Source: Okamejei kenojei (taxonomy: Eukaryota). Taken from it: a stretch of DNA of 64,000 nt. Position numbers and translations under genes: made by a program. Position 1 is the stretch's first letter; every line of letters starts with the position of its first letter. The notes beneath the pieces were generated by a model. It searched no databases and had not been told where the DNA came from. It saw nothing but the letters and a program-made list of their open reading frames with translations. Below, one piece after another: positions 1 through 64,000 of this stretch. The stretch lies in assembly GCA_035221665.1 (NCBI GenBank), contig CM069135.1:61442001-61506000 (forward strand), read 5' to 3'.

Positions 1-1210
1 GAAAACAGGAATCAGAAGAACTATCGTACCATTGCTGTTAATCAAATATCTACTGATAAATTAGAAAAAATGGAGATGAAGCAATACCATCATGACTTCA
101 ATGAAAGTACCAGCAAGGAATCTGAAGAGATGTTGAATGAAGAGTTGAAGTTCATGGATATTATGAACTACTTAGTAAAGATTGACAGACACTATTGTCT
201 GGACTTACCTTTCAAACAAGAAAGTGTTAATTTGCCGAATAATCATCGTATGGCGGAGCAACACATCCAGAATTTGAAACGTAAGTTTGTTAAGAATACA
301 ACATTTCATGAGGAATATATATCCTTCTTACAGGATATGATTGATAATGATTATGCTGAAATGGTACCAACGAATCAACTGAATCGAGGTGATGGAGAGC
401 TCTGGTATATTCCCCACCATGGGGTGTAACACTCGAAGAAAGGACCTTGAGGGTGGTCTTTGACTGTACTGCATTCTTCAAAGGAACATCACTTAACTGT
501 CAACTACTGCAAGGTCCAGACGTTACCAACTCACTCATTGGAGTTTTCATTAAATTTAGACAAGAACCAATTGCTTTAATGGCTGATATCAGAGTGATGT
601 TTCATCAAGTGAAAGTACCAGGCGAACATATTGATGCCTGCGATTCTTATGGTGACCTGAAGGGAATGTGCAGCAAGATCTTGTTGAATACCGGATGAAG
701 GTACATCTCTTTGGAGCAGTGTCATCACCATGTTGTGCAAACTTTGCTTTAAGGAGGACCGCCGAGGACAATAAAGATTATTTTCCAGAGGAGGTAATAA
801 CCACTTTGAAAAATAATTTCTACGTGGATGATTGCTTAAAATCCATGTCAACTGAGCAGGAAGCAATTCAACATCTGACTTCCCTTTGCAATAAGGAAGG
901 ATTCACACTTTCCAAGTGAATCAGCAACAATTGTGAAAGCATTCCGATAGATGATAGAGCCAAAGAAACCAGAGAGTTGCATTTGGACAGTGAACTAAAA
1001 CCTCTCTGTAAGCCAGACAGAGAATGGCTAAAGCTTGAGCTGGGATTTGAAATCTCTGTTAATGATCCGGAAATTAAATCAAACCTAACGGTAAACTTTA
1101 TTGCTAAAAATCCTGTTATTTTCTCGAAGGATTTTCACACTTCAACATTGTTGTTACAACACATCCATGAGTTGATCGGGCATGGAGGACAAGGTTTCAT
1201 GCTATCAAAG
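1..1210 (+). mobile_element. Degraded BEL/Pao LTR-retrotransposon pol fragment (RT plus integrase zinc-finger remnant)
   Basis: Frameshifted translations give WYIPHHGV, LRVVFDC, LLQGPDVTNSLIGVFIKFRQEPIALMADIRVMFHQV, HLFGAVSSPCCANFAL and NFYVDD (Pao-type RT), then HIHELIGHGG after an internal deletion. Confidence 0.85.
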
Positions 1211-1834
1211 CTTTGGACTGTTATGTTTTGGACTATATATTGGGTTTGGTGCACACGGTATGACTTTAAACTAAAATCAGTGTTTTAATAAGATTAATAA
1301 TATCAAGTTAAGCTTGCTTCTAGAAGGCGAAAGTGAAGATGGAAAAGAGGACACTGGAAAAGTCAAAAATTTTCATTACAGTATGAGTAGCCTATTCTTT
1401 ACTTATAAAGTAAAGTATTTTTTAATTTCCTAGTGGCATATCGAAAAAAATATGGAATTATTTTTTATGGATAAATTGTACATAGTGATGCATTTGTTCT
1501 TTATGCATTGTGTATTCATTTATAAACTAAATATTTTCTCACACTAGAATGTAAATTTAATATCCTCTTTCCATCATATGAATGTAGTAGATATGCATAC
1601 CTTTATAATGAAAATATTGTAGTCATTATATTGTGAGGGTAGCAAGACACAACATCTCAGGAGACGTGCTTCGCCAACTTTAATATTAATCAGTTTTATT
1701 TATTAATGTTCATCCTTCAGTTCTTAAATTAAATTTATGTTGGGACCTATTGAATGCATTGGGAACATTATTCACTTCTGTCGATCATTAATTTATTCCA
1801 TGTAAGGAATGCTGTTGGTTCCTATCTACCCTCC

Positions 1835-2372
1835 TGTCAAAGTTTGTTTCTTAAAAAGCAGATAGCAACAAAAACTGTTAAAGGTAAACTGTGGCAATCT
1901 TTAATTGATTTATCAGATGGGAGTGGCAAAGATCTACAATGAGCACAAACGTTGCTCGGTGCTTCTCTGTCTCCCACTCACAGAACAAAGAAGAGTTAGC
2001 ACAATTATACATTTTCCTTATCAGTAAAACAATCCTACCAAGTCTGAATATGGCATGACTGAAAGATTCTGTAGCCTTTCAGAATATAAGAGAAGTTGGG
2101 TCCAAATCAAACACATTACTTATCTCTGAGCATCAGCTATTTTTTCAATCTTGGCTTCTTTATGGCCTTGAATGAAGCACATGTTATTACTGCAGGCTGC
2201 CATCTTAATGTATTTAATGAAAGGACAACCTGTCCTCCATATTGTGTTCCATATAATTTACAAAGTCATTCAGACTTGGCACAGCCATTGTTTTGTTTTA
2301 CTAGACCATGCTTTTGTAGAAGAACGACTCCATTTTAGATTTGACTATTAGATTTGACTATTAGCTCTTTCA
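1835..2372 (-). repeat. 3' LTR of the ERV
   Basis: Minus strand reads TGAAAGAG...CTTTGACA. About 17 mismatches to the other LTR in ~270 bp compared by eye. ATTAAA on minus near 1900. Confidence 0.93.
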
Positions 2373-2385
2373 TTCCCTCCTTTTT
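2373..2385 (-). promoter_or_regulatory. Polypurine tract of the ERV
   Basis: AAAAAGGAGGGAA immediately upstream of the 3' LTR on the minus strand. Confidence 0.85.
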
Positions 2386-2389
2386 ATCA

Positions 2390-2580
2390 AACGTGATAAC
2401 ATTCACAGTCCTCTGTAGGTACACACAATGGTCGCAAGTATTAGAGCAATGATTAGCAGAATGATAGAGCCATAATGTATCACAGTACCCAAAAGTCCAC
2501 CAAACCAAAGGTATGGCTACCAGTTCAATAGTACCCCGAAGTCTATCAAACCAGTGGCATGGCAACCAGTTCTCACTCTC
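2390..2580 (-). pseudogene. env remnant (Trp-rich membrane-proximal region and transmembrane helix)
   Basis: Minus-strand translation LNW*PYLWFGGLLGTVIHYGSIILLIIALILATIVCTYRGL* just before the PPT. Confidence 0.6.
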
Positions 2581-3306
2581 TTCATTGACAACCACCCTGA
2601 TGAAGCTTGTTTAGGGTCGATGGTTCAGGTGCCACCTGTAGGCGGTGTAATCCTTTCAGCCGATATTGGGGTTGTGCCATAAAGTACGCACCTGTCCGAG
2701 GGTGTTGCCAGTCTCTTCGTAGATCGTTGCACAGGTGCTCCCGCCCCTCTTGTCCTGTGGTGGGGTTCATCACCTTTAGCTAGGCGCTAGCATATCCATG
2801 GGTTTGGACAGCATCTCCACCCAGTAGGTTTGGGTGGCCTGCTTCCACATCACCACGTAGAAGCGGCTGCTGGACTAGAAGCCAAAGACAAAGCCAGCGT
2901 AGATTGCAGTCTGAGTTAATGTAGTAGGTGCCACTGAAGTTGATGGCATTGAACTCCACAAATCCGTCAGCAAGGCCAGGGTCATAGTTGGTGGTCTGCA
3001 GTAACTCCCTGCCCTTGTTGCACACCACCCAGTTAGGAATGATCTGCACCGTCCCCTTTGGAACTTCCTCAGGTCAGTCTCACTGATGGCGCTATTCTCA
3101 TGGCACATGTCATAGATATCTGGGATATTGTTGTCAAAGTCGTCCTTGCAGTTGCTCCTCTGTTGTCACCATCGGCATCGATCTGGTCAGGGTTGGGAAC
3201 AAAACGGCAATTGTCCTTCTCATCAGAAACTTCATAATTGCCATCCTCATCAATGTCCTGATTGTCATCACACTGATTACCCACCAGTTCTGAGTCATTG
3301 TCTTCC
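2580..3306 (-). pseudogene. Processed fragment of a subgroup A thrombospondin (THBS1/THBS2-like): type-3 repeats and C-terminal domain
   Basis: [112 protein letters not shown] and FIRVVVNE. Contiguous, with frameshifts and stops. Confidence 0.9.
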
Positions 3307-3319
3307 TAGATAGGGTTAT

Positions 3320-3495
3320 GCATAACCTCTTTCAAGAGGTCCATCTGTTTCATAATGTTCAGCTTCTCTCTCTCTCTAGACCCTTGGTCATACGATAGAA
3401 CTCAAAATGCATCAAGATTGTTGATCAAATGTGGTTTGTCTTTCCGAAGTTGTGACCAATGCTTTGCACTTCCTCCTGATCTGTAAATATGTTCT
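3320..3495 (-). pseudogene. CRACR2A/CRACR2B/RAB44-family mRNA fragment (3' piece)
   Basis: FTDQEEVQSI(W)SQLRKDKPHLINNLDAF and EFYRMTKGLEREKLNIMKQMDLLKE resemble recalled CRACR2A segments LWLQLKKEEPHLLSNFEDF and [25 protein letters not shown]. Confidence 0.6.
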
Positions 3496-3496
3496 T

Positions 3497-4410
3497 TCTT
3501 CTGTATGGATTAGCTTTAAATGGCGTTGCAGGTAGCGATCAACCACAAACACCTTGTTACCTCCTGGGTGGAGGCAAGGTCTTTCATGCACCTCTTCATG
3601 CTGCTCTTTTATATGTTTCTTAAGTCCGTCAACTCCTCTGTTAACAGCACAGCAACCCTTATACTGATATCGATACATGATGGGGAAATCTTCCCTTTCC
3701 AAGTTTGACTTTGGTTTCCGGACACGTTTTTGTCCAGATTATTTCTTCACATCCTTAATATTGCACATCTAAACTGGTAACTTACTCTTCTTCTTCCAAT
3801 ATGATTGAAAAGACTCATCTGAAGAACCATTCTTAACTTTTATTTCTCTGTCATCTTCACTTGATAAATACCTTTCAGAAAGATCACTGGACTCCAATCC
3901 ATCCACAACATAATTTCTTATAGAACAAGATGCTTTATTGCAGTTAACTTTTTTTCCACATTTAATGGTTGAGTTGCATCTTGTACCTGACCTTTTTCCC
4001 AAGAGCACTCTGTATTTTCAGGATCTGAACGCAAGAACATATCCTTCTTCAATGGGGGTTCCGAGTTGTCCACATTCACCGACTGCGAAGTGGCTCCACT
4101 GTATGTACAAGGCTGAAAGTCTGCTAACACTGGGACAGGTTGATGCTTCGCAACATTATCATCCTCACCATTTTCAGTCACTGTTCCATTCTGAGGTGAA
4201 AGGGTTATTAACCATCCAGAACTTCCTCTATTGAGTTCTTATTTCTACTGGATGGGCACTGTCCCTCATTCAAAACAATGTTGTGACTTGAATGCATGTC
4301 CAGGATGTAACTGTGGCCTTCTGTCATCAGAGTTCTGAACAGTGCTTCCAATTGCTAGGATTCTGCATGATTCACCTCTACCCCATTGCAGACATTGGAA
4401 CTGGTGTGCT
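3497..4410 (-). pseudogene. ZNF276: Processed ZNF276 fragment (central region plus C2H2 fingers 1-2)
   Basis: EREDFPIMYRYQYKGCCAVNRGVDGLKKHIKEQHEEVHERPCLHPGGNKVFVVDRYLQRHLKLIHTE matches recalled ZNF276 fingers 1-2. Upstream TSSQCL and GHSYILD motifs also fit. No introns; frameshifted. Confidence 0.85.
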
Positions 4411-4587
4411 ATAATGCTCAGAACTATATTCTCCACACTAACCTTTCCTTTGCTCTACCTATTTTAGGTGAGCCTGGCTTGATTGCATTTATTCATAACC
4501 ATATAACCATATAACAATTACAGCACGGAGACAGGCCCTCTCGGCCCTTCCAGTCCGTGCCGACCATTTGTTTTCCCCTAGTCCCAT

Positions 4588-7497
4588 CTACCTGCACTCA
4601 GACCATACCCCCTCCATTCCCTTCACGTCCATATACCTATCCACTTTACTTTTAAATGTTAAAATCGATCCTGCCTCCACCACCTCTGCCGGAAGCTCAT
4701 TCCACACAGCCACCACCCTCTGAGTAAAGAAGTTCCCCCTCACGTTACCCCTAAACTTCTGTCCCTTAATTCTCATGTCATGTGCCCTCTTGTTTGAATC
4801 TTCCCTACCCTCAATGGGAAAAGCTTATCCACGTCAACTCTGTCTATCCCTTTCATCATTTTAAAGACCTCAATCAAGTCCCCCTTAACCTTCTGCGCTC
4901 CAAAGAATAAAGACCCTAACTTGTTCAAACCTTTCTCTGTAACATAGTTGCTGAACCCTGGCAACATTCTAGTAAATCTCCTCTGTACTCTCTCTATTTT
5001 GTTGACATCCTTCCTATAACTAGGCGACCAAAATTGTACACCATACTCCAGAATTGGTCTTACCAATGCCTTGTACAATTTTAACATTACTTCCCTACTC
5101 CTATATTCAATGCTCTGATTTTATAAAGGCCAGCACACCAAAGGCTTTCTTTACCACCCTAATCTACATGCGATTCCACCTTCAGGAACTATGCACAGTT
5201 ATTCCTAGATCCCTCTGTTCCACAGCATTCCTCAATTCCCAACCATTTACCATGTACGTCCTATTTTGATTTGTCCTGCCAAGATGTAGCACTTCACACT
5301 TATCAGCATTAAACTCCATCTGCCATCTTTCAGCCCACTTTTCCAAATGGCCCAAATCTCTCTGTAGACTTTGAGAATCTACTTCATTATCCACAATACC
5401 ACCTATCTTAGTATCATCTGCATACTTACTTATCCAATTTTCCACCCCATCATCCAGATCATTGATGTACATGACAAACAACAGTGGACCCAACACAGAT
5501 CCCTGAGGCACCCCACTGGTCACCGGCTTCCAACCTGACAAACAGCCATCCACCATTACTCTCTGACATCTCCCATTCAGCCACTGTTGAATCCATCTTG
5601 CTACTCCGCCATTAACACCCAAAGATTGAACCTTCTGAACCAACCTTCCATGGGGAAACCTTGTCAAAGGCCTTACTGAAATCCATATAGACAGCATCCA
5701 CTGCTTTTACCCTCATCAATTTCCCTAGTTACCGCTTCAAAAAAATTCAAGAAGGTTTGTCCAAACATGACCTTCCAGGCACAAATCCATGTTGACTGTT
5801 CCTGATCAGACCCTGTTTATCCAGATGCTTATATATATTATCTCTAAGTATCCTTTCCATTAATTTGCCCACCACTGACGTCAAACTAATAGGTCTATAA
5901 TTGCTAGGTTTATTCGTTTGAACCCTTTTTAAACAATGGAACAACATGCGCAGTACGCCAATCCTCCGGCACTATTCCCGTTTCTAATGACATTTGAAAT
6001 ATTTCTGTCATAGCTCCTGCTATTTCTACACTAACTTCCCTCAATGTCCTAGGGAATATCCTGTCAGGACCTGGAGACTTATCCACCTTTATATTTTTCA
6101 AAAGTGTCAGTACTTCCTCCTCTTTGAATCTCATAGTTTCCATAGCTAACTCTACTTTTTTTCCCTTACCTCACAGAGTTCAATATCCTTCTCCTTGGTG
6201 AATACCGAAGAAAAGAAATTGTTCAATATCTCCCCCATCTCTTTTTGGCTCTGCAGATAGCTGTCCATTCTGGTTCTCTAATGGTCCAATTTTATCCCTC
6301 GTTATCCTTTTGCTATTAATATAGCTGTAGAAACCCTTTGGATTTACTTTTCACCTTTCTTGCCAAAGCAACCTCATATCTTCTTTTAGCATTCCTAATT
6401 TCTTTCTTAAGATTCTTTTTACATTCTTTATACTCCTCTAGCACCTCATTTACTCCATGCCTCCTATAATTCTTGTAGATATCTCTCTTTTTTCGAAACG
6501 TGTCTAATTTCCCTTGAAAACCATGGCTCTTTCCAATTTTTACTATTTCCTTTCAACCTAACAGGGACATAAAGATTCTGTACTCTTACAATTTCCCCTT
6601 TAAATGTCCTCCATTTCTCTTCTACATCCTTCCCATGAAACAAAGTGTCCCAATTCACCCTTTTAAAATCCTCACGCATTCCCTCAAAGTTAGCCTTTCT
6701 CCAATCAAAAATCTCCACTCTAGGTCCTGTTCTGACTCACTCCATAATTATATTGAAACTAATGGTATTGTGATCACTGGTCCCGAAGTGCTCACCAACG
6801 CAAACCTCCGTCACCTGTCCTGCCTCATTTCCTAACAGGAGGTCCAGCACTGCCCCTTCTCTGATCGGTACCTCTATGTACTGCTGCAAAAAACTATCCT
6901 GCACACATTTTACAAACTCCAAACCATCCAGCCCATTTACAGAATGTGTTTCCCAGTCTATTTTTGGGAAATTGAAATCTCCCACAATCACTACCTTGTG
7001 CTTACTACTAATATCTGCTATCATCCTTACATATTTGCTCTTCCAATTCTCGCTCCCCATTTGGCGGTCCTATAGTACACCCCTAAAAGTGTTGCTACAC
7101 CGTTCCCACTTCTCAGTTCCACCCAAATAGCCTCCCTAGACGAACCCTCTAATCTATCCTGCCAAAGCACTGCTGTAATATCCTCTCTGACAAGCAGTGC
7201 AACACCTCCACCTCTGGTCCCTCCAATTCTATCACCCCGGAAGCAACAAAATCCTGGAATATTTAGTTTCCAATCACAGCCCTCCTGCAACCATGTTTCA
7301 CTGATTGCCACAACATCATATTTCCAGGTGTCAATCCAGGGTCTAAGTTCATCCACCTTACTTACAATGCTCCTAGCATTAAAATATGCACATTTTATAA
7401 ACCCACCATCCTTTATTCTCTGTCTATTATCTTTTTCATCTTTCTCGCCTACATTTTGGGTCCGAGTGCTTCCCTTCTCTGGCCTCTTGCCCCACAC
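4588..7497 (-). pseudogene. CR1 ORF2 (APE endonuclease plus reverse transcriptase), frameshifted
   Basis: NARSI, ISETWL, IVGDFNFP, GTSDH, KSPGPD, NYRPISLTS, SGVPQGSVLGPLLF, YADDTK and LYKALVRP. Confidence 0.92.
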
Positions 7498-7499
7498 CC

Positions 7500-8582
7500 T
7501 GTCCCCTAGCCCCCTCTACCCGAGTCCCTCCCCCCAGCCTTTCTAGTTTAAAGTCTCCCCAGTAGCCTTTGCAAATCTCCCTGCCAGGATATTGGTCCCC
7601 TTCGGGTTCAAGTGCAACCCGTCCTCTGCGTACAGATCATGCCTTCCCCAAAAGAGGTCCCAGTGATCAAGAAACTTGAATCGCTGCCCACTGCACCAGT
7701 CCCTCAGCCACGCATTTAGCCTCTACCTCATTTCATTCCTACTCTCACTGTCACGCGGCACAGGCAGTAATCCTGAAATCGTTACCCTTTTGGTCCTTCT
7801 CTTTAACTTTCCCCCCAACTCCCTAAATTCTCCCTTCAGGACCTCGTCACTTTTTCTGCCTATGTCATTGGTACCTATGTGTACCACAACATCAGGCTCC
7901 TCTCCCTCCCTTATCAGAATCTTTTGGACACGTTCTGACACATGCGAGACCCTGGCACCAGGGAGGCAAACTACCATCCGGGTCTCCCGACTGCGTCCAC
8001 AGAATCGCCTATCCGACCCCCTAACTATAGAGTCCCCTATTACAATTGCCCTCCTCTTTTTGCTACCCTTCTGAGCATCAGGGCCGGTCTCTGTGCTGGA
8101 GGCCCGGCCGCTGTTGCTGCCCCAGCTAGGCTGTCCCCTCCAATCGTACTCAAACCCGAGTACCTATTTTCCAGTTGTACGGTTACAGGGGTACTCTCTA
8201 GCCCCTGCCTCTGCCCCTTGCCCTTCCTAACCGTGACCCACTTGTCTGCCTCCTGTGGTCTGGGAGTGACTACCTCCCTGTAGCTCCTCTCTATGACCTC
8301 CTCACTCTCCCTGACCAGACGGAGGTCGTCGAGCTGCTGCTCCAGGTTCCTAACACGATCCTTTAGGAGCCCCATCTCGACACACCTGGCGCAGATGTGT
8401 ACGTCTGGAGGGCTATCAGATTCCCTGACCTCCCACATCTGACATCCAGAATAGTACACTTCCCTGGCCTTCATACTGCCGCCCTTACACAGGATACAAT
8501 AGCAACACAATAATAAAATCACTGCCAAACTGCTGGGATCTGACTGTAAATCAGCTCCTTTCCCTAGTCCACTTCCCACCAA
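7500..8582 (-). pseudogene. CR1 ORF1 (zinc finger/leucine zipper plus SGNH esterase), frameshifted
   Basis: GCQMWEV...HICARC, VRNLEQQLDDL, IVIGDSIVRG and VVVHIGTNDIG. Confidence 0.85.
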
Positions 8583-8670
8583 TCAGCTGCTTTCCCTAGT
8601 CCACTTCCCACCAATCAGCGGCTTCCTCAAAAAAACCCACTTCTCCAAATGGAATGTTATGGATTTTGGT

Positions 8671-9137
8671 AAAAACAAGCCCCGCGCTTGATTTTTAAAG
8701 CTTACCGGTCGGGTGTCGCTCCTCCCCCTCCTCCTCTTCCAACGGCTCCTGTGGGCCTCTGAAAAAACAAGCCCCGCGCTTGATTTTATAGCTTACCGGT
8801 CGGGTGTCGCTCCTCCCCCTCCTCCTCTTCCAACGGCTCCTGTGGGCCTCTGAAAAAAAAACAAGCCCCGCGCTTGATTTATAGCTTACCGGTCGGGTGC
8901 GCTCTCCTCCCCCTCCTCCCTCTTCCAACGGCTCCTGTGGGCCTCTGAAAAAAACAAGCCCCGCGCTTGATTTTTGTAGCTTACCGGTCGGATGTCGCTC
9001 CTCCCCCTCCTCCTCTTCCAACGGCTCCTGTGGGGCCTCTGAAAAAAAAAACAAGCCCCGCGCTTGATTTTATAGCTTACCGGTCGGGTGTCGCTCCTCC
9101 CCTCCTCCTCTTCCAACGGCTCCTGTGGGCCTCTGAA
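8671..9137 (-). repeat. Five tandem ~90-bp CpG-rich monomers in the CR1 5' UTR
   Basis: Unit aaaacaagccccgcgcttga...ggctcctgtgggcctctg starts near 8671, 8762, 8853, 8948 and 9042. Confidence 0.92.
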
Positions 9138-9139
9138 AG

Positions 9140-9533
9140 GATCATGTTAATCCTTTGTGTCTTGCTGACATTGAAAAAGGGTGCAAGATTCTTTAGACTC
9201 ATCATTTAGCTGTTGCATAACTATGAACTGGGTTCCTGCTTAATTAATGTTTCTATACTTAGCTGACGATTCAATTTCAATAGGTTTGTTTTTATCTGTA
9301 TTCAAGGAATGAACCATAGACATATGAGCATTCAAATTACGAGCCTTCTCAAACCGCTTCTCACATTGGTCACAAGCAAATTCAAGTTCAGCTTCTGCCT
9401 TGGTAGTTCAAGGATGCTCTTTGCCTGCACTAGAATCCACAAACTTTACACTTCAAAGGTTTTGCTCCAGTATAGCTCTTTTGTTGATTTGTTTGAAAGT
9501 CTGTCCACATTCATCACAAATGTAGTTTCTTTT
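9140..9533 (-). pseudogene. ZNF276: Processed ZNF276 fragment (C2H2 fingers 3-5 and C-terminus)
   Basis: KRNYICDECGQTFKQ, TGAKPLKCKVCGF*CRQRASLNY and KAEAELEFACDQCEKRFEKARNLNAHMSMVHSL match the recalled ZNF276 C-terminus. Confidence 0.87.
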
Positions 9534-9547
9534 CACAAATCGAGTCA

Positions 9548-9665
9548 TTCTTTCTCCCAAGTTGTCCATCAGCATGTGAAACCAGCATTCTTCTTCCTTC
9601 TCCATCAATGCCAACTGGCTGTCTGATCTATCCCAACTCAGCTCCTCACTTTGATCCCAGCTGGG
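9548..9665 (-). pseudogene. CRACR2-family mRNA fragment (5' piece)
   Basis: SEELSWDRSDSQLALMEKEEECWFHMLMDNLGER resembles recalled CRACR2A GDMGEDEEAQFRMLMDRLGAQ, which directly precedes the segment matched at 3495. Confidence 0.58.
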
Positions 9666-10029
9666 ATTTACCTCAATCCAGTTCTGTAACTGAGTTGCAC
9701 TCCAAAATCAAGGCTTTTCAACTCCACAACCTGATTGCTCTCCTTCAGCTGCTGTGAGATGGTCATTTTCAGACTGGGCATTGGTGAGCACATTTCTCAT
9801 CACGTTTCAGCTCGGTCTGTAGCTCGGTCTGCCACCTTTTCTGGTTACTTCAAGAACCTGTGGTAATGGATCCATCTTAGTCAATGTTATAAACGTAGGG
9901 ACAGTTGTCAGCCTTATTCAGGACATCTTGGTGCAGGGGTGTTTCCCCAAGTCCAGCTCATCTTGGCCAACCTCAGGATAAAAAGTAGGGTCAATAGCCC
10001 CATTGTCCTTTCTTGGTTCTCCTCCATTT

Positions 10030-10330
10030 ACAGTCAATCGTATCAGATGTCTCCAATGGGAGTAATCTTCAATCTTCACGGCGGTTGGTGTCGTAGTAGC
10101 ACCTGGTACAGTCCCCTCCAACATAGTCCCAATTTTGTCCGATGCCGGTAGTATGGACTGTGTCTGCGTTCAACTGGCAGTGGCTTCTGCGTTTTCAACC
10201 CCTGTGAATGCAAGACAAGGTTGTGCATAATTGCTGTGCATATGTAATTAATTAATCGCTGAGGGCCTGTAGGTCATAACTAACTTCCACACTCTTTAGA
10301 GTCCTATTCATTCCCTCCACTAATTCAGAA
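10030..10330 (-). pseudogene. Retroviral pol integrase C-terminal remnant
   Basis: CWRGLYQVLL(T)TPTAVKIEDYSHWRH (one frameshift) matches the class I retroviral WxGPYxVLLTTPTAVKV..W.H motif. Confidence 0.8.
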
Positions 10331-10719
10331 TTCTACTGGCAGTGGAGGATGTGAGGTCACTCTTTAACTACCTATAAGGTAGACCCTTTAAAAATAGATA
10401 ATTATATTAAAAAAACAATTTAAAATGATTCCCAATTGTTCCAATCTATCTCCCCAAATTTACAATTTCAAATAAACAGATTTTGTTCTGAGATAAATGC
10501 ATCTCCAATCTCATCTAACACCTTACCTGATTGCCACGTGGCCTTCGTGGAATTCAGATCTCTATTTGAACTCCATTCAAAAGGTAAGAAATAGGAATAA
10601 AAATAAACTTAAAGTTAAGAGAAAACAAAGAATAAACAATTAATTTTCATAGATTGCAAGCTCATTCAATGACATCCTATTTCATCTGACATGGACCATT
10701 TCGTCAAAAGGAGCATATA

Positions 10720-11020
10720 TCTATATAATTAAAAGTCTCATCTTGACCACTTCCTGTCAGCGACGTATATTGATTTTAGAAAAAATGCGACACTGTATTG
10801 CTGTGATTTTTGCCCATCTTACTCACAGTCCTCCTCCGCTGAGCTAGCCGCGAGGATTTTTCACATCAATACTAAATAAAAAGTTATGTTTAAAAAAACC
10901 TTGAGATTGGCTGATTTGTCCTCTCGCCTGTCAATAACCGTGATGAAGGTAATGCAGGGGGTCGGGGGGTCAGGAGTATAAAATCCCAGATGCCTGGACG
11001 CGAGTAAGTTTAATGTAATG
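10720..11020 (+). mobile_element. Helitron 5' fragment inserted in the ERV
   Basis: Begins a|TCTATATAATTAAAAGTCTCATCTTGACCACTTCCTG, homologous to the 5' end of the Helitron at 33984. No 3' CTAG end seen. Confidence 0.6.
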
Positions 11021-11029
11021 GTGGGTGTG

Positions 11030-11364
11030 CTAATGTTCAAAATAGGAGTGGTCTGAGCTGTGATTGGACTGTGATCCAAATTGTGATAGGCCACCTCCCC
11101 CTTCTTCTACAGACAGGGTCACCATTGCCAGACATAGGGTCTCGAGAGGACCTCGAGAAGACTTACTGGTACCGGGTTTGTTCTCCGAACTCTTATCAGC
11201 GCTTTCTTTCACTGCCTTAGCCCTTATCTCCTATTTCTCTGCCCACTGGCATTCCATCTGAAGTACTTTCCATTCTTTTAATAGTTCTGTCTTTATTCCA
11301 CAATTCAATCCCTCTTTTACAAGCATAATCCATCTAACTACTATTTTGCGTCTCCACCCACTTC

Positions 11365-11410
<46 letters not shown>

Positions 11411-11600
11411 CAGTCGTCTCCACATTCCATTTGCCTCCTACTGGTCAAGACACAATACTCAAATGTTTGGTCAATTTATAATTCAATATTCTATAATCCT
11501 TGTGGTTCTTATGAAACAGATAACACGTGTTGTACAGACGTCTTTCTGTCACTCTTATCCAAATTATTTCCATGTTTATCCAATCACAGCTTAGTACACA
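11030..11600 (-). pseudogene. gag N-terminal remnant containing a (GA)n microsatellite
   Basis: Lies after the leader and before pol. KLTKHLSIVS*PVGGKWNVET resembles the gag WP..G motif. Confidence 0.45.
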
Positions 11601-11829
11601 AATTGTAACCAACTTTTTTTAGCCTTTAAAGCCCAATCCTTTATTTGTAACAACCCTTTGCAGTCTGTAAAGCCCAATCCTGGCTACTCTCTCTGGTAGC
11701 AAATTCACAACAGACTTTTCAAAACACTGTCTCTTCAAGACACATTGTCTTTTCAATACACATCTTTTCAAGACGCCTTGTCTTTCCAATACACATTAGT
11801 GACTTATTCTTCTTTCGTGTGGCGTGCCC

Positions 11830-12148
11830 TGCAACGGACTGTTCCAGCTGCTACGGTCAGGCAAACGCCTCCGTTGCCATGCTGTGAGAACGGAGAGGAT
11901 GAGAAGGAGTTTCTTCCCAGAGGCCATTCGGACTGTAAACTCCAATCTCACCAGGGTCTAACTCTACTAACTTACTGTACCACAATGCCGCCCAAAATAT
12001 TTAATATGAAAAAAAACATGTGATTCTGTTTGTAGTTTGTTGGTTGTTTGGTTGTTTTTTGCACAAAGTCCGCAGGCACTGCCACTTTTCATTTCACTGC
12101 ACATCCCGTATGTGTATGTGACGAATAAACTTGACTTGACTTGACTTG
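11830..12148 (+). mobile_element. LINE 3' fragment (Rex1/L2-like) in the ERV leader
   Basis: RTERMRRSFFPEAIRTVN-type ORF2 end, AATAAA and a (CTTGA)n tail. Confidence 0.6.
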
Positions 12149-12603
12149 CACAGCCTAAAGTTGTAGGACAATTTGTTCTATTTGATCTTCCGTTTGTGCA
12201 CGTCGAGTTGATTGCATTAGTCTAAACAGGTGAAGGTTGCAATCTTCCACCCCACATTAGTGACAAAAACTTTGTAGTCTGCCATGCCCAATCCTTTAAT
12301 TGTGACAAAACCTCGTTAGTCTGCATGCCCAATCCTTTAATCATTTCCAATACACAAGCCAATCTTTTACTCATTTCCAATACACAAGCCAATCCTTTAC
12401 ACAATTGGTTTTACCTTCGATGTCTGTTTCTAAGGATCTTGTCTGGAACCAGGCCATCCTCAGACTGAGAGACCTTGGTTTTTTACTGGGAGCTTCTTCG
12501 GGAGGCTAGACTCAAAGGATCTGACTGGAGCTCAGTTTTCTCCCCTTCAGATCCCGGTCAACTGCACCCTCTTACTCAGTCATCTGTTGCTGGTCCCAGC
12601 AAG

Positions 12604-12623
12604 ATCCCTGCCCACTACAGCCA
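12604..12623 (-). promoter_or_regulatory. Primer binding site, tRNA-Ser-like
   Basis: TGGCTGTAGTGGGCAGGGAT, 2 nt after the 5' LTR, resembles the complement of the tRNA-Ser 3' end (TGGCGTAGTCGGCAGGAT). Confidence 0.7.
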
Positions 12624-12625
12624 AA

Positions 12626-13176
12626 TGTCAAAGTTCATTTCTTAAAAAGCAGATAGCAACAAAAACTGTTAAAGGTAAACCATGGCAATCTTTAATTGAT
12701 TCGTCAGATGGGAGTGGCAAAGAACTACAATGAGCACAAACGTTGTTCAGTGCTTCTCGGGCTCCCACTCACAGAACATAGAAGAGTTTGCACAATTATA
12801 CATTTTCCTTATCAGTAAAGCACTCTTACCAAGTCTGAATATGGCATGACTGAAAGATTCTGTAGCCTTTCAGAATATAAGAAAAGTTGGGTCCAAATGA
12901 AGCTCATTCAATAACTTATTACTTATCTCTGGAGCGTCAGCTACTTTTTCAATCTTGGCTTCTTTATGGATTTGAATGAAGCACATGTTATTACTGCAGG
13001 TGGGCATTTTAATGTCTTTATTGAAAAGACAACCTGTCCTCCATATTATTCCATATAATTTACAACGTCATTCAGACTTGGCACCGAGCCATTGTTTTGT
13101 TTTACTAGACCATGCTTTTGTAGAAGAACAACTCCATTTTAGATTTGACTATCAGATTTGACTATTAGCTCTTTCA
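12626..13176 (-). repeat. 5' LTR of the ERV
   Basis: Homologous over its full length to 1835-2372; flanked by the TSD CTCC. Confidence 0.93.
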
Positions 13177-13357
13177 CTCCCCCATCCCTCAGTATCTACT
13201 AATGTTTTGCTGTATATCCTTCTCATAAAAGATCAATATGATTTCCATACATTTGGTTCAAATTATTTACAATATAAAAATAAACTTCAGTTGTCAGTAA
13301 ACATTTTAGTGGAGTAACAAAAATAACAGAATAAAAAAGTTTAATAAGAAAGCAATA

Positions 13358-14070
13358 GGGGTGCCATACGATTGACAGCCCCGCCAACAGTCTGTTTGTT
13401 TTGTCATCTTTTTATACATTTTCAGTGTATGTTAAGTTTGTGTAAATGTTCTCTGGTTTGTTAGGGGAGGGAGAGGGGGAGGGGGAGGGTTTCTTCCCTT
13501 GCCGGAGATGCGATTAATTTTCGGATTGCATTCTCCGGTCGCTCTGCGGCCTACCATTGCTGGAGCTGGAGGCCTCCTCGGACTTGGGGCCCACCGCGGG
13601 GCATGGACTCACATCGGAGTCGATCCCTTGCCTGGGATCACTCAAAAGCGCGGCCTACGGACTTTACAGCTGGAGCTCGCAGTCTCGGGAGAGGCCGTGG
13701 ATGCCGGGAGCTCCAATGTCGCGGAAGGTTCGACCAGCCCCGACGTGAGGTTCGATCTTCCGATGTGGGAGAGCTGACATCCCCCCCGATGCAGGAGCAG
13801 ATCGCCTCGACACGGAGGGCCGCCGCCGGCTGCGGGAGTCAAGATCATCCCGTCAAGATCATCCCCTCGAGGCCTCCGACTGCGGGAGAGCTAAGGGAAG
13901 AGATAGAACTTTTTTTCGCCTTCCATCACAGAGAGGAATGTGGAGGAGTCTCTGTGATGGATGTAAATGTTAAAATGTGTTTTGTGTGTTCCGTTGCTTT
14001 TTATTTGTATGACTTGGCAAATGAAACTCCTCGTATGTTGCAAAACATACTTGGCTAATAAAGTATTATT
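13358..14070 (+). mobile_element. Unclassified GC-rich non-autonomous repeat
   Basis: CpG-rich body and a 3' block (gccttccatcacag...gtgatggatgt...aataaa) shared with 16720-17400, 57380-57545 and 59290-59660. Confidence 0.5.
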
Positions 14071-16049
14071 GTGATTGTTAATGATTACGAACTCATAATA
14101 ATTAATAAACATCAGGAATGTGACAGCAATCTATTTGGATTTTATATAAAACTTTTAAGTGCAAACGTTAGGACTACAACAATACATTATATAATTATTA
14201 TTTATTCTGTTTTATAGGCAATCTCTCAGGATTGCGCATCACTTTATCTCAGTCTGGTTTTGTGGTATCTGTGATTTGCCAAATGAAGCCAATGTGTGAA
14301 CCTCTTACACAGATGGTGCAGGAGATGACTGATGGAGTAACTAGGTGTTACCATGCATCATTTCTACTGTTTATGCAGGGCTTCTGTGCACTGCTGGTGC
14401 CTGGTCTCGATTTCTCAATATCATCCAAAATGAACCTTCATCATTTTTAATGTTACCAATATTCCCAGGAGTTAGCACACCTATGCTGTATCTATCTAGT
14501 AATCTCCTCCCATCATAGAGCTTGGAAAGTTTCTTTTGCAGTCGTCTGATATCAGATATGGGCAGTCCAAAGCAGCCAATTGAGGGTAATTGTGCCTCTT
14601 TACAGGGGATGTTGGCCTGGGATGCTGACGTTTGTTTGTTTATATTTCCAGTGGTTTGGATTATATTGCAGAGGTGATGTTGGTGATATTTTTCCATTGT
14701 CTTGAGAAGCCTGTTATAGGTTTTTCATGTCGCAGAAGTAAATACATCATGCTGGCTCGAAGGGCCAAATAGCCTACTCCTGCACCTATTGACCGGAATC
14801 ACCATTACCCAAAAGTTTTGTACCAAGCCTGAAATCTAATTTTTAAATAGTTCTTCATCAATTAACTAAATCTACACAAATGCAGACATCAATGCTGAAA
14901 TTCACCACCTTCACTATGACTGCACTTTATCTCTATTAATTAGTCAATAAAGTCACACATCCATTTTTTCCAATAACATAAAAAAGTATAGAAAAAGGCG
15001 AAATAATAAATTTGTGACATCATTATTTATGGTGTGCTATGTGAAATGCTTCAGAATTAACTTATAAATCTAATTCCTGTAATGATATTGAAATCAGCAG
15101 GACACACTCTGAAAGCATCTGGATTTTTGCTATTCTATGTGATGCATGTCATGACAATGATTATTTAAGATCAGTTCTGTACCTTAATTTAAACCACTCT
15201 TCTACATTCCCATGCACAGAGTACAAGTGTATAGATGGCAACAATCCTGATTCGTGAGGGTGGATTTTAACACCCGAGTGGGAAGCCAGGGGGAGCCAAA
15301 GATCTTCACCAGCTGAAAGCCTCTGATAAAGGCCTCAACCAACTGTGATGTTAATGATTCATTTATATCCTAATACCAAGCTGCCTGTTTGACGCAGGTG
15401 GAATGAAACAGCTAGTTAATTTCAGTGCAAATAAAAAAATATGGAGCACTAAGACAATTTATTGACCGAGGGAAGTTAAAAAAGAATACAACAAAATAGG
15501 AGCAGGAATCGACCACCAGATCACTCAAGCCTGCCCTCCCATTCAATATGATCATTGCTCATCCATGCCGGCCTTTTGTGCCAGTTCCCAACAATGTTCC
15601 ATTCCTTAATCTTTCAAATATTCATCCACCTTTAATATATCAATTGATCTGGCCTCCATCAGGCAGAGAATTCCAGAGATTCACTACTCTCTGAGTTTTC
15701 AATGACTAGCTCTTTATCTTGGAGGTATGTCCCCTTATTTCAGGCTCCCCCACTCATGTAGGCAGTGAGAGGGGATCAAGAAGGAATGAGGTGAATCTGT
15801 AGAATCATTTTTAACGAGAGTAAATTTAGAGGTGACTAGTTTGAGTTGGATTGGCTGATTGGTGGTGATGCTGGTTTTGGGAGGGAAGAGGGGGAGTGGC
15901 AGGAGTGATATTGTCTGGGAGTTCCAGTCTTGTCCAACATCACTTTTTATAGCATGGGATTTACTCACATCCTATAGTGAACACTATAAATGGATGGACA
16001 AGAGCAGTGACCAGCATCCAACAGATCAAAAAGCACCATAAAAAGCATT

Positions 16050-16575
16050 TTTTTGGGATGCATCACAGCTTGGTTTGGAAACAGATCCATCCAGGTCCGC
16101 AAGAAATTGCAGCAAATTGTGGATGCAGCCCAGACCATCACACAACCCAAACTCCCTTCTATTGACTCAATTTATACTTCACGCTGCCTCGGCAAGACCA
16201 GCGGCATAATCAAGGACGAGTCGCACCCTGGCCACTCCCTCTTCCCCCTCTCCCATCAGGCAAAAGGTATAGAAGTGTGAAAACGCACACTACCAGATTC
16301 GGGACAGTTTCTTCCCAGCTGTTATTTGGCAACTAAATCATCCTACCACAACCAGAGAGCAGTGCTGAACTACTATCTACCTCTTTGATGACCCTCAGAC
16401 TATCCTTGATTAGACTTTGCTGGCTTTACCTTGCACTAAACGTTATTCCCATATCATGTATCTATACACTGTAAACGGATTGATTGTAATCATGATTGTC
16501 TTTCTGCTGACTGGTTAGCACGAGACAAAAGCTTTTCACTGTACCTCGGTACATGTGACAATGAACTAAACTGAA
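16050..16575 (+). mobile_element. Rex1/Babar-like LINE 3' fragment
   Basis: GCITAWFGN...RKKLQQIVDAAQTIT...IIKDESHPGHSLF followed by a 3' UTR. Confidence 0.75.
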
Positions 16576-16719
16576 ACTTTGAAATGTGTTGACTTATATT
16601 TATTGTCTAGAGAAGGGATTTCTTTAATTTGTTTTTTTTAAGTACAAGCCGAATAAAAACAAATAAAATGGTTAATAGTAGCAGCAAACCTCTGAACTAT
16701 TCCGAACATTTTAGAATGG

Positions 16720-17400
16720 AATAGAATGCCTTTTATTGTCATTCAAACAGCTTGTTTCGAACGAAATTGCATTTTCTACAATCTTACATTACGAAGAAAC
16801 CCAAGACCCACACTTAACACAGTTTACATAAACATCCATCACAGTGGATCTCCAACATCTCCTCACTGTGTTGGAAGGCAAAGTCTTATCTCTTCCTTTT
16901 GTTCTTCTCCCGCGGTCCAGCAGTCCAACTGCAGCGTTGAGCGAGCTGGAGCTCCTGATGTTAAAGACCCCGGCAGGCGATGGTAAGTCCTGTAGCCATT
17001 TAAGCCATGGCAGGCGATGTTAGGCCCTGCTCTGAGTCCAGGGGAAGTTGCCGTTGTGGGAGCTCCGAAAAGTGGTCTCCCACCAGGGACCTGCGAGCTC
17101 CCGATGTTCCTGTCCACCGGGCCTGCAGCTGGAGCCTCCGAAGCTCCGAAGTCGGGTTACAGCCGCACGCCACCACAGCTCCTCCCGCTCCGAAGACGGC
17201 CAGCTCCACAATGTTAGGCCCAACAACACCGGGAAAAAGTTGGGTCCCCATACAGGGAAGAGATTAACTGTTTTCCCCCCCCCCCCCACATATACACAGC
17301 TAAATAAAAATAATAAAATCTAGTCAAGACATACAATTAACGAGGCAACAATTTAAACAAAGACAGACGGACTGTAGTCGAGCCGCTGCCGACTACACCA
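16720..17400 (-). mobile_element. Unclassified GC-rich non-autonomous repeat (related to 13358-14070)
   Basis: Shared 3' block in reverse orientation with a short repeat tail. Confidence 0.5.
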
Positions 17401-19869
17401 CACAGTGCACCACTAAATGTCGATATGTAATCTACTACTCCTGGGTTTTCAGATGCTGGTCTTTAGTCTCCTACTCTCGATTATATCCTGTTTCTCTATT
17501 ATTCCCACTGATCATTCCACCCAGCACAATTGATTTCCTGGATCATTTTTGCTTCTCCTTGGTATCCTTGGTGCTTTCATCTCTTATTTCCTGCAGTTGA
17601 TTTATTCTTGATTTCTTCTTTTATCACTCTGTTCTTTTTGTTGGTGGTCTTGATAACACTTTGCTTTGACAGTCCTTAAGGGTCCATTGTGGACTACATT
17701 CTGCTCCTTTAACTGCTCATTGTTTCTGTATTTCAATGCAATTCTTTCTCTTTTAATTTGTGCTTTCAATGAAATCAATGAGGTCTGATCTAGATTTTCA
17801 TGACGAATTGCCTTGGTATCGACATTTAGTGGTAAGTAGCAATCTACTGTCCTGATAATCAGACCTGAGCTTCAATGTTGTATGCCTCCCAGACTCTGTC
17901 TATCATTGGGCATTCTTAAATTTCTTAGACTTTGTATTAACCTTATCTTATAATGAAATATGAACGTTTGTTATTTTCCAGTAATTATTTATATTTATTC
18001 ATTTGCTGTAAATGTTGTATTCATCAAATGAGCACTAAATTACTCACTGGAAAGAAAGCTAATTTATTCTTGTCAAGTGGTAACATCAACCATTCCCAGA
18101 TCAGTAAAGCAGTATTATTCCAGTGTCACTTAGTTACTTTTATTGTGCTAACATAACTTGGTTTTTTTTTTGCTATTTATTTCTGCAATTTAATTCTTGG
18201 TTTCTCCATCAAGACTGTGTGTGTGCTTATTTGTTAATTAAACTGCTTTTATGTATGATCTGCATTCAAGGAAACATTGGTACAAATAAGTGTACAACCC
18301 ATGCAATTACCAGTAAATGCCTTGCAGTGAAAACGGAGAATTAACAGTGGTGCAGACATGTAATTGGGAAACAAATCTCTAATCTACTATTAAAGCTGTC
18401 AACAGATTTGCTGAAAAAGCCACCTTCTGTGCTTTAAGATGGCAACATAACAGCAGTTGCTGCTTCAAATTCTCAGCTAGAATCAATTGCTTTTATTGTG
18501 GTTGAAAAATACTCCAGGTCACTTGGCACACTGAAGAATTACTGCTTCTTTATATTGTGTGGGACAAAGCTGAAAGGTTGGTAATAGGACAGAATGTAAT
18601 ATATCTGGGATTGGGATAGGGGGAACTTCAATTACCATAACTAAAAGCAACTTGATCACAATTTAATGAGATGGCTATGGCCCAGAGAAGCATACCGACC
18701 ACACTTAAATTACAATGAGTTCTAAGCAAACCAATATGAAGGCTGAACCTACTTGAGTACATCCTCATGATTATGATCCCATTACTATCATCCTCATGAT
18801 CTACTTACGACTGTATGATTGAGTCATGTTCATGATAGAAACGAGAGGAGTGATCACTACATTGGCTCCAAGGGTGAAATCCTGTCTTCACACTACCAAT
18901 GGGCCAAATGAGATAGTAGCTGAATAAATCCAGTAGGTCTAAACATCCTAGCTATAATCATGAAGACATTGGGCCAAACATCCCAATACACCTACAATAC
19001 AGGTATTAACTTAGCTATTTGTAAAACTACACAGCTTTTCTACCAAAGAAATATGATAAGTTCATTCTGTCCAATTACTGTATATCCCATTAGTCAACTT
19101 TCAATTATCAACAAAATGATGAAAGACTGTTCACATTGTTATTAAGGGATATATACGAGCCAATAACATTAATAACATGCTCCAGACTTCATTACAATCT
19201 TAATTTAAACATGGACGAAATAATTTATTTTCAGAGATGAGGTACGGCTGGCTGTTCTTCATTTAACCGTTCAACGGATTGTGGAATTTGGAAGACGTCT
19301 GCACTAGTTGGAATCATATCTTGCAGGACGCATATTTGTTATGGTTCTTAGAGGACAATCTTATCAGTCTCCATTTCATTGTTGCAAGAATCCCTCTATG
19401 AAGATCAAGCATCTTGAGCTTCTTTGTCATTGAACTTCCTTTGATCTTAAGATGAGAAGTGAGAATATAGCAGTGTTCAGTTTCATTCACAGTTCTTCAG
19501 ATAATAAAACTGTCCCTTTCTGAATGAGACAGGACCTAAATAATACTCAGGCTTGGATTGATTACTGGCATTCAAACAACAAAAGTATCAGGAACTGATT
19601 ACCACAACCACCTAAAAGAAAGGAGAGGGTTACCACAACCATACACCAAGATCAACATCCTGGGGTCACCATTGATCAGAAACTTAACATCAGCCATAAA
19701 AATACCAGTGAATGTCAGAGATTGGGAATCCTATTGCTGGTGACTCAGCCACAATTCTCCACGTCTATAAGGGATAAATAGGCATTATTATGGATTGTGT
19801 TCCAATTTTTTGGATGACGGTGGCTCAAAGAATATTTTGCACTGTCCAGGATACAGCAGTCCATTTAAC

Positions 19870-20730
19870 TGTATTCAACCTGATGGTCACAGTTATCAAG
19901 CTCCTGTACCTTCTTCGCTATGGTAGCAGCAAGATGAGAACATGATCAGGATAGTGTGGATAATATTAATAAATATTAGCTGCTTTTTTTAAGGCAGTAC
20001 CTCCTGTTGATCCATTTGATGGTGGTTAGGTCAGTATTTGTGATGGACCATGCAATGTCTACCACTTTCTGCAACCTCCATTGTTCCTGTCATTCGAGTT
20101 TTCGAACCAGGCTATGATGCAACCAGTCAGTATGCTCTCTACCATGCATCTGTAGATTGAGGAGATTTGGTATGTCGCCAAATACTCTATTAATTTGGCG
20201 ACATATCAAATTTCCTCAATCTTCTACGGACGTTAATGAGCTTTATTTGTGCTGCATCAATATAGTGGACCCAGGACAGATGTTGTCCAAGAACTTGAAA
20301 CTTGAATCTTTCCCCCATCATCCCGATGATGAAGACTGCTATCAGACTTCATAAGGTCATACAGTAAGTGACAGGACAGAATTAGCCCATTTGGCCCATC
20401 GTCTACTCCACCATTCATTCATGGCTGATCTTTCATCCCCTCTCAACCCCATTCTCCTGCCTTCTCTCCATAACCCCTGACATCTGTACTAATCAAGAAT
20501 CTATCTATCTCTGCCTTAAAAGTCTCTGACTTCCTGGATCCTCAGATTTCCCCTCCTGAAGTCAATAATCAGCTCCTTGATCTTGCTAATGTTTGTTGTT
20601 CTGGCACCATTCAATCAGATTATCATTTTCCATCCTACACTCTGACTCGTTACCTTTCATTCATCCAACAACAGCAATATCGTGGCAAATTAATGATGGT
20701 CTTGAAGCCGTGTATGGCTACACAGTCATG
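19870..20730 (-). mobile_element. Old Rex1-like LINE remnant split by the Tc1 (continues ~22360-22400)
   Basis: QGCVLSPLLYSL RT motif at ~22365-22398 continues across the Tc1 TA site. Confidence 0.6.
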
Positions 20731-20732
20731 TA

Positions 20733-22358
20733 CAGTGGCTTGCAAAGGTATTCATACCCCTTGAACTTTTCTACATTTTGTCACGTTACAACCACAAACG
20801 TAAATGTATTTTTTGGGGTTTTATATGATAGACCAACACAAAGTGGTGCATAATTGTGAAGTGGAAGGAAAATGATACATGGTTTTCAATTTTTTTTACA
20901 AATAAAAAACTGAAAAGTGTGGCATGTAAAAGTATTCAGCCCCCTTTACTCTGATACCCCCAAATAAAATCCAGTGCAACCAATTGCCTTCAGAAGTCAC
21001 CTAATTAGTAAATAGAGTCCACGTGTGTAATCTAATCTCAGTATAAATACACCTGTTCTGTGAAGGCCTCAGAGGTTTGTTAGAGAACATTAGTGAACAA
21101 ACAATGTTCCTTGGGCATAATGAAGCCCAAGGAACACACCAGACAGGCCAGTGATAAAGTTGTGGAGAAGTTTAAAGCAGGGTTAGGTTATAAGAAAATA
21201 TCCCAAGCTTTGAACATCTCACGGAGCACTGTTCAATCCATCATCCGAAAATGGAAAGAGTTTGCACAACTGCAAACCTACCAAGACATGGCCGTCCACC
21301 TAAACTGACAGGCCGGGCAAGGAGACCATTGATCAGAGAAGCAGCCAAGAGGCCCATGGTAACTCTGGAGGAGCTGCCGAGATCCACAGCTCAGGTGGGA
21401 GAATCTGTCCACAGGACAACTATTAGTCGTGCACTCCACAAATCGGCCCTTTATGTAAGAGTGGCAAGAAGAAAGCCATTGTTGAAACAAAACCATAAGA
21501 AGTACCGTTTGCAGTTTGCCACAAGCCATGTGGGGGACACAGCAAACATGTGGAGGAAGGTGCTCTGGTCTGATGAGACAAAAATTGAAGTTTTTGGCCT
21601 AAATGCAAAACGCTATGTGTGGCGGAAAACTAACACTACACATTACTCTGAACACACCATCCCCACTGTGAAACATGGTGGTGGCAGCATCATGCTGTGG
21701 GGATGCTTTTCTTCAGCAGGGACAGGGAAGCTGGTCAGAGTTCATGGGAAGATGGATGCAGCCAAATACAGGGCAATCTTGGAAGAAAACATATTAGAGT
21801 CTGCAAAAGACTTGAGACTGGGGCGGAGGTTCACCTTCCAGCAGGACAACGACCCTAAACATACAGTCAGAGCTACAATGGAATGTTTTAGATCAAAGCA
21901 TATTCATGTGTTAGAATGGCCCAGTCAAAGTCCAGACCCAAATCCAATTGAGAATCTCTGGCAAGACTTGAAAATTGCTGTTCACAGACACTCTTCATCC
22001 AATCTGACTCAGCTTGAGCTATTTTGCAAAGAAGAATGGGCAAAAATGTCAGTCTCTAGATGTGCAAAGCTGGTAGAGACATACCCCAAAAGTCTTGCAG
22101 CTGTAATTGCAGCGAAAGGTGGTTCTACAAAGTATTGACCCAAGGGGGCTGAATACTTTTGCACACCACACTTTTCAGTTTTTTATTTGTAATAAAATGT
22201 GGAAACCATGTATCATTTTCCTTCCACTTCACAATTATGCACCACTTTGTGTTGGTCTATGTCACATAAAATCCCAATAAAATACATTTACGTTTGTAGT
22301 TGTAACGTGACAAAATGTGGAAATATTCAAGGGGTATGAATACTTTTGCAAGCCACTG
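20733..22358 (+). mobile_element. Full-length Tc1 (IR/DR-type) DNA transposon
   Basis: TA|CAGTGGCTTGCAAA ... TTTGCAAGCCACTG|TA, ~210-bp TIRs with internal direct repeats, and an internal transposase. Confidence 0.96.
21120..22138 (+). pseudogene. Tc1 DD34E transposase with a single frameshift near 21263
   Basis: MKPKEH paired-like [25 protein letters not shown] and SPDPNPIENLW; 34 residues between the second D and E. Confidence 0.93.
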
Positions 22359-22859
22359 TATATAGAGAGAATAGAGCAGAGGACTGAGCACACAGCCTTG
22401 AAATGAGTTCCAATGCTTCTGATTTATCTAATTCATCTGTTTTTTAGCTACAGTGCTGTTTGGTATTCTGAACTCCAGCTGATTCAATTTTCTTTCACAA
22501 CAGTAGAAAAACTATCTCACAGATTAATTATTATCTATTCTGCAAATTTACACTGAAGTAGATCTTTCACCATCTCTAAACAGATAAAGTCCAGGGATAC
22601 ATGGGATGCAAAAAACAGTCAGTGCTGAACCAGGACTTGATAGTTTAAATTTGTCTGAAATATTTATATTATTTTTAAAACTATATGGACCTTCAGATTG
22701 AAAATCTATTGAAAATAATAAATACATCAAGCGAGAACTGAATGCAAGCACAATAAACTGTGGGTAAGTTTTCTTAATGTAAAAAGATTTAAGAATCAAT
22801 TTACTAGTGCATGTAATTAACATACACACAGGTGGTTCTGCAAGTGTTCATAAAGAAGA

Positions 22860-23800
22860 ATGGCGTGGAATGTGAAGATAATTATGGTGTAATGTGATGG
22901 ATGGGCAGTGAGCATTAATCACCTCCAATGGGATGTGATTTGAGGGGTAAAGGGGTTGTAGAGTATAAAGGTAATAATGTGCATTAGATTGGAATGTCGA
23001 CATAATGAGGTGATGCTATGTTACAGTGGAATGTGAGAGGTAATAATGGTGTTTTGTAATGGAGTAGGAGGGGTAATGATGATACATTGCAATGAAGTGT
23101 GAGGGGTATCAAATGTAATGGGGTGGGGTATATGAGTGATGATGATGTAATGGGAGCATGGTGTTAGAATAATAATAGTGAAAGGAATGGAATTGGTGGG
23201 ATAATGCTGTAATTAGGTGTGGTTGGTGTAAAGTTAGTGCAATGGACTGGGGATAATAGGTAGAATTGTAATGGGATGGGTTGTGAAGTTGAATAATGGT
23301 TGGGTTGTGAAGGTGTAATAATGTACTGCTTGATATATTCAGATGTACGATGGAATTGTACGTTGGATAATTTTGTAATGGGACGGTGTGATCATAATAA
23401 TGATTAAGTGTATTGGATATGAGGGCATTGTTTAGTGGCTAGGGTATTGTTTAGTGTTGCTAGTGGGGTGGGAATTAAGTGCAATGTTATGTAATGGGAT
23501 TAAGTGTGAATGACGGCATGGAATTGAGTGTGAGAGTAATGATGTGTATGTCAAAGGATGGGGTAACAAAGAGTAATAATAGTACAATGGATGGAGTAGT
23601 GAGAGTAATAGTGGTGCTGTGGATAGTGAGGTGTGTAATCATGATGTAAAGGGCTTGGATAGTGAGGAATAAAAATTGTCATTGGAATGAGATGAAAATA
23701 TGGTGTAGTGGGATTGTGTAACAGGGTAACAATGATATAATGGGGTGAGGCAATTGGGAGTTATAATGGTGTAATGAGCTGGGATGGGAAGGTATAATGA
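22860..23800 (+). repeat. Degenerate G/T/A-rich, C-poor low-complexity tract
   Basis: Loose gtaatgg/gggatg motifs with almost no C for ~950 bp. Confidence 0.7.
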
Positions 23801-23872
23801 GATATGTGTGGGGATATAGTATGCTGGATATTCCCTTTGTGTTTCAATCGTAGAAACAGGTTGCTACCCACG

Positions 23873-23951
23873 ATGGGATCCAGCTCCCTTACTTCACAGC
23901 AACTGCAAATTGTGCTGAGAATCATACTGGTTTACCAGTTCTGCAATGCAG
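23873..23951 (+). CDS. HJV: RGM/hemojuvelin-like, first coding exon (signal peptide)
   Basis: MGSSSLTSQQLQIVLRIILVYQFCNA then G|gtaaat, a phase-1 donor that joins in frame to ag|TGATGTCA at 28026. Confidence 0.7.
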
Positions 23952-24769
23952 GTAAATATCTTTCTTACATTTCAAACCACAGCACTAATCATGACCTGCA
24001 AATATGATGGTTTTTGAATGTGCCTGCTCACATGCAGGTTCAAATGTGAGTATATATTTTTTCTTCCTTTATAACTTCAACCAACATATAGATATGTGAG
24101 AGGTGTTAACCAAACAGAAAATATGCTGGGAAGATGTAGCTGCTTAGCAGCATTAAGGCTGGGTTCACGGGACAACTGGAATGGCCTTTGTGACCAGCTG
24201 CAACTGGGCCAAAAATGGTGCCTCTTGCATATTGACTCAGTGGGCTGTTCAGTACATCCTGTACTGACTGGGGAAAGTGTGCTTATGTATAGGGATAGTC
24301 ATCCTATCCTGACTTCTCCACTTTCTCTGCAACTGAAACCAGATTGATTTCAAACTGTTCCTCATTTTAATGAAAGGGGTCAACACAAAATGTTCAAACT
24401 CCCCAATGAGGTATGATATACTGAATATTTCTATAACTTCTGTGATTTTTTTTCTAGATTTCCAGCATCTGCATATTTTGATTTTAAATGGGTTTTTGAT
24501 GTTAAATTGTTTTATCTTTTCATCTATTTACACAATTGTACCAAATCAAAATCTAATTTAATGAATAAGGCTAGGTAATGCTGCAAAGAGATTTGATCAC
24601 AGTACCCTGCAGAAAGATACCATCTATTTGCTCCTTGTAATGATCATGTATAATCATTGTATTCACAGTTATAATTTTACTTTATCACACACAGAAGGAA
24701 TGTCCTGCAGACAGGATACAGTGACAAGAAACACTGGGGTAGCTTTGGAGTGCAAAATTCCAACACGTG

Positions 24770-25065
24770 CTCTGCACAGTGGTACCGCGGTAGAGTTGCT
24801 GCCGAGCAATGCCGGACACCGGGTTCGATCCTGACTATGATGGTGTCTGTACATTCTCCCTGTTAACCCGTGGGCTTTCTCCGGGTGCTCTAGTTTCTGC
24901 CCACATTCCAAAGTTGTGCCGGTTTATAGATTAATTGACTTCTGTATATTGTCCGTAGTGTGTAGGATAGAACTAGATAGAACTGTAGGTGATCGCTGGT
25001 CGGCATGGACCAGTGGGCCGACGGGCTGTTTCCACACTTATTTTAGTATCTCTGAACTAAATTAA
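24770..25065 (+). mobile_element. tRNA-derived HE1/V-SINE-like element
   Basis: A/B-box-like head (GGTTCGATCC), central gggctttctccgggtgctc core and CR1-like tail. Confidence 0.75.
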
Positions 25066-25899
25066 AGATTTACTCCCTGACCAAGTGTACATATGGGATT
25101 ATTAATGATCTTTTTCCTTCTCTTTATCTCTATACCTGCACTGGTATTATAAGGCATGAACGGATGATAAATCCCCAGGATCAAATGGTTTCCTTCAGTG
25201 GGGAAAAATAACTATCAAAAACATTACTGTTTCCATCTGTAGTCTTCCCCATTTCCCTTGCTTTTGGAACTATTCCTTTAGATTGGAAAATCGTGCATGT
25301 CACTCAACTATTTAGGAAAGACAAGCAGGAAAGAAGGAAAGCAGAAAAAGATCGTAACATCTGTTGTTACAAAATCACTAAACATCTTAAAATTTCAATT
25401 ATTCACAGAAAGCCAGGAAGGAAAAGTGAAGAGTAATCGAGTCAGATGAACCCAATTAAATCTCTTGAAGATGTGAATATAATGAATAGGGAATTGTCTA
25501 TGGATATTATTTCCAATAGGAGGTCAACATGATATTCAATTACATTCCTTTAATTAGGAAATTAGCCAATCAGAAGGAAACAGGATAATAGACAGGGATT
25601 TAAATTGTCAAGATATGAACAGAACGATCCTTCATTGCTCTATATTGGGGCAGAACTATTCATTTCATGTGTGAACAACTATATTATAGGGGACAATATA
25701 AGCAGTGTGGATGGAAGCATTAAATTAATAGTGGATGGGCTGAACTGTGCTAAATTAATTTCAGTGAAGCTGAATGTGTGAACATCCACTTTGGATCTAA
25801 AGGATTTAGAATAAAGTACATCATAAACAATATCACAAAAACATTGCCAAGTCAGAGTACAGGAGGAAAACAGAGAGCCTAGTAACATGGAGTCAAAAC

Positions 25900-26650
25900 A
25901 ACCTCTTCCTCAATGTCAGCAACATGAAGCATGCCCCAGTCTGTACAACGGTGCTAAAGTGGAGATGGTCGAAGCTATAAATATCTACATGTAAATATTG
26001 CCAACAATTTTCCCTGGTCAAACACATTGAAGCTATGGCTGGGAAAGCACAACAATACTTCTACTTCCATAGAGGGCTAAGGGAAATTAGTCATTACTCC
26101 AATGATACTTTCTAGTTTCTACAGATGCACCATAGAAAGCTTCTTATCTGGATGCATCGTAGCTCGGTGTGGCAACTGCTCTTCTCAAGATCGTACAAAA
26201 TTGCAGACAATTGTTAAAGCAGCCAGTTCATTGCACAAACCAGTCTCCCACCCTCATCAACTCCATCCATACTTGCTGCTTCGGGAAAGCTGCCACCAAA
26301 AATAATTCTTGCACACACTGGTCATTCTCCCTACTCATATCGTATATTGGATACAAAAGCTTAAATGCCTTTACAACCAGATTCAAGAAGAGTGCTTTTC
26401 CCTGCTATTATCAGATTCTTGAATGTATCGCTCGAAAATTAAGGATGAATTTCCAAGCGACCTCATGTCGTACCATGCACATTTTTATTGATACCTTCTC
26501 TGTAGCTGTGTCACTATATTTGGCATGCTGTTTATTTTCTCTATTGCACATTGATGTACTCACATATGGTATGATTCACATGGATAGCAAGTTAAAAAAA
26601 AGTTTTTCATGGTATTTTGATGCAAAATGACAATAGCAAACCTATACCAA
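25900..26650 (+). mobile_element. Old Rex1-like LINE 3' fragment
   Basis: FYRCTIESFLSGCIVARCGNCS motif. Confidence 0.65.
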
Positions 26651-26882
26651 TAAACTGCGGGGCTGCAGAAAAACTTTAGACACCATGTTCATAGATGACA
26701 AAATGGTCAGGCATATGAAGTAACAATAGGTTAGTGGATTAAAAATTGATGTACAAAACCCACGTTAGATTATATTTGGGATACTGCCAATGGATGGCCG
26801 TTCGATGGATGTATTGGCCAAAGGCAGAGTTGATTAGGTACCCAATCACCAGGAATTAAAATAAATGGAGATATTACATAAA

Positions 26883-27192
26883 GTTTAGTTTAGTTTAGAG
26901 ATACAGCGTGGAAATTAGCCCTTCGACCCACCAAGTCCGCTCCAACCAGCGATCCCCGCACAGTAAACACTCTCCTACACACACTAGGGACAATTTACAC
27001 TTATACCAAGCCAATTAACATACAAACCTGTACGTCTTTGGTATGTGGGAGGAAACCAAAGATCTCGGAGAAAACCCATGCAAGTCACAGGGAGAATGCA
27101 CAAACTCTGTACAGACAGCACCCGTAGTCAGGATCAAACCTGGGTCTACTGGCGCTGTAAGGCAGCAACTCTACCGCTGCGCCACCGTGCCG
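26883..27192 (-). mobile_element. HE1-like SINE
   Basis: Same family as 24770; (CTAAA)n tail. Confidence 0.8.
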
Positions 27193-28025
27193 CCCTAAGG
27201 TTAGGTAATATTCCCTGAAATTTAAGATTCAAAATATGAAGCCATTTGGACAGGATGGAATGTGAGAAACTCTCTTGGTCAGAATGTGTAGTACCAGGGA
27301 GCAAGTTTAAAGCAACAAACAGTGATTGAAACTTGGTCAATGGTTCATTTTAAATCTGAGATTAAATGTTATGGAATACAAAGCAAATGTGAGTATGTAG
27401 ATACTGGTCACAGATCAGTCCTGATCATAGTGAACAGATTGGGTGAAGAGGAGAAAGCGTGATTGGAAGGGAGATGGTGGGAAATGGCTTACCGCTGTTC
27501 TGAGATGAAAGTAAAATATTTACTGCAGGGCTGGAAATCTCAAAAAACAGGAAATGCTGGATATGTTCAGCAGGTCGGGATCAGTAGAGAGCGAAGACGA
27601 GTAAGACTGACAAGGTTTGAGATTATTCACCCATTTTCCCTGCTTTTCTCTCGACAGATGTTACCTGAACTGTTACATCAACATCTTTTGTCCTCATTCC
27701 TATTCTTAGATGCTCTTTGAATGCTCATGTTTTACTATGCCTGTGATTTTAATAATTATTTTTATTTTCAGTTCAATTATATCTGTGGTGTTATCATGAC
27801 TTACGCAGTTTGTCTCAATTTAGCCATTGTGCAGTTGTTAATGACTTTTTCTCTAGGTCCCAATGTGCCCGTGTTGATTTTTTTTTTGCCATTAATCCCT
27901 GTGTGCTTGCAATATTAATGTTGGATTTTAATTGTATTTCAAGAGTACATTTAGTGGCATTAATGCTTGATATACCCGTTTATGCAATGTTATTAAAGAT
28001 TCTTAACCTTTAATGCCATTTTTAG

Positions 28026-28525
28026 TGATGTCACAGTGCAGAATTCTCAGATGCAATTCTCAGTTTGTTTCTGCTACATCTCATCTTGACGATTCTTTGA
28101 ATGAAGACTTTTGTATTGCCTTGCGCTCATATTCGTGGTGCACCCAACGAACTGCTTGGTTCTGCCGTGGGGACCTAATCTACCATTCTGCTGTGCAAGG
28201 AATTGAGGATTTGATGATCCAGCATAACTGTTCCAAGGACGGTAAAGTCTCATTACCTCGACCGCACGTGCCAGCAGATAATCAAGATAATCTACATCTA
28301 CCAGACACTTGCAAATATGAGATGAGCTTTTACTTCAAACAGCGCCAGAAACCAACCTACCTTTACTGTGGCATCTTTGGGAACCTCCACATTCGAACTT
28401 TTTACAATGATTTTCAGACATGTCGAGTTCAGGGAGCGTGGCCGGTGATTGACAACAATTACTTAACCCTGCAACTGACTAATGCACCAATCGCACTACA
28501 TCATAACATTTCAGCAATCAGCAAG
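28026..28525 (+). CDS. HJV: RGM/hemojuvelin-like, second coding exon (RGM_N with RGD motif, start of the vWD-like domain)
   Basis: SQCRILRCN, ALRSY..CT.RTA..CRGDL.YHSAV.GIEDLMIQHNCSKDG and FQTCRVQGAWPVIDN. tttag acceptor and AAG|gt phase-0 donor. RGM family is clear; the HJV symbol is tentative. Confidence 0.9.
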
Positions 28526-28619
28526 GTGAAGTCCTTTGATATAGTTGGTGAATTTTGTGGTCAGACCACCTACGCTAGTATAGTATGCTGGAAAGCTGGC
28601 CCATTCAATTAGATTTGGA

Positions 28620-29015
28620 ATTTAGGAGATTGAGGGGGGATCTTATAGAGGCTTACAAAATTCTTAAGGGGTTGGACAGGCTAGATGCAGGAAGATTGTT
28701 CCCGATGTTGGGAACTCCAGAACAAGGGGTCACAGTTTAAGGATAAGGGGGAAGTCTTTTAGGACCGAGATGAGAAGATCTTTTTTCACACAGAGAGTGG
28801 TGAGTCTGTGGAATTCTCTGCCACAGAAGGCAGTTGAAGCCAGTTCATTAGCTATATTTAAGAGGGAGTTAGATGTGGCCCTTGTGGCTAAAGGGATCAG
28901 GGGGTATGGAGAGAAGGCAGGTACAGGATACTGAGTTGGATGGTCAGCCATGATCATATTGAATGGCGGTGCTGGCTCGAAGGGCTGAATGGCCTACTCC
29001 TGCACCTATTTTCTA
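28620..29015 (+). mobile_element. CR1 3' fragment
   Basis: RRLRGDLIEAYKIL...RTRGHSL...FFTQRVV and a typical 3' UTR. Confidence 0.85.
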
Positions 29016-29321
29016 TGATTCTATGAAATTATCAGAATAAAATTGTTTCCCAATAGGATATTGACAGTATTTAGCACTGACATACAGAAAAAGGATGTAT
29101 TTATCTGTTACAAGGCCCTCAAAGTCAACCTGCTCATGAATGGCAAGGATTTGTGAGGCATATAGGCATACCAGAACAAGCAAACCCTGTGAAGTAGCTT
29201 GAAAAATGCTTTCCCAGTCCAGATTAAAGAAGCAATTTAAATGATTATAAATCACTGAAAGATATTTCTAAACAATACCAAACAAAATTTAGCTTGCAAT
29301 AAATTCAACATTGTATATTCT

Positions 29322-29860
29322 AAAGCCCCTGTCCCACTTTCACGACCTAATTGGTGACCTCTGCCGAGTTTGCCCTTGACTCATACTCACAATATGGTCG
29401 CCACGAGGTCGGAGGAGGTCTTCGTAACTCTTCCTCGTGCTTGTGAGTGGTCTCCGTGTACTCGTGGCCTCAAGTAGGTCACGGCGCTATTTCATGCCTG
29501 ATAAAAAATGTAAAGAAAACAGGTCGGCATGGCAAAAATTGATACTTTTTACTCGTAGGTAGGTCATAGGCAGGTCTTAGTAGGTCGTGATGGTAGTCGT
29601 AGGTAGTCGTAGATAGTCGTAGGTCGGTATCTGGCCTGAGAAAAAAATGCAAACATTATATCATTTTATCATGTGATCATTTTCCACTCGTAGCTAGTCG
29701 TAGTTGGTCTTAGGTGTGGAAGACTGAGGTCGAGGGGGATCATAGGAGGTCGTAAATATAGTCGAAGGAGGTCGTAGACATAGTCGTGGGAGGTCTTTTA
29801 CTTCGGCGAGTCAACACGACCTTGACATTTTTTTCAACTAGTCTAGGGTCTTCTAAACTC
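29322..29860. mobile_element. Harbinger-like non-autonomous DNA transposon fragment
   Basis: Begins taa|agcccctgtcccact, similar to the TIR at 54601; internal gtaggtc repeats; other end not found. Confidence 0.45.
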
Positions 29861-30328
29861 ATGGATTAAGCCATTCTTCTCCATTCCACAGAACAGACAT
29901 GAGATTTCTGTATCAATTCACTCTTGCCCAAAAGATTTTCCAGAATTATTACCAGGAATTCAGCAAGTTTGTGTCCTGTCTCTGAACTCCATGTGCAGTC
30001 CAACAATGGACTGCAACAGGGAAGTTGCCTTCAGACTTTGACCAGCAAGTTCTGTACTTACTGATACATACAGGAAGTAAATACTGACACAAGGAACATA
30101 TTGGTAGCTTGGTGTTGAATTGCAGGTATTTCCTGATAATTTCCAAGCCTTTGACTGCAAGTAGAGTAACAAGAGGGTACTTGAATGCAGTGTACTGAAT
30201 GAATGACTGTGGTGCAATTGCACTGAGAATGCATGAAGAATACAGTAATAGTGAATAAGATTGGAGAAAGAGAATGGAAGAAAATGTAAAATTCAGAAAT
30301 GAATGATTCTTCTTTCATTGATTTACAG

Positions 30329-30946
30329 GTTACTGCTATTTTTAAGAACTCCAAGGAATGCATTGACCAGAAAGTGTATCAAGCTGAAATGGGCAATGTT
30401 CCTGCTGCATTTGTGGATGGTTCTGTAAATGGTGGCTTAAGAAATGGGGCAAACAGTCTGGTTATCAAGAAAATGTTGAGTGCTGGCTACGTGGAGATTC
30501 AAGCAAGTTATATTGGCACGACTCTGATTGTGCGACAGGTGGGTCAGCACCTGAGCATTGCCATCCTCATGCCAGAGGAGGTAGCAAGTTCACATACAGA
30601 GGATCAGGACCTACAACTCTGCTTAACTGGCTGCCCTTTCATTGAAAGGCTTCCGTGGACTACCCACCTCCATAATGCACAAAGGGCCAAAGCCAAATGC
30701 AAAGAGGGCCTGCTGGTTGAAGATAACTACTTCGAATCTTGTGTTTTTGATATCCTGGTGACTGGTAATCCTAATATTTCATTAGCAGCATTCAAGGCTG
30801 TGGAAGATGCAAAAATTTTATACCCAGACAAGGATTTGCTTCATGTGTTCAGGAACTGCTGGCCTGGTAGGCCGATCCCTTCCTGCCTTCCATTGTTGGT
30901 TTCTGTGCTGTGGGTGCTCTTCTGCAACAATATTTTTTTCTTCTAA
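30329..30946 (+). CDS. HJV: RGM/hemojuvelin-like, last coding exon (RGM_C and GPI-anchor signal)
   Basis: cag|GTT acceptor. IFKNSKECIDQKVYQAE, AFVDGSVNGG, VEIQASYIGTT, QDLQLCLTGCP and CKEGLLVEDNYFESCVFDIL, then a hydrophobic C-terminus and TAA. Confidence 0.92.
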   Translation, partial: VTAIFKNSKECIDQKVYQAEMGNVPAAFVDGSVNGGLRNGANSLVIKKMLSAGYVEIQASYIGTTLIVRQVGQHLSIAILMPEEVASSHTEDQDLQLCLTGCPFIERLPWTTHLHNAQRAKAKCKEGLLVEDNYFESCVFDILVTGNPNISLAAFKAVEDAKILYPDKDLLHVFRNCWPGRPIPSCLPLLVSVLWVLFCNNIFFF

Positions 30947-30996
30947 TTCCTGGGTGTCTAAGCACTTAGTCACTGGATGATGTTGCACAAGGAATT

Positions 30997-31320
30997 TTAG
31001 TTTAGTTTAGAGATACAGCGCGGAAACAGGCCCTTCAGCCCACCGGGTCCGCGCCGACCGGCTATCCCCGCACATTAACACTATCCTACACACACACACA
31101 CTATGGACAATCTTTACATTTACCAAGCCAATTTACCTACATACCTATACGTCTTTGGAGTGTGGGGGGAAACCAAAGATCTTGGCGAAAATCCACGCGG
31201 TCATGGGAAGAACATACAAACTCCATACAGACAGCACCCATAGTCGGCCTTCAAACCCGGGTCTCCGGCGTTGCAAGCGCTGTAAGGCAGCAACTCTACT
31301 GTTGAGCCACCATGCCGCCC
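30997..31320 (-). mobile_element. HE1-like SINE
   Basis: Same family as 26883. Confidence 0.8.
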
Positions 31321-32331
31321 ACTTGCCCGTTCATTGCATTTAACATGAAAGTAATTCAGCCTCTGCCCTGGGATCCTCTGAGTATCTGAAGCTTAACTCA
31401 TATTTCATTGTAGCTTCAGATTTTGACTGCCATTACCAACAACGTGGCATAGGTCACAATTAATTGAGTATATGTTTCCAAGTAAACTAAGATCATTATG
31501 AACATAGCCATGGTGGTCTAATCAGATTATCTACTATATATTCGCTTTTCTTAGGTCAAATATCCACTGTGTATAGTTCTGTCAAACAGCTACCCATACA
31601 TAATCCAATCAAATGTTCACCAAGGCCTGTTTTTAGCTCAAATACACAAATCTGTACAGCTTTAGTTTATACACTGTCCTCCCCCATGATAGACCATCCT
31701 GTAGCTTTGAACGTAGTGTATGTATTCCCCATCAATTTAGTAATCCTGCAAAAATAATGCAATAACTATCCACAACACCTCATGCTTTTAGTTGTTGAAT
31801 CTTTATGCTTTCCCCTCATTTAATAGTGTGAAATACAGTAGTAGAAATGTTTGCTGGCCATTTAAAGTGTAACAAAAATAAATCCTTCTATGACTATGAC
31901 GATCTTTAAGAAAACTAATCCCAAAGAATGGAATGGTTTTACAGGATCCCACACCACCATGTATCCACCAACACAAATTGCCTATAAATGAAAGGTGGAA
32001 CCAGAACAGGTTTCTGTTCAGAACAGGAAATTTCACAATTTCCGCGCGTGTGAAATTGTGACAATAAATCTAAAAATCATGATGGTTGAATTTGTAATAA
32101 AAAACTGAGGACTGTACCTATTGAGGCAATTCTCCTCAAATATCTATAGAGAGATATCTATCTATTCTTTTATATATATATACTAGACCAAAGGGGACCC
32201 GTTGGGTCCCGTCCTCTCAACGTGTGGTTGCCGGGGACGGGGACGGGGGGGGTGGGGGGGGGGGGGACGGCCTGTGGTCACACACGCACTAAACACCCCC
32301 CCCCCCAACACACACTAACCACCTCCCCACA

Positions 32332-32690
32332 TAGTAGTAGGCCCCTCTCGGTCATGACTGACCATAGGTGATGCATCCTAGTCGGATGCAAGCCCGGGCA
32401 ATGTCATATGGAGGACAGGTTGTTGCTCAGGCAACAAATCCTCCCTCTCCACGTCGCTGATCGATCCAAAGGAACGGCAGGGCCGTTACAATTTGGCACC
32501 AGCGCCATCGCAGGAGCTGCCAGAACGACAAACTGCCTTAGGGGCTCCGTCTCCGGATTTTCTTGAGGTTTACTCCTGGAACCTTTTCTATGACTGGATA
32601 TGGCCACAAGGCAGTGGAGGTTTTAAATCAGAGTTTTCCCTCTCCTAGATGGACTGCCTTCCCAGGCTGACGAGCCCCCGAGACTCGTGG
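32332..32690 (-). mobile_element. RTE-related SINE-like segment inside the Helitron
   Basis: GGCAGTCCATCTAGGAGAGGGAAAACTCTGATTTAAAACC resembles the recalled RTE 5' motif; (CTA)n tail. Confidence 0.5.
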
Positions 32691-33221
32691 GGGCGGGAGC
32701 GTCTACCTTCCCATGCAGCTGCGGCTAGTATGGACAATGTGGGCCGAATTGATTCTTGGGCTGGCGGTTGATTCTGGGTCATTCGTAACTGTCACTGTAT
32801 GTCATGTTGTTACTTAGCGGCGGAGCACCAAGGCAAATTCCTCGTATGTGAATACTTGGCCAATAAACTTACATACTTACTTACTTACCATTTCAAGCAG
32901 GGTGCAAGGCCACTTGAGACAGCCTCCTCCATCTTGCAGAGACTGAGCCATGCCCACACTTCTGGGTTTTATAGTCCCTCCCCCCCCCCTCCAACCAGAA
33001 GGGGTATGGCCTTCATGGCGTGATTAACAGGAGAGAGAACCTCAACATTTTTTAAACACTAACAACTCTTTTATTTATCATCGATGGGAAACTTCCTCAG
33101 CACCTGATGAGCGGAGGGGGCTCTGAGTAAGATGGCCAAATATCACAGCCGTATTTGGTAGCGTTTTTCTAAAATCAATATAAAGCGCAAACAGATCAAG
33201 ATTAGACTTTTAATTATTTAG

Positions 33222-33410
33222 AAGGCAAGGCGACTTTAATTAGGCAAGGCAACTTGAATTAGGCAAGGCAACTTGAATTAGGCAAGGCAACTTGAATTAG
33301 GCAAGGCAACTTGAATTAGGCAAGGCAACTTGAATTAGGCAAGGCAACTTGAATTAGGCAAGGCAACTTGAATTAGGCAAGGCAACTTTAATTAGGCAAG
33401 GCAACTTTAG
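33222..33410. repeat. 19-bp minisatellite, ~10 copies
   Basis: (aggcaaggcaacttgaatt)n. Confidence 0.95.
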
Positions 33411-34653
33411 CATTTCCAAACCATTGGCAACACAGCTTTAGCTTTTCCAAACCAAAGGCAACATCAGCTCCCGTAGCATACCCTTGATCCCCTTTAGCCA
33501 CAAGGCCACATCCAACTCACTCTTAAATATATGAACTGGCCTCAACTACCCTTGTGGCAGAGAGTATCCAGGACCACCACATTAGGGGCATCTTCCTGAT
33601 CAGGTCCAACCCCTTAAGAATTTTGTAGAGTAAAACCACTCACAGTTTAGTAGACATGTGTAGCCTGTTATTGACAGCTCCGACGGAGACACGTGACCCT
33701 CTCGCTCCCCCATCTTGCAGAGACTGACTGAGGCACTCAACACTTCCGGGTTTTATAGTCCCTCCGGAAGGGGCGTGGCCTTCAGCGGAGAGAGTCTCAA
33801 CATTTTTAAAACACTAATAACTCTTTTATTTTTAATCAATGGGAAAAATACTCTTGTCCTGCGCAGCGGAGGGGGACTTTGAGTAAGATGGCCAAAAATC
33901 ACACCAGTAAATGGCAGCGTTTTTTCTAAATTCAATATATAGAACAACAGGAAGTGGTCAAGATCAGACTTTTAGTAATATAGATTTTCCCTCCACACAC
34001 CCCCACAATCTCCCTCTACCACCCCACTCCCCACCCCATCTCCCACCTCCTCATTTTCCTCATCCTTCCCCCTTCACCCCTATTCCTTCCCCAGGTCATA
34101 GAGCAGCGCCAGGGCCTAGAACTCGGATATGTGAAAATGGGAGGGCTGTGGCCTAGCATTTGGAAGAAGATAGGAAAAGCAGATTGGCACATCGTTGGCA
34201 CAAACAAGACAAAGACTTGTAGTTATATAGAGATGGCTAACAAATGCCAAGGTGGAAAGTGATTCAAACATTCAAAAACATGTTCCCTGTGCCATGAAAT
34301 ATCAGCCCTTACCACCCAGAGTAGAGTTCAACTCTGCATCTACTAACTTGGTGGTGAAATTGCAGCAGTGTAGAAAACCTAGCAGTGCATGATGATTATT
34401 ACCGATCACATTACTTGCACAAGTTACTCAATTCTTTTCAACTTTACCTAATTATTAATTGGGTAGAGTGTGACTTGGCATTACCATTAATTATTCAAAA
34501 ATATTCTGGCCAAGATTTCTGCCCTCACATTTATAGAGTCATACAGCATGGAAATAGGTTCGTTGGCACAACTCATTAATACTGACCAAGATGCCCCATC
34601 TAAGCTAGTCCCATTTAATCACATTTGGCCCATTTCCCCATATACTCATAAGC

Positions 34654-35570
34654 CTAAGTAGGACCCATTGGGTCCCTGTCACACGGGAGGCCTGGTCCCC
34701 CAACGCAACCCGTTCCCCATCGCAATATTCCATCACTCACCCATAGCCCCCAACTGCGCAGGCGTGACTCATTTCCCCTCATCCCCCAGCACTCCCTCCC
34801 CCTTCTCTTCGTCCTCCCTCTCCTTCCCTCCCTCACCTCTCCCACCCTCACCTCTCCCTCCTTCTCCTTTCCCCTACCCTCAGTCACTCCCTCCATAACT
34901 CCTCTCCCCTCCCTAACCCTCTCCTATCCCTCTATCCCCCACCTCCCCCACTCCTCATCTCCCCCACTGCCCTCCTCTCCCTCTATTCCCCACTCCATAC
35001 CTCCCCCACTCCCCCCTCCTCTCCCTCTATTCCCCCTCCTCCCCACTCTCCCTCCTTACCTCCCCCACTTTCCCCCCTCTCCCTCCCTACCCCCTCCTCT
35101 CCCTCAATTCCCCCACTCTCCCTCATCGCCCCAGGATGGCCTCAGAGCCAGGCTCAGTGCCCAGGCCCCGGATCGTCGGCACCCACAGATGCAGCCCCAC
35201 CCGCTCTCCACCCTGCAGAGCATTAGTGATGCACATTCTGCTGACTCTGCTCCTTCAGCTTTATTCTCCTCACCGGGTGAGGCAGGCACAGTGACTGACA
35301 GCGGGCGTGGCCAATCAGTGCAGCGATGGTATAGGAAGGGGCGTTGCTGTCCTGGCCGTGGCAGTGATTGACAGGAGAGGAGACCAATCTGCGCATGCGT
35401 GCTTTTGAAGATTTGTAAACCATAATAACTTTTAAAATATACCATAGATCGGAACAAACTCGTTGCCCTTGCAGCAGAGGAGAATGGCGAGTAGGGTGGC
35501 AAAAGATTGTTGTGTTATCGTGTACCGTGTTTGCGCAAAGAGAAAAACCACACAAACCGGAAGATGACGA
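34654..35570 (-). mobile_element. Possible second Helitron-like element with a pyrimidine-rich low-complexity tract
   Basis: ggaccc-att-gggtcc hairpin similar to 32194; terminal CTAG degenerate; runs into the gap. Confidence 0.4.
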
Positions 35571-35704
35571 NNNNNNNNNNNNNNNNNNNNNNNNNNNNNN
35601 NNNNNNNNNNNNNNNNNNNNNNNNNNNNNNNNNNNNNNNNNNNNNNNNNNNNNNNNNNNNNNNNNNNNNNNNNNNNNNNNNNNNNNNNNNNNNNNNNNNN
35701 NNNN
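35571..35704. other. Assembly gap
   Basis: Run of N. Confidence 1.
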
Positions 35705-37068
35705 AAGAACTGCAGATGCTGGAGAATTGAGGGTACACAAAAGGCTGGAGAAACTCAGCGGGTGCAGCAGCATCTAAGGAGCGAAGGAGATAGGCGACGT
35801 TTCGGGTCGAGACCCTTCTTCAAACTGGTCAGGGATCAGGGAAATGAGAGATATAGACGGTGATGTGGTAGAGATATAGACGGTGATGTGGCTACCTGGA
35901 CTACTCTTCCTCCCACCCTGCTTCCTGTAAGGACTCCATGCCCTATTCCCAATTCCTCCGTCTATGCCGCATCTGCTCCCAGGATGAGGTGTTCCACACC
36001 AGGTCATCACAAATGGCCTCATTCTTCAGAGAACGGGGATTCCCCTCCCCCACTATAGATGAGGCTCGCACCAGGGTCTCCTCCATACCCCACAACACTG
36101 CCCTCTCTCCCCATTCCCCCACTCGCAAACAGGGAAGAGTCCCCCTGATCCTCACCTTTCACCCCACCAGCTAGCAAATACAACACATAGTCCTCCACCA
36201 GTTTTGCCACCTCCAACGTGACCCCTCCACTCGCTACATCTTCCCCCCATCTGCCTTCCGCAAAGACCGCTCCCTCCGCAACTCCCTTGTCAATTCTTCC
36301 CTTCCCTCCCGCTCTACCCCTTCCCCGGGCACTTTCCCTTGCAACCGCAAGAAATGCTACACTTGTCCCTTCACCTCCCCCCTCCACTCCTTTCAGGGAC
36401 CCAAGCAGTCCTTCCAGGTCCGACAGAGGTTCACCTGCACCTCCTCCAACCTCATCTACTGCATCCGCTGCTCCAGATGCCAGATGATCTATATCGGTGA
36501 GACCAAGTGGGGGCTTGGCGATCGTTTCGCCGAACACCTCCGCTCGGTCCGCAATAACCAACCTGACCTCCCGGTGGCTCAGCACTTCAACTCCCCCTCC
36601 CATTCCATATCCGACCTCTCGGTCCTGGGCCTCCTCCACGGCCAGAGTGAACAACACCGCAAGTTGGAGGAACAGCACCTCATATTCCGCTTGGGGAGTC
36701 TGCATCCTCTGGGCTTGCACATTGAATTTTCTCAATTCTGTTAACCCTTGCTGTCTCCTCCCCTTCCCACCTCTCCCTCAGCCCTCAAGGCCCTGGCATT
36801 CCCCCTCTCTCTCTCCCCCACCCTAGTCGCACTAGCTTCTCATTTTCACACCACAAACAGCTTACAATGGCTTTTCTCTTTATCATCGATACTTTTTTGC
36901 ATATCTTTCATTAATTGTTCTTTATCTCTTCACATCACCGTCTATATCTCTCGTTTCCCTGATCCCTGACCAGTCTGAAGAAGGGTCTCGACCCGAAACG
37001 TCGCCTATCTCCTTCGCTCCTTAGATGCTGCTGCACCCGCTGAGTTTCTCCAGCCTTTTGTGTACCCT
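35705..37068 (+). mobile_element. 5'-truncated Penelope-like element (Neptune-like) with an inverted pseudo-LTR
   Basis: One frame from ~35893 to 36744 with a single stop: YLDYSSSHP thumb, Cys linker CNRKKCYTC, and GIY-YIG NLIYCIRC..C..IYIGET...RFAEH. 35730-35866 is the reverse complement of ~36931-37068. Confidence 0.92.
36975..37002 (+). ncRNA. Minimal hammerhead ribozyme motif in the Penelope pseudo-LTR
   Basis: CTGAAGA-A-GGGT(CTCG)ACCC-GAAA-CGTC: CUGANGA and GAAA boxes, stem II, palindromic ACGT stem III and a GUC triplet. Confidence 0.65.
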
Positions 37069-37675
37069 ATCTTTCACTGTTCTTGATTCCCCTGGTTTCC
37101 CTGGTTGTATCTGACAATATTTGTGCAAGATATAAAAACAGAAATCAGTTAGCTAAAAATAAACAGTATTTATATTATAGCACTCTGCATGAATGTAGCA
37201 AAATATTCCCCCTTTTTACTTTGACGCTGCGTGCGAAATTTAAATTTTATTCTATGGCTGCCGTTGCGAGAAAAGGTCCGTTTTAAAACTTGTGCTACAC
37301 TGGGCAATTAATTTATAATATTTCACATCCAGTCATGAATACGGATATTCAAACAGATTATCAACAGCTTGATCTAAGAAGTGGATAGTAATGAGCATTT
37401 TTAATTAGGAAGGAAGTACATAGGCACAGTGAATTAGTGGGAATTCCAAAATGTAAGATCTTGGCACCTGAAAGCAGACTTTCAATTGATGGGGAAAATT
37501 AAACTCAAGATGTTCAAGTGGGCAGATGTAGAGGGATATGATGATCACAGGTGGTTGTTTATCTGCAGCTGATTGCAATGAAAGGGAGGGGGCAGCCAAA
37601 AATAGATTTCAAAACATGAATGATATCCAGTGAATGATTCCATAATTGCTCCGTCACCTTCTGCTAGTCGTCCAC

Positions 37676-37676
<1 letters not shown>

Positions 37677-37707
<31 letters not shown>
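37677..37707. repeat. (CTG)10 microsatellite
   Basis: Read directly from the sequence. Confidence 0.95.
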
Positions 37708-38330
37708 AGTATTATCCTTTTAAACACTGCCATCTAATCTCCATTCACAGCAGCAGATTACATACATTTTCCAGGGATTAGTGCTAGCTTCTAACTGCTA
37801 ACTTCTAATGCCAATATGTTGATTCAGGAAACTCAATTGTAAATGATGCCCCGACCACAGGCAAGAACAGATCCTCTTTTATTGGTACAAAATCATCACA
37901 GTTCACCCCACCGAAAATGTAATTCTCTCAGTTCCCTAATCCCTAATCTCATAATTAAAATGATGCAATTCCACCATTGTACTTTGAAAGCACACATTTT
38001 TAATGTTGAAACTGTAGTGGCACCACACGTGGTCAGGAAAAGGCCAGATGTCAAACAGTAGTTTTATTCAGGTGTTACATGTTAGTTTGGTCCGCTAACG
38101 TAATTGTCATTGCTGCTGTAGCTGAGTGAGGTTGTTCTCTGGAACTCAGCTACCTGTTGACCCGGGGGATCTCAAGGTGAGATAAGCTTAAGTAGCAGGG
38201 CACTCCCCCTAGCCCATGACGTCACGTGCCAGCCCTCGTAGCTACTGACGAGGGTTCGACCATAAGTGGTCTGTGTATCAGCTGACGCCACAAAACATTA
38301 GTTATCAAACCACATCACCCACATTGGTTA

Positions 38331-40332
38331 CAGTGCCCTCCATAATGTTTGGGACTTTATTTGCCTCTGTACTCCACAATTTGAGATTTGTAATAGAAAA
38401 AAAAAATCACATGTGGTTAAAGTGCACATTGTCAGATTTTAATAAAGGTAATATTTATCCATTTTGGTTTTACCGTGTAGAAATTACAACAGTGTTTATA
38501 CATAGTCGCCCCATTTCAGGGCACCATAATGTTTGGGACACAGCAATGTTATGTAAATGAAAGTAGTCATGTTTAGTATTTTGTTGCATATCCTTTGCAT
38601 GCAATGACTGCTTGAAGTCTGCGATTCATGGACATCACCAGTTGCTAGGTGTCTTCTCTGGTGATGCTCTACCAGGCCTGTATTGCAGCCATCTTTAGCT
38701 TATGCTTGTTTTGGGGGCTAGTCCAGTTTTCTCTTCAGCATATAAAAGGCATGCTCAATTGGGTTCAGATCGGGTGATTGACTTGGCCACTCAAAAATTG
38801 ACCATTTTTTAGCTTTGAAAAATTCCTTTGTTGCTTCAGCAGTATGTTTGGGATCATTGTCTTGCTGTTGAATGAACTGCCAGTCAATGAGTTTGTTTGA
38901 ACTTGAGCAGATAGGATGTGTCTATACTCTTCAGAATTCATTATGCTACTGCCATCAGCAGTTGTATCATCAATGAGGATAAGTGATACCTTCAGCACCC
39001 ATAGATGCCCAGACCATAACATCCCCACTACCGTGTTTCACAGATGAGGTGGTATGCTTTGGATCTTGGGCAGTTCCTTCTCTCCTCCATACTTTGCTCT
39101 TGCCATCACTCTGATATAAGTTAATCTTTGTCTCATCTGTCCACAAGACCTTTTTCCAGAACTGTGGTTGCTCTTTTAAGTACTTCTTGGCAAACTGTAA
39201 CCTGCCCATCCTATTTTTGCAGCTAACCAGTGGTTTGCATCTTGCGGTGTAACCTCTGTATTTCTGTTCATGAAGTCTTCAGTGGACAGTGGTCATTGAC
39301 AAATCCACACCCGACTCCTGAAGAGAGTTTCTAATCTGTCGGACAGGTGTTTGGGGATTTTGCTTTATTATAGGGAGAATTCTTCTGTCATCAGCTGTGG
39401 AGGTCTTCCTTGGCCTGTCGGTCCCTTTGCAATTAGTAAGCTCACCAGTGCTCTCTTTTTTTCTTAATGATGTTCCAAATAGTTGATTTTGGCAAGCCTA
39501 ATGTTTGGCTGATGTCACTAACAGTTTTATTCTTGTTTCGCAATCTCATAATGGCTTCTTTGACTTTCATTGGCACAACTTTGGTCCTCATGTTGATAAA
39601 CGGCAATAAAAGTTTCCAAAGGTGATGGCAAAACTGGAGGAAAGACTACAATATTCCCCGGCAATGAAGACACTATTTTTTATCCTAAAATAAGGCCCGA
39701 AAATGTACCTGCGTCTTAGAGGCCGAAGGTTAGATTGTTAGCCAAGAAAGATAGACTTGGCTATTCCTCAGTACAGCGGCTGTAATGAGGATAGCACAGC
39801 TGCGGGGGGGGGGGGGGGGGGGGGGGGGGGGGTGGAAAGAGTTCCTTCCACAGCTTGTGGGGAGTCTGGCCCGGGTCAGCACAGCTGGGCCGCCATGGGT
39901 AAAGTTAAGGGGAGGGCAGGAGCGTTGACAAGGAGGGGGTTGGGGATCATGTCAGTAACTCAGTACTCGGGACCGCCGGGACCGGACAGCGTAACTGCAG
40001 CTAGACCCGGGCCTTGCAGGCGACCTGGGAACTGCAGCTAGACCCAGGGCTCGCAAGCAACCTGGGAACTGCAGCTAGTCCCGGGGCTCGCAGGCGACCT
40101 GGAAACTGCAGCTAGACCCAGGGCTCACAGGCAACCTGGGAACTGCAGCTAGTCCCGGGTCTTGCAGGAGACCTGGGCACTACAGCCAGTCCCGGGGCAG
40201 GCGACCTGGGAACTGCAGCTAGTCCACGGAGGCAATTAAACACACCTGAGCAATTACAAACGCCTGTGAAGCCATGTGTCCCAAACATTATGGTGCCCTG
40301 AAGTGAGGGGAGTTATGTATAAACACAGCTGA
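38331..40332 (-). mobile_element. Degraded Tc1 transposon, interrupted and truncated
   Basis: TA|CAGTGCCCTCCATAATGTTTGGGAC TIR with internal direct repeat. RLQFAKKYLKE..FWKKVLWTDETKINL and [11 protein letters not shown] on minus. Partial opposite TIR at ~40278-40332. Confidence 0.88.
39648..40228. mobile_element. Insertion in the Tc1 with ~37-bp tandem repeats (possible pogo/Tc2-like MITE fragment)
   Basis: GC-rich block with about six copies of gcaggcgacctgggaactgcagctag at ~39990-40228. Confidence 0.5.
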
Positions 40333-40339
40333 TCAAGAC

Positions 40340-40800
40340 CTCAAATCCAGCAAGGAAATCTTGGTTCTGCCCTATATATGCTTCTGCTACTACTGAAGCC
40401 AACAGATAACTTCAGGCACTGGAGTGATATCAACAACACTATCCCTACAAACACTTCCAACTCCACAGTAAGGATAAGCAAACCACATCTGCTTCCTCCA
40501 ACAGGCAACATCCCCAGCACTGAGGCCCTAATTATACCTAATGGTTTCCATTGGGCAAACCATATTAATTACATGCATGACACCAGACTCCAAAACCTTC
40601 TATTCTGAGCTTGGTTATGGGATGAGAGAACCAGGCAGACAGAGGAAAAGATTCAGAGATGTTCTCAATTTCTTTGAAAATAATGCAACATTTTCATCAG
40701 CTCCTGGGAATTACTGGCCTATGGTTACTCAAAGTAGATGAAGAATTCAGCATGACACTGAACTCCTCATCCATTCATTGGGAAGACATGAAAGCCTTGC
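40340..40800 (+). mobile_element. Old RTE-type LINE 3' remnant
   Basis: WANHI..MHDTRL and FYSELGYGMREPGRQRKRFRDVL. Confidence 0.6.
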
Positions 40801-43711
40801 ACAAATAGCAGAAGGTGTGCAGGCTACTCACCTTCCCGTCCTCCTCCACCTCTAATGGAGTCTGTGGTCCCACATTGGCCTTATCAGTCAACTCAAAACT
40901 CTGCACTAGAGAGAAATCAGACATCCTTGATCCTGAAGGACTACCCGTGAATAAAAGAACAATTGAATATTTAGGTTTGAATTCAGATTTGTTTCAACGT
41001 AACAAGTATTTTCCCTTTTTCTCATTTAAACGCTGCATCAAGACACACTGTTCCTTGGCATTGTTTAAAAACCCAATGAACATTATTTTTTAAACATCTA
41101 CCTGAAACATAAAATCACATCCATCAAACGTTCTTCCTTTTCGCAGCAGAAATGACAAGGTCAAGGCTCGAATGGAGCAAGTTGGTGGCAAAGAATGGGC
41201 CAAATAGCCTGTTCATAAGATGCATAACCAATGTGTAAGCTTCATTCAGTATACCTTCAGCTGTCAGGCTGCTTTTTAGAATCATGAAGCACAGGAGCAG
41301 GCCCTCGGCCTAACTTGTACAACATGCTGGCCAAGTTGGCTGATAAATTAGTCACACTTGCCTGCAACCAGCCCACGACCCTTTCTTATTCATGTACCTA
41401 TCCAAGTTATCTTGGAATAAAATTATAATTGCCTGGTTACAAATCGTAGTCTTCTCAACTATTTATATAACCACTATGGAATATTGAAAAAAACAAAATG
41501 TTAGAAATACACAGGTCAATATCAAAGTGGCTGAAAGGAACATTTAAAGTATAACTTAACATAGTAATAATAGTATGAAAATAAATAGTAAAAGATTTTA
41601 AGTATAACTCTTCAGTGTCCTATTTTATCGCTGGCAATATTTTAAATAAAATGTGTGATCTTTTCATTTTTCATTACTAAATTAAAGCAAAGGAAGTAAC
41701 ACACATAGAAAACATTACATTAACATTTTTGTAAGAGGAGCTGGTACTAGCTACTTTTTTTAACATTTAAAGTCAATGTGGGAATGCAAGCACCATAACT
41801 GCAATGTGCTGCTGGTTTAAAATACAAATACAGCATGTTAATCATTTTTGTTTTGTTAAATGACAAAGAACAGAGTAGGAATAAAATGGAAATTGTATTG
41901 GCAAACTTAAACATTGTCGTCCAAAATATGTTGTCTTTTCTCTGCAGTCTGTATTCAAGATAGGATGTTTTGTGAAAGTGTTTAATATGTAGATCAATTG
42001 AAATCTTAGAAATTGAAAACAGTTTAAAATATTTATAGTAGAATGTTTTAATGTGTTTCTTTTGCTTTTAATGACAATGTATTCTGAAGAATGACAGCAT
42101 CGCTGGAAGAACAGCCACTTCAAAAAATTCATTGTTACACCATGCATCACTGACTGCTTTGTGACAATCGCCAATTAATAATGGCATATTATTAAAATAG
42201 AAAATGCCTTTCAATTATTCTCCCTTTTATAAACAGTACTTTGACAAATTCTCCTTTGCAATGGAACCAACACAGAGGAATGCTCTGCCTGTAACTGTCC
42301 TTCCACTGTATTTCCATCGAGTTTTGTGTCTGCTTTTCCTGCGTGGTCCAACATGCACTGCTGGAATGCATGGACAGCAAACACTTGGCTTTGGATGGAC
42401 AATCGGAGCAGAAACTCTGGACCGAGGGAGAACCCTGGGTGCAATGGGCGGCAAAAGGCAAATCCTGCCATTGGTGTCCTTCAAAGCAGCTAAGTTCTTC
42501 AACACTTTGAAATTTGTAATTGTTTATATTTGGTTTTAATAGATTATTACCAATACAAAATGAATCTCATAAAACTCAGGAATGTGTAATTAAATGCATT
42601 GTAGTAAATATTTTTTTAAAATTGCATCATATTCTTATTGTCCTCAGAGGTGTAAAATAGCCATTCAATTGAATTGACTCACGTATTCTGCGGGTCTAAC
42701 CTGGTACGAGATCTATGAGTAAAATGGGATCAGCCATAAATGATCGGCGGAGTAGACTCGATGGGCTGAATGGCCTAATTCTACGCCTATAATTTGTGAA
42801 TGTGAATAAATGTTGGAGATTTCCAGGAGGCTCCTGATAAGTAAGTAGCAATCAAAACCATATCAATAGGTTGGAGACATCCGTAGTGGTGGGGAATTCT
42901 AAACTTGCTGGCGCTTACAAGAGTAAATGTTGGCAGTTCTGCACAGAGCTGAAGGCAAATCCATGATAAATCCCACTCTTTATGTTGCACCGAGCATTGG
43001 AACTGTGCTGCCACAAGGGGGAAGACTTCTTAGAAATCAATCATCAAGGCAGGGTACACAAAAAGCTGGAGAAACTTAGCGGGTGCAGCAGCATCTAAGG
43101 AGCGAAGGAGATAGGCTACGTTTCGGGTCGAGACCCTTTTTCAGGAATCATCAAGGCAGGATTACTTATGGGAATGCTATTCATTCATAATTGTCATTAA
43201 GGTCTTCCAAAATTCTGCTATGGTTTTGAAATTACAGGACAGATAATATTTAATTCTGACGTTTCAGAAATATTATAATGGACTTCTCGTTTAACCGTTT
43301 TATGATCAAGTTTTATCCCAAAGTGTCGTTGATATGGGATAAGCATTGTCAATACAAAATACTGATTGTAATTTATTTGCCAGTAGATCCAAGGCTATTG
43401 ATTTAATTCAGAGATAACTACAATATAAATTTTGTATTATTGAGAAATCTATCAAGCAAAGCATTGTATGATCCAACCTTGTTCTTAATAATTTGGAGAA
43501 GTTGAAACATATAACAATTACAGCACGGAAACAGGCCCTCTCGGCCCTTCCAGTCCGTGCCGAAAACATTGTAACGGATGTGCATGCCATTTATGAAAAG
43601 TCAAAAGTGTTGTGTTTTTTTAATCAATTCTTGAATATGCTAGTAGAACTAGCTTAATGAAAGAAATTATAACTCGTGCTCCTATGTTCTGAAGACAGGA
43701 TACCTTAATTA

Positions 43712-43900
43712 CAGTGTGCTCCATAATGTATGGGACAAAGACCCATAATTTATTTGCCTCTGTACTCCACAATTTGAAATTTCTAATAAAAAAGATCACA
43801 AGTGGTTAAAGTGCACAGTCAGATTTTAATAAAGGCCATTTTTATACATTTGGTTTCACCATGTAGAAATTACGGCAGTGTTTATAAATAGTCTCCCAAT
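43712..43900. mobile_element. Tc1 TIR fragment (same family as 38331)
   Basis: TA|CAGTGTGCTCCATAATGTATGGGAC with continued similarity. Confidence 0.8.
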
Positions 43901-44804
43901 TACAGTGAACTCTTTATGTGTAGGTACACCAATGGAAGATGAAGTATGTTTCTCCCAGCAGTTAATGTCTGAAACATTGCAAATCCAAGGATTTAGTCAT
44001 TAAATTAGAATTACTTGTCACGATCAAGCGAAGTTGTGAATTTATTCAGTAATTAGTATTGCCAAAGAAAAAGTCAATGCCAAATGAGTCTTAAAGTCAG
44101 CCCTCAGATTAGCAAGCTTCCGTGGTGATCCATCTGCTCCTGTTTCTCACTTATATGCCATTTCCTTGGAACAGTTTTGTGTTTGTGTTCTCAGCTTTTG
44201 CCTCACCATTTGATTTGTTAATCTATCTGTAGTTTAGCTTCATCTCTCTTTTTACAGCCCTTTTCATGCAGAAATAAAACAGTAAGCAGAAACAATAAGA
44301 GAAAAAAAAGAAGATAGACACAAAATGTTGGAGTAACTCAGCTGGACAGGCAGCAACTCTGGATAGAAGGAATGCTTGACGTTTCAGATTGACACCCATT
44401 CTTTCGCTCCAGAGATGCTGCCTGTCTCGCTGAGTTACTCCAGCATTTTGTGTCTATCTTCGGTATAAACCAGCATCTGCAGTTCCTTCCTACACATGAG
44501 AAAACAAAGTGTTTTCTGATCAATCTGGGGAGATACAATGCTACATTTCAAGCATTCAGGCAAACCTCGAATAAAAAATAATGGAATAAAAACATGAGAT
44601 AACAAATTGAAATAATAAGGTTATTTTGAGTTGCTGGATTGGGAGTGATTATCGAGATAGAACAGATCATGATTGAGCAGATTTATGGTAAAGTTTTTAA
44701 AGTCAAGACTTTTGGGAGGCAATATCGCACTAGGAATGGTGCGAAGACAAGAAAATGCATGGTAAAATTTGGACAACTGAGTTTGCAGTAGAATGTTATG
44801 CAAC

Positions 44805-46057
44805 ATCAATAATTTGGATGAAGGGATTCAAAGTAACATTAGCAAATCTGCAGATGACACAAAGCTGGGTGGCAGTGTGAACTGTGAGGAGGATGAGAAT
44901 TAAGACATGAGAATTAAGGGACAGAAGTTTAGGGGTAACGTGAGGGGGAACTTCTTTACTCAGAGGGTGGTGGCTGTGTGGAATGAGCTTCCAGCAGAGG
45001 TGGTGGAGGCAGGATCGATTTTAACATTTAAAAGTAAAGTGGATAGGTATATGGACGTGAAGGGAATGGAGGGGTATGGTCTGAATGCAGGTAGATGGGA
45101 CTAGGGGAAAACAAATGGTCGGCACGGACTGGAAGGGCCGAGAGGGCCTGGCTCCGTGCTGTAATTGTTATATGGTTATATGATGCTATGAGACTGCAGG
45201 GTGACTTGGACAGGTTGGGGGAGTGGACAGATGCATGGCAGATGAAGTTTAATGCGGATAAATGTGAGGTTATCTACTTTGGTAGCAAAAACAGGAAGGT
45301 AGATTACTATCTAAATGGCATCAAGTTGGGAAAAGGGGAAGTACAACGGGATTTGGGGGTCTTTGTACATCAGTCTATGAAAGTAAGCATGCAGGTACAG
45401 CAGGCAGTGAAGAAAGCGAATGGCATGTTGGCCTTTATAACAAGAGGAATCAAATATAGGAGCAAAGAGGTCCTTCTGCAGTTGTACAGAGCCCTAGTGA
45501 GACCACACCTGGAGTATTGTGTGCAGTTTTGGTCCCCTAATTTGAGGAAGGACATTCTTACTGTTGAGGGAGTGCAGCGTAGGTTTACAAGGTTAATTCC
45601 CGGGATGGCGGGACTGTCCAATGCTGAGAGAATTGAGCAGCTGGGCTTGTACACTCTGGAGTTTAGAAGGATGAGAGGGGATCTCATTGAAACATATAAG
45701 ATTGTTAAGGGCTTGGACACACTAGAGGCAGGAAACATGTTCCCGATGTTGGGGGAGTCCAGAACCAGGGGCCACCGTTTGAGAATAAGGAGCAGGCCAT
45801 TTAGAACGGAGACGAGGAAATACTTTTTCTCACAGAGAGTGGTCTGTGGAATTCTCTGCCTCAGAGGGCGGTGGAGGCAGGTTCTCTGGATGCTTTCAAG
45901 AGAGAGCTAGATAGGGCTCTTAAAGATAGCGGAGTCAGGGGATGTGGGGAGAAGGCAGGAACAGGGGTACTGATTGGGGATGATCAGCTACGATCACATT
46001 GAATGGCGGTGCTGGCTCGAAGGGCCAAATGGCCTACCCCTGCACCTATTGTCTAAT
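44805..46057 (+). mobile_element. 5'-truncated CR1 carrying a nested CR1 3' end (~44891-45181)
   Basis: SADDTKLGG then LQGDLDRL...LYRALVRPHLEYCVQFW. The nested piece is near-identical to 4500-4780. Confidence 0.9.
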
Positions 46058-47289
46058 GTGGAGGCAGGGAGGCTGATCTGGATATTCCAGGAAAAGTCAA
46101 ACTGGAAATGAAGAATTGATGGATACGGGTTTCAATAGGATGAAGGGCAATTGTGAAAGATCTCAGGGAGGTGAAATTCAATTACCTTTTTAGGAGTCTT
46201 TCAGTATGATTGCTTCAACTTGTCTTTAACTAGCTAAAATCAATTCAATTGGGTTAGATGACGAAGAGGCATTAAATGATAATAGTAAATGTTGGGAACA
46301 GCAGTTGAAATAAAAAAAATAAAAAATATGGCATTTGCTCTGACTGAAGAAATACATACAATATGTTAATAATGTGATTTTGTAAGTATGCATTTATATT
46401 CTATACTTACAAAATCACATTATTAACATTGGAAAGTATTTCCAGCATTTTCTGTTTATATTTTGTGAAGAGTTATACATTTCGAAACGCTGATTCATTG
46501 TCAGGTACTACAAAATGGGAACAATGATGGAGAGATCAACAACGTAAAGCTCTTTTTACACTTTGCTTTATTTCATATCTCTGTTCTTCACTCTTCACAG
46601 TGTCCACTATTCCCATCAATGCTGCCAAGACTTCAATGGCTCTCAAGCTATTTTGTAACCAATTGCAAGATATGGAAGTTGAGATCACAAAATGTGTGTG
46701 GAAATCCCGGAGTGAACGCCGGCACTTTGCGTGGTACATGTATTTATTTATATAATTCCTTCTATCCAGTGATGCTGCCCGTCCTACTGAATTACTCCAG
46801 CATTTTGAGTCTATTTTCGGTGTACAGCATCTGCAGTTCCTTCCTACACATTTATTTCAGCCAGACTTGATGCTTGACTTTTTGCCCAACTCACTTTTTC
46901 GACTTTAATTCGATTCTTTCACGACCTAGCTGTCACTGTTGTGGTGCTGGGATGGGTTAACAATCACTTCAAAATATGAATCAAATAATTTATTGTCATT
47001 ATTTGAAGATTATGACTGCATCATTACGGTCACGGGTATCACTGTAAAGCCTTGCTTCATGGGTATAGTTCCTGGATTAAACAAAAACAAAGCAGCCTCT
47101 GCTGAAGGGGGTTCAAAGTGTGATTTTTTTAAAACGTTAAAATACCTCATTTTCCAGCTGTCGCGACAAAACTCTTTAGGTTAGAAGGGAGGAGTCGTTG
47201 AACAGCACCACACGATACGATGCGCTGCACCACTGTTGGGACCTGCCAGGGGGACTGGCAATTGGACTTCATGCATGAGTACATTCCAA

Positions 47290-48430
<1,141 letters not shown>

Positions 48431-51400
48431 TGAGTGTGTGTGTGTGTGCGCGCACCGGCGGGCGATATTACAATAAATGAATCAAAGGTGTCCCCCTTCC
48501 CTCTCCCTGACTAATCCTTTGGGTTTAAATTTGCGTCGGAGGGTTCATCTCCATCGAAATCGGATTCAAGATAATGCAAGATTGCGTGGCAGGATCCGTG
48601 GGCGTTCGTGTCCCGCAGCTGGAGTAAGTGGAAGGATGCCAGTGAAAGATGACTTTTTAAAATATATTTTTCCTCCCTGTAAAGGCATGTTTTAAGCAGT
48701 CGGTCTGCAAATTCGTTGGACGCCAGAAATGGTATTCGAGTTTATAGTTGATCAGTATCACTACAGGTGTTGTACGGTCTGCGGATAGCAGAAAAATGGC
48801 GCAGCGGTGAGAGTGAATCATATAAGACGATTCGTGGCTCCCGTACCAGCTTTTGGAGTAGTATGGGGTGACCTCCATTGAGAAATGCTCATTGATCCAT
48901 GCAATATTAACTGCGTTTACTGTGGGTGGGTATTAATAAATCCTGCAGGTGTGGTGAATATGAGAATAATACAAATATGTAATACAATGTAGGTCTTTTT
49001 TTCGAAAATGGAGTGACTATATTTCAAACGGCCCTACTGGATATCTTCGTTTGAAACACGGACTGCTATTTTATGGACAGATTTGGACAGATTTTTTTAA
49101 AGATCATTGTTAATGCATTTGCTGTCATAATTGCAATGCATTATTTGCAGTGATCGTTGACAGCATGCTGTTAGGGCAAGAATTACTATTAGAAAAATAC
49201 AATTCATTGCTACTTATTTTGAGAATACTAATGCACAAACCTGAAATTTGCACTGATTGTGCACATAAATTATACCTGGCATTAAGGTTTGATGGAAGTA
49301 CATGACAATATATTCATTATGGTTGATCTTTTAAAATATGTGGGTGACACAACAGTTGAGAATAAACAAAAGAGCACTGCTTTTATGTTATTTGAAACAT
49401 TCATCATATTTGTGGAGTGATTGTGGGAAGAATTTTGGTAAATCTGACACTATGTGTGAGTATTATATTTTTTGTAAAAATGAAGATCGCATCTTTGGAG
49501 GAGAGCTGTGATATCGACTTGTCAAGTTACATTTATATAATGAGTAAATGTTTAAGTTGTCAGACTTCTTCCAAGAATGGTCCATTTTTATCAATCAAAT
49601 TGTGTAAGGCAACCATACTGGACATAATTGATTGCATAAAACATGTGTCTCCTGTACACAGTATCTAGACAGCATTTTACATCCTAAGGAAAACACATCA
49701 AACATTACTGGCCCCAAGTTCCATTTGTATTGCAAAATTTAGAGAGAATATTGCATTGTTCATGGATTTTTATGAAATAACCCTGCCTTTACTGAATTGT
49801 ATGTTATTGTCACTATTTGTGTGAATATCACGTGTTGGTTTGTGCATTGTGTCTAGAGATGGAATGATCATCATGAGTATGTGCTGTTAATTGGGTAATG
49901 TTTGAAGAAAGAACATTTGCACCTTTTCTCCATTAAGGTGGACGGTTGTGATAATTGTTCCTGTGGTCATTACAGATGTTTAAAGGTGCTGTCTGTCTTT
50001 GTGACAATTACAGAACATCCTTCGGGGGTCTTTGATTATTTTGGAATAATTAAACAAATACAAAGCATACACTCACCATCATATATTCAGTAATATATGT
50101 CAGCATTGGAGAAGGTGATCTGGAGAACATTGTATTCTCTAAAGTCCTACAATTTTGTTTCAAGGCTGTTTATTTATAATATGAACCAGAATAATAAAAG
50201 TCTTGCTGCAGATTTATAAGCAAGTTGTGAATAACAGTTTGAATCTGGTAATGTGCAATCATCATTTTTACCAATTCTATTATCATGGTAGGGCTGTTAG
50301 AATGTGGTACAATGGTTAGTTACACATAAGTTCCCAACAATGTTTAAAATGTGATTTTCTAATTCAATAACTTTTTAATGAGATGTACGTGACTCAATTA
50401 GTTGAAAGTTGACATTTAGCCAAAGGATATATTGGGAGGGTGCCTAAAACCGTGGCCAATTAAATAGGTTTTATGGAGGGTCTGAAGACGAAAGGGTTGA
50501 TGGTTAAAAGGTTCAGTTTGGATTATCTCGAGGTAGGTTGTGGAAAACATGGGGAAAACTACTGGTGGTCAATGTTGAAGGAATGTAGAGATCATGTAGA
50601 GTTGTAGAATTGGTGGAAATTATAGCAATGAGATGGGCTATGAATATGGATAACTTTGAACAAAAAAGAAAGAAAATTGTAAATTTAAACCTTAACATTT
50701 TTCCCAGTATGTAATTGGACGTAGTCTAGCCGATTTGAGGGTTGTGGTTGGATAGGTGAGAAGTGAACCGTGAGGATTGTCCAACTTAATGGGGACCTCA
50801 ATGGATGAATAGAGGATATGATGCAGAGTCAGTCAGAGAGGGCAAGGATGAAGACTGCACGAGGAAGAAAGATGTTTAAGTACTGTGGTAGGAATTGAAA
50901 AATAAGTGGCGAGTTTCAACACATTGAATAAAATGTGTGTACTAATTTGGCAGGCAGCATTACATGCTGAGGACTATATTTTGCACTCTGTATCTTCTCC
51001 TTTGCTTTATCTATTGTATTTGAGTTTGACTTTATGCATCGTATTCTCTGGCCAATTGTAAACACTTTTAATATAGTTGTTCTCCAGCAATTGGGATTCT
51101 TAAATTTTTTATGTAAGTGAAAGGCTTTTGATAAATTTGTTTAGAAGTACACTTTCCCTTGCCATGGTTGGTGAAGGGTCGGCTCTAACCTTGTTGTTGT
51201 CAATCTCCTGACCTGAATGTGCTATTTTGAAAAGAGTAGATATTGGGTGGAGGATTTTCCCATCATGAAGGGGACGTGGGAAGTTCATTTCCGCGTGTTG
51301 TAAAATTTCCATCCTGTATTCTAAAAACTGATTTCTTTGTTTCTCCAATTTTGATCTTGAGCACAACTCCCATGCTTATTGCTTTACTGTTGCCAGTTGC

Positions 51401-54400
51401 ATCTTCAACTGCATGTCACTAATTAATGGACCTCTCTTTCCAAATCTTTCTATTATGTTCTCCCTTTTAATGCTATTTTTATTTAAACACACTAATCAAG
51501 CTTCCGTTATCTCTTCTAATTTTTCATTTTAGGGCTTGGTTTGATTTATATAATTCTGTTTCTGTAACCATAGGATGTTTTATTAAAGAAATGCCAGGAG
51601 CTGCATTGTGCGTTTTAACAACATCTAGCATTGAAATGATGTTGAGGCTTCTGTGTCATTGTAACTTTTTTTGTAACAAATTCTGCTCGAAACTGCTTTC
51701 TGCAGTCTATTCTTACCTAGGGCTTAAAATTGTACATGTTTAATTACAGGGTCTTTTGAGTCACTACCACCTTTCTTTAACTGTTAACTTCTCTCCAGGC
51801 TTAACTTTGAAGGCTGTAGAACTTGTATTGGATTTTGCTTTCAACTCACTTATAAACTGTGCAATGAAGAGATTCTTTTGTATTTTCGTGTATATTGCCT
51901 TCTGAGCCAAACAGTAGTGCTGAAGATGAAACGTTGGCAAATATGTTCATTGGACATTACATTTTTCAAGAGTGTTTGAGCGTAATGTGAATTATCATGT
52001 AATTTTCAATTAAATTCTCGCTGCACGCAGCAACATTGTATTATCAGTTTGCTAGGTAAACAGACATGTTTCAGGTCACAATAATGTAACCTGAAACATG
52101 TAATCTAACCTATAAAAAAACCTATAACAGTTGTAGCTGAGGTGGGGTTGTGTTTAGGGTTTTGCAATGTGTTTCAAGAGCCTGATGATTGATGAGAAGA
52201 AACTATTCTTGGAACCTGGCGGTAGCGGTTCTGAAATTAATTTGGAACCTCAATGCATGTTTAGTCATGTATGTTGTGACAGGCCTTTATCTGAAGAAGG
52301 GTTTCGGCCCGAAATGCTACCTATCCCCTTCGCTCCATAGATGCTGCTGCACCCGCTGAGTTTCTCCAGCATTTTGTGTACCCTCGATTTTCCAGCATCT
52401 GCAGTTCCTTCTTTAACCCTCTATCCTACTTTGTTCATTTACTATGGTGGCATTATTAGTACAGAACCCAATTGTTTTTCATGATATCTTTTGAAGTTTT
52501 GTTAGCATTTTCTAGGGCTAAGAATATTGGTTGATTTTATTTTTGATGCAAATCCTTTTACAATAACCTGATCAATTCTATTTTACTGATTTGAAACTTG
52601 GATATTTCTGATTGGTTCCTCTCCTACGCCTTTGACTGCACTATTTCTTATAGTTGATTGATACTGAAGTGCCATTGGCATTGATTCGATTGTTGTTGAT
52701 AATGGGTTATTGCATGCGAGAAAGTCTTTTGATTTATCTCTTTTAAGATAACTTGCATTCAGAGGAAAAATTGCATAAAGCATGATGGCTTCATGCTTTC
52801 CTTACTTTGAATGTTGAAATGTGACCTGTCTCTTCATGCACACCCTTTTAATGCTTGTTTCAACATTTCCGTTGGAGAAGGTGTTGGCTTCTTTTATCAA
52901 TATGGGAGTTTGTAACAGATTATTTGAGTGTTCTGTATTTTGAGTCTTGTTACTTGATGCACATTGATTTCAGCAATATATCTGTTTCTCATGTACTGGA
53001 ACATGGATCCTGAATTAATTTTGGTCCTTGCAGTAAATGCTATACTTTTTTTTTTGCATCTCAAGTTTAGGCGCTTTCCTATTTTTTCAACACAATGTGG
53101 AACGATGGCCATGTTTTCATTTCTGACCAATGCGTTTATCACGGCTTTGGCAATTCCTGGTTTCACACTTTCTTTGTGGAAAGCGGAAAATACATTAATC
53201 TTCATTGAGATAATTACCTAATGTACAAGCTTTTTGTTTTATGAGACACTTCAATACACAAACCAGGGCATTTCAAACACTGCATGTATTTCAGATGTAG
53301 AATCATATTAATTTCTTCGTCCCAAGCAGTCAGCAGGTACTGGTTAACTTTACTCTAGTTTTTGTTTTTGCAGCCTTTGACTACATTGGTGCTAATTTCT
53401 GTAACTCGAACCCTTTGCACCCTTTGCTGATGAAACGTCAGATGTATGTTTTTGGGGATGCTTGCCTTCTAATGCATGTCATTTTATTTCTCTTGAAATA
53501 GAGGACTTTTGAAGCTAATAATATTATGTAAATACAAATCGTTGTATAAACTTGATTTGATAAGAGTGGGTCCATTGAGAAGGTCATGTTAACAATATTG
53601 TTAAATTCCCAAATGAAAAATATGTCAGTTTGCTTATTGAGATAATGTGATGTCATATTCAAGGTTAAGAAGATAGCAGATTATGTGAGGAAAGAATGAA
53701 TGATCAAGTTTTTTTATTTTCATAAATCTTGGTGTAAAATACAATACAACACAAGGGGGAAGCATGTTTAACGTATTTTCAGACTAATCTGCTTGAGACA
53801 ACGTGCCTATTAACTGATCTGCTTCCTTTTAAAGTTGCATATATTTTTCATTCATTGGATGTAATGCCTATTTGATTGTCCTAAACACTCTTTTTTCTTT
53901 AGGATTGCTTCTTTAAAAAAGGGAGCCATGCTTGTGCAGCCTTTTCTGTGTATAATCCATGATATCTCATTCACATGCAAATCATACATCAATTTTAGGT
54001 CTCGGTTTGATTCCCCTTGTCATAGTGGTCTTTGAAGCTCCCAGTGGTATCTTTTTTTCTGTTTACGTGATCCTTGTAACCTTTTTGTGTTAATCTATCA
54101 TTTAGTGTTTTACTGTTGCAAAGTCATCCATAATTTTGTTTTCATTTCCATTGGCGCTTGTGATTGAGAAAGGTTATGACTAAAACCTGAATATGAAAGA
54201 GAATGATTGGATTGGTGCTACAGAACATATCTAGAGGTTGCAGTAAGATTAACCAGTAGTCAATATAGGTTTTTGCATTTCAGAATTGGTAACTGATCCA
54301 AAATTAGTTAGCAAATCACTAGGAACTTGTTTTCATTGTATCAGTTATAGATTTGCCTTTGACTTTCAGGATGGAGCTATAATGTTAGTTGCCAAGAAGT

Positions 54401-54600
54401 AGATTCGTTTAGGACATACATTTGACAGAGGGGGGGTCAAAGAATTTGCAGGATTTCCCAATAGTGTTACATTAAATGCATATGAGTCACTGAACAAATC
54501 TGTATCATGAAAGTGAACCATATAACAAACCTAAAACTGCATTTAATGCTTTTGGCTTGGTGCAACTTGCAACCATGGCTTATTTGTTGAATTTGCTTTA

Positions 54601-57006
54601 AACCCCTGTCTCACTGTGCGAGTTGGCCCACGAGTGACCCCGAGTTTTCACTCGTGGTGATCACGTAGCGGGAACGTCGGAACTCGCACGAGCAACTTAT
54701 CGACTCGTGGCGCTAACGGCAGGTACTCGGGAAACTTGTTAACTCGTGAAAAAAATCAAACATGTTTGATTTTTTCCACGAGTCAAATTAACTGTTCAAG
54801 TTAAAAATGGAAACATTTAAACTCGTTGTAATAACGTAGTGGCCCGTGCGTTTATCTTAGTGTCTCGTGAGTCTACCGTGGGAACTTTAATAATCTGTTC
54901 TTTTGTTCGAGTAAAGACTGAACCAAAGATAGACACAAAATGCTGGAGTAACTCAGCGGACCAGGCAGCATCTCTGGAGAGAAGGAATGGAGTCGAGACC
55001 CTTCTTCAAACTTACCCGAAATGCCACCCATTCCTTCTCTCCAGAGATGCGGCCTGTCCTGCTGAGTTACTCCAGCATTTTGTGTCTATCTTCGGCCTTT
55101 CTGCGATGATCTGCCACTTGTCCTTTATTACTGAGGCGCCTGCCCCGTGGCTTCGTATTCGTCACTCTGTCTCATGAGGACGCGGTTAAAGACCTGCCGA
55201 AGGGGCAAGTCTGGGGTGGTGGGTGGGATGTGTCCACGTGTGATGCTCCATCCACCCCCCGGGGCCGAGAGTGTGGGATTGGGAAGGACCTGCAGATGCT
55301 GGTTTACATCGAAGATAGACACACACAATGCTGGAGTAACTCCGAGGGACAGGCAGCATCTCTGGAGAGATGGGATGGGTGAGATTTCGGGTCGAGACCT
55401 TACTTCAGACTTCTCCAGAGATCCCGCTGAGTTTACTCCAGTAGTTGGTGTCTATCCCGGTGGCGGGGAGCCGGGCTTGGCCGACCCGCCGCCTCTACTT
55501 GCTGGTCAGTCCGGTGATCATCGCCCTCCACCCCCGGGATGCAGCGGAGGTTTGCACCCGGTGAGTTGTCCAGCGCTCACGGTGGACGAGGGAGGACAGC
55601 AATAGGCCAGGTGAATGAATAGCAGCACATAAATGAGTCGACCTTTAATATTTCTTGATTTTATGTTTTAATTTACAAGCTGCTTCAAGCGAGGCAAGTT
55701 TTATTTTCAGTCCGAAGAAGGGTCTCGACCCGAAACGTCACCCATTCAACGATAGACACAAAAAAGCTGGAGAAACTCAGAGGGTCAGGCAGCAACTCTG
55801 GAGAGAAGGAATAGGTGACTTTTCGGGTCGAGATCCTTCTTCAGAAGACGAGCCCTTATCCAAAACATCACCTTCTCCAGAGATGTTACCTGGCCCGCGT
55901 TGTTACTCCAGCTTGTTGTGTCTGCCTTCCGTCCAAAGCCTTGGGATCGTCGCCAACATGAAGACGGTGCGAAGCCCCCGCGCCCGGTGCAATGGACGGG
56001 GAGCTGGAGAGGGGAGGGAAGGGGTCACACACATGGCCGGGGAAGCAGAGGGGGGGGGGGGGGGGGTTGGTGACACTCAGGGCCAACAATGAGATGGAGA
56101 AATACAGAAACACCGATGTGCAAAGGAGACCTACAATAGCGCATGATCTCTCTCGCGTTATGGCAGGTGATTGTCGCCTGTCCGCTGTTTCTGCCCCTAA
56201 AGCCTTGGGATCGTTGCCCTTTGTGTTGGCGTGAAGGGGGAGGGGGCTATTGTGCTGCTTGATTGCCCCCTGCTATCATAAGGACAGGGAGACACAGCGG
56301 CTTTTGAGACTGGTGGGCAATCACTACCAAAGTGTCTGCCTGCAGTCAGCACACCTCTCCTACACATGTCTCCCGCACTAAGACCATCCCGCAGAGAATT
56401 ATCCCAGCACCCAAGAGCCTTGTCTGTCACCCCCCACCCCCAATCACCCTCCACCTCAACTTACGCCTGGGCACCAAAGCAGCTCAGGAGGCGAATCCTG
56501 AGCTCCGTCTCCCAACAATCTGATGTGCAACTGATGTGAAAGAACAGCGGCTGCGGCCGGCACGGACTTCTCACACCCTCACACACTTACCTTCATTCAC
56601 AGTTGGCTCAAGAGTAACGGGAGAGGAACTTGGTAACTCGGGAGAGGAACTTGGAACATCGCAGCAATGACATACCCGTGGGAACTCGGTTCAACACTTG
56701 ATCATAAACTTGAAATCTCGTACATAACCACGAGTCTGTTTTTTTTCTTTCACTTGGGGTCACTCGTGGGATGACTCGCACCGTGAGACAGGGCCATTAC
56801 CTTCATTCACAGTTGGCTCAAGAGTAACGGGAGAGGAACTTGGTAACTCGGGAGAGGAACTTGGAACATCGCAGCAATGACATACCCGTGGGAACTCGGT
56901 TCAACACTTGATCATAAACTTGAAATCTCGTACATAACCACAAGTCTGTTTTTTTTCTTTCACTTGGGGTCACTCGTGGGATGACTCGCACCGTGAGACA
57001 GGGCCA
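54601..57006. mobile_element. PIF/Harbinger-like non-autonomous element with a duplicated right end
   Basis: ~45-bp imperfect TIRs (CCCTGTCTCAC.GTGCGAGT...CCCACGAGTGACCCC) flanked by TTA on both sides. Confidence 0.7.
56587..57006. repeat. 210-bp tandem duplication
   Basis: 56587-56796 versus 56797-57006, one substitution seen. Confidence 0.95.
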
Positions 57007-58019
57007 TTAGGTTGCTGATTCGAGCTGAGTGTAGTCTTAAGTGTTGTGAAGAATTCAAGGCGTGGGCTCAAGCAAAATTTAGGAGGTTGTTGAAATTTTG
57101 CAAATTAAGCTTTCTGCAGGCTCACTTCCCTTTGAGAATATTTCCTCAAGTGAGAAAAGAGCCTGAAGTTGACCAGTAATCTTGAGGCAAATATTCTATA
57201 AATACACAATTAAACAAATGGTGCTGGTTTGATTGTTATTTGTTGAGAACTTGTAGAAGAAGTTTTGAAATACTTGTCTACAAATTAGGTGGTTTGGTGA
57301 TTGGTTGATTCATCAGATCTGATGTAAAGTCACTGACCTCAAATGCTAACTCTAGATTTTTACTCTACATTATTGAACTTTATTGCCTTCCATCACAATG
57401 AGGAATGTGGAATCCACTGTGGTGGATGTTTATGTTAACTGTTATGTGGTTGTGTGTCTTGTTGCTTTTCACTTAGTATGGTGTATGGTAACTCCAATTT
57501 CACTGTACCTTAATTGGTACATGTGACAATAAACTGACCTTGAAACCTTGAATACTTCCAGATATTTTTCATGTTATTTCCATTTTCCACCATTTGCAGT
57601 ATTTTGTTTTTGTGGTATTTGAGTAATTGTTCACTAGAAGACATTTCCATCAGTGTTGTGGTATTGCCAGATCTCTTTCTTTCTCCTCTTGTAAAACACA
57701 GTGCTGGAGGAATGCAGCAAGCCAGGCAGCATGCGTTAAGGGAATGGATGGAATGCTGCATTACTGAGTGCTGAGTTACTCCAGCACTTTGTTTTGCTCA
57801 CGATTTCAGCATCTGCAGATCTTTGTGTCTCCATTCTTCCTCTTTTCATTTGTTGTGGTCCTTCCTGATTTCTTCCTCTTTTTGAATTATACATACATCA
57901 GCAACCTTTCACCTGTTGCTATCTCCCGGTGCTGAAAATAAATTGTCTCCAGATCTACCACTCATATCCTTTGTCAACACCTTTATTATTCTAGAATTCC
58001 ATGCCCATGTTATTCCTAT

Positions 58020-58397
58020 TCAACTCCCCCTCCCATTTCCAATCTGACCTTTCTGTCCTGGGCCTCCTCCATTGTCAGAGTGAGGCCCAGCGCAAATTGT
58101 AGGAACAGCACCTCATATTTCGCTTGGTTAGTTTGCACCCCAACGGTATGAACGATGACTTCTCTAACGTCAGGTAGCCTTTGCTTTCTCTCTCAATCCC
58201 TGCCCCCTTCCCAATTCTCCCACGAGTCTTACTGTCCCCACCTACATTCTTTCCTTGTCCTACCCCCTGACATCAGTCTGAAGAAGGGTCCGAAACATCT
58301 CCAACTCCTTCTCTCCATAGATGCGGCCTCACCCGCTGAGTTACTCCAGCATTTTGTGTCTACCTTTGATTTAACAGCATCTGCAGTTCTTTCTTAA
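58020..58397 (+). mobile_element. Penelope 3' fragment
   Basis: Homologous to 36590-37068 (LSVLGLLHCQSEAQRKL*EQHLIFRL). Confidence 0.8.
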
Positions 58398-58549
58398 ACA
58401 TTTATTCCTATTCCTTATTCCCATGTACATTCTCAAAATATCATGTGCACATTGACACAACAAAGGGCAACATTAACTGCATTCAACTTGCAAATCATGG
58501 GTATATGTGGCATGATTCAATCCAGGAATACGTCTAGAGAGCTCCTATC

Positions 58550-58642
58550 AGTCTGAAGAAGGGTCTCGATCCGAAACGTCACCCATTACTTCTCTCCAGA
58601 GATGCTGCCTGTCCGGCTGAGTTACTCCAGCATTTTGTGTCT
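58550..58642 (+). mobile_element. Short Penelope pLTR-derived repeat with a hammerhead motif
   Basis: CTGAAGAAGGGTCTCGATCCGAAACGTC core. Confidence 0.7.
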
Positions 58643-58705
58643 AGCTACGTCCTATGATAGTTTGTAATAATAGATTGAATGTGCAATGTTATTTCCAGAA
58701 TAATA

Positions 58706-58990
58706 GTTTAGTTTAGAGATACAGTGCGGAAACAGACCCTTCGGCCAACTGAATCTGCACCGACCAGCGATCCACACACATTAACACTACCCTACACACA
58801 CTAGGGACAATTTACACATACACCAAGCCAATTAACCTACATACCTGTACGTCTTTGGAGTGTGGGAGGAAACAAAAGATCTCGGAGAAACCCCACGCGG
58901 TCATGGGCAGAACGTATAAACTCCATACAAACAGCACCCGTAGACAGGCCCATAAGGCAGCAACTCTACAACTGCGCCACCGTGGCCGCC
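58706..58990 (-). mobile_element. HE1-like SINE
   Basis: Same family as 26883. Confidence 0.78.
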
Positions 58991-61949
58991 CTAGACAGTG
59001 AGTTAGTTTCAGTGTGATATTAAGATTCACTTTGATGTCTCCATTTATTTTACAAGAGAACATTCAACCTTTTGGGTCTACCCTTCAAATCCTATTTATC
59101 TAGCTATGGATTGAGTCTGAATCTGCCCTGCAGTGCAAATACCATCAGTGCAGCAAATAAATAGTATTATTACTGACATGTGAAAATTAACGACCAGGAA
59201 ATACTTGGGTTTTATCCTTTATCAGTTAGTTGGAGAAGAAATGAAAAGCCAAGTTCAATTAAAAAGCGGCTTTCAGGTGGCGGCGGCAGCGACTTCGGAG
59301 GCCCGGCCGCGGGCCCAGTGGACGACATCGTCGGGAGCTCGCAGGTCACAGGCCGCTGGACTGGAGTGCGGCAGCTTCGACCGCCCCGGGCCGTGGAGTT
59401 GAACCGGCCCGCTCGCGGAGCGCGGTTCACCCACGGGACTTATTTACATCACCCGGTGCGGTCACAACATGAGCGCAGAGGAAGAAGGGAAGAGACAAAG
59501 ACAAGATTTTTGCCTTCCACCACAGCGAGGAGGTGTCTGGTGAACTCACTGTGGTGGATGTTAAATATGTGTTTATTGTGTGTTTTTGTTATTTACTATA
59601 TGTATGACTGCAGGCAACGAAATTTCGTTCAGACCGCAGGGTCTGAATGACAATAAAGTTTTCCAAGTTCCTAAATGCAGGACATTTTTACACTCCAAAG
59701 TAAGCAAGTAGTTGCACAGCATATTTTGTTACAATCCTGTGTCATGTCATATGTAGGTCGTGTCAACAAAGTTTATTCTTGTATATAAATGCTGAAAGGG
59801 TTTGTTAGTATTACTGCAATTAGTTTTAATTACAGTAATTAAGTGAATTGGGGTTGCACATTATATTCCAGTGACAAACACTGTTACTGTGGTAAACAAT
59901 ATACATTGCAAGGGTCTCAACCCAAAACATCACCTATCCATGTTCTCCAGTGAAACTGCCTGACCTGGTGCGTTACCCCAGCATTTTGTGTCTTTCCTTG
60001 GTAAACCAGCATCTGTAGTTCCTTGTTTCTACACATTGTATTGGTTTTTTTAAGGCATTAATTTTTTTTTTCTCTCGTGTAGAATAGCAGTGACTTCTGT
60101 ACATTTTGTGTTGTGTACATTCTTTACATTGTGAATATGAAATGAAATGTTCAAGGCCTTTGTCAAGGAGTACAAATACCCAAGATATTTATCTATGATA
60201 TTAACGGGTTAATTATTCTATTATTTTATTTTCTTGTTTCTGATCGTTTTTTTTTCCTTTCAGATCTTAAATTTAGGAGAAATTATATTGGTGATGAATC
60301 ACTTGGACAAACGGTAAAAATGAAACTGGTTTTGTTTTACTTTAAACTCGTTCTATTCAATATTTTATTTAAATGATATAATAAAAATAAAACCATTGAC
60401 AATAAAAGGTGTTCGAACTCTGTTTTAATTGCTCTAGAATCTTGCATTTAATGATCCTTCAGAAAAGGGGTACTAGTCAGATAAATTTTTAGAGGTTTCA
60501 AATACAGCCACACATACTGAGATTACTAATTGTATTGATCCATTTGTAATAGAGGTGTTTAAAATGTTTGTGTATCAAGTATGCAATTTGCATCAGTAAA
60601 AGTCCTCTCCAGTTAGCTCCAGTAGTGTACATTACAAACTAACCTAGCTTTTGTAAAGGACTGGAGGGTTGGCACTTGAAATAATATATTGCCACAGCTA
60701 CATATCCTTCACATGGTTTCAATGAGGTGGCATATGCATAGAGAATGCCTGGCTGCATTTCCCAGTAGGTTCCTTTTAACGGATGTTTGAGGATCCTTTT
60801 GTTCTATGGAAGTTGCATAAGCCGGTCACTGTGCCAAATGAGTATTGTGTTTTCCTGGGGGTGCAAACAAAGTAGGAATTAGCTAGTTGGTTCTTGGTAA
60901 ATATCATGCTAATTCTTGCCTATGGTTATGTTTTTTTTAGTCCAGAAGATTAAGGGTTGCTCAAATTGAAGTACTAAAGATGATTAAAGAATTTGATAGA
61001 ATATATAGAGTAAAATAATTTCCTTTATGCAAAGAACAGAGCAAGAGAATGTAGTTTAATGACGGGTTACTCAATTAACAGCCAAACCAAGGCCACGAGA
61101 GTGAATCTCAACATGACGGCTGGCGAATTTAAGTTAAAATAATTATTTGGTGGCATTAAAAGCTGGTTTGTACTAGAAACCGTGAAACTACCAGATTATT
61201 TAAAAAAAAAAATCATCTGGTTTACTAATGTGGCAGTTTACTCGAGAATTGAATCTGCCACTTTTATTTGGGTTGAGACACTTATGATCCAATTGCACAA
61301 ATGTAGTAGGAAACTACATATTGTAGTTGAAGGGTCACGACCCAAAACTTCACCTATGCATGCCAGAGATGCTGCCCTACCTGCAGAGTTACCCCAGCAC
61401 TTTATGTTTGTTTTTGCACAAATATAGTTTTTCCTGGCTATTTAGTGTTTTTAGAGCATATTGTGATTCCATTTTTTTCTGAATTTGTGGGTAATTGAGA
61501 AGTGGAACAAAGTTGCTTGAATTATTTAAAAATAATATGCTTTGAGATTAGGTTGGTGATATACTGGGAGAATTATCCTTCAGGGCATTGAACTTCCTTA
61601 AACCTCTCTTGGTCGTGTTATTCTAGAGTCTAGCAATCCAGTCATTAGCTTCTGACTGGATTGCTGGTACGCAGCATATAGCTCCCAACATTTTAGTCTC
61701 TACATTTACAGTGGCACCGCTAGAAGTTAAATGTCTGATCGGGACATGGTCCATTTCCTTATTCAATAAATTTGTTGTTAAATTGGCCTCTGTAAATTGT
61801 GGGGAATGAATGCAAAAGTGAAATAACATAGAACTGGTGGGAACCGGTTGGCGTGGACTTGGTGGACCAAAAGGCCTGTTTCCATGCTATATGTATCAAT
61901 CAACTTTTTTGTTACTTTGTCGATGTTGTAGAAACAGAACTATTTTTAT

Positions 61950-62240
61950 AACAGTTTAAGAATAAAGGGTAGGCCAGTTAGGACTGTGATGAGGACAAAC
62001 TTTCTTCACGCAGAGAGTTGTGAATCTTTGGAATTCTCTGCCACAGAAGGTAGTGGAGGCCAATTCACTGGATGTTTTCAAGAGAGAGTTACATTTAGCT
62101 CTTGGGGCTAGCAAAATCAAGTGATATGGGGAAAAAACAGAAAAGAGGTACTGATTTTAGATGAACAGCCATGATCATATTGAATGGCAGTGCTGGCTCA
62201 AAGGGCCGAAAGGCCAATTCCTGCACTTATGTTCGATGTT
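61950..62240 (+). mobile_element. CR1 3' fragment
   Basis: Homologous to 28730-29015. Confidence 0.75.
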
Positions 62241-64000
62241 TCTACACCCTCCCACCACTCGGTTGCTCCATTCCCTCGCTGGGTACCCCCAAGGCCAGTC
62301 ATCAGTGATCGCTCAGCCCTCCCACTTTCAAATACGATCCACGGCCCCTGGTTCAGACGGAGAACACCGCCAGATGTAAGCGGGAACTGAGGCCAGTTGT
62401 CCATGATGTCTAGATCCCAATGCTCAGCGCTTCGTGTTTTGGAGTTGCCTAATGTTATTGATTTGTAATTAGCCTGATTTGTAATTAATTGACAAAACCT
62501 TAATTTATTAATCCGGAATATCCAGGGGGATGGGATAAGTGTAATATTAAAATGACATGCAAGGTGTCAGGCTGTCTGTCACAACACACCGCCCCGATAA
62601 CCCATTATTTCCTTCAGTTAAATATTGGGAAGGTAGCACTATTGTCATTTGCCACCCAACTATTATGTTTCTTTACCTCACTGACTATTTCTAAACCCCC
62701 CCCCCCCCCCCCCCCCAAATTCCTTTGACAGGTCGAATAGGAATGTCCCCAATCTTGTTTTATTAATTGAACACGTAGATGAACATCCGCAAGGAGTGTA
62801 ATCAGATGGAAACTGATTCAGATGCGATGTTTAAGAGCTTGTTCAAAGAAGGGGCATATTTTAAAGGAGTGACAGAGATACTTGTAGGGGAATGTGTGAG
62901 GAGGTTATTATTTGTCTTTAGTTTTAGCTTGAACCAGGACATCTGAAGATTCAAAGTTTAATATAGTGATTGGGCTAATACTGACTCCAACCAACCACAT
63001 AATGAATATCATCCATTCTGGAGGTTTTATTTTTCTGATGCCATTTAAACTTCACTTCAATTTCAATCACTTCAATGTAAAAGTAATTGGGAATGGGGAG
63101 CATTGGAACAAAAATCTGCCCTTGGTACATATTAACTGTAATATAATAAGGTAGGCATGTTGGTAGGTGCAATCAAACAAAGATCTTTTTATCATTGTTG
63201 TGTTATGAATACCACAGGAAATATTATGTATTCTCAAGATCACATTTAATTGAATAATATTGCTTAAATATATAGTTATTGGACTTTGCATTTCGGAAAA
63301 GTCCCAGCTGAGAGGAAGACAACAAAATACTGAAAATATTGGGGGTGAAAATGACTTCAGGACAGTTTGTTAGGAAAATGAAGGAAATTGTAACAGAATA
63401 CATGCAGCTGAGTGAGTATAATTTTGTGGACAAGAAACTGTGTTCAACCAATTGATGAATTCTTTGACAAAGTAACTAGCATGTTAGATGACAAAGAAGC
63501 CAATGGATGTAGTAAATTCTGTTATACAAAATGTTGTCTGTGAAGTGCCCCATAAAAAGATTACTGCATTAGAAAGCACCTATGGACTTAATAGGTGCTT
63601 AACGTAATAGGTTAAGTCCAGGGGTCAGATATGGGGCTTAATGCGTGGGCCAGATATATTGTCAGTGCAGAGGGGTTAGGAGCAAGGCCAAGTGTGCAGC
63701 CAGAGTCAAGGCCTGGAATAGTACTAGGTGCGCAGTCAAAGCTGGGACAATGGGAGTGTTCAGCACTGGGAACCTAAGCAGGTAAGCAGCTATAATCAGG
63801 GTAGAGTAGGGGGCCAGGTGTAAGGCTGGACTCGGGGTCAGGAATGAGAGAAGGTATGCAACTGGAGTCCGGGTCAGGAGTAGTACCAGGTGTGCAGTGA
63901 CTCAGGTTGGTCAACGTGGTCCAAGTGTTTAATTATAATCTGATTTCCATACATGAATATACTAAGATCATTCATGTGCTGTTGATCAGAGCCTGGCTCT

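Follow-up and report, generated by a model that had tools for sequence, protein, structure and literature searches.

Loss of the GDPH self-cleavage motif from human hemojuvelin (HJV, RGMc) leads to severe iron overload, and the cut at that motif is kept in RGM proteins from sea anemone to humans; its purpose is nevertheless not known, according to a 2024 paper (PMC10880436). A locus in the skate Okamejei kenojei raises the question of whether a vertebrate RGM protein can do without the cut, since in the 64,000-nucleotide stretch analysed here (the window; contig CM069135.1, 61,442,001 to 61,506,000) an open RGM gene reads GNLH at the family GDPH position. The gene consists of three coding exons separated by GT..AG introns, giving 398 codons and a stop, and its features are placed in the window as follows.

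23873..23951, + strand: first coding exon, with ATG, 26 codons plus one base and a likely signal peptide; its N-terminus matches Amblyraja P0002.
28026..28525, + strand: second coding exon, with the N-terminal helical (BMP-binding) domain and the start of the VWD (RGM_N, E 1.2e-26; RGM_C, E 6.7e-20).
28166..28174, + strand: RGD motif, residues 74-76 (human R98-G99-D100), kept in 9/9 elasmobranch proteins.
28370..28372, + strand: Gly142, aligned to the site of human A168; Gly in skate, Asp in five of six sharks.
28379..28390, + strand: GNLH replacing the GDPH autocleavage motif, residues 145-148, from codons and alignment.
28436..28438, + strand: Ala164, presumably the equivalent of RGMB A186 (neogenin site 1), counting from RGMB Asp168; kept in 9/9.
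30329..30946, + strand: third coding exon, with the rest of the VWD/C-terminal domain, a segment without a furin site, a hydrophobic GPI-type tail and the stop.

The original prediction had placed the altered motif at 28366..28402, which is correct as to the motif and one base early as to its start: CGIFGNLHIRTF is coded by 28367-28402 (+). Its reading of GNLH in an open frame of about 398 amino acids holds codon by codon (GGG 28379-81, AAC 28382-84, CTC 28385-87, CAC 28388-90), and in an alignment to human RGMB the skate GNLH falls exactly on GDPH. There is no Asp-Pro dipeptide in the whole 398-aa protein. Pfam RGM_N (PF06535) and RGM_C (PF06534) both score above cut-off, the second coding exon finds PDB matches to RGMB, RGMA and HJV, and the cysteine pattern and the RGD/RGN motif of the family are present. 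Of the signal peptide, RGD and GPI signal also predicted, the RGD is in place, and by hydropathy alone the two termini look hydrophobic, their 11-residue maxima being 2.18 and 2.85. An extra non-coding exon upstream of 23873-23951 is likely; the region just upstream of that exon (23000-23800) is G-/T-rich and of low complexity, with a GC skew of 0.37 in 22001-24000. The skate protein is identical at 382 of 398 positions (∼96%) to a protein annotated as "RGM A-like" in Amblyraja radiata (P0002).

To read GDPH the motif would need two base changes, at 28382 and 28386. Four of the 24 listed sequencing runs were covered by the read check; in run X5, a DNA contig (27173-28644) has three differences, two of them listed away from the motif, and in run X9 a contig (27853-28523) has five, four of them listed away from it. 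Because at most one difference per contig is unplaced and two changes are needed, neither contig can read GDPH, by a counting argument over the differences listed. Both come from samples and studies other than those of the runs that contain the sequence best, and two independent runs are thus incompatible with GDPH. The exons are barely covered in run X20. An X18 contig carries 213 letters from another place ahead of its start at 28024, and its depth value of 9.96 recurs at 23860, within the first coding exon. On the two sides of the second intron, X9 contigs stop at 28523 and at 30327, although one X9 contig runs into intron sequence. Contig ends at splice sites in these two putative RNA runs are a hint of splicing.

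The same change is found well beyond the skate. A search with the skate protein returned 106 matches, the top nine being from three batoids (Amblyraja, Narcine, and Hypanus) and six sharks (Heptranchias, Heterodontus, Rhincodon, Hemiscyllium, Cetorhinus, and Scyliorhinus); Asp-Pro is missing in all nine, with GNLH in eight and GSLH in Cetorhinus, so the orthologues in sharks and rays to which the original prediction had pointed share the loss. For a wider count, 237 listed proteins (90% cluster representatives, P0223 left out) were classed by best BLAST hit, one of the three source searches contributing 120 of 637 matches. Among the proteins listed, GDPH is present in 225/228 outside the elasmobranch clade (HJV-class, 133/136; RGMa, 65/65; RGMb, 2/2; RGMd, 25/25) and in 0/9 within it. 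A further 148 representatives at 50% comprise 110 with GDPH, 7 with another motif and 31, many of them partial, without a pattern match; distant RGM relatives with non-GDPH motifs (GGTH, GHTH, GDQH, GAPD, GSRH) are P0266, P0328, P0345, P0352, and P0355. Since sequences of Nematostella, hagfish and coelacanth in the supplement of PMC10605842 carry GDPH, that motif is ancestral. The change from GDPH to GNLH predates the separation of sharks from batoids and lies on a stem branch that gathered many further changes.

This gene could also have been read as a sequencing error or a young pseudogene, as the motif change itself would allow and as the original prediction had suggested in proposing an early-stage pseudogene. 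That reading is extremely improbable: 9/9 orthologues share a loss that is fixed in sharks and batoids, X5 and X9 exclude GDPH, frames and splice sites are intact, and the gene diverges as RGMa does. The core identity between Heptranchias and Narcine is 262/309 (84.8%) for this gene and 273/320 (85.3%) for RGMa, and two further pairs using related species give 89.0 versus 87.7 and 85.4 versus 85.0. Moreover, 8/8 coding differences among the read differences listed are synonymous, compared with 34.7% of possible transitions (p about 2e-4). We thus rejected both the sequencing error and the pseudogene and conclude that the gene has been under purifying selection since the motif was lost.

As to which RGM this is, the database label says RGMa and the original prediction had said a paralogue. 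In a 45-row tree (LG+G4), the skate protein falls with eight from other elasmobranchs in one clade (99/98). P0223 joins this clade at 99/98, and the enlarged group has bony-vertebrate HJV as its sister (99/99), separate from RGMa, RGMb, and RGMd. With the long P0223 row removed (also LG+G4), the elasmobranch clade and bony HJV group at 100/99, and a quick mixture-model tree of 71 rows agrees on the HJV sister placement. Forcing the clade into RGMa, as labelled, was rejected (p-AU 0.0012), as was forcing it into RGMd (p-AU 2.1e-5); cyclostome RgmC-like rows have no stable grouping with HJV across trees. Separate elasmobranch RGMa proteins that keep GDPH occur in 7 genera among the matches listed, and a skate has a separate RGMd (P0364), also with GDPH. 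It is thus very likely that the gene is the elasmobranch orthologue of hemojuvelin, "paralogue" being probably the wrong word. This suggests that the hemojuvelin of sharks goes unrecognised in databases under the name "RGM A-like". The stem branch to the clade measures 0.55, versus 0.19 for shark RGMa, and this length is compatible with rapid change at first and stasis afterwards.

The protein P0223 (378 aa, from a 2070-base Logan contig) reads GRLH and shares the Leu of GNLH; its best matches are in the elasmobranch clade. It is highly diverged, sits on a long branch and has neither the first helix nor a signal peptide. Tests that placed it with bony HJV (p-AU 0.018) or with ray-finned HJV (0.008) ended in rejection, though its long branch calls for caution on both values. 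If P0223 is a chimaera protein, the loss of Asp-Pro is older still.

Alternatively, one could envision a relocated duplicate, with a canonical GDPH hemojuvelin also present in elasmobranchs and missing from assemblies or annotations. The neighbourhood invites this thought. Bony HJV adjoins TXNIP, POLR3GL, and ANKRD34A (PMC10605842, supplement file 11), none of which was found in 285 stop-free frames of the 64-kb window (26 of them upstream of the gene) by a scan that covered the window from 12900 on (up to 23800 the longer frames only) and can miss shorter exons. The frames between the RGM gene and its nearest recognisable 3′ neighbour hold only transposon domains and weak sub-threshold matches. 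That neighbour is:

47868..48421, + strand: first coding exon of an XK-related (XKR) gene (Pfam XK-related, E 1.2e-26; exon end read by eye).

The XKR gene is probably XKR6-like and is not a known neighbour of HJV; its first exon stands behind a C-rich repeat stretch. Tc1/mariner-type transposon copies lie at about 20740-22360 (+), where a 314-codon stop-free frame (21194-22135) has HTH and DDE domains, and at about 38700-39650 (-), and a weak GIY-YIG match below cut-off (36175-36741 (+), E 0.004) is possibly a Penelope-like element.

Because synteny differs from that of bony HJV, with XKR and not TXNIP alongside, relocation is conceivable, and the gene may have moved or may be a duplicate of an unassembled parent. 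Assemblies of GC-rich microchromosomes are often poor, and part of the evidence, from one search, is drawn from 120 of 637 matches listed. In squamates there is a second hjv, and one snake copy (P0178) independently reads GNLH, an example of a duplicate going down this path. However, the tree follows the species relationships and needs no duplication, and no GDPH-bearing cartilaginous-fish HJV appears among the named rows of the 106 matches, of the 120 of 637 listed or of a third search, even as shark RGMa (7 genera) and a skate RGMd are found in these searches. The PMC10605842 supplement sequences covered here include RgmA, B, and D of Callorhinchus and no RgmC. We consider a hidden second hemojuvelin improbable, and the orthologue reading is retained in what follows.

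Asp-Pro has been lost elsewhere on the HJV side. A hemojuvelin-like duplicate of the snake Candoia aspera (P0178) has the tetrapeptide of the elasmobranchs, GNLH, and because joining it to the elasmobranch clade is rejected (p-AU 4e-58), this is an independent event. Among teleost hemojuvelins, Nothobranchius P0056 and P0293 read GDLH and Esox P0078 reads GDSH; the Candoia, Nothobranchius and Esox motifs are single records and may include errors. Lizards and snakes carry two hjv-like genes (P0118/P0137, P0185/P0188), and the second copy of Thamnophis, unlike that of Candoia, keeps GDPH. In this set of proteins, vertebrate losses of Asp-Pro are confined to the HJV side, which suggests that HJV, unlike RGMa, b, and d, is able to drop the cut and makes the elasmobranch case less unique.

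A second processing site carries no weight in this argument. The original prediction had noted that the furin site of HJV is missing, and this is true of the corresponding segment (ERLPWTTHLHNAQR, 30644-30685), which has no R-x-[KR]-R; it is uninformative, however, because non-mammalian HJVs of the set, including those of sturgeon, paddlefish, and bichir, are also without it, as are 9/9 elasmobranchs. The polybasic motif is present in 13/107 readable segments (7 more being unreadable), namely 12 mammal-type hemojuvelins, the only hemojuvelins here to have it, and one amphibian RGMa. The alignment in PMC2323002 shows the site for seven mammals only.

What, then, becomes of a hemojuvelin with GNLH? 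Since the Asp and the Pro are both gone, and no Asp-Pro occurs anywhere else in the protein, it should stay one chain, and judging from its homologues we hold this with strong confidence. The single-chain, non-self-cleaving RGM of the original prediction is thus the best reading: the same Asp-to-Asn change abolishes cleavage in FCGBP, in which GDPH changed to GNPH or GAPH is not cut and the uncut forms are less stable (PMC10880436), and here the Pro is lost as well. Without the Asp nucleophile and the Pro, the turn between β1 and β2 of the VWD would be unable to cleave itself, and the surface form would be a GPI-anchored single chain only.

Two chains might still be made near the site through an Asn-mediated cleavage or by a protease. 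Self-cleavage at Asn-Pro exists in other proteins, the Asn is kept in 8/9 elasmobranchs, and the equivalents of His174 and Arg176 are invariant in the clade. We regard this route as very improbable all the same, given that the Pro is gone and that Cetorhinus has Ser, and P0223 Arg, at the place of the Asn; in addition, GNPH is uncleaved in FCGBP (PMC10880436), and sharks tolerate A168D, a change at a residue whose human mutants fail to autoproteolyse (PMC4395201). Five of the six sharks (P0003, P0005, P0006, P0008, and P0009) have Asp at the human Ala168 site, and A168D is a human haemochromatosis allele (mutation tables of PMC4026703 and PMC6370684). Such an Asp is expected once cleavage no longer matters; the loss of the cut may have freed neighbouring positions, A168D in sharks being an example.

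The remainder of the putative single-chain protein looks well maintained. Most positions in the N-domain, at the neogenin site and among the sites of human disease mutations are conserved in 9/9 elasmobranchs, including the cysteines (such as C80 and C119), G99, L101, H104, R176, A190, W191, R288, and G320; for RGMB, A186R is reported to make NEO1 binding inefficient (PMC8063088). In the AlphaFold model available for the Amblyraja protein (96% identical), a model that is silent on cleavage, mean pLDDT is 86.7 and reaches 93-96 around the motif, and the VWD superposes on RGMB VWD chains with an rmsd of 1.1-1.4 Å, the next matches being mucin and VWF domains. Changes specific to elasmobranchs include R95W and replacement of P124 and T125 in the N-domain and linker, and others lie at residues 182-191 (with the N187 glycosylation sequon kept) and at human I222 and L193 (I222A, L193V). 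The latter are candidates for compensation, their nearness to the motif being deduced from the description of FCGBP: changes on the stem near the site (the glycosylated loop 182-191, I222A) may stabilise an uncut fold.

On balance, we favour the view, drawn from homologues, that elasmobranch hemojuvelin is a working, single-chain, GPI-anchored BMP co-receptor. By a weaker inference, the intact N-terminal helical domain would bind BMPs and the protein would act as a co-receptor, with contact to neogenin probably retained; PMC4395201 cites a report that BMP-2 binds HJV in its single-chain form. Neogenin, on the other hand, is reported to prefer cleaved HJV, only cleaved HJV activated hepcidin in vitro, and non-cleaving HJV mutants in human cells lose all or part of their co-receptor activity (PMC4395201), so that function in elasmobranchs may have shifted, for instance to that of a BMP sink or modulator or to a developmental role uncoupled from neogenin or iron. 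The long stem branch (0.55), R95W and the replaced P124/T125 would fit such a shift, as would the report that knockdown of zebrafish hjv did not lower embryonic hepcidin (PMC3024971). We nonetheless think a shift unlikely, since the residues of the BMP and neogenin sites are kept and ferroportin has its hepcidin-binding cysteine from cartilaginous fish onwards (PMC8235187), so that the axis may exist in them.

A bolder version of the co-receptor reading would be that in all cartilaginous fishes, chimaeras included if P0223 is holocephalan, the sole hemojuvelin is obligately a single chain and works as a BMP co-receptor by virtue of compensating changes around the lost cut. We offer this tentatively and think it rather doubtful; were it true, GDPH cleavage would serve folding or stability rather than signalling, and the compensating changes might rescue human alleles such as D172E and A168D.

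The gene itself is known, as elasmobranch proteins are already publicly annotated as RGM A-like, and our searches of the open-access literature found no report of the loss. The elasmobranch loss is real, ancient and conserved, and it runs counter to what human genetics would lead one to expect. A conserved and apparently uncuttable hemojuvelin throughout a vertebrate lineage is a ready-made control and a natural test of what the cut is for: it could separate a role in folding or trafficking from one in BMP and neogenin signalling, settle conflicting reports on the active form of HJV and point to compensating substitutions for disease alleles. It also raises the question of how iron is regulated in sharks and rays.

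Compared with known systems, the skate gene is closest to bony HJV, with which it has in common RGM_N, the VWD and a hydrophobic tail, the cysteines, the RGD and most haemochromatosis sites; the elasmobranch clade has 52-58% core identity to bony HJV, its sister in the trees, and differs in lacking GDPH (GNLH in the skate), which HJV-class proteins keep in 133/136; in the skate window, moreover, the neighbour is XKR in place of TXNIP/POLR3GL. RGMa, RGMb, and RGMd have the same domains and 52-56% core identity to the elasmobranch protein, and in this set 92/92 of them have GDPH, in contrast to the GNLH of the skate. The hjv genes of Candoia, Nothobranchius and Esox resemble those of elasmobranchs in having lost Asp-Pro within the HJV lineage, but these are single records, whereas the elasmobranch loss is fixed over a large clade.

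The uncleaved VWDs of MUC2, MUC5AC, MUC5B, and VWF have the same fold as the skate protein (structural matches of E 9e-9 and weaker), with 10-14% identity, and belong to multi-domain polymer proteins rather than BMP co-receptors; the PDB sequence searches reached no mucin or VWF domain. MUC2 D1 may have a similar Gly-Asn-x-His turn. Uncleaved mucin and VWF structures without a cleaved GDPH are cited in PMC10880436, and thus the VWD fold can work uncut. Human HJV with A168D, F170S, D172E or R176C and FCGBP with D4080N offer the nearest parallel to what we propose here, a single chain resulting from changes at or beside GDPH. The non-cleaving human HJV mutants, however, are disease alleles with defective hepcidin activation, whereas in elasmobranchs the corresponding state is fixed and conserved.
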